IMG/VR virus record: IMGVR_UViG_3300025358_000032
Coordinates: 1 to 30,583 of that record
Length of the DNA stretch: 30,583 nt
Source of the DNA: a virus
Taxonomy: Duplodnaviria > Caudoviricetes
Reading direction: 5' to 3' (one strand)
Shown: positions 1-30,583 of the stretch, one piece after another
How positions within the stretch are numbered: position 1 is the stretch's first letter
Layout of the letters: each line of letters starts with the position of its first letter
The notes under the pieces: generated by a model
Databases searched by the model: none
Seen by the model: only the letters and a program-made list of their open reading frames with translations
What the model was told of the DNA's origin: nothing
Made by a program: the position numbers and the translations under genes

Positions 1-1401
1 CATTATTGCTGTCTCTGGTGCAGCATCTTTTATCTTTTTAAATTCATCAGTCCAATCAACGCCTTTAATGTTGCTATCAAATTTACTAGCAGCCCATTGA
101 AACGTTGGTTCTACTAATTGTTGTGCAGTTGTAATTGCACCTAATGCACCAACTTCTACTGCAAAGTTAGCTGCAAGTCTGCCACTTGTGCTACCTATAT
201 TGGTAAGCAAATTGGTTAGACCTGGTACTTTACCTTCTATAAAGTTTCTGCTTACAAACTGTAATGCAGTATCTGGAACCGCAGCAGCAGCACCTACTAA
301 TGCTGCCTTATCTCCATCCATTCCAGATTCACGTAATCTGCGAGAGTTAGCACCTGTACTTGCAGAATATGCTAATGCAATACCGCCAGCATTAGATAAC
401 GCTGCGATTCTTGGTAACATATCAGCAGACTTTAATACTGCTTCACCAATCAAACTAGACGACTTTGCAGGATCTACTTTGCCTGTAAGTACATCTTGTA
501 TCTGATTCTTAATATCGTTTTCTTTATCTTCTTCTCTATATGCCTTGTTAATATCAGATTTAGGATCTAATGCTTCAGGCATAGCTATTGGTGCAAAAAG
601 TCTAGATAGCTGGCTAAATCCTTCAGCAGCATCTACACCTAATTGACCTATACCACGTTCTAAACGTTCTGATACTTTTTGCTCAAATCCTTTTGCTTGT
701 GGTTTAATTCCACGAGAAGCTACAGATAAAACAAACGGAATATTTTCTTTAGGTACGGTTTTAAGATTAGTTACAAATTCTTCGTATGCTGCTTCAGCTT
801 CTTTTTGTTTATCTGGAGCAACACCATTTCTAGCTAATTCAAAATACCTTCTACCTGGATCTATAGCAGCACCATACTTTTGTGCATTATCCTGAAAGTT
901 CTTCCAAGCATCAGATGCAAATTGCTGATACTTATCTACGTGCTCTGGATCGTAACCATCGTGACCTTCAAGTAACTTTTGTTGTGCAGCGTAAGCATCT
1001 GAAAAGTTAGATGTTTTAGTAAATTGATCTGCCATGCCATGAGCCATCTCATTAAGCATGATGTTTTCATTCTTTTCTTGTTTTAATTTACTTTTAGCTA
1101 AACCAAAAAATGTATCGCTATCAACGTGATCCATTTTAAATACCTGCTTAGAATAAGCATCTTGATACAAACCAAGATGATCTGATACTTCTTGTACAGG
1201 TTTGTTAAAACGATCAGCTAAAAATGAGGTTGCAGCTATACGGCGTTGCAACGTTCTTGGCATACCAGTTTGCGATAGATTTTGTTTTATTCTATTTCTA
1301 TCATCTGCTGGTAATTTTGCAGCAAATTGATCGCCTTCTTCAAAAAGGCTATCCATGTTTTGCTTATAAGAATCTGGAAGATCAGTCTCGTTTGTCGTCA
1401 T
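1..1401 (-). CDS. Large internal virion (DNA ejection) protein, N-terminal 467 aa, runs off window edge
   Basis: Missing from the ORF track. I translated ATG at 1401 (MTTNETDLPDSYKQNMDSLF...) with no stop down to position 1. It overlaps the end of the upstream gene, is Ala/Gly-rich with a hydrophobic central stretch, and is the third gene after the tail-B/GNAT pair, as in podovirus ejection-protein order. Confidence 0.75.
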   Translation of the reverse strand, partial: MTTNETDLPDSYKQNMDSLFEEGDQFAAKLPADDRNRIKQNLSQTGMPRTLQRRIAATSFLADRFNKPVQEVSDHLGLYQDAYSKQVFKMDHVDSDTFFGLAKSKLKQEKNENIMLNEMAHGMADQFTKTSNFSDAYAAQQKLLEGHDGYDPEHVDKYQQFASDAWKNFQDNAQKYGAAIDPGRRYFELARNGVAPDKQKEAEAAYEEFVTNLKTVPKENIPFVLSVASRGIKPQAKGFEQKVSERLERGIGQLGVDAAEGFSQLSRLFAPIAMPEALDPKSDINKAYREEDKENDIKNQIQDVLTGKVDPAKSSSLIGEAVLKSADMLPRIAALSNAGGIALAYSASTGANSRRLRESGMDGDKAALVGAAAAVPDTALQFVSRNFIEGKVPGLTNLLTNIGSTSGRLAANFAVEVGALGAITTAQQLVEPTFQWAASKFDSNIKGVDWTDEFKKIKDAAPETAIM

Positions 1402-2821
1402 AACCTGTTACTTCTCCAGAATCTTGTTTAATTGCTCTACCTGTATCTTTACTAACAGGCATTATAGAATTTACAGTAGCAGGTGATGCAGATTGTGTAT
1501 CAACAAATTCTATCTGTTGTTGTACAGTTGCACTAGGATTTTGTTTTCTAAATTGTTCTAAATTAGCACCAATAATAGAAAAAGCCTTTGCTGCATTTCT
1601 AGCTTGTGCTTCATTTGCTGGTTTGCCTTTGACCATCGATATGTTTCCAAGCAATCCTTTGTTATAAATCGCAGAAAGATATTTAGTAGCAGCAACTCCG
1701 TTTTCTGTAGAATCAGGTTTCTGATTATACATTTTGTTTAATTGTTGTCTTAGAAATTGTTGTTCGCTACCAGAGTATGCAAGTAACTTTGTGCTTAATT
1801 CAGCAAAGTTTGTATTCTTTGGATCATCTTCCCTTGAATACATATTAATCTGTGTAAGCAAATCAGCATATTTAATTTGGTGATTTGGATCAGGAGTTAA
1901 GCGATTACGTTCTTGTTTAATGTACTTTGCTTCACTGGCTTTGATAACGTTGCTTTTAACTAAGCCATCTATTTCTTTATCGCCTACAACTTCACCTGAT
2001 TGCATACGCTTAATAATATCGTCTGTTTGCTGTACACGATATTTGTTGGCTGCAATTTCTGCTTTGTTAATTAACTGTATTCTATCAGATGGCGACATCT
2101 CAGGTAGATTTTTATATACCTTAAATCCATCTTTATCTTTAACATCGTTACCGTCTTTATCTTTTACGGTTTCTTTTAACCAATCTACGCTTTCTATTGG
2201 TTGTTGATTAATACGAGCATCAGTCATGTTTCTGTATGCCGTAGTTTTAATATTTTCAAATTCAGATTCTTTTTGTTCTTTTGATAAAGCGTGATTATCT
2301 ACAGCATACTGTAATGCTGCTTCAGCAGATGTAAGATCACCTTTATTTGCATAAGATTGTGCAGTAGTTAAAGCGTGTAATTTAGTGTTACTTGCTTGCT
2401 GAAGTAATTGACCCATTTTTACTTCGCTGCCTGTTTTTACATTCCAAAGCTCAAGTTTGTTGGTCAGTAATTTTCTCGTTTCATTATCAATATTGGGATC
2501 AGATAGAACTTGGTTTTTTGTAATTTGAACCATTTGTTCATGCTGATTTTCCCAATCATTAGAATCTGGCATATCTTTCAGTTTTGCTCTGAAATCATCC
2601 ATATTCCTAGTCATAGCTATATCCGCTTTGAATACAGCATCTGCCTGTCTATTTTCTTTGATTTTTTGACCTACCTGAGAAAACAAATCACTTGCTGTTG
2701 CACCTGCACCTGCGAGCAATTTACCAGAGGCCATTGCAGCTTCACGAAATGGGCCAGCGTCAATCTTAACACCTGATGTTGGTGTTTGAACTTCAGATCC
2801 TTGTACAATAGGTAAAGCCAT
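1382..2821 (-). CDS. Internal virion protein (T7 gp15-like position), likely start MALPIVQG
   Basis: Helical, Q/K/A-rich ~479 aa ORF. The ATG at 2821 lies 4 nt after the upstream stop, better than the 2905 start that overlaps the previous gene. Function is from synteny only. Confidence 0.65.
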   Translation of the reverse strand: MALPIVQGSEVQTPTSGVKIDAGPFREAAMASGKLLAGAGATASDLFSQVGQKIKENRQADAVFKADIAMTRNMDDFRAKLKDMPDSNDWENQHEQMVQITKNQVLSDPNIDNETRKLLTNKLELWNVKTGSEVKMGQLLQQASNTKLHALTTAQSYANKGDLTSAEAALQYAVDNHALSKEQKESEFENIKTTAYRNMTDARINQQPIESVDWLKETVKDKDGNDVKDKDGFKVYKNLPEMSPSDRIQLINKAEIAANKYRVQQTDDIIKRMQSGEVVGDKEIDGLVKSNVIKASEAKYIKQERNRLTPDPNHQIKYADLLTQINMYSREDDPKNTNFAELSTKLLAYSGSEQQFLRQQLNKMYNQKPDSTENGVAATKYLSAIYNKGLLGNISMVKGKPANEAQARNAAKAFSIIGANLEQFRKQNPSATVQQQIEFVDTQSASPATVNSIMPVSKDTGRAIKQDSGEVTGYDDKRD

Positions 2822-2825
2822 AAAA

Positions 2826-3407
2826 TCAACCTCCGCCTCCTGTTTCCATTGCACTGTATGCTTCTGCTGTATCTGGTACTCCACCGCCAGCAGGTGTACC
2901 TGCACCTAAACCACCACCAAAAGCCATAAATGCCATACCTGCCATTTTAGCAGCACCGTCTATTAAGGCTAAATTACCAGCAGTACGATCTGCTTTAGCA
3001 CGAGCTTGACCTTCAGCAATACCAATAGCTGCTTGTGAATATAAAGACTGTTGTTTCTGTTGTGCGTTAACGTATTCTTGTTGGATCTTTTGTTCCATAC
3101 GACCTGCGTTAACTATCTGTGCATGAAGTGGAGATGCAGATGTTGATAGCACACCTGCTGCTGCATAAGACGCTGCCTGTTGTGAAAGATAAACTGCATC
3201 TTCCTGACGCTGCGTGCGTATGTTTTGCAGTGTATCTAAATCTATCTGTTGTGCTTGTACACGATCAACTTGAGCGTTGTGTTGTGCAGTTGCTATATCT
3301 ACGGCTGCTGCCGACCGACTAGCTTTATATTGACCGTATGCACTTATGCCAGTAGCTACGGCTGAAGCTCCTGCAAAGATTGCTGGTAATGCTGGTGCTA
3401 TAGGCAT
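2826..3407 (-). CDS. Small internal virion protein (T7 gp14-like position)
   Basis: 193 aa, Ala/Gln-rich, hydrophobic N-terminus (AIFAGASAVATGISAYGQY), 'QQAASYAAAGV' segment and Gly-rich C-terminus typical of podovirus ejection proteins. Confidence 0.7.
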   Translation of the reverse strand: MPIAPALPAIFAGASAVATGISAYGQYKASRSAAAVDIATAQHNAQVDRVQAQQIDLDTLQNIRTQRQEDAVYLSQQAASYAAAGVLSTSASPLHAQIVNAGRMEQKIQQEYVNAQQKQQSLYSQAAIGIAEGQARAKADRTAGNLALIDGAAKMAGMAFMAFGGGLGAGTPAGGGVPDTAEAYSAMETGGGG

Positions 3408-3409
3408 AA

Positions 3410-3817
3410 TTATTTAGGACGGCTTTTTCCGTAAGTTACATGAGGTTCGCCTTGTAAATCAATATAGCCATCTTTAGCCATGATTCTGGATTCCCCCGAA
3501 TTAGGTTTAACAAATGATAATACGCAGGGACTACCATTGTCCCATGCAATTTTCTCTAAATGAGAGTAAAGTGCTTTTACTGCTTTAACTAAATCCTTTG
3601 ATAATTTTGCTACAGGATTAGTCGTGGTAAACTCAATTACTGAGATGCCACCAATTACACAATAAAGAAAACTTGCTGCTACTGGGTTGCCATCAACTTC
3701 AGCAATAAAACCAGTTGCAGGTAAAAATACTTCTGGAGGCATAACACCAACGCCATGAACTTCCCACCATGACCTGATCATGTTGTAATCTTCTGAACTG
3801 TAAGGTCTAATGGTCAT
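3410..3817 (-). CDS. GNAT-like acetyltransferase (T7 gp13-like position)
   Basis: MTIRPY..EDY..I..WW start, 'GFIAEVDGNPVAASFLY' strands and terminal 'MAKDGY' resemble a GNAT fold; sits directly after tail tubular B. Confidence 0.6.
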   Translation of the reverse strand: MTIRPYSSEDYNMIRSWWEVHGVGVMPPEVFLPATGFIAEVDGNPVAASFLYCVIGGISVIEFTTTNPVAKLSKDLVKAVKALYSHLEKIAWDNGSPCVLSFVKPNSGESRIMAKDGYIDLQGEPHVTYGKSRPK

Positions 3818-6800
3818 GGCGTAGCTATTACCTCGTACTTAATAATAACGGCTAATACGGTCAACGGCAATGCGTCAGAACCTGTAACTATGATAATAGG
3901 GTCAGTATCAGGTGTCAGGTTTAACTGAGGCGTTATACGTATATCGGTAGGTGTACTGATAAAATTAGACTGTGGGCTAGCAAATGGATTAGCCAAGTTA
4001 CCATAAGGTATAGGTACTGGTAAGGCTAAATAACCGCCATAAGGCTTCCAGTTGGTAGGATCTGAAGGCGGTGGTACTGCACTAGCTACCCCAGTGGTTA
4101 TAACCTGATAATAGACCCCATTATAGCTAACTTGTGATCCTTGGCTATAAGGTTGTAGGCTAATCCAAGCTGCTGGGCCAGATGCTTTGTTTGCTATGTT
4201 ACCGCCTAAACTGTTCCAAACCCTTATAAATACATCAGAGATTTGCTTTACAAGCCCTTGAGTGTTGCCAGCCCTAGCATCACTATCATAACGCATAGCT
4301 TGGGCCGTATAAGTAATAGGAAGGCCAACGTTGACCACGCTAGGACTTGTAGCGTATGGAATCGTTATTGTTCCATAATCAGAACTTGTATAACCCACCT
4401 GTATGGGTCCAAAAGCATAACCATCTGCCAAGCCCACAACCCAACGACCAGCAAGGTTCCCAAGGCCAGAAACCACGTTTGACACATTGTTTGTGACTGT
4501 GATTCCTGAGTCCACGTAAAAGGCATCACTAACATTAGCCACTGAGTTATTTGGTGCAGAACTCCATTCTTGCTCCCAGTTGTTTGGGTTGATTCGTTCA
4601 ATGTAGTTTTGTCCATAAGTATATGGAGCTACGCCTAACCAATTAGTATGATCGTGATCTGGCGGTGTATTAGATTGTACCGAGTAATTAGGTGCAGGAG
4701 CTATACAAACATAGTTATTGCCGTTATAGCTTACCATGTTGTTAAAGGCATAAACATCACGGTTAGAATAATAACGTGTGCCATTATTCCAAAGCGGTGG
4801 TGTAGTATAACGATTAGCTACTACCCAGACTTCATCGTCTGCATATCCTTTACCGTAAACAACAGCAACTGATTGAAAACCAACGTCAGGTGTATTAAAA
4901 TCAGGAGTATTGCTATTAGTACCTGTAGTATGCCTATGCCAGCCAAATACATTTTGCTCCATTTCATAGGTCATACCGCATAGCTGACCTTGCTGTGTAA
5001 CAGCCCATAACTCGCTTTGACCATGCCACATTGGTTGATAGTCTAGCTGTACTATTCCTGTATTAAATAAATGACTGGAATAAGTAGTTAGGCTTTGGCT
5101 CATGTATTTCTCAGTATAAACCGAGAATAACATCTGCCTTATTTGATTAGCCTGACGTTGTAGGAATAAAACGCCATCACCTACGACTAATGGATTAACG
5201 CCAAAAATAGAACCCCATGTGGAATGTTCTGTAGCTGAAATTGATGTTGGTGTAATAGCACCACCTGTAGATGAACCAGCAGAACCAGCACCGCCATTGA
5301 CTACCCATTCAGCACCAGAGAATCCTGCAAATAAATTGTTTTGTGCTACAAGCCAAACTATAGGACCACGACCTGGTGCGTTGAGATCAAATGCAAAAGA
5401 ATCTGTAGCTTGTGTTTGATCACCTAGAGCGAAATTTTCAATGTCGTTGGTGACGCTGCCCCATATACGTTGCGGTTGGTAGGCGGACGAGGCATATATA
5501 ATGCGTTGCTGATATGAGGCAACTGCCTGTGGGTATCCACGATAGTCCGACCAAGCACCTTCGCTCCAGTATTCTGTAGTTGGACCTTCTGGGGACCAAT
5601 GAGTGCTGTCGGCTGGAGGGACCGTGCTGCTCGTAACGTTGGAAATACAGACGAAGTTTTGAGAGCCATAATTGACTACAGTACCAGTAGTGTAAGCAGT
5701 ACCAGATACCCATAATGCAGCTAGTGGTGCGTTATCATAAAGCTGCTGAATTACATTAGCTGTAGCCGTATATGGTCCTGTAACACCTGTAATTTGAACT
5801 AAACCATATAAGAACCCATCTTCAGCTTCTAATACGATACGTGGGTTTGTAGCACCTGCTGTTGTAGGTGCACTAGAACTTAAAACATTAATTCTAAATA
5901 AAGCAGGTTCTTGTGCCGTACCTGTAATATCTACGTTACGATCAGATGCACCAGATACGCTACGTACTGCATCCCATGTTTGACCGCCATCCATCGATCT
6001 TTCGATGTTAAATTGTGCGTTCCATACGCCGTATGTGTGTGCTTCCCAAGCACCATAGATTTCTATTTGCTGAGAATAACCTATAGGAAACGGTGCTGAA
6101 GGTGTTGATGCGTCTATTTCAACAGATGATGAACTACGAAGTGTAGCAATTTGCCAATAAGAATTAACATGGCCTTGATTGCTACCACTAGGAGCTTGGA
6201 ATATAGTTACTAATTCCCAAAGCCCAGCAGCTAAATCAGCAGGAAAACTTGGCGATGAATTGTTTTGTATTAAACATTGATAGATATTACCGCCATTAGA
6301 AACGGTATTGCCTACCTCATAAAAATTATATGAAGTCCAAGCTGGTGCATTAGCCGTTAAAGTAATAGCACCACTGGTTGAACTTGCTGTTAAAGTAGTC
6401 TGATTTGCGTTCTGATCTAACAATGCAGGCGTTAAAAACTGCACTTCTTTCATTACCCAATCAGTATCTGAATAACGTGTCAGACTATAAACTGGGTAAT
6501 CAGGATGCGTAATATACATTACGTCATTAACCTGACAGAAAGCTAACTTCCAAATATCTGTTGAATATGGAGAGGCAGTTAAACCAATGTTATTAGTCGT
6601 GTATGATGCCTGATATGGTGAAGGAACTTCTAAAATAGTCTGCTGAATAAAACGACTTGGCTGGTAAACAGGATCTACAGGAGCATAACCAGCAATAGTA
6701 ACATAATAAATTAAACTATTAGTTGGTGATGTAATATAAGAACCTGCTGCGTATGCAGTAGATTGTCCTGCTGTACCAGTTCCTGTACCTGCGTTAGTTG

Positions 6801-7287
6801 CAGTAAAGGCAATACCAACTGTGTTACTAGCAGCACCACACAATGTAAAATCGGTAGTACCTATTGATTCAATTACGTAAACTACACCTACGTTGAAGTT
6901 ACCTGCGGTGATTATTGTATCAGCAGGGTCTGCCCATACTGGAGCAGAGCTTACGTTAACTTGCTGACCGTTGCTATAAAAACGTATGTATTCGTGACCA
7001 AATTCTAAAATGAATGTTGTGTCAGGACTATAGATAAACTTTTCAAGCCTTGTGGCATAATTGGTAATTGTTGTTACGCCACCAACTGTATGCGAATATG
7101 AACCAGATTTAGCAGCAGCAATAAACTGTGTCCCAGGTCTCCTAGTGACTGGTCCCTGTTTATAAGGGATCATGTTCACCATCTGCCTAGATGCTGCTCT
7201 ATATTTCTCTTGGTCAACTCGTGCGTCTAGCTTTGGGCTAAACTCACCACCAGCGAAACTAATTTGGCTGTCGATTGATTTAGCCAT
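3814..7287 (-). CDS. Tail tubular protein B / nozzle with inserted CBM-like modules (likely start MAKSIDSQ)
   Basis: N-terminal 'QISFAGGEFSPKLDARVD...GPVTRRPGTQF', 'LEFGHEYIRFY', 'GYPQAVASYQQRI', 'GWHRH' and C-terminal 'LPLTVLAV' motifs are characteristic of podovirus tail tubular B. Confidence 0.85.
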   Translation of the reverse strand: MAKSIDSQISFAGGEFSPKLDARVDQEKYRAASRQMVNMIPYKQGPVTRRPGTQFIAAAKSGSYSHTVGGVTTITNYATRLEKFIYSPDTTFILEFGHEYIRFYSNGQQVNVSSAPVWADPADTIITAGNFNVGVVYVIESIGTTDFTLCGAASNTVGIAFTATNAGTGTGTAGQSTAYAAGSYITSPTNSLIYYVTIAGYAPVDPVYQPSRFIQQTILEVPSPYQASYTTNNIGLTASPYSTDIWKLAFCQVNDVMYITHPDYPVYSLTRYSDTDWVMKEVQFLTPALLDQNANQTTLTASSTSGAITLTANAPAWTSYNFYEVGNTVSNGGNIYQCLIQNNSSPSFPADLAAGLWELVTIFQAPSGSNQGHVNSYWQIATLRSSSSVEIDASTPSAPFPIGYSQQIEIYGAWEAHTYGVWNAQFNIERSMDGGQTWDAVRSVSGASDRNVDITGTAQEPALFRINVLSSSAPTTAGATNPRIVLEAEDGFLYGLVQITGVTGPYTATANVIQQLYDNAPLAALWVSGTAYTTGTVVNYGSQNFVCISNVTSSTVPPADSTHWSPEGPTTEYWSEGAWSDYRGYPQAVASYQQRIIYASSAYQPQRIWGSVTNDIENFALGDQTQATDSFAFDLNAPGRGPIVWLVAQNNLFAGFSGAEWVVNGGAGSAGSSTGGAITPTSISATEHSTWGSIFGVNPLVVGDGVLFLQRQANQIRQMLFSVYTEKYMSQSLTTYSSHLFNTGIVQLDYQPMWHGQSELWAVTQQGQLCGMTYEMEQNVFGWHRHTTGTNSNTPDFNTPDVGFQSVAVVYGKGYADDEVWVVANRYTTPPLWNNGTRYYSNRDVYAFNNMVSYNGNNYVCIAPAPNYSVQSNTPPDHDHTNWLGVAPYTYGQNYIERINPNNWEQEWSSAPNNSVANVSDAFYVDSGITVTNNVSNVVSGLGNLAGRWVVGLADGYAFGPIQVGYTSSDYGTITIPYATSPSVVNVGLPITYTAQAMRYDSDARAGNTQGLVKQISDVFIRVWNSLGGNIANKASGPAAWISLQPYSQGSQVSYNGVYYQVITTGVASAVPPPSDPTNWKPYGGYLALPVPIPYGNLANPFASPQSNFISTPTDIRITPQLNLTPDTDPIIIVTGSDALPLTVLAVIIKYEVIATP

Positions 7288-8125
7288 TGATAAAGTACCA
7301 GCGTGCTGCAACGAAGCGTGAGGAATTTACAGGAGTGAAACGTACAGGCAATCTTTCGCCTGCGTTCTTGGTCATAGCATGAGACAATGTTTGCTTATAA
7401 ATAGCGAGCATTGCTTCTTCCATTCTACCGCCATCTTGACGTAATGGTGTAGCAATATTTGAAGCTAGTTTATAAGTAACACAATCTACAAAAAGTGGAT
7501 CCCAACGTGTAGTATCTTGATTGTTTGATACGTACTTAATTGAGGTCTGTTGAGTATTTGTGAATATTAACTGACCGTTAATTTCATACTCATCTGAATC
7601 CATATTACCATAGGTTTCATCGTTTGATCCTTGGTTTACTGAATCAAGTAATATGAAGTCACTAGGAAGAGCGAAAGCGTAAGGCCAACCACTAGGATAA
7701 CTGGATCCGTCTGGATACCCACCGAACGCATTGTAGTCTGGGTAGTCCGCTTGGACGAGAACACCTGTTGTAAGATCGTTAGTAAAATTACCTGTCGAAG
7801 TGTAAGCGTACTCAGTAGTGTAAATGGCGTTGCCATAAGATAAATAAACGTTGGCAGCGTATGATGTATAAGGTGCCCAAGGTATTGATGGAGGCGTTGG
7901 TGCTGTAGATGGTAAAGGAAGCTGTGGCACTTCATTTAGTACCGCAGTCGTAAGCAAACAATTCCAACGAGTAGCACGAGCTACTGACTCAAATGCTATT
8001 TGAAAATTACTGTTACAAACAATCGCAGACGGATTGGTAAGATCGGTAAGTGATTGGATAGATTGTGCACCAATCTTTGCTAAAGCTAGGTTAGCAATAT
8101 CCGTAGGTGATAATGTTGTAAACAT
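7280..8125 (-). CDS. Tail tubular protein A / adaptor
   Basis: 'DIANLALAKIGAQSIQSL', 'RWNC', 'WPYAFALPSDF', 'WDPLFVDCVTYKLASNIA' match the tail tubular A pattern; contains one CBM-like insert. Confidence 0.85.
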   Translation of the reverse strand: MFTTLSPTDIANLALAKIGAQSIQSLTDLTNPSAIVCNSNFQIAFESVARATRWNCLLTTAVLNEVPQLPLPSTAPTPPSIPWAPYTSYAANVYLSYGNAIYTTEYAYTSTGNFTNDLTTGVLVQADYPDYNAFGGYPDGSSYPSGWPYAFALPSDFILLDSVNQGSNDETYGNMDSDEYEINGQLIFTNTQQTSIKYVSNNQDTTRWDPLFVDCVTYKLASNIATPLRQDGGRMEEAMLAIYKQTLSHAMTKNAGERLPVRFTPVNSSRFVAARWYFING

Positions 8126-8132
8126 AGAAAGT

Positions 8133-8174
8133 AAAAAGCCCGATAGTCACGTCGCCACAACGCAACTATCGGGC
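8133..8174 (-). terminator. Intrinsic terminator after the capsid/decoration genes
   Basis: Minus strand GCCCGAUAGU-UGCGU-loop-ACGUG-ACUAUCGGGC followed by UUUUU, just before the tail A start; same position as the T7 Tphi terminator. Confidence 0.8.
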
Positions 8175-8205
8175 AGGTTTTAATTACGTCAAACCACTAA
8201 CCCAA

Positions 8206-8910
8206 TTAGTTATTGGCGATTGTATCGAAGCGGAAGGCGATTGTAGCACCTGCTGCTGGAGTGACCAGAGTAGATACTAAAGCCTGTAGCCAGCAATCTT
8301 CTGATACGTAGTAATTTGTCTGACCGTTCAGATTACCACCGTTTGAAGATACATTAGCGTTAGCTGATGCAATGCTTACAGCAGTTGAATAGCGTGAGCT
8401 ATTTGCTTGCCAGTGTGTTGAATCTGAGTGAGGAGCAGTCGAACCACTTACGGCAGAGATACATGTATATGTTGCATAAGCTGGAGTAGCTGTTGCATCT
8501 AATACTACTGCACCTACTGCATACGAAGTGCCTGATACCCAAGTTGGAGCTTGGATTACGACGTTCGTATTTGGAAGGACCATTGGATTTACGATAGGTA
8601 AAGTTGTTACTAAACCTTGATCGTTATCGCCGATTGCTACGGTGAAAGTCGCACCAGGAGCTGTTGCACCTGTTGAGATATGACCGTTAGGGTCAAGAGA
8701 TTGACCCGAGTTTAACAATGCAATGTTGATGATGTCGCCAGCAGCTTCACTACCTGTCATTGTGTAGACAGCAGTGATTTTGCTTAGACCTTCAAGCGTT
8801 GGATTGTTTTGTGTGCCAGGTTGAGGAGTTAACATTCCAAGACCTGATTGGCCTGGGAAGTTTACGCCTTGTTGCTGATTTGTTGCTACGTCTGTGTACC
8901 AGATAGCCAT
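8206..8910 (-). CDS. Probable capsid decoration/cement protein with CBM-like insert
   Basis: Directly after the major capsid gene and before the terminator; beta-rich (T/A/G/V), 'AAGDIINIALL'; carries a WVSGTSYAVG...STHW module. Confidence 0.6.
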   Translation of the reverse strand: MAIWYTDVATNQQQGVNFPGQSGLGMLTPQPGTQNNPTLEGLSKITAVYTMTGSEAAGDIINIALLNSGQSLDPNGHISTGATAPGATFTVAIGDNDQGLVTTLPIVNPMVLPNTNVVIQAPTWVSGTSYAVGAVVLDATATPAYATYTCISAVSGSTAPHSDSTHWQANSSRYSTAVSIASANANVSSNGGNLNGQTNYYVSEDCWLQALVSTLVTPAAGATIAFRFDTIANN

Positions 8911-8934
8911 GTTAGTTATCTCCTATGTTAAGGG

Positions 8935-9849
8935 TTATACGGATTCGTCGCAATTTACTTGGACGACACCCTTTTCTTCTAAGCGAGTAGCATCCATTAA
9001 AAGTGCAGTACGCACTTGAATTGCATGGCTTTGCATTGGAAGAATATCGATGTGTGTACGTACATCTTCGCCAATACCCATTAAGAGGAAGTCTTTTTGG
9101 TAAGCGACGCAGGTACGGATTGTTGTTGAACCAGCTTGGTAAGGAACCAACTGAGTACGAACGAAATGGAAGCCCATGAAGTCACGGATCATACCGTCAC
9201 GTAGAGCACGCACATCGTTATAAAGTACGCTGTTAACTTGATCAACGTTTGTGATTAAGTTGTTTAATTGCTTTGCAGAATAAACAAATACACGGCCCTC
9301 TTCTTTAACGTCATTGCTATCCATGATATAGGATGTTTGCGTTAATTTAGCGAGCTGTAAACCTGAGTTTGCAGAGCCTGATCCATAAGTAACACCAACT
9401 TGCTGTGTTGAAGGCAGCGTTGTAGCTGTTGTTCCTTGAGCACCAGTATAGTTTGTGCCTAATAGAGCATTGATAAGAATAATATCCTTCTGTCTGTTAG
9501 CAGCGATAGCGTGTTGCTTTGCTGTTGGAGACTGTGGGTCAGGGAGCTGACCAAGAAGGATATGATCGAAGTAGTCGATCCAAGTTGTTTTATCGTAAGG
9601 ACGAGGACGTACCCAACGGAAAAACGTAGGAATGTCAGATGGTTCACTCTTTTGAGCACGAGCAGTGATCTGACGCAGAGCGTAAGATTGATCACCGATT
9701 TGATCGTATCTCTTTTGATTACCATTTACATTGTCTGAAGTGTACATCCCTGCGAGACGGTGATCGACCTGTTGGGCCATGATTTCACGCCAAATGTCGT
9801 CGAACGCTGTCTCGTAATGGGGAGGTAGTGAGAATATTGCACCAGCCAT
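8935..9849 (-). CDS. Major capsid protein (likely start MAGAIFSLPP)
   Basis: ~304 aa with 'QQVDHRL', 'AANRQKDIILINAL', 'VRALRDGMIRDFMGFHF' and 'ATRLEEKGVVQVNCDES', resembling the BPP-1-like capsid family. The in-frame upstream extension to 9936 overlaps a structured leader and is probably untranslated. Confidence 0.9.
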   Translation of the reverse strand: MAGAIFSLPPHYETAFDDIWREIMAQQVDHRLAGMYTSDNVNGNQKRYDQIGDQSYALRQITARAQKSEPSDIPTFFRWVRPRPYDKTTWIDYFDHILLGQLPDPQSPTAKQHAIAANRQKDIILINALLGTNYTGAQGTTATTLPSTQQVGVTYGSGSANSGLQLAKLTQTSYIMDSNDVKEEGRVFVYSAKQLNNLITNVDQVNSVLYNDVRALRDGMIRDFMGFHFVRTQLVPYQAGSTTIRTCVAYQKDFLLMGIGEDVRTHIDILPMQSHAIQVRTALLMDATRLEEKGVVQVNCDESV

Positions 9850-9995
9850 GAGAGTATTATAATTGAGGTTTTGTACAGCGATATGCCGTACGGATTGTAC
9901 GTTCGCTCCTCGGTTGTCCCAAATGGGATCGATCATCGAACACTATTGTTCGACAAATGATCGGGTCAGCTTTCGCTGGTTCTCCTCTGTTCGTC
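9850..9995 (-). promoter_or_regulatory. Structured 5' leader of the capsid gene
   Basis: Three adjacent hairpins: CAGC-GAAA-GCUG, CGAUCA..UCGAACA-AUAG-UGUUCGA-UGAUCG and CCCA-UU-UGGG. The first and third share an A(G/C)AAC internal-loop strand. Confidence 0.6.
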
Positions 9996-10004
9996 TTTGG
10001 GCAT

Positions 10005-10036
10005 AAAAAAGCACCTGACCGTTAAGTCAAGTGCTT
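10005..10036 (-). terminator. Intrinsic terminator upstream of the capsid leader
   Basis: AGCACUUGAC-UUAACG-GUCAGGUGCU followed by U5; contains TTGACT (possible -35 box of a capsid promoter). Confidence 0.7.
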
Positions 10037-10060
10037 AGTATCATGAACTAAAGAAACAGA

Positions 10061-10456
10061 TTATATAGCAGTTGTACGGCTTGCTTCGTTCCAAGTTGTG
10101 CCATCGCTACAGAAAGTAACAAGAATAGCTTTTGATGCCGTTCCTGTGACTGTTCCTGTAACACGGAAACCTGTTGAGAAAGTAATTGTACGTGCTCCAG
10201 AAGAATCGTTGTTAATTTGAATAACAAGACGTGCACCAGCTTGTGGTACGTATGCAGCAGTTAATGTTGAGTTACCAACTGCTGAAGTCGTGTTAATAGC
10301 AATAAAACGTGTGCTCTGTAAGTATGGTGCTAATTCGATTGAAGAAGCATAAGTAGGAGTAATACCAGTTCCTGATACGCCTGCTACGGTTACTCCAGAA
10401 CCTGTGATCTGTGCTGTAAAGTCTGGATTTGGTGAAAATGCTGTATTTTGTGCCAT
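10061..10456 (-). CDS. Small beta-rich virion protein (head fibre/decoration-like)
   Basis: 131 aa, T/S/G/A-rich; 'NNDSSGARTITFSTGF...VTFCSDGTTWNE' resembles C-terminal beta-sandwich domains of phage fibres. Confidence 0.5.
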   Translation of the reverse strand: MAQNTAFSPNPDFTAQITGSGVTVAGVSGTGITPTYASSIELAPYLQSTRFIAINTTSAVGNSTLTAAYVPQAGARLVIQINNDSSGARTITFSTGFRVTGTVTGTASKAILVTFCSDGTTWNEASRTTAI

Positions 10457-10478
10457 GTTGTAAGTTGGGGGACGAGGG

Positions 10479-10793
10479 TTAACTTAGGAGATGTTCTGGT
10501 ATTGTCAATGCCTCACCATCAATAACACCATTGATATCACGTAAGCGACCACAGATAAACATATTACCCTCATAAATAAATTTCTCACCCCATGATTCGG
10601 ACACATGAATAATGCTTCCGACAGGTGCCATTTCTTTAGATAAGGGTCCAGATCCTACTACAACGCATCTAAAATGCGTTCTTAGTGCTTGTTGATAGTT
10701 TGGTGGAATGATCAGCAATCCTTGTTTATTAGTTTCCTCAACTGGTCTGGCAATCAAGTTGTCCTTTAAAGGACGTGGTATTTTCATCTTCAT
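10479..10793 (-). CDS. groES: GroES/Cpn10-like co-chaperonin
   Basis: 'RPLKDNLIARP', mobile loop 'TNKQGLLIIP', 'VVVGSGP', 'VGSIIH...G....EG......DINGVI' follow the Cpn10 pattern. Confidence 0.8.
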   Translation of the reverse strand: MKMKIPRPLKDNLIARPVEETNKQGLLIIPPNYQQALRTHFRCVVVGSGPLSKEMAPVGSIIHVSESWGEKFIYEGNMFICGRLRDINGVIDGEALTIPEHLLS

Positions 10794-11785
10794 TATCTCA
10801 TTCCTCTCTTACCAGCTTCTTCCATAAGAGACTTGTAACGAGCCTTTGCCATAGCGTTTTGAGGACTAGACGAATTGTAGAAGGCATCGTATAGAGGATT
10901 AGATTTATTATGAGCAATATCACGAGCTTCAGCTAATGGGTTGTTGCCCATGCCAGCCTTAGCTTCACCAGATACAAACTTATCTTCCATTGTGGTCATA
11001 GCATGACGCATAGCCATTAAGAATACATTGCTGTTCTTCATTAATGTTTGATGCTCTGGATTCTGCATATCTAAACCTAAACGCATAGCACCACGCTCTG
11101 CTAATTCTTGTGCTTTGGTTAACGGAATATTCTCGTTACGCAGGGTTGCTTCTAAGTTTTTCTGCTGAGTAGCAAAGAAATTCTTTTCGTATTCTGCTTG
11201 TGCTGCAACTTGCTTTTGTAGCTCTGCGGTTTGTAAAGCTACAAGATCTTTAAGCATCTGCGGTGATGCACTATATTTGTGAGCAATTTCTGCTGCACCC
11301 TTAGCTAGGGACTCATTCCAAAGTTCATTGGCTATGTTTTCTGGTTTTGTGATGCCATAGTCTTTGGGATCTTTAGGTACTCCGTTTATAGAATCGAGGA
11401 GTGCCTTGCGTTCCGCTACAACTTCAGGTGCAGCATTAGCTGGTAAAGGTGCTAGACCTTTTTTACCAGCAAGTGTTTGCTGATTAGCCATCACTGTTAA
11501 TACATCATCAAACGTCTTTTGACGTGCTAATGTATTCTTAAGCGATGTGTGGTGTTCGGGTAAATTGTCTAATGCTTTATGGTTTAGTGTACCATCAGCA
11601 TTAATAAAGCTCTTATAAAATGGTTCTTTAACAGCAGACGCAGTTGTCTGTGTTGCAGGTGCAGTTTGATTAAGAGCAGGTACGTTTGCTTCTACTGGCG
11701 TAGGAGCTAGATTCAAAGCAGGAGCAGATCCACCAGCAGGTGCATCGCCTGTGATTGAATCATACAAAGGCGTGCGTGGGATCAT
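10793..11785 (-). CDS. Capsid scaffolding protein
   Basis: Low-complexity P/A/T N-terminus, 'GVPKDPKDY' motif, helical body and C-terminal 'NPLYDAFYN'; lies between portal and capsid. Confidence 0.75.
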   Translation of the reverse strand: MIPRTPLYDSITGDAPAGGSAPALNLAPTPVEANVPALNQTAPATQTTASAVKEPFYKSFINADGTLNHKALDNLPEHHTSLKNTLARQKTFDDVLTVMANQQTLAGKKGLAPLPANAAPEVVAERKALLDSINGVPKDPKDYGITKPENIANELWNESLAKGAAEIAHKYSASPQMLKDLVALQTAELQKQVAAQAEYEKNFFATQQKNLEATLRNENIPLTKAQELAERGAMRLGLDMQNPEHQTLMKNSNVFLMAMRHAMTTMEDKFVSGEAKAGMGNNPLAEARDIAHNKSNPLYDAFYNSSSPQNAMAKARYKSLMEEAGKRGMR

Positions 11786-12003
11786 GTGGTTTTAGTTTTA
11801 ACAGCTTTAACTTCTTTATCTATTTGTTCTGTTTCTTTTACTACTTCCAAATGCTCTTTTCTTTCTTCAAACATAGCTAACGCTAGTTTAAATGCCATAG
11901 CTGAACAGTCTTTGTAATCTTGTTCACGAGAGAAATCAAATTTCTCACGAAATGCTACCATAGCAGAAATTGCTGCTTTATCTTTAAAATCTTGATCGCT
12001 CAT
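11782..12003 (-). CDS. Hypothetical protein
   Basis: 73 aa ORF coupled to both neighbours by 4-nt overlaps; 'AAISAM....AFKLALAMFEER' resembles a common small phage protein. Confidence 0.6.
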   Translation of the reverse strand: MSDQDFKDKAAISAMVAFREKFDFSREQDYKDCSAMAFKLALAMFEERKEHLEVVKETEQIDKEVKAVKTKTT

Positions 12004-12638
12004 AGGTCATCGTCTCCATCTGTGATTGAATTGTTACCGACTATTTCGTCTTGCGTAAATACTATCGAACATTTGCGAGTACCAATTAATTGGTCATCTA
12101 ATGTTACTACGTGCATCTCGTAATTGATTGCACCTGTACTCCACGTCTTTGCACCTTGCTGAATTTTCTCAAGGTTGTTATCATCTGCCGTATTACGATC
12201 ATCACGAATAATAGGAATCAGACGTTTTACAGTAGCTCTACGTGGTTCACCGTACTGATCTAGTAACACACCAAAACGTGCATAGAATTGTTGTGGCTTA
12301 TATTTCAATTCCCACTTGTTAAATGCCTCATCATCTTCACCGAGCAACTTGTTACGTTTAGGTGGTGGTGGTGTATTAGCTTTAACTTCATCACGCTTCT
12401 GACCTTTGATGCTAATTTCTTTAATCTTACGTTCAGAAACCTGACGACCATCTCCAATAGTACCAATCAATACTGAAATACGTTGACCGTGCTTTGCAGA
12501 TATTTCTTTGGATTCATACTGTAGATGACCAGTTTCTTGGTCATACGTAGCAAGCAGGGTTTGTTTACCTCTGCGATTATTGACTATCTTACCGTCGTCC
12601 AAGAGTTCAAACTCTGGAGCTGCTGTAGCATCTGGCAT
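12000..12638 (-). CDS. Hypothetical protein
   Basis: 212 aa ORF tightly packed in the head operon; no motif recognised. Confidence 0.65.
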   Translation of the reverse strand: MPDATAAPEFELLDDGKIVNNRRGKQTLLATYDQETGHLQYESKEISAKHGQRISVLIGTIGDGRQVSERKIKEISIKGQKRDEVKANTPPPPKRNKLLGEDDEAFNKWELKYKPQQFYARFGVLLDQYGEPRRATVKRLIPIIRDDRNTADDNNLEKIQQGAKTWSTGAINYEMHVVTLDDQLIGTRKCSIVFTQDEIVGNNSITDGDDDL

Positions 12639-12641
12639 ATA

Positions 12642-12962
12642 TTACCTTTTAGTTATGGGTTGTGGCTTTGGTTCTGTAACCTTTTGAGAAAGTTGTAACT
12701 GTCTTTCAATCACTCGTAGTATTGAAGATGCACCATCACGATGTGCTGCTGCTAATGCAATCTTGTATCCGTCTGCTTCTGAAAACTGAAATATGTTTCC
12801 GCTTTCACCTGCACACCTGCGTAGATGTTCTATAACATCATTCTGTGCTTGTGAGCGGTGTCCTTCGATACCAATAACCTGCAAGAAAGAATCTGCTATC
12901 CTTCCTTGCTCGATTTTGGTTTGTGCTAGTGGGTCTGTCTTATCAAGTGTGGCTTTTGACAT
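12642..12962 (-). CDS. Portal-adjacent protein (Bbp19-like)
   Basis: 'VIEHLRRCA....F.....ALAAAHRDGASSILRVI' resembles the small protein following the portal in BPP-1-like phages; synteny agrees. Confidence 0.55.
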   Translation of the reverse strand: MSKATLDKTDPLAQTKIEQGRIADSFLQVIGIEGHRSQAQNDVIEHLRRCAGESGNIFQFSEADGYKIALAAAHRDGASSILRVIERQLQLSQKVTEPKPQPITKR

Positions 12963-12970
12963 TATTGGGT

Positions 12971-14659
12971 TTATTGCTGCATGGCGTTCTTAGCAGCATC
13001 TTGTACGAAATCAGGTGATCCACCTAATCCCTTACCAGCTTTACCAAGTTGTTCAGCAGCTTGGAGAGCCTGTTGTTGCTGTTGTAACTTCATGCGTTGT
13101 TGACGTATTGCTGCAACGGAACGTTCATCTCGGAATAAATCTGCGTTCATTCCTGAGTTCATGGCGTAGTTCCGCATCATTTTATCTAAATCAAAGTTAT
13201 CTGCCACTTCTGGCTTGAATTGCATAATAGGCTGTAAGAACTGTACTGCTTGTTCAGTACCACGATTCTGTAATGCCTTTAATGCAAGACTGATTCTGCT
13301 TGTAATTGTGATTTCAGGTAAGGCTAAACCTTTTGTATTAACACCAGATTGTACAAGTAATGACTCTGGAGCCTGACCAAACTTACCCTGACGATATAAA
13401 ATACCAAATACTCTGCGTAGTAATGGGTTTAAAAATTCTGTTACACGGCGGTCAAATACTGGTGTGAACTGTTCTAGTTTTTCTGCAAGACGCTGCGAGA
13501 TTTCATAGGCAGTCATCTTCTTATCAATAAGAGGATCTGAACCTAGCATCTTAAACATAGGAACGAAGAACGCTTCGTTAATCATTTCCTTCTTATTAGC
13601 GATTAACTCCATGCCCATCTTGTAATCGCCTATTGTAGCCCATTCTGCTGGCCTACCATTGGGTTCGTTGATATCCCAAGTAGTAACACCGCCTGCACGT
13701 AAATCAACGTCACCATCAAGGTTTGAAGGCACTAGAATACGTGGGTATGCTTTTAGTTCTGCTAAAGCATCTGTGTATTGTGTGATGTAATTGATCTGAC
13801 GTACATCTGGTAATGCTAAGTAAGCAGGTGAATATCCCCAAGGACTATCTGTACCCCACTTTGAGAAACGGCTTACAAGGTAAGGCATTTCATCATAGCC
13901 ACCAACACTAACGCACTGACTGAAATCCATTGAGATATAAACAGATGCTATTGGTTTATTAGCACCGTCTTGTCTCTCAGGTAAGCGTGATGAATCTTCA
14001 CGAGGGAATACTGCGTGTACAAACTTAAAGTCACGATCCATTCCCTTACCGCCTTTGACTGCTTGCTGCATCTTTTCAGGCAGATTCTCCTCACCAAACA
14101 TCTGTATAGCTTGGCGACCTGTTAATTTAAATTCACGACGTACTGTATCAACAATACCTTCATCATTTTCTTCGATGGTATATGTTCCTACTTTTGTATT
14201 ACGGAAATTGAGTGAAGCAGTTTTACCTTCTTCACAGAAAATACAATCAGTACCAAAGATGCCTACGTGTAAGTAACCAATGTTTACAACGGAATAAAAG
14301 TTAGAACGAGCTAACTCCTGCATGGTAATATCACTGGCACGGCCTAACCAAATAGCAGCATCATCACCTTCCTGACGCATTGGCATCGGTGGTTCAAATT
14401 GTGCCCACGGTTCACTTGATGGTGTTAGCCAATTACGTTGACCAGCAGCCATTGTTTGTGCTGCTAGAATTGCGGTCGTATCAAAAATGCGGTCTGTCCA
14501 GCCTGTTACACCTTCGGTCTTAGTAACGTTGATATCAGACTCTTGAGGTAAAAAGTATTGAGAGATCGTTTGCCAATCAGAATCGAATATAGCTGAACGC
14601 TTGCTGCGTCCAGATTCGTACTTGTTTAGCTGCTCCTTGGCTAATAGATCTGTTGCCAT
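12971..14659 (-). CDS. Portal (head-to-tail connector) protein
   Basis: 562 aa: 'WQTISQYFLP', 'IFDTTA', 'LTPSSEPW', 'LARSNFY', 'GYDEMPYLVSRF...WGYSPAYLALPD', 'MTAYEISQR..EKL'. Confidence 0.93.
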   Translation of the reverse strand: MATDLLAKEQLNKYESGRSKRSAIFDSDWQTISQYFLPQESDINVTKTEGVTGWTDRIFDTTAILAAQTMAAGQRNWLTPSSEPWAQFEPPMPMRQEGDDAAIWLGRASDITMQELARSNFYSVVNIGYLHVGIFGTDCIFCEEGKTASLNFRNTKVGTYTIEENDEGIVDTVRREFKLTGRQAIQMFGEENLPEKMQQAVKGGKGMDRDFKFVHAVFPREDSSRLPERQDGANKPIASVYISMDFSQCVSVGGYDEMPYLVSRFSKWGTDSPWGYSPAYLALPDVRQINYITQYTDALAELKAYPRILVPSNLDGDVDLRAGGVTTWDINEPNGRPAEWATIGDYKMGMELIANKKEMINEAFFVPMFKMLGSDPLIDKKMTAYEISQRLAEKLEQFTPVFDRRVTEFLNPLLRRVFGILYRQGKFGQAPESLLVQSGVNTKGLALPEITITSRISLALKALQNRGTEQAVQFLQPIMQFKPEVADNFDLDKMMRNYAMNSGMNADLFRDERSVAAIRQQRMKLQQQQQALQAAEQLGKAGKGLGGSPDFVQDAAKNAMQQ

Positions 14660-14662
14660 GTG

Positions 14663-14896
14663 TTATCCTAACTTTGGGGTAGTAGCAGTTGGGGCAGTTC
14701 CAGCACCTGGCATACCTTTGTAACCGCCAGTATCACCAGCGAATACGGTTTTCTTGATAGATTTTTTCATCAAGTTCTGCTGTGCAACATCTTGCTGTGC
14801 CTGTATGACCTCTGCTGATGATGTAGTCACAGGTGGTGCAGTCACTGGTGTTGGTGCTGCTTGTACTGCTGCTGCTGGTGATCCTCCGCCTGCCAT
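14663..14896 (-). CDS. Small pre-portal virion/assembly protein
   Basis: 77 aa, MAGGGSP..P-rich start and 'KLG' end, typical of the small gene before podovirus portals. Confidence 0.6.
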   Translation of the reverse strand: MAGGGSPAAAVQAAPTPVTAPPVTTSSAEVIQAQQDVAQQNLMKKSIKKTVFAGDTGGYKGMPGAGTAPTATTPKLG

Positions 14897-14900
14897 AGTA

Positions 14901-15269
14901 TTAAGTGGTTAAAAATTGTGCTAAACGCTGTAAATCTTCAGTTTTATAGAATCTTAGCTCCCTTTTATTGTCAATAATGCGTTCAAAAGCTATCCAAGGG
15001 AGTGGAAATGGCATGGAATTGAAGGCTTTTGTCATGTTTCCAGACATGGCAAATATGTACCAACAGTCAGAATCTTGTGTATCAAATACGTGTTCGCAGT
15101 CTGCTATTTCGTTTGGCGGTGCATAACGACGGCAATTCTTGCCCATCATAAAGTAATCTGGAGTATTAAACACAAAACCGTTACGTAAATGCCATTCAAG
15201 ATAGTCCGCAAATGGTGCTTCTTGTGGCTTTTTGAGGTAAAATTCTACCATTGTATCGTATGGACTCAT
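14901..15269 (-). CDS. Hypothetical protein (possibly GNAT-like)
   Basis: 122 aa with 'GFVFNTPDYFMMG', 'DCWYIFAMSG', 'FPLPWIAFER'; coupled to the tailspike gene. Confidence 0.6.
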   Translation of the reverse strand: MSPYDTMVEFYLKKPQEAPFADYLEWHLRNGFVFNTPDYFMMGKNCRRYAPPNEIADCEHVFDTQDSDCWYIFAMSGNMTKAFNSMPFPLPWIAFERIIDNKRELRFYKTEDLQRLAQFLTT

Positions 15270-17407
15270 GGGAAATAAGTAGGCGTTGTATTCTTTGTAG
15301 GCGGATTAGTTGTGCCTGATAGGTATAGATTACCTGAGCCACCTACTAGAGTTGATGATGTTAAACCGCTATTAAGGTTATATGTAGGTGCAGTCTTACC
15401 CCATACAATAGAATTACCCATTACAAAAGTTTGTATCTGACCATCTACAACTATTCCGTATGTAGGTGTATAGTCGCTATAGCCTATGCCGTTCCATTGA
15501 ATGTTACCTGTTAACGAGCAGTTGCTAATCATTAACGCCTCACTCTTGTATGAGCTATCTGAGTAAGCATACACGCTAAACGAGAACGCTGGGATAGGTC
15601 CCATGCTTTGAAAGTTAGTTGTATCGCTAGAAGGTGGTGTTGTGCTGGTAAATGACGAGCTTGCTTTGCAATAATAATTGTATCCTGAATAGCTATAGAT
15701 TTGTCCAGGGTTTGCCGTAATACCAGAAGTCCAAGCACCAACATTGGTTAGCTTTAATGAATTACAACCTTGTGCGTTTACAATCATTACTGACGGCACT
15801 TTTGAAATTAAGAACTGGCCTAGTGTGGCTACGCTAATGATGTTACTAAAATTAAACCTCATTGCGTTAACGTAATTGCCGTTTGTAGCGATTACGGCTA
15901 CATTACCATAATCAAGGTATAGGTTACTGAACGTCCAGCCTTCTACGCTACCTGTACCGCCTGCTGTGTCAGATCCTTGTAAATATAACGAACAAGACAA
16001 CGGATCGTACGGATAACCAACCGCACCAAATAAGCAGTTGTCCATTACGCACTCATTAACTGCACCTGTATCATTACTGATTTGTACGGCACATGGGATT
16101 GTTTCAGCTATACCTGATCCCACTGTAGCAGTACCGCTAGCAGGCACGGCATAGATTGGAGTAGCTTTAGCAACTACGGCAGAGCTTGTAACGCTAGTGA
16201 TTCTCCAGAAGCCATTGTATGCTGGAGATCCCATATTCTTTAAAACTATAAAATCATCTGCAAAGAATCCTGTGGTCGATGAAAGGTTAACTGTTACATA
16301 CGTTCCGTCTGAGGTTACAGACGTTGGCGTGTATTTATAACGTGCCCCACCTCCACCGAATCCACAGTTGGTTATGGTAGCTGATGTACACGTACCTTCC
16401 ATGATAAACGCAGGTGCTGTGTTGTCGCTATTACGTATGTTAACACTGTTCATCGTTACGCCCGATGCTACGGAATGTAACAACACGCCACAGTTAGCTG
16501 CTGATTGTAATGTAGAGTTCTGTAAGTTAAAACATGAGCCTGTGAATAGCATACCATCACCTGATATGCCGTCTAAGAATATATCCTCGTAGTTACACAA
16601 ACTTGATGCGTCATTACTGCTAACAACATTGATTAGCGGATAACCAAGTGTGCGTGTAACATTGGTCTTAAAACCTATAGCACTCATGGTGAAGTTGCTA
16701 TTGGTTACGTATAGTATGTTAGCCGTTGTGCTATTGGTTATAAACTTGGTTGTGTTGCTACCATCGCCTTGAAAGTGAACCTGCTTGCTTGATACGTTGA
16801 TAGGTCCATCTACGCGGTAGTAGTTACCGTTGCTTGGAAAGTAAACACACGCTCCGTTAGGAACGCTACTAAGCATTGTGTTGATGGCGGATGTTAGGTC
16901 TGTACCGCCAGCTCCTGCTGCAACAATACCAAAGTCATTAACATTATACGCAGGACCATTAACCCATGCTGGTGCTGCTGATGCACTACCTGTACCTGTC
17001 TGTGAAAAATATTGTCTGCGTGATCCTGTATTGCCAGCTAAACGAGTAGCTGTACCTGATGTACCACCATAGATGCTATCACCTAATGTAGTCATAGGAT
17101 TGGTAAGTGTACTAATGCTCGTATTAGTTGCTGATGTTATCTGACCTTGAGCATTAACAGCGATTACTGGAACTGTTGTAGATGATCCGTATGTGTTAGC
17201 AGTAACACCTGTTGTGTTTAAATATACACTTACATTACCTGTTGTAGGACTAGCACCAACTCCTATTGAACCGTTAACGCTAGTAACTGCACCTGTAATT
17301 GTAGTGTTTGTTGTTCCTGTAGCTGGTGTGCTATCAGGTTTAGATCCACCAGCAGTCCTATCTATGGCTTTGGTGTTGCCTGTATTGCTTGTGGGTAAGA
17401 TAGCCAT
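15266..17407 (-). CDS. Tailspike with pectate-lyase-like beta-helix (putative depolymerase)
   Basis: 'YNVNDFGIVA...DLTSAINTML.....VYFPS...Y' pectate_lyase_3 entry motif, then N/G/S/T-rich beta-helix repeats. N-terminal fibre-like repeats (VTSVNG, ANTYGS...VNAQGQIT). Confidence 0.8.
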   Translation of the reverse strand: MAILPTSNTGNTKAIDRTAGGSKPDSTPATGTTNTTITGAVTSVNGSIGVGASPTTGNVSVYLNTTGVTANTYGSSTTVPVIAVNAQGQITSATNTSISTLTNPMTTLGDSIYGGTSGTATRLAGNTGSRRQYFSQTGTGSASAAPAWVNGPAYNVNDFGIVAAGAGGTDLTSAINTMLSSVPNGACVYFPSNGNYYRVDGPINVSSKQVHFQGDGSNTTKFITNSTTANILYVTNSNFTMSAIGFKTNVTRTLGYPLINVVSSNDASSLCNYEDIFLDGISGDGMLFTGSCFNLQNSTLQSAANCGVLLHSVASGVTMNSVNIRNSDNTAPAFIMEGTCTSATITNCGFGGGGARYKYTPTSVTSDGTYVTVNLSSTTGFFADDFIVLKNMGSPAYNGFWRITSVTSSAVVAKATPIYAVPASGTATVGSGIAETIPCAVQISNDTGAVNECVMDNCLFGAVGYPYDPLSCSLYLQGSDTAGGTGSVEGWTFSNLYLDYGNVAVIATNGNYVNAMRFNFSNIISVATLGQFLISKVPSVMIVNAQGCNSLKLTNVGAWTSGITANPGQIYSYSGYNYYCKASSSFTSTTPPSSDTTNFQSMGPIPAFSFSVYAYSDSSYKSEALMISNCSLTGNIQWNGIGYSDYTPTYGIVVDGQIQTFVMGNSIVWGKTAPTYNLNSGLTSSTLVGGSGNLYLSGTTNPPTKNTTPTYFP

Positions 17408-18774
17408 TAGCGGATTGATTTATTCTTCTTCTTTACTGAGTAAGACTGAGGTGAAGGTCCACGCAACACTTTATGTGGTGTATGCCTAGATTCACGAGCA
17501 ACGAACGATGTGCCTTCAATCATACCTAGTCTGTGAGCTTCTGACATAGTCCTAAGTGCATCAGCACCATGACTGAACTCATCATGCACTGGTTTTTCAT
17601 AGATTGTGTCACGATCTGTTTCTTCACGTTTATGGTAGTATTCTAAGCAATCGAGTCCACTGGGTGCACTGTTATCTGTACTTCCAAACGTCTTTGAGCA
17701 GTTGGTTTTGTGGATGTAGCATCGTGGTAAAAGAGAACGAAGTTCATTAATACCGAGCCAGATATCTGGTGTTCTAGGCACGATTGTAATTCTATCCAAT
17801 CCTGCGTTTGTAAGATCTGTACGCCAGCTACCGCCACGTCTGACGTGGTCTGCATCATGTGGTAAGAAGTTCGTTCGTATCGTAGTTCTGTATTTGTCTC
17901 CCCATTCTCTGACTTTGCTTGCATAATGGCCTGTGGTTTGTCCATTTGCTGAATAATAATCTACTAAATTGATGTGCCTGCCTTCCATTTGTACCAGCCA
18001 AATGCAGGTAAAGTCGCTATCACCTACGTCCCAGAATGTATCAAATGGCAGATCGTTATCTGGTTCATAATCTTGGATTTGGTTATTTGCACGCAATTTG
18101 GCAATAGCGTCGCCATAAATAGATCCAGCAATAGCTGCTGAGAAACTACATTCGTATTCACGATTGTATTCAGACTCGTTCATGCTCTTACGAGCAGAGT
18201 CTAATTCATCTTGTGCTATGATCCCTGATCTAGAAGCAGGTAAAATCATGGTGTACCATTCAGGGTCAGAAACTGCTTTGTCATACAATCTATAAAAACT
18301 GTTACGGCCTTTAGGTGTACCAATCCATGTTGCCCAGCCTTTACGGTCTGACAACGCAGGTCTAATAACTGATGACCATACGTTAGGGTCCATGTCAGCA
18401 GGTTCATCTATGATGATACCATCTAGGTATATACCACGCAAGGCTTCCGCATTATCTGATCCATATAACGTTATACGACCATCATTAGGCAGTTTAATGT
18501 GTAACTCAGACTCGGAAACCACACGGCCTGGTATAGGTGCTGTGTATTGTTTCAAGTAATCCCATGCTATAGCTTTGGCCTGTGTCCTATAAGGTGCTAT
18601 GTAAGCGAACCTTGGAGCACGTAATGTGCATTTCATAGCCTCTTTTATCAGCTCATTAATACCAGATACAGTCTTACCTCCACGTCTATGCACAACAAGG
18701 ACAGACCAACGTTGTGATCTGCTATGCCATTGTACAAAGGCTTTACGTGGCGTATAAGGGATTATTATGTTCAA
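17407..18774 (-). CDS. terL: Terminase large subunit (TTG start)
   Basis: Walker A 'VVHRRGGKT', 'LRGIYLDGIIIDE' Walker B, 'IGTPKGRNSFY', nuclease 'WDVGDSD' and 'HDEFSHGADALR'. Confidence 0.95.
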   Translation of the reverse strand: MNIIIPYTPRKAFVQWHSRSQRWSVLVVHRRGGKTVSGINELIKEAMKCTLRAPRFAYIAPYRTQAKAIAWDYLKQYTAPIPGRVVSESELHIKLPNDGRITLYGSDNAEALRGIYLDGIIIDEPADMDPNVWSSVIRPALSDRKGWATWIGTPKGRNSFYRLYDKAVSDPEWYTMILPASRSGIIAQDELDSARKSMNESEYNREYECSFSAAIAGSIYGDAIAKLRANNQIQDYEPDNDLPFDTFWDVGDSDFTCIWLVQMEGRHINLVDYYSANGQTTGHYASKVREWGDKYRTTIRTNFLPHDADHVRRGGSWRTDLTNAGLDRITIVPRTPDIWLGINELRSLLPRCYIHKTNCSKTFGSTDNSAPSGLDCLEYYHKREETDRDTIYEKPVHDEFSHGADALRTMSEAHRLGMIEGTSFVARESRHTPHKVLRGPSPQSYSVKKKNKSIR

Positions 18775-18810
18775 GGGGTAGTGGCGTATCCCTTTAAGTG
18801 TTAAAAGGCT

Positions 18811-19206
18811 TTATTTTGGCTCAGATTGCCAAGAAATGACTAATGGTGCTCCGTCATTACCTGTTAATTCGGTATGTACACGATCACCATACTTCTTTGG
18901 GTTCATTTTGGTTACATACCATTGTCTGGCATGAACTCTCAACTTATCTACTGCAACGTCTTGTGGAGTTGAATTGTCCGCTATTTCAATGATCTCACTT
19001 ACAAGGCTTTCAACACCAGCAATCCTAGCTTTTTCTATAGTTGTTGCAAACTCTGGGTCATCTTTCATCTTATTCCAGAATCTACGAGCAAACGAATGTT
19101 TGTAACTCTTACATACAGAATGAGTTGTCTCACCTGCTGCTAAACGAGCACAGACATCACCTATAACCTTTGGGTTATCTAAATCATCTTCTGGAGGTAT
19201 TACCAT
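18811..19206 (-). CDS. terS: Terminase small subunit
   Basis: 'VCARLAAGET..SVC', 'EIIEIAD', 'KLRVHARQW...KMNPKKYGDR..TELTG.DG.PL' are the Sf6 gp1-like TerS pattern; directly upstream of terL. Confidence 0.9.
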   Translation of the reverse strand: MVIPPEDDLDNPKVIGDVCARLAAGETTHSVCKSYKHSFARRFWNKMKDDPEFATTIEKARIAGVESLVSEIIEIADNSTPQDVAVDKLRVHARQWYVTKMNPKKYGDRVHTELTGNDGAPLVISWQSEPK

Positions 19207-19356
19207 ACGGTATTACTTCTTTGGATTAACAATAGTGTCTAAAATACTGTCGTTAGTGGAAACCATAATACTACGAGTATATGTTTTATAGACGTATGCA
19301 AACGAAAAAAGTTACGTAATTAGGCACCTAATTACTTTAAACATAATATTTAGATA

Positions 19357-19392
19357 TTGACAATGTTATACATTGTATTAACTTGTTATACG
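19357..19392 (+). promoter_or_regulatory. Sigma70-type promoter with overlapping palindromic operator
   Basis: TTGACA-16 nt-TAACTT. The spacer holds the inverted repeat CAATGT-TAT-ACATTG, with another TGTTATAC downstream. Confidence 0.6.
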
Positions 19393-19394
19393 AA

Positions 19395-19661
19395 ATGAAT
19401 ACTATAAACATAAATAAAATGAATATGACTAAATCAGTATATGACATAGCCTTTGAACAAGGTTTAAATGCGTTTCGCAAATTATCAGCATCAGACAGAA
19501 AATATGCAGATTCACGTCATTTTAATCCATATAATGACGGTCAGCCTTTAAACAGTGAAGTAAGCTATCAAGAGCTATCAAGTCAGTTTAATGATGGTTG
19601 GTTTGAAGCACAATGCGAACTGGCACAGTTGCAAGAGGATCGGTTCGATGAACAGTTCTAA
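19395..19661 (+). CDS. Hypothetical early protein
   Basis: First ORF after the promoter; start uncertain (19395 or 19419). Confidence 0.55.
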   Translation: MNTININKMNMTKSVYDIAFEQGLNAFRKLSASDRKYADSRHFNPYNDGQPLNSEVSYQELSSQFNDGWFEAQCELAQLQEDRFDEQF

Positions 19662-19678
19662 CTTATTAAGGCGATAAA

Positions 19679-19894
19679 ATGAAGAACAAACTTACTATTA
19701 CAGATATGCACTTCACTGTAAAAAGTGATGATCATGTGTTCGTAGCAACGCATTACGCTCAAGATTGTTTTACGGTATCAGTTACAAAGCCAATCAACTC
19801 TATGGGTTGGCCTACATTAAATAACAAACAGGTACGTGAACTTATTAATTTCTTACAATCTAAACTTAATAAATACAATGAAAAAACTAAATAA
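19679..19894 (+). CDS. Hypothetical protein
   Basis: 71 aa ORF in a packed plus-strand cluster. Confidence 0.55.
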   Translation: MKNKLTITDMHFTVKSDDHVFVATHYAQDCFTVSVTKPINSMGWPTLNNKQVRELINFLQSKLNKYNEKTK

Positions 19895-19976
19895 TGAAGA
19901 TATCAAAGAAATCGTGGGTTCTATATTGTTTTTATCTATAGCACTTGTGGCAGTTTGGTTTATGTTTGCTTTGTAA
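19878..19976 (+). CDS. Small membrane peptide (32 aa)
   Basis: MKKLNNEDIKEIVGSILFLSIALVAVWFMFAL*, below the ORF-track cutoff; single TM helix. Confidence 0.5.
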   Translation: MKKLNNEDIKEIVGSILFLSIALVAVWFMFAL

Positions 19977-19996
19977 TTTAAAAGCCTAAGCAAACT

Positions 19997-20137
19997 ATGA
20001 ACCCTTATGCTGTTTGGGTGCCCACTAACACTGGGCATTATCTATTAACATTCGCTACATTAGATGACGCACATCTATTTGTTATTAAATTTGGTGGTGG
20101 GTTAGAAGTTATACCCAACACGTTTGAAAACTTTTAA
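19997..20137 (+). CDS. Small hypothetical protein (46 aa)
   Basis: MNPYAVWVPTNTGHYLLTFATLDDAHLF...; fills the gap and has an 'F.TL.DA' small-phage-protein motif. Confidence 0.45.
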   Translation: MNPYAVWVPTNTGHYLLTFATLDDAHLFVIKFGGGLEVIPNTFENF

Positions 20138-20172
20138 GTTAATCTACTCTTAACGTATTATCTAAAAATAAA

Positions 20173-20484
20173 ATGAGTCCGTTACAACAAGACAAAGCAA
20201 TAGCCATATTTTGTGGCTGGTATAAAGACAACGATCGTTTATGGCGTAACAGTCACCATGCAGGTTTAATAAGATGGTCTCCACCTGAATATTCTAGCTG
20301 TTTAAATTTGATGCACGATGCTGAGAAATATTTATCAACTGAACAGCAAATCATATATTCAACATACCTTACACCAGGCTATGATTCAGATGAAGATACT
20401 ATGGAAATATTTGCATCTGCTAAACGTAGAGCTGAAGCCTTTTTAAAGACTATTAAAAAATGGAAACCTGCCGACGAATTGTAA
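20173..20484 (+). CDS. Hypothetical protein
   Basis: 'AIAIFCGW...PEYSSCLNLMHDAEK....ASAKRRAEAFLKTI..W' resembles a recurrent small phage family. Confidence 0.6.
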   Translation: MSPLQQDKAIAIFCGWYKDNDRLWRNSHHAGLIRWSPPEYSSCLNLMHDAEKYLSTEQQIIYSTYLTPGYDSDEDTMEIFASAKRRAEAFLKTIKKWKPADEL

Positions 20485-20672
20485 AACATACCGATACAGA
20501 AAGTGAAAGTTATCAACGTATAATCGCACTAATTGAAAAGCATTGTCCAAAGATGATGCGATTAGGTGGTTATTTAAGTAAAGAATTAGAAACTTACTTA
20601 GAAAAAGATAAAGATTTTGATAAACGTATAAAGAATTGGAAAATTAAAAATGAAAACAAAAACAAAAATTAA
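20460..20672 (+). CDS. Hypothetical protein
   Basis: 70 aa ORF bridging its neighbours. Confidence 0.45.
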   Translation: METCRRIVKHTDTESESYQRIIALIEKHCPKMMRLGGYLSKELETYLEKDKDFDKRIKNWKIKNENKNKN

Positions 20673-21042
20673 AACATTAACACCAAAGCAGCATCGTAAA
20701 GCGTTTGATTCACTTAAACGTAAATACAAAAAGTTAGATATAAGCTATAATCTTTTACTTAGTAATTTAGGCGATTTGCATACAACTATGACTGGTTTGC
20801 GTGTAGAGTGCCAAGCCGAGGCAGATCGTAACTTAATGTTAAAATCTGAACTACTACACAGTAAAGAAGAAGCTGCTGACTACATTAAAGTTAACGAGAT
20901 AATACGTGGGCAACTTAGGGTATTACAACAACAGATAGACAATAATGTTTGGTTTGATCCTAAGTGGGGTTGCAAATTCTTTTTTGTTGCAGGTACAAAA
21001 ATGCTTTGGAATAAGGCTAAGACTAAATTTAAACGCAAATGA
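20650..21042 (+). CDS. Hypothetical coiled-coil protein
   Basis: 130 aa, basic ends, heptad-like middle; ATGA-coupled to the MTase. Confidence 0.55.
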   Translation: MKTKTKIKTLTPKQHRKAFDSLKRKYKKLDISYNLLLSNLGDLHTTMTGLRVECQAEADRNLMLKSELLHSKEEAADYIKVNEIIRGQLRVLQQQIDNNVWFDPKWGCKFFFVAGTKMLWNKAKTKFKRK

Positions 21043-21794
21043 AGCCTTATTATGAAGATAATTCAGTTATTATTTATAATGGTAACTGTTTAGATGTAAT
21101 ACCTATTTTAAAACAACCTATCTTTAATGTTACTGTAACTTCACCGCCTTATAACATGAGGTTAAGAGTTAGAGATGGTAAATACGTTAGTCGTGAAAAC
21201 ACCAAGCATTTTTCTAAAAAGTATAAAGACTTTAGTGATGATATGCCTATAGAAGAATATAAATTATTCCATGAAAAAGTCTTGTTTAAATGCCTTACAG
21301 TATCTTCTACTGTATTTTATAATATACAGTTAGTTACTGGCAGTAAAGAAGCGTGGTTTAAAATAATGGGGTTATTTAATGAAAAAATAAAAGATGTAAT
21401 TATTTGGAATAAAGGTTTTGGTCAACCAGCTATGCACGACAACGTACTCAATCGCAGTTATGAGATGATATACGTCATGGAAATGTATGCTAATAAAGGT
21501 AAAGAATTTAGATATTCTAAATTTGATCGTGGTACTATGTCAGATGTTTGGAGATTTGAAAACAAAGCTGAACAATTTGAAGGACATAATGCAGCATTTC
21601 CAATAGATTTACCTATTAAAATAATTGATAATTGGTCTAAACCTAACGATTGGATTCTTGATCCTTTTGGTGGGACTGGTACTACTGCTAGAGCAGCTAA
21701 AGATTTAGGCAGAAAATGTGTAATGATAGAAATTAGCGAAGAATATTGTGAAATAGCAGCTAACAGAATGAAACAGGAGGTATTTAGTTTATGA
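21039..21794 (+). CDS. Orphan DNA amino-methyltransferase (N4-C/N6-A, beta class)
   Basis: Motif IV 'TSPPY' N-terminal, 'H.AAFP..L' and motif I 'ILDPFGGTGTT' C-terminal; no cognate endonuclease nearby. Confidence 0.92.
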   Translation: MKPYYEDNSVIIYNGNCLDVIPILKQPIFNVTVTSPPYNMRLRVRDGKYVSRENTKHFSKKYKDFSDDMPIEEYKLFHEKVLFKCLTVSSTVFYNIQLVTGSKEAWFKIMGLFNEKIKDVIIWNKGFGQPAMHDNVLNRSYEMIYVMEMYANKGKEFRYSKFDRGTMSDVWRFENKAEQFEGHNAAFPIDLPIKIIDNWSKPNDWILDPFGGTGTTARAAKDLGRKCVMIEISEEYCEIAANRMKQEVFSL

Positions 21795-22108
21795 ATCCTG
21801 AACAACAAGAAATTGTATTTGATGGTTTAGAAACCAGACTAGAAAAGAAGTTTAATCAGTTCATAGCTAAAAATCCTAGAATATGGAATTTATTTGTGGA
21901 CTTCACATTTCAAGCTATAAAGCGTGGTCATAAGCATCTATCATCTGATATGATACTTCATCGTATCAGATGGGAGACAACGATTATGACGGTAGGTGCT
22001 CAGTACAAGATTAGTAACGATACTTCACCTTATTTTGCTAGGAAATTTCATAAGGAATACCCTTTGTACGATAATTTCTTTAGAACTAAGAAACTTTCAG
22101 AGTCTTGA
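21791..22108 (+). CDS. Hypothetical phage protein
   Basis: 'F...NPRIW..F....ILHRIRWE.....YKISND..PYFARKF....P....FF'; coupled to the MTase. Confidence 0.6.
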   Translation: MNPEQQEIVFDGLETRLEKKFNQFIAKNPRIWNLFVDFTFQAIKRGHKHLSSDMILHRIRWETTIMTVGAQYKISNDTSPYFARKFHKEYPLYDNFFRTKKLSES

Positions 22109-22139
22109 CCAGCTAGGCCATAGCCTTACAACTTGAGTT

Positions 22140-22355
22140 ATGAGCCTAGATATGAAGTATAACTTCTACGATGTAGTGTATAAACTGACATCACAAGAGC
22201 CTGGGCAGGTTGTAGCCTACATAAACAATCCTGATGGCTCATGGCAGTATGAAGTTGATTTTCAAACTTCAGGTATAGCTAGGCTATGGGAAGGCCAGAT
22301 CACAAAGGACAAACCAGGCTTCGAGATGGCACCTATCGGCGGTGACGAGGCTTAA
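22140..22355 (+). CDS. Small SH3-like hypothetical protein
   Basis: 71 aa beta-rich ('YDVVY...PGQVV.....WQYEVDF'); preceded by TTGACC at 22106. Confidence 0.5.
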   Translation: MSLDMKYNFYDVVYKLTSQEPGQVVAYINNPDGSWQYEVDFQTSGIARLWEGQITKDKPGFEMAPIGGDEA

Positions 22356-22608
22356 CTTTCTTAATTGTATAGAACTTAGTGGCTACGCATCTGTTATTAC
22401 TGCGTATATGCCTATACATTTTACATTCTAGTTCACCACGTATTACCCCACGTTCTAATATGCCTACAGCCTTATCTAGGCTTACTTTAAACTTATGTGC
22501 ATATTCTCTGGCTGATATAGCACCTTCTGGTGGAGTCTCTGGAACTTGAGTCTCGTTAAACTCATTCCACATCTTTTCATAGGAGTCTTTGCCAATAGTA
22601 ACTAGCAT
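22333..22608 (-). CDS. Putative winged-HTH protein
   Basis: 'AISAREYAHKFKVSLDKAVGILERGVIRGEL' has wHTH spacing; overlaps the phosphoesterase stop. Confidence 0.55.
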   Translation of the reverse strand: MLVTIGKDSYEKMWNEFNETQVPETPPEGAISAREYAHKFKVSLDKAVGILERGVIRGELECKMYRHIRSNNRCVATKFYTIKKVKPRHRR

Positions 22609-23420
22609 TGTACAACTTTTGCTTTTGGTGGATTAAAGGATCTAAAGTGTACCTCTGGTAACTCTCCTTCTTTTTTGTTACGCCAATCTAAAATGTATAT
22701 ACTAGGACAAGGTCTGCCGTCTGGTACTACTTTGAACCCAAACCGAGTAAGACCTTGCCATGCACCAGTAACGACTGTGAGACGATTACCATCGCAATAA
22801 TGACCAGTCCTATGGCGGTGAGCACCCACAATAATATTAGGAGGAGTATCGCCCACTCGTACAGCCTCATTAACTGCATTACCCAGTTGGATCGTATGTT
22901 GTGATGCTTCAAGATAACTCCTACTTGTTGTTGGGAAATGATGCCTAACTGACATCAAGTTTCCCATAATATTTAAATCTAGTCTGTCGAAGATCGGGAT
23001 TTGCGTTTCAGGGTTTTTTTCCGCTTTGAAGATTTTACCGAGGACCGTTTCGTACCCTTTGACGTGACATTCAGTTCCTTTGATAAAATAAGATTTTGTG
23101 GCTTTGGCACATACTCCTCCCAATACGGTCTCTGCGATACGGAGATGTTCTCCCTCATTAGGTGTAACGATTTCAATAGTCCTGTGATGGTTTCCTTCAA
23201 TGCAGTCACCATTGACGATAAGGCAATGCGGATCTTTTCCGAGTAACTTTGTTTTGTATTCATGGGCATAAATCCAACATTCCCATAGCCACTTTTGCAA
23301 TGGGTTTTGCTTAATCTCATTACCTTCTTCAGTAACAAAATCAGGAGGCAGTAAGCCTACAGTAGATCCACAATGTAGGTCTGAAATAATAACTGCGGTC
23401 TTAATCTTGGCAGAGGCCAC
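22602..23420 (-). CDS. Calcineurin-like metallophosphoesterase (GTG start)
   Basis: Motifs 'SDLHCG', 'NGDCIEG', 'KGTECH', 'VRHH', 'GAHRH'. Confidence 0.85.
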   Translation of the reverse strand: MASAKIKTAVIISDLHCGSTVGLLPPDFVTEEGNEIKQNPLQKWLWECWIYAHEYKTKLLGKDPHCLIVNGDCIEGNHHRTIEIVTPNEGEHLRIAETVLGGVCAKATKSYFIKGTECHVKGYETVLGKIFKAEKNPETQIPIFDRLDLNIMGNLMSVRHHFPTTSRSYLEASQHTIQLGNAVNEAVRVGDTPPNIIVGAHRHRTGHYCDGNRLTVVTGAWQGLTRFGFKVVPDGRPCPSIYILDWRNKKEGELPEVHFRSFNPPKAKVVQC

Positions 23421-23549
23421 ATTCTAGTGGCTATTAACATTATCTATTTTGTCAATATTTATGTATTTGTTTAATAGTTACAATTAAGTTAATACCTAAT
23501 GTATTATATCTTAAGTAATGTTAAGACTCAATGTATCACATATAATACA

Positions 23550-23656
23550 CTAACCATGAGAGGCTCGAACTCTCATCTTCAGACACCATCTAGAGCTACT
23601 AGTCTGATGTAGTATTATTCATACTCCTGAGATACTTTCCTTTGTACTAATGGTTA
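23550..23656 (-). ncRNA. tRNA-like RNA with a 42-nt structured insert in place of the anticodon loop
   Basis: Acceptor UAACCAU/AUGGUUA + G73, U8A9, D arm GUAC-AAAGGAAA-GUAU, anticodon stem UCAGG/UCUGA, variable AGAU, T arm GAGAG-UUCGAGC-CUCUC; no encoded CCA. Confidence 0.75.
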
Positions 23657-23699
23657 GATATTTTTATTATACACATATTTATATTAAAGTATAGTTTAT

Positions 23700-23912
23700 G
23701 TTATCAGTTCGAGGTATGGGTCCACACTTCACCCCTTGATAGGAGGAAGTGTAGTCATAGCAGATGCCATCAGACTGAGTCGGGGTTGCCAACATACATA
23801 AGCACGCTCGGTATTGTCCTTTTTGACGTATAGCTTATGCCTTCACAGAACTTTCGTTCTACTGGAATTAAGACAGGTGGGTCTAACATTGATCAAGCCT
23901 GTCACCGATAAC
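23700..23912 (-). ncRNA. Putative multibranched structured RNA (~210 nt)
   Basis: Closing stem GUUAUCGGU/ACUGAUAAC enclosing several hairpins; GC-richer island between AT-rich flanks; no credible ORF. Confidence 0.55.
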
Positions 23913-23966
23913 TCTAGAGTTCCGCACCCAGTGGGCTTCGAGCGTCGTCTAGTTTTCTAACTGCAT

Positions 23967-24074
23967 AAAAAGTCCCTAATGCAGCTCGAATCTGCACTAG
24001 GGACATGAGAGTGGAGGGAAATGAAATAAACCTCCAAAAGTGTACTATGTAGATTCGAGCTACTTTAAAGAACA
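23967..24074 (-). promoter_or_regulatory. Attenuator: boxA-like element, hairpin and terminator with complementary loops
   Basis: UGUUCUUUAAA, then GUAG-CUCGAAU-CUAC, then terminator GUCCCUAGUGCAG-AUUCGAG-CUGCAUUAGGGAC-UUUUU. Confidence 0.7.
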
Positions 24075-24129
24075 TTAGCGAACTTGAGAACGAGGGTTTA
24101 TAAATCAATAACTATTTTTACAAATTGTG

Positions 24130-24157
24130 TTGACTGTGTTATACAATGTTATACGTT
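24130..24157 (+). promoter_or_regulatory. Promoter with tandem TGTTATAC operator sites
   Basis: TTGACT-16 nt-TACGTT; spacer GTGTTATACAATGTTATAC repeats the motif seen at 19357 and 27080. Confidence 0.6.
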
Positions 24158-24170
24158 GTTTTACGTTACT

Positions 24171-24353
24171 ATGAAAAAGCCACAAACTAAACGCCATATT
24201 ATTGCCTTTGAATTGTCGGAGGATTCCAAGAAGATGCTTGAATCAACGGCTAAGAAATGCGGTATCAGTACAGGTAAGCTGATCCGATTCATTATAAATG
24301 AAGGCTATGCGGTAGCTGCTGAGAAGCTAACCATTTTGTCAGAAAACAACTAA
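24171..24353 (+). CDS. Ribbon-helix-helix (CopG/Arc-like) regulator
   Basis: 'HIIAFELSEDSKKMLESTAKKCGISTGKLIRFII' fits the RHH pattern; ATG at 24171 preferred over TTG at 24084. Confidence 0.75.
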   Translation: MKKPQTKRHIIAFELSEDSKKMLESTAKKCGISTGKLIRFIINEGYAVAAEKLTILSENN

Positions 24354-24365
24354 ACCCATAAAAAA

Positions 24366-24524
24366 ATGAATAACAAAGTAAATGAAATGCCGTCCTTTGA
24401 TAGCTTCTTTGAAAGCCTACTTAGGACTCAGTTAATAACAACAAGTGATATCAACCAAGATCCTGTTACTTATAAAAAGACAGGTAATGACGTAAACCCA
24501 AATGAGGATATTAAGAATGACTAA
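24366..24524 (+). CDS. Small hypothetical protein (52 aa)
   Basis: MNNKVNEMPSFDSFFESLLRTQL...; overlaps the next start. Confidence 0.45.
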   Translation: MNNKVNEMPSFDSFFESLLRTQLITTSDINQDPVTYKKTGNDVNPNEDIKND

Positions 24525-25284
24525 CGAACTCGCCACAACCACTAACCAAGCACAGTTAAACCACCGCCAAGCTACTGATGTAGCTGGCCTATGCCGTGAT
24601 ATAGTCGTAAAGACTTCTCAGCCCATACAAGGCCGTAAATACGTACGTGTTGAAGGCTGGCAGTCTATTGCAGCAGCACATGGCTGTATAGCCTCAATAG
24701 ATAGTGTGACTGAGACTGACGAAGGCGTTATAGCAGTTGCTTCCCTTCTTGATTCGTCTGGCAATGTAAGGGGCAAAGCAGAGGGCTACGTAGGCAAAGA
24801 TGAAAAGCTCTGGGCAGCACGCCCAAAGTATGCACAGCGTGCTATGGCTCAAACCAGGGCTATTAGTCGTGTGTGTCGTAGTGCTTTCGCTCATGTAGTT
24901 GTATTAATGGATGCAGGGTTGGAAACTACACCAGCAGAAGAAATACCAGTCGAGTCAGAAACACCAGTTGCTGAGGCTAAACCTGTAAAGTCTTATACTC
25001 CAGCACCTAAGCCTGTACAGGAAGTTGCACATACTGAGGCATCAGATGGTGAATCATGGCGTACTGCTATAATACATTTTGGTAAAAACAAAGGTAAGGC
25101 TTTAGGTTATTTACCAGAGAATACGCTAAGATGGTATCAAAACGAATGGCAGCCACAACCTTGGCAAGGCGAGATGAAAACATCAGATTTAGAACTACGT
25201 GCAGCACTTGACGCTTCAATGGGTAAGACCGCCACACAAGAAGAAGTAAACCTAGATGAAGAAGTTGGTGAAGTACCGTTCTAA
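24517..25284 (+). CDS. Putative single-strand annealing/recombination protein with FGK..G C-terminal domain and acidic PF tail
   Basis: 'IQGRKYVRVEGW' and 'AMAQTRAISR..R' SSAP-like core; 'IHFGKNKGKALGYLP...LRWY' domain; ends DEEVGEVPF; neighbours gp157 and RusA. Confidence 0.65.
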   Translation: MTNELATTTNQAQLNHRQATDVAGLCRDIVVKTSQPIQGRKYVRVEGWQSIAAAHGCIASIDSVTETDEGVIAVASLLDSSGNVRGKAEGYVGKDEKLWAARPKYAQRAMAQTRAISRVCRSAFAHVVVLMDAGLETTPAEEIPVESETPVAEAKPVKSYTPAPKPVQEVAHTEASDGESWRTAIIHFGKNKGKALGYLPENTLRWYQNEWQPQPWQGEMKTSDLELRAALDASMGKTATQEEVNLDEEVGEVPF

Positions 25285-25589
25285 TGCAGCTAAGACCTAC
25301 AACGTTATTAGCCTACTTCGTCATAGGTCGTAAAAATCAGGAACTACTAGCCCAAAGATTCTCTGAAAACTATGACGAAGCTAGGGCTGCTGCTGCCAAA
25401 CTTGGAGGCGTTGTAACCAATGCCTCTAGGTTACGGTGGTTAGGGAATAAAGTCGAAGTATTAGAGAACGCAGACAGAGGCCGTAAGGCCATACAAAGAG
25501 TATATGTAAACGATAAAAAATTAATTAAAGGATTTAAAAAAAATGAAATTATACGAAACAACAATCGAGTTAGAAAAACTATGGAATGA
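25284..25589 (+). CDS. Hypothetical protein
   Basis: 101 aa ORF coupled by TAATG overlap. Confidence 0.5.
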   Translation: MQLRPTTLLAYFVIGRKNQELLAQRFSENYDEARAAAAKLGGVVTNASRLRWLGNKVEVLENADRGRKAIQRVYVNDKKLIKGFKKNEIIRNNNRVRKTME

Positions 25590-26067
25590 AGCCAGTGCTA
25601 TAATCGAATACGGTTCTGATCAAGTTGCTGATGAAGCAATATTACGTGATATAGAATCTAAGATGAAGCTCGTTGAGTCTGAGCAAAAATCATTAGGACT
25701 CCACATTGCTACATTGATTAAAAACCAACGTGCAGAAACTAAAGCTTTAGAAGAAGAACTTGATAAACTTAAAGCCAGAGTAGAAAGATCTACAAAAAAA
25801 GAACAATGGTTAACCAGCTATTTACAAACATTCATATCTGCTGGTACTAAGTTATCAGATCCTAGAGCTACGATTAGCTGGAGAAAGTCTAAGTCAGTTG
25901 AAGTATTAATTGATGTAGAAGATCTGCCACTTAGGTATCAGAAGATTAAAATCACAAGAAATCCTGATAAGATTTTTATCAAGGAAGTTCTCGAGGTCGG
26001 TGATCCACAAAATGAATTAGAAGGTAAAGCAAAGCTCATTGAAAAAGATAATATACAAATTAAATGA
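25543..26067 (+). CDS. Siphovirus gp157 family protein
   Basis: 'MKLYE', coiled coil, 'ISWRKSKSVEV....LP..Y......PDK..IKE.L......GKA.L....NIQIK'. Confidence 0.85.
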   Translation: MKLYETTIELEKLWNEASAIIEYGSDQVADEAILRDIESKMKLVESEQKSLGLHIATLIKNQRAETKALEEELDKLKARVERSTKKEQWLTSYLQTFISAGTKLSDPRATISWRKSKSVEVLIDVEDLPLRYQKIKITRNPDKIFIKEVLEVGDPQNELEGKAKLIEKDNIQIK

Positions 26068-26381
26068 GTCTTTCAAAACACATGAGAGAATATTTCGGAC
26101 GGCAAATCCGAAAACATAACCTCACAAAAATAGGACCTTGGGATGGTAATCAATTTGAGTACCATCTCAAAGCTGCAATTAAATCTTACGATGAGGCTAA
26201 GAAGGCTTCTATAGCTACCCAGAACCAAGCATTAATTAAAGTTATGGCTTTGATTGAGCCTAAGAACTGGGAAGCAGTATGTGAAAAAGATCCAGAACTA
26301 GCAGGACTCGTAAGATATGAATGGAGCAGATTAACCCCAACAGATAAAAAACTTATAACAATTAAAATGCAGTCGTTATGA
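26064..26381 (+). CDS. Hypothetical protein
   Basis: 105 aa, ATGA-coupled. Confidence 0.55.
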   Translation: MSLSKHMREYFGRQIRKHNLTKIGPWDGNQFEYHLKAAIKSYDEAKKASIATQNQALIKVMALIEPKNWEAVCEKDPELAGLVRYEWSRLTPTDKKLITIKMQSL

Positions 26382-26515
26382 ACTATGGAAATACAGATAC
26401 CCACGTACCCAAATATGTAGCAGAAAAGAATGAACAGGATGCAAAGATTAAAGGCTTTATGCTTGGCCTAATAATCGGTGCGGTACTTTCATACCTTTTC
26501 ACGTTAGTAAAATGA
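26378..26515 (+). CDS. Small membrane protein (45 aa)
   Basis: MNYGNTD...KGFMLGLIIGAVLSYLFTLVK*; ATGA overlaps on both sides. Confidence 0.55.
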   Translation: MNYGNTDTHVPKYVAEKNEQDAKIKGFMLGLIIGAVLSYLFTLVK

Positions 26516-26658
26516 ATCTATCCTACACAGAAAGATTTATTATTATTGTTGGGATAACTATCTCGGTAGTTATCCTTTCAATAGGCACAAGTTATTACAT
26601 AGCTCATCACCAGCCTGTAATTAACTTTAATTTACAAAACAAAAAACCTAATCAATGA
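26512..26658 (+). CDS. Small membrane protein (48 aa)
   Basis: MNLSYTERFIIIVGITISVVILSIGTSYY...; ATGA overlaps on both sides. Confidence 0.55.
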   Translation: MNLSYTERFIIIVGITISVVILSIGTSYYIAHHQPVINFNLQNKKPNQ

Positions 26659-27083
26659 CACCGTATGAGTTCCAGGCGTTACTCAAAGCAGCTTCAAAAG
26701 ACTTCCATAGGCTTAACAGTGGAACTACAACAGAAGTATCTACCAATAATAAACCTAAAGCCAAAAAAAATAAGTCTATGGCTAAAAGGTTACGTACCAC
26801 CATCACCGAACCAGATATACGGCAGTCATTGGAGCAAAGCCCACAAGCTGAAACACTCAGCACAACAGGCACTGCTAGACGCATACGTGTCAAGTTCACT
26901 TGCTGGAGGAAGCGACTCCTTGATACCGACAACAAGTTTGGCTCAATCAAGTATTCATTAGACGCATTACGGTATGCAGGTCTATTAAAAGATGACCGTG
27001 AATGTGATATAGAACTGATCGTAGAACAAATCAAATCCACTAACGATAGGGAAGGTACTTCTATCGATTTAGAATACTATTGA
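26655..27083 (+). CDS. rusA: RusA-like Holliday junction resolvase, catalytic half
   Basis: 'RVKFTCWRKRLLDTDNKFGSIKYSLDALRYAGLLKDD' gives the DxDN...K...DAL..AG...DD catalytic signature; its own N-terminus lacks the usual PPSxN element. Confidence 0.8.
   Translation: MTPYEFQALLKAASKDFHRLNSGTTTEVSTNNKPKAKKNKSMAKRLRTTITEPDIRQSLEQSPQAETLSTTGTARRIRVKFTCWRKRLLDTDNKFGSIKYSLDALRYAGLLKDDRECDIELIVEQIKSTNDREGTSIDLEYY
26665..26961 (+). CDS. Nested +1-frame ORF encoding a RusA-like N-terminal element
   Basis: 'ISLWLKGYVPPSPNQIYGSHWSKAHKLKHSAQQALLDA' resembles the RusA strand-1/PPSxN/helix-1 region. Confidence 0.55.
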   Translation: MSSRRYSKQLQKTSIGLTVELQQKYLPIINLKPKKISLWLKGYVPPSPNQIYGSHWSKAHKLKHSAQQALLDAYVSSSLAGGSDSLIPTTSLAQSSIH

Positions 27084-27094
27084 CAATGTTATAC

Positions 27095-27129
27095 AAAACA
27101 ACCCTACTATCATTAAGACAGTAGGGCTG
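27095..27129 (-). terminator. Probable terminator of the minus-strand late/lysis operon
   Basis: CAGCCCUACU/AGUAGGGUUG 10-bp stem (G-U pair works only on the minus strand) followed by UUUUGU. Confidence 0.5.
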
Positions 27130-27165
27130 CATATTGATGCCTGATCTCTGGCAGGGGATCGTCTT

Positions 27166-27193
27166 AACCTCAGTCGTATAGACTGGGGTTTTT
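27166..27193 (+). terminator. Terminator of the plus-strand early operon or of a small RNA
   Basis: AACCUCAGUC-GUAUA-GACUGGGGUU then UUUAUUU. Confidence 0.7.
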
Positions 27194-27407
27194 ATTTCAA
27201 ACGCCAAGTGGCGTAAAGCGTTAATAACGAAAATCCTAAAAAGATTACCAAGACTACTTGGCCTTTAAATCCTTCTAATACGGTTACTCTTCCATTAGTT
27301 TTAATTGTTTGCTCTTTAATCTCTGCAAGCACTTTGTCTTGATTGTCTAGACGCTCAAAGAGTCTAGCAAAGTTGGAGTCGTGTGATTGTGGATTAAATT
27401 CGCTCAT
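27192..27407 (-). CDS. Small coiled-coil protein with C-terminal TM (XhlA/holin-like)
   Basis: 'RLDNQDKVLAEIKEQTIKTNGRVTVLE' followed by a hydrophobic helix. Confidence 0.6.
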   Translation of the reverse strand: MSEFNPQSHDSNFARLFERLDNQDKVLAEIKEQTIKTNGRVTVLEGFKGQVVLVIFLGFSLLTLYATWRLK

Positions 27408-28111
27408 ACCATACCTTTGGTTTTAAGTAGAGCGATGTAGGTGTCAAGAGAATGATACCTTACTAAGTTATAATCATTGACCTTTCCTTCATTTAAAACA
27501 ACTGGATCGCCTATGTGCATCCAAGCCTGATTAAAAGCATACATAGGAACTTGTGTCACTACGTCATAACGTACCGCATAACGTACGACTTCTGACAATA
27601 AAGCCTTAGCACAATTAGCAAATACTTCATCACCACATTTAGGTGAACCAAAGGTAACAAGTGTTCTAGCTTGTATTTCAGTAGCTAGGAGCGTAGCTAA
27701 AGCACCACCAAGGCTATGCCCAGCCACGATAAGGCTATCAGGATCGAGTTTCTTACGCCAAAGGGTATCATCACCCTCTTTTGTCTGTAAATGCAAATAT
27801 AGGCCAAAAAAGCCTTCATGTATCTTACCACTGCAAATAGGTATAGCTGATGTGAACTTAACGTCTAGATCATTAGCCCATTCGCTCCATGCTTCTGTAC
27901 CACGAAATATAACTACCTGACCTTGATCTTCAGCATTGGCTATAAAACCGTATGGTCTCATGCCATCTTTATCTTTACTGTATAGTACGTCAACTAACGT
28001 GTAACCTAAATCAGATAGATCTATAGTAGTAGGATCTGCAAGTTGTGGTAACTTGTAGGCTTTATTGCAAAGCAGTGCTATGACTATATCAGACGGTCTA
28101 GTGTAACTCAT
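27404..28111 (-). CDS. Class 3 lipase (alpha/beta hydrolase)
   Basis: 'VIFRGTE...EW..DL', 'KIHEGF', nucleophile 'AGHSLGGALATL', 'TFGSPKCGD', 'DVVTQVP', C-terminal 'HSL..Y'. Confidence 0.92.
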   Translation of the reverse strand: MSYTRPSDIVIALLCNKAYKLPQLADPTTIDLSDLGYTLVDVLYSKDKDGMRPYGFIANAEDQGQVVIFRGTEAWSEWANDLDVKFTSAIPICSGKIHEGFFGLYLHLQTKEGDDTLWRKKLDPDSLIVAGHSLGGALATLLATEIQARTLVTFGSPKCGDEVFANCAKALLSEVVRYAVRYDVVTQVPMYAFNQAWMHIGDPVVLNEGKVNDYNLVRYHSLDTYIALLKTKGMV

Positions 28112-28230
28112 TTATCTTTGCAGAAAGTTCTGTTCCACCACCAAAACAATATAGATAGCACGATATATGATAAGGCTAATATGCCTACAAATATAGCAAA
28201 TGCCATTAATAACCAATGTACCCAATTCAT
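28108..28230 (-). CDS. Small membrane protein (40 aa)
   Basis: MNWVHWLLMAFAIFVGILALSYIVLSILFWWWNRTFCKDK*; not in the ORF track; ATGA overlaps with both neighbours. Confidence 0.65.
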   Translation of the reverse strand: MNWVHWLLMAFAIFVGILALSYIVLSILFWWWNRTFCKDK

Positions 28231-28541
28231 TTAGTAGGAACAATGACTGGTGGATTTGAACCTGCGGTCAAGCTAGAAGCAGAAAAGCTCCATGTTGTAC
28301 CAATAATTGGAATACCAATATTAGCTTTAACATTAAGAACTGAAAAGCCTGTAGAAGTCCAAGCAACTCCTGTAGCACTTTCGCTATGGCTATAGACAGG
28401 AGTGTTGGTACTTTGGGTAATATCAGCAGCAGAAACATTCATAGCTGCTATTTGGCTAACAAAAGACGAAGCGTTCTTAGTAGCCGTACTAGCACAACTA
28501 CTTAGCAGGAGGGGTATTAACAGGAGTGGTAGGCGTTTCAT
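28227..28541 (-). CDS. Lipoprotein (possible spanin-like lysis component)
   Basis: MKRLPLLLIPLLLSS-C lipobox; beta-rich mature part; located in the lysis cluster. Confidence 0.65.
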   Translation of the reverse strand: MKRLPLLLIPLLLSSCASTATKNASSFVSQIAAMNVSAADITQSTNTPVYSHSESATGVAWTSTGFSVLNVKANIGIPIIGTTWSFSASSLTAGSNPPVIVPTK

Positions 28542-28740
28542 AAGGTTGATTCTTTAAATAGGCTGCAATAACTGTACCTGAAGCTGCTACAAACTCAGCT
28601 ATACTAACAGCCCAGTCGAGCCAATTCATCTGGCTAACTTGCTGGTGACTGACTCCCTTAAACTGTGAAGCAAAGCTATCCGCTAATGCCATAACAATCA
28701 TGCAATAGGCGAATCCATGCTTATTAATATGATCGTTCAT
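28498..28740 (-). CDS. Putative holin
   Basis: 80 aa with two moderately hydrophobic segments and an 'AYL..P' polar tail; sits before the lipoprotein and lipase. Confidence 0.5.
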   Translation of the reverse strand: MNDHINKHGFAYCMIVMALADSFASQFKGVSHQQVSQMNWLDWAVSIAEFVAASGTVIAAYLKNQPYETPTTPVNTPPAK

Positions 28741-29120
28741 GTGTTAGCGTAGAAGCCTTGAGCTGACCAATAGACGTTAGCTGAAGTAGTACCTAGCTTG
28801 ATGCTTAAAGCATTACCAGCACTGCCACGTATAGGCGTAGTGAGGTTGATTATGAGTGGAGATACCTGTGTACCTGATGGGACGTTAGGAGCGTATGCAG
28901 TCCAAATGACAGTAGAACCATCGAGGATAGATACAGTTGTGCCTACAGTTGTAGAGGTATTAGAAACGACTAAGTCTGTAAGATAGTTACGTGATCCTAT
29001 TGTGTTACCATTATAGTCGGTGGTGGAAACAGCAGGAGCAATTTGCGTAGCAGTAGTCGTGGTTAAAGCAGTAGTACCTGACGTGCTCTGCCATTGGTAA
29101 CGTGTAGTTGTAGGAGTCAT
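28737..29120 (-). CDS. Beta-rich virion-associated protein
   Basis: 127 aa, Thr-rich jelly-roll-like ('RNYLTDLVVSN...VSILDGSTVIW...TPIRGSAGNAL...VYWSAQGF'). Confidence 0.55.
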   Translation of the reverse strand: MTPTTTRYQWQSTSGTTALTTTTATQIAPAVSTTDYNGNTIGSRNYLTDLVVSNTSTTVGTTVSILDGSTVIWTAYAPNVPSGTQVSPLIINLTTPIRGSAGNALSIKLGTTSANVYWSAQGFYANT

Positions 29121-29503
29121 TGTGAATTATTAGTTGTTATGGAAAGGTTATTAGTCGTTACGGCTGGCGTTGCAACGGCATTATTCGTCGTGAACGTAAC
29201 AGGCGTAGGATCTTGCAGGGTAAACAACGCTGGAGCTTGTGCTACGTTGGTTGTTACCTCGGGCAAAGGAGCTGTAAACGTGTTAGTCGTACTGTCATAA
29301 TGCCAGCCCATGCCTGCTCCTAATGCTGGTACGCATTTAATTGCCGTAGGATAGACCAATTGCACACAAGCAGGATAATTAAGTGCGTTTACAGGATCGC
29401 TTACCATTACCTCTATCACCGTGCCATCAGCGTCTATAAGAGCATAGTTAGCCGTTTGTCCATAAGCTGCCGTAGCTAAAAGTATAAAGAATAGAGCTTT
29501 CAT
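29117..29503 (-). CDS. Tail-fibre-associated small protein with N-terminal signal-like peptide
   Basis: 'YALID.DG.V.EV.V' and 'AGMGWHYD...NTFTAP' resemble the small partner of Gly-rich fibres; preceded by MKALFFILLATAAYG. Confidence 0.6.
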   Translation of the reverse strand: MKALFFILLATAAYGQTANYALIDADGTVIEVMVSDPVNALNYPACVQLVYPTAIKCVPALGAGMGWHYDSTTNTFTAPLPEVTTNVAQAPALFTLQDPTPVTFTTNNAVATPAVTTNNLSITTNNSQ

Positions 29504-30582
29504 TAGAACGTAATAGAACCGTTAGTTAAGAATGTGTATATCTTGAATCCACCAGATGTAGTCTTAGTGCCGTTTGTTACTGACGTAGCATCAGGATAAG
29601 ATGATGGGTAAGCTAATATGACAATACCTGAACCACCTGCTGCTGAGACACTGTAATAGGTAGAACCACCTGCTCCACCGCCAGTGTTAGTAGCACCAGC
29701 CGATCCTGCACTACTAGAACTTCTAAGTGCCCCATTTCCACCACCACCCATACCAGCATAGCCTATTGTTGTTGTACCACCACCACCCCCACCACCTGCG
29801 TAGGAAGCACCAAATGGGTTTTGTGAGGCTATATAATCACCATAATTTGCTATCGTAAAATTATTAGAAGAAGCATCAGTAAATGTAGGTGCGTTAGCAG
29901 TTAGTAACTGTGTACCACTAATTGCGGTTAAAGGTGCAGTAGGAGGAGTAAATCCTGACGTATAAACAGCAGTGTTTGTTATACGTAAATTAGACATATA
30001 AAAGTTTGTACTAGTGCCATTTGTATTTCCGATCAATAAAGGTACACTTGTATTGATTTGAGGAGATCCGCTTATTGAACCAGTAGCTGAAGATACACCA
30101 TTAATATAAATGGTTAAACTTCCTGCGTTATTAACAAACGCTAAATGTGTCCAAGTGTTTACAGGTATTGCTGTACTAGTTGTAAGAAAATTCGCTGAAC
30201 CTGTATAATAAAAAAAACATACAGTACCATCGCTTAAGGGTCCAAAAGTCCAATATGCGGTATCAGCAGATGGACCAATTTGATTTCCAATTACAGTACT
30301 TTTACTAGTGTAAGTGGCAAAAGTAGTTGGAAATATCCAATACTCCAAAGTATAACTACCACTATACCAATTAAGTAAAGTTGATGTAGGCGAAGATACT
30401 TGGAAATAAGTATTATTGTTTTTGTAAGACCAGCTATACTTTGCTGGGTTGGCTATGTAGGTTGTTAAACCATCGCCTCCGTTACCGCCAACATTACTAG
30501 CTGCATTGCCTCCTAAACCAAAATAGCCACCACCACCACCTGATGAAAAAGGAGTATTAGTATTATATCCATAACCGCCTGC
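29503..30582 (-). CDS. Glycine-rich tail fibre with inserted LamG/ConA domain (5' end outside window)
   Basis: Frame is open from 30582 (AGGYGYN...SGGGGG...GGNGGDG). LamG motifs 'YTLEYWI', 'NTWTHLAFV', 'IYING', 'YMSNLRIT...YT..F.PPTAP'; C-terminal 'GGSGIVILAYP...YTF..NGSITF'. Confidence 0.8.
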   Translation of the reverse strand, partial: AGGYGYNTNTPFSSGGGGGYFGLGGNAASNVGGNGGDGLTTYIANPAKYSWSYKNNNTYFQVSSPTSTLLNWYSGSYTLEYWIFPTTFATYTSKSTVIGNQIGPSADTAYWTFGPLSDGTVCFFYYTGSANFLTTSTAIPVNTWTHLAFVNNAGSLTIYINGVSSATGSISGSPQINTSVPLLIGNTNGTSTNFYMSNLRITNTAVYTSGFTPPTAPLTAISGTQLLTANAPTFTDASSNNFTIANYGDYIASQNPFGASYAGGGGGGGTTTIGYAGMGGGGNGALRSSSSAGSAGATNTGGGAGGSTYYSVSAAGGSGIVILAYPSSYPDATSVTNGTKTTSGGFKIYTFLTNGSITF

Positions 30583-30583
30583 A

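Follow-up and report, generated by a model that had tools for sequence, protein, structure and literature searches.

Introduction

Most overlapping genes encode proteins unrelated to each other, or share DNA just at their ends. Phages also make programmed -1 frameshift fusions, for example those of the tail assembly chaperones, in which the upstream part of the product is read in one frame and the downstream part in the -1 frame. To our knowledge, a layout in which one of two partner chains is nested within the gene of the other has been shown before for only a few other proteins.

The published account on which we draw here describes the resolvase RusA as a sheet of four strands plus two helices; its catalytic residues are D70, D72, K76 and D90/D91, while DNA is bound by R69 and N73 and also contacted by residues 13-16 (PMC1636454). 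Our references for the E. coli enzyme were the structures PDB 1Q8R, 2H8C and 2H8E, the Pfam family PF05866 and the PHROG families phrog_34 and phrog_1682. The small (beta) chain of M.EcoHK31I lies wholly in another frame of the gene for the alpha chain and supplies the conserved part that alpha is missing, both chains being needed (PMC2836561). Rz1 of phage lambda is embedded in the +1 frame of Rz, and the two products are found in one complex; gene callers usually overlook the embedded gene (PMC6139136).

The window considered here is the whole stretch of DNA analysed, 30,583 nucleotides of a phage record (IMGVR_UViG_3300025358_000032). An initial annotation of its letters proposed that a RusA-like gene is divided between two nested reading frames, which we call A and B. 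Rather than encoding unrelated proteins, the overlap here brings two halves of one small enzyme domain into the same DNA, and dozens of divergent copies show which residues each frame keeps.

Results

Layout and setting of the locus

The locus lies on a 30.6-kb phage contig. Its minus strand carries the genes for terminase, portal and capsid, and its plus strand a methyltransferase, Gp157 and small early genes, a block that ends with the split RusA pair. The sequence is listed for 24 DNA runs from freshwater and lakes, of which three are possibly the source of the record, and for no RNA run. All parts of the pair are on the plus strand. ORF A (26655..27083) encodes 142 aa, a leader followed by the catalytic half of a RusA-like resolvase, as judged from a PHROG match, homologues, profile-profile comparison and a structural model. 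ORF B (26665..26961; 98 aa) is in the +1 frame, fully nested in A, and encodes the front half of the RusA fold according to profile-profile comparison. Upstream, and in the frame of B, is a 48-aa ORF (26512..26658) whose TGA overlaps the ATG of A (ATGA) and stands 6 nt 5' of the ATG of B. The frame coordinates, the ATGA coupling, the 6-nt spacing and the position of a run of eight adenines (A8; 26763-26770), directly 5' of the first strand of B, are all as originally claimed. Both the ATGA with its open upstream B-frame ORF and the placing of the B start are found in 7/7 loci of the surrounding clade (73-100% identical; hereafter the own clade).

Residues 3-20 of A (26661..26714) are modelled as two short helices and carry the leader motif, ASxxFxxxN. 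Residues 21-76 (26715..26882) have no predicted secondary structure and appear from substitution counts to be a passenger of the coding of B, yet they are kept stop-free. Residues 77-142 (26883..27080) would supply the catalytic helix and three strands, and correspond to residues 52-117 of E. coli RusA in the profile-profile comparison and the model. The catalytic residues of A are D90, D92, N93, K99, D103 and D114 (26922..26996), equivalent to RusA D70, D72, N73, K76, D80 and D91. In B, alignment and profile-profile comparison place the first strand (26770-26793), the PPSPN loop (26797-26811), an HW pair (26827-26832) and a basic helix within residues 36-74 (26770..26886). The helix of B ends at 26886 and the RusA-like strand of A starts at 26883, which bears out the claim that one half stops where the similarity of the other begins, near 26880. 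What remains of B is a tail (26887..26961) that is short and, by substitution counts, unselected in the own clade; stop positions put it about 35 codons below the length seen in most relatives.

Leaders of A recur in several forms. ASxxFxxxN is present in 31/149 representatives compared with 0.6 in shuffles, and other members among proteins P0011-P0159 have different recurring leaders, MxW[TS] in 11 and a GYxxxDGxY-like motif in 6.

Contigs from 8/8 sequencing runs, one of which may be the source, carry substitutions and no indel relative to the record, five of them spanning the stretch in one piece, and the database homologues of A at 63-94% identity are all 142 aa long (10/10). The split layout is therefore due neither to chance nor to an assembly error, in keeping with the initial annotation's argument against a lone indel and with the finding of the same layout in 152/157 related loci (below). 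We consider the split of this RusA-like gene across nested frames to be confirmed.

Assignment of the two halves

The reference profile for the complete domain was built from 31 aligned intact single-frame RusA-like genes, and it matches E. coli RusA (1q8r, residues 6-116; E 1.5e-9). When compared with this profile, an alignment of B (80 rows) places B 33-77 on residues 1-44 with a probability of 94.6, and an alignment of A (80 rows) places A 73-142 on residues 50-120 with a probability of 99.3. All of the RusA catalytic acids sit in A, whilst strand 1, the PSxN loop and helix 1 sit in B and are absent from A, and no single frame of the locus holds both halves. D90, D92, K99, D103 and D114 of A are invariant in the 80 alignment rows, some of them being selected for by the patterns used to fetch the loci, and D90, K99, D103 and D114 are invariant in 139 proteins. 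RusA has an arginine-rich loop, with R69, before its first Asp; A possesses R85, K86 and R87 there, and the position of R69 in E. coli RusA is a Leu, as it is in the intact relatives L003, L011 and L362.

Library searches bear mainly on A. Its second half alone matches two RusA PHROGs (residues 70-125 and 50-127; E 3e-5 and 2e-4), and B has no match in the Pfam or PHROG libraries. The search of each frame against PF05866 that had been proposed as a check gave no match above cut-off for either A or B, and this family weakly matches 3/139 A-type proteins; the Pfam model is insensitive here, since only 9/31 intact controls match it at E 0.01. As a database query B alone retrieved no homologue. 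A profile of B found 27 called proteins of 72-167 aa, so B is sometimes called as a protein in its own right by gene callers; the same profile found no PHROG and no recurring Pfam family. The A-family profile found no match among PDB sequences.

The model of A (pLDDT 84.5, pTM 0.50), locally confident for 77-142, has two short helices within residues 3-20, lacks secondary structure over 21-76 and forms its three strands and catalytic helix within 77-140. Among 48,161 chains its best match is 1q8r, residues 52-117 (Z 5.2, rmsd 3.0, 65 aligned), tied with the next row at 4.5. A Foldseek search of the PDB placed RusA (2h8c) at rank 9 with E 0.29, and returned no match at E 0.001. As modelled, A would lack one of the four strands and one of the two helices of the RusA fold.

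Occurrence of the layout in related loci

When a profile was made from A together with close homologues, it matched 1036 clusters at 50% identity, in part of which the layout was checked; for the best 150 of the 1036, most among the matches listed share the anatomy of A. We fetched 376 loci with patterns and profiles of A only, of which 358 match the profile of its catalytic half; 234 of these are distinct and 231 have enough upstream DNA for frames to be scored. The N-half profile used in this scoring was built solely from the 31 intact genes. Among the 157 loci that reach at least 45 bits, the best-scoring frame is +1 in 152, frame 0 in five intact genes and +2 in none, and 137 of the 152 score above 5 bits with the N-half profile. 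In each of the 74 loci that score lower, most of the training genes being among them, frame 0 is best. One check put forward earlier was whether homologous loci keep both frames open with PPSxN in +1, and this is what is seen, with 152/157 loci best in +1 and, in 68 divergent loci, a single stop against 157 expected (see below).

Longer flanks were available for 138 split loci, which reduce to 85 below 75% nucleotide identity and 82 that could be anchored; leaving out one that was mis-anchored gives the 81 divergent loci used hereafter. PSxN stands exactly 37 codons before the first Asp of A in 69/82 anchored loci and at 41 codons in seven, this locus included, whereas intact genes mostly have 50-58 codons between the two. 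Independent database proteins of sufficient length agree, in that a +1 P-S-x-N is permitted at -37, -38 or -41 in 87/123 (at -37 in 69), and at offsets from -36 to -29 in at most 1 of the 123.

Two genome matches lie in Chthoniobacterales assemblies and are prophages, and in the phylum of genome G001 a match was found in 2/401 genomes, one being G001 itself. From a reading of its ORFs, the relative L373 has the split pair between replication-loader-like and terminase-like genes. Annotated phages gave one weak match only, to an intact single-frame gene. At the end of another contig (L028) a partial repeat of the middle of the split gene seems to precede the full copy, which may be terminal redundancy or an assembly artefact.

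Selection on both frames

Stops in the overlap were compared with a null in which the residues of A are held fixed and synonymous codons redrawn from pooled codon usage, or in which B is held fixed in the same way. The 81 loci share ancestry, and the counts that follow are not independent events. From codon -49 to +20, the +1 frame of 68 loci contains 1 stop against 157 expected, and the A frame beneath the core of B contains 1 against 96 expected in 69 loci. Controls show no such depletion: the third frame has 294 stops against 261 expected and 196 against 169 expected, and intact genes (n=31) have 82 +1 stops against 95 expected, with 2/31 open.

Individual residues of B are also kept. In 69 loci the P, S and N of its motif are retained 66, 67 and 69 times (17, 32 and 30 expected) and a K 61 times (30 expected), and a Leu at the helix end (-9), which shares its codons with strand 2 of A, is found in 66/69 (20 expected). 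B reaches codon +27 or further in 79/81 loci and meets no stop before +43 in 71/81, running to just 5' of the stop of A, which gives about 100 doubly coding codons in most relatives. Over the catalytic helix of A, and outside the RusA fold, a second B motif has Leu in 54/68 loci (12 expected) and Tyr in 43/68 (10 expected). In most split loci, L373 (2861-3223) among them, the tail of B over that helix thus holds a selected motif with the consensus AxxTLASY, and a basic end; both are absent from the own clade.

Within the own clade, synonymous and non-synonymous changes divide 45:18 in B and 2:62 in A over A codons 39-71, beneath the core of B, and 31:12 in A and 4:43 in B over A codons 85-100. 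Judged by these stop, residue and substitution counts, selection acts on both frames across dozens of divergent phages.

Starts and predicted assembly

B has an ATG of its own in 78/81 loci, against 31 expected at 2% per codon, and in 16 it stands directly before strand 1. A start for A upstream of the PSxN of B is present in 81/81, as an ATG in 70. The ATGA of the A frame forms the upstream stop of B in 34/81, with at least 33 open codons before it in 24. A Shine-Dalgarno sequence at the start of B, seen in two loci, did not prove general, being no more frequent before the ATG of B (12/78) than before flanking starts (39/153), and no stable RNA structure is found at the starts (z 0.9). Coupling to the downstream gene was seen for the stop of B in 7/10 and for that of A in 4/10, against 29/70 in the control.

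Modelling of the two products as a complex, which had also been suggested, did predict an interface, but with a weak score: A 68-142 with B 28-98 gave 0.40 against 0.09 for the best control, with contacts agreeing to at least 92% between runs and a partner pLDDT of at least 57. The mark used is reached by 116/157 solved and 2/215 mismatched pairs, and at 0.60 or below by 18 solved pairs and both mismatches. The alignments used were our own, and two halves of a fold that is already solved may pass simply through their likeness to it. Support from the model for a complex of A and B is weak.

Other features of the contig

Several further features of the contig are recorded here in their own right. 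A 120-nt element (27081-27200) lies right 3' of the stop of A, between converging genes. It is 89-93% identical in clade members, compared with about 73% for their gene, and folds with z -4.0, with terminator-like hairpins at 27098-27130 (minus) and 27166-27190 (plus). It has no Rfam match, and parts at 27111-27171 are common to other, deeper contigs in 8/8 runs; it may represent a structured RNA, or else a regulatory element that is shared. An exact 15-mer that begins with a -35-like hexamer occurs at 27081-27095 and at 19358-19372, the latter copy being in the gap between divergent gene blocks. On the minus strand, 27404-28111 encodes a class 3 lipase (Pfam E 3e-23) adjoining a 71-aa, possibly holin-like ORF, and 22602-23420 is a 272-aa ORF within the plus-strand block with no Pfam or PHROG match. 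On the plus strand, upstream of Gp157, 24502-25284 encodes a 260-aa protein matching phrog_19042, a family of unknown function (E 9e-54); our guess is that it holds the place of a strand-annealing protein.

Discussion

We consider it likely that A and B are each translated from a start of their own, and that the two chains together build one RusA fold. On reaching the end of the upstream 48-aa gene, ribosomes would restart at the ATG of A or at that of B, 6 nt downstream, a step suggested by the layout itself, namely the ATGA overlap and the 6-nt gap. The strand contributed by B would complete the three-stranded sheet of A, with the helix of B packing beside that of A, and a pair of such A+B units would make up the RusA dimer. 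This dimer may cut four-way junctions, either ahead of packaging or in the course of recombination-dependent replication. With one half nested in the other, the two would be expressed together and could not be separated. By analogy with RusA, we infer that A and B together would show Mg-dependent junction cleavage as a dimer.

The initial annotation offered either a two-chain overprinted enzyme or unconventional recoding. The former is favoured by selection on both frames, the starts of B and the geometry of the overlap, and the latter by neither of the candidate signals, since neither the A8 run nor heptamers are conserved. In one form of recoding, translation would begin at the ATG of B and move by -1 into the frame of A at about 26880-26890; the product would be a single fused RusA chain, possibly accompanied by free B, and the leader of A would stay untranslated. 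The order and frames of the halves fit such a shift, and in the own clade, where the long tail of B is lost, the halves meet almost end to end; four extra codons lie between them, and helix end and strand overlap by about one codon. Given that the halves barely overlap and the tail is short there, a frameshift is less excluded at this locus, and the geometric argument rests more on the relatives: in the -37 majority the helix end of B and strand 2 of A share codons, and a single frameshift cannot supply both. However, there is no canonical -1 heptamer at the junction (X XXY YYZ in the phase of B, B codons 60-85), as was noted from the start, nor in 7/7 own-clade loci, and slippery heptamers are not enriched across the 81 loci (6/81 in the phase of B compared with 6 and 9 in the others). 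Stable RNA structure is likewise absent at the junction (z -0.8 and +0.4), which is the most variable stretch of both frames in the own clade. A fused chain would be without the helix-strand linker and 13 codons shorter than intact genes here, or about 17 in most relatives. A also stays open under B, which has a chance of 0.012-0.036 per own-clade locus and is matched family-wide by the 1 stop against 96 expected. We therefore regard a -1 fusion as improbable. Alternatively, translation might begin in A and slip into B at the A8 run, by the ribosome or in transcription, with or without a switch back. The run does directly precede strand 1 of B, but it shrinks to A5 in 4/7 close relatives, runs of A7+/T7+ are present in 5/81 relatives, B has its own ATG in 78/81, and a return shift meets the same overlap problem. 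The A8 run, put forward earlier as a possible switch from A to B, is on this pattern of conservation unlikely to be a recoding signal, and we regard slippage there as very improbable.

The remaining alternatives concern what the chains do, or whether they are made at all. A may be active alone, or may not be a nuclease, with B an accessory, specificity or inhibitory subunit that possibly checks a host-toxic nuclease. Such a role would sit well with the presence of every catalytic residue in A, with the local confidence of the model for 77-142 and with the second selected motif that B has outside the RusA fold in most relatives. It sits less well with what B keeps, namely the very strand, loop (PSxN) and helix that intact RusA has, where the region of S13/N15 touches DNA, and with an A that would be one strand of four and one helix of two short; we give it little credence. 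An assembly error or a recent pseudogene can in practice be dismissed, given the lack of any indel in 8/8 runs, the layout in 152/157 loci and selection on both frames.

A tree bearing on the origin of the layout was built from 71 columns of 50 of the 81 split rows and 33 intact rows, and has long branches. All 50 split rows fall in one supported branch of 56 rows together with six intact genes; the tree contains five changes between split and intact labels, and the one-clade test gave p-AU 0.114, a value drawn from few columns. We tentatively suggest, as one possible history, that an ancestral RusA folded back once into about 100 codons holding two chains in two frames and spread to hundreds of phage lineages, with the leader of A and the second helix of B recruited to control the assembly or activity of a host-toxic nuclease. 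With intact single-chain relatives and dozens of natural copies to hand, it becomes directly testable whether deep same-strand overlaps arise through fission of a gene and not through de novo birth. The layout would also account for many 'truncated' or uncharacterised phage proteins whose partner ORF callers mostly miss (1036 clusters, with the layout checked in part).

As in E. coli RusA, the locus has the D-x-D-N...K...D...D set, in A, and the strand-PSxN-helix front half, in B, and the pair is located among phage recombination and replication genes. It differs in having two nested frames in place of one ORF, no single polypeptide holding the whole fold, and in placing PSxN 37-41 codons before the first Asp rather than about 54. 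There are also three extra residues between the N and the K, a Leu at the position of R69, and the additional leader of A and tail of B.

As far as the sources cited above cover them, two other systems come close in layout. The C5-methyltransferase heterodimer M.EcoHK31I likewise has a second chain nested in the gene of the catalytic chain; it has another fold and reaction, its arrangement was shown biochemically where ours is read from sequence, and the nested RusA layout spans at least 85 divergent loci. The Rz/Rz1 spanins resemble the locus in having a second gene in the +1 frame with its own starts and under selection, which here is seen in the sequence. They are membrane lysis proteins, however, whereas the halves here belong to one globular enzyme domain that also occurs, in relatives of the same fold, as an intact single chain. 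Unlike programmed -1 frameshift fusions, the locus has no conserved slippery site, both frames remain open far past the junction, and the essential parts overlap. A search of the literature, conducted mostly at the level of titles and abstracts, brought up no account of RusA in split or nested form. Both the RusA enzyme family and the nested two-chain layout were already known, and what appears to be new, in that we found no earlier account, is the nested layout for RusA. By analogy with these systems, the split locus may work like RusA whilst being laid out like M.EcoHK31I.
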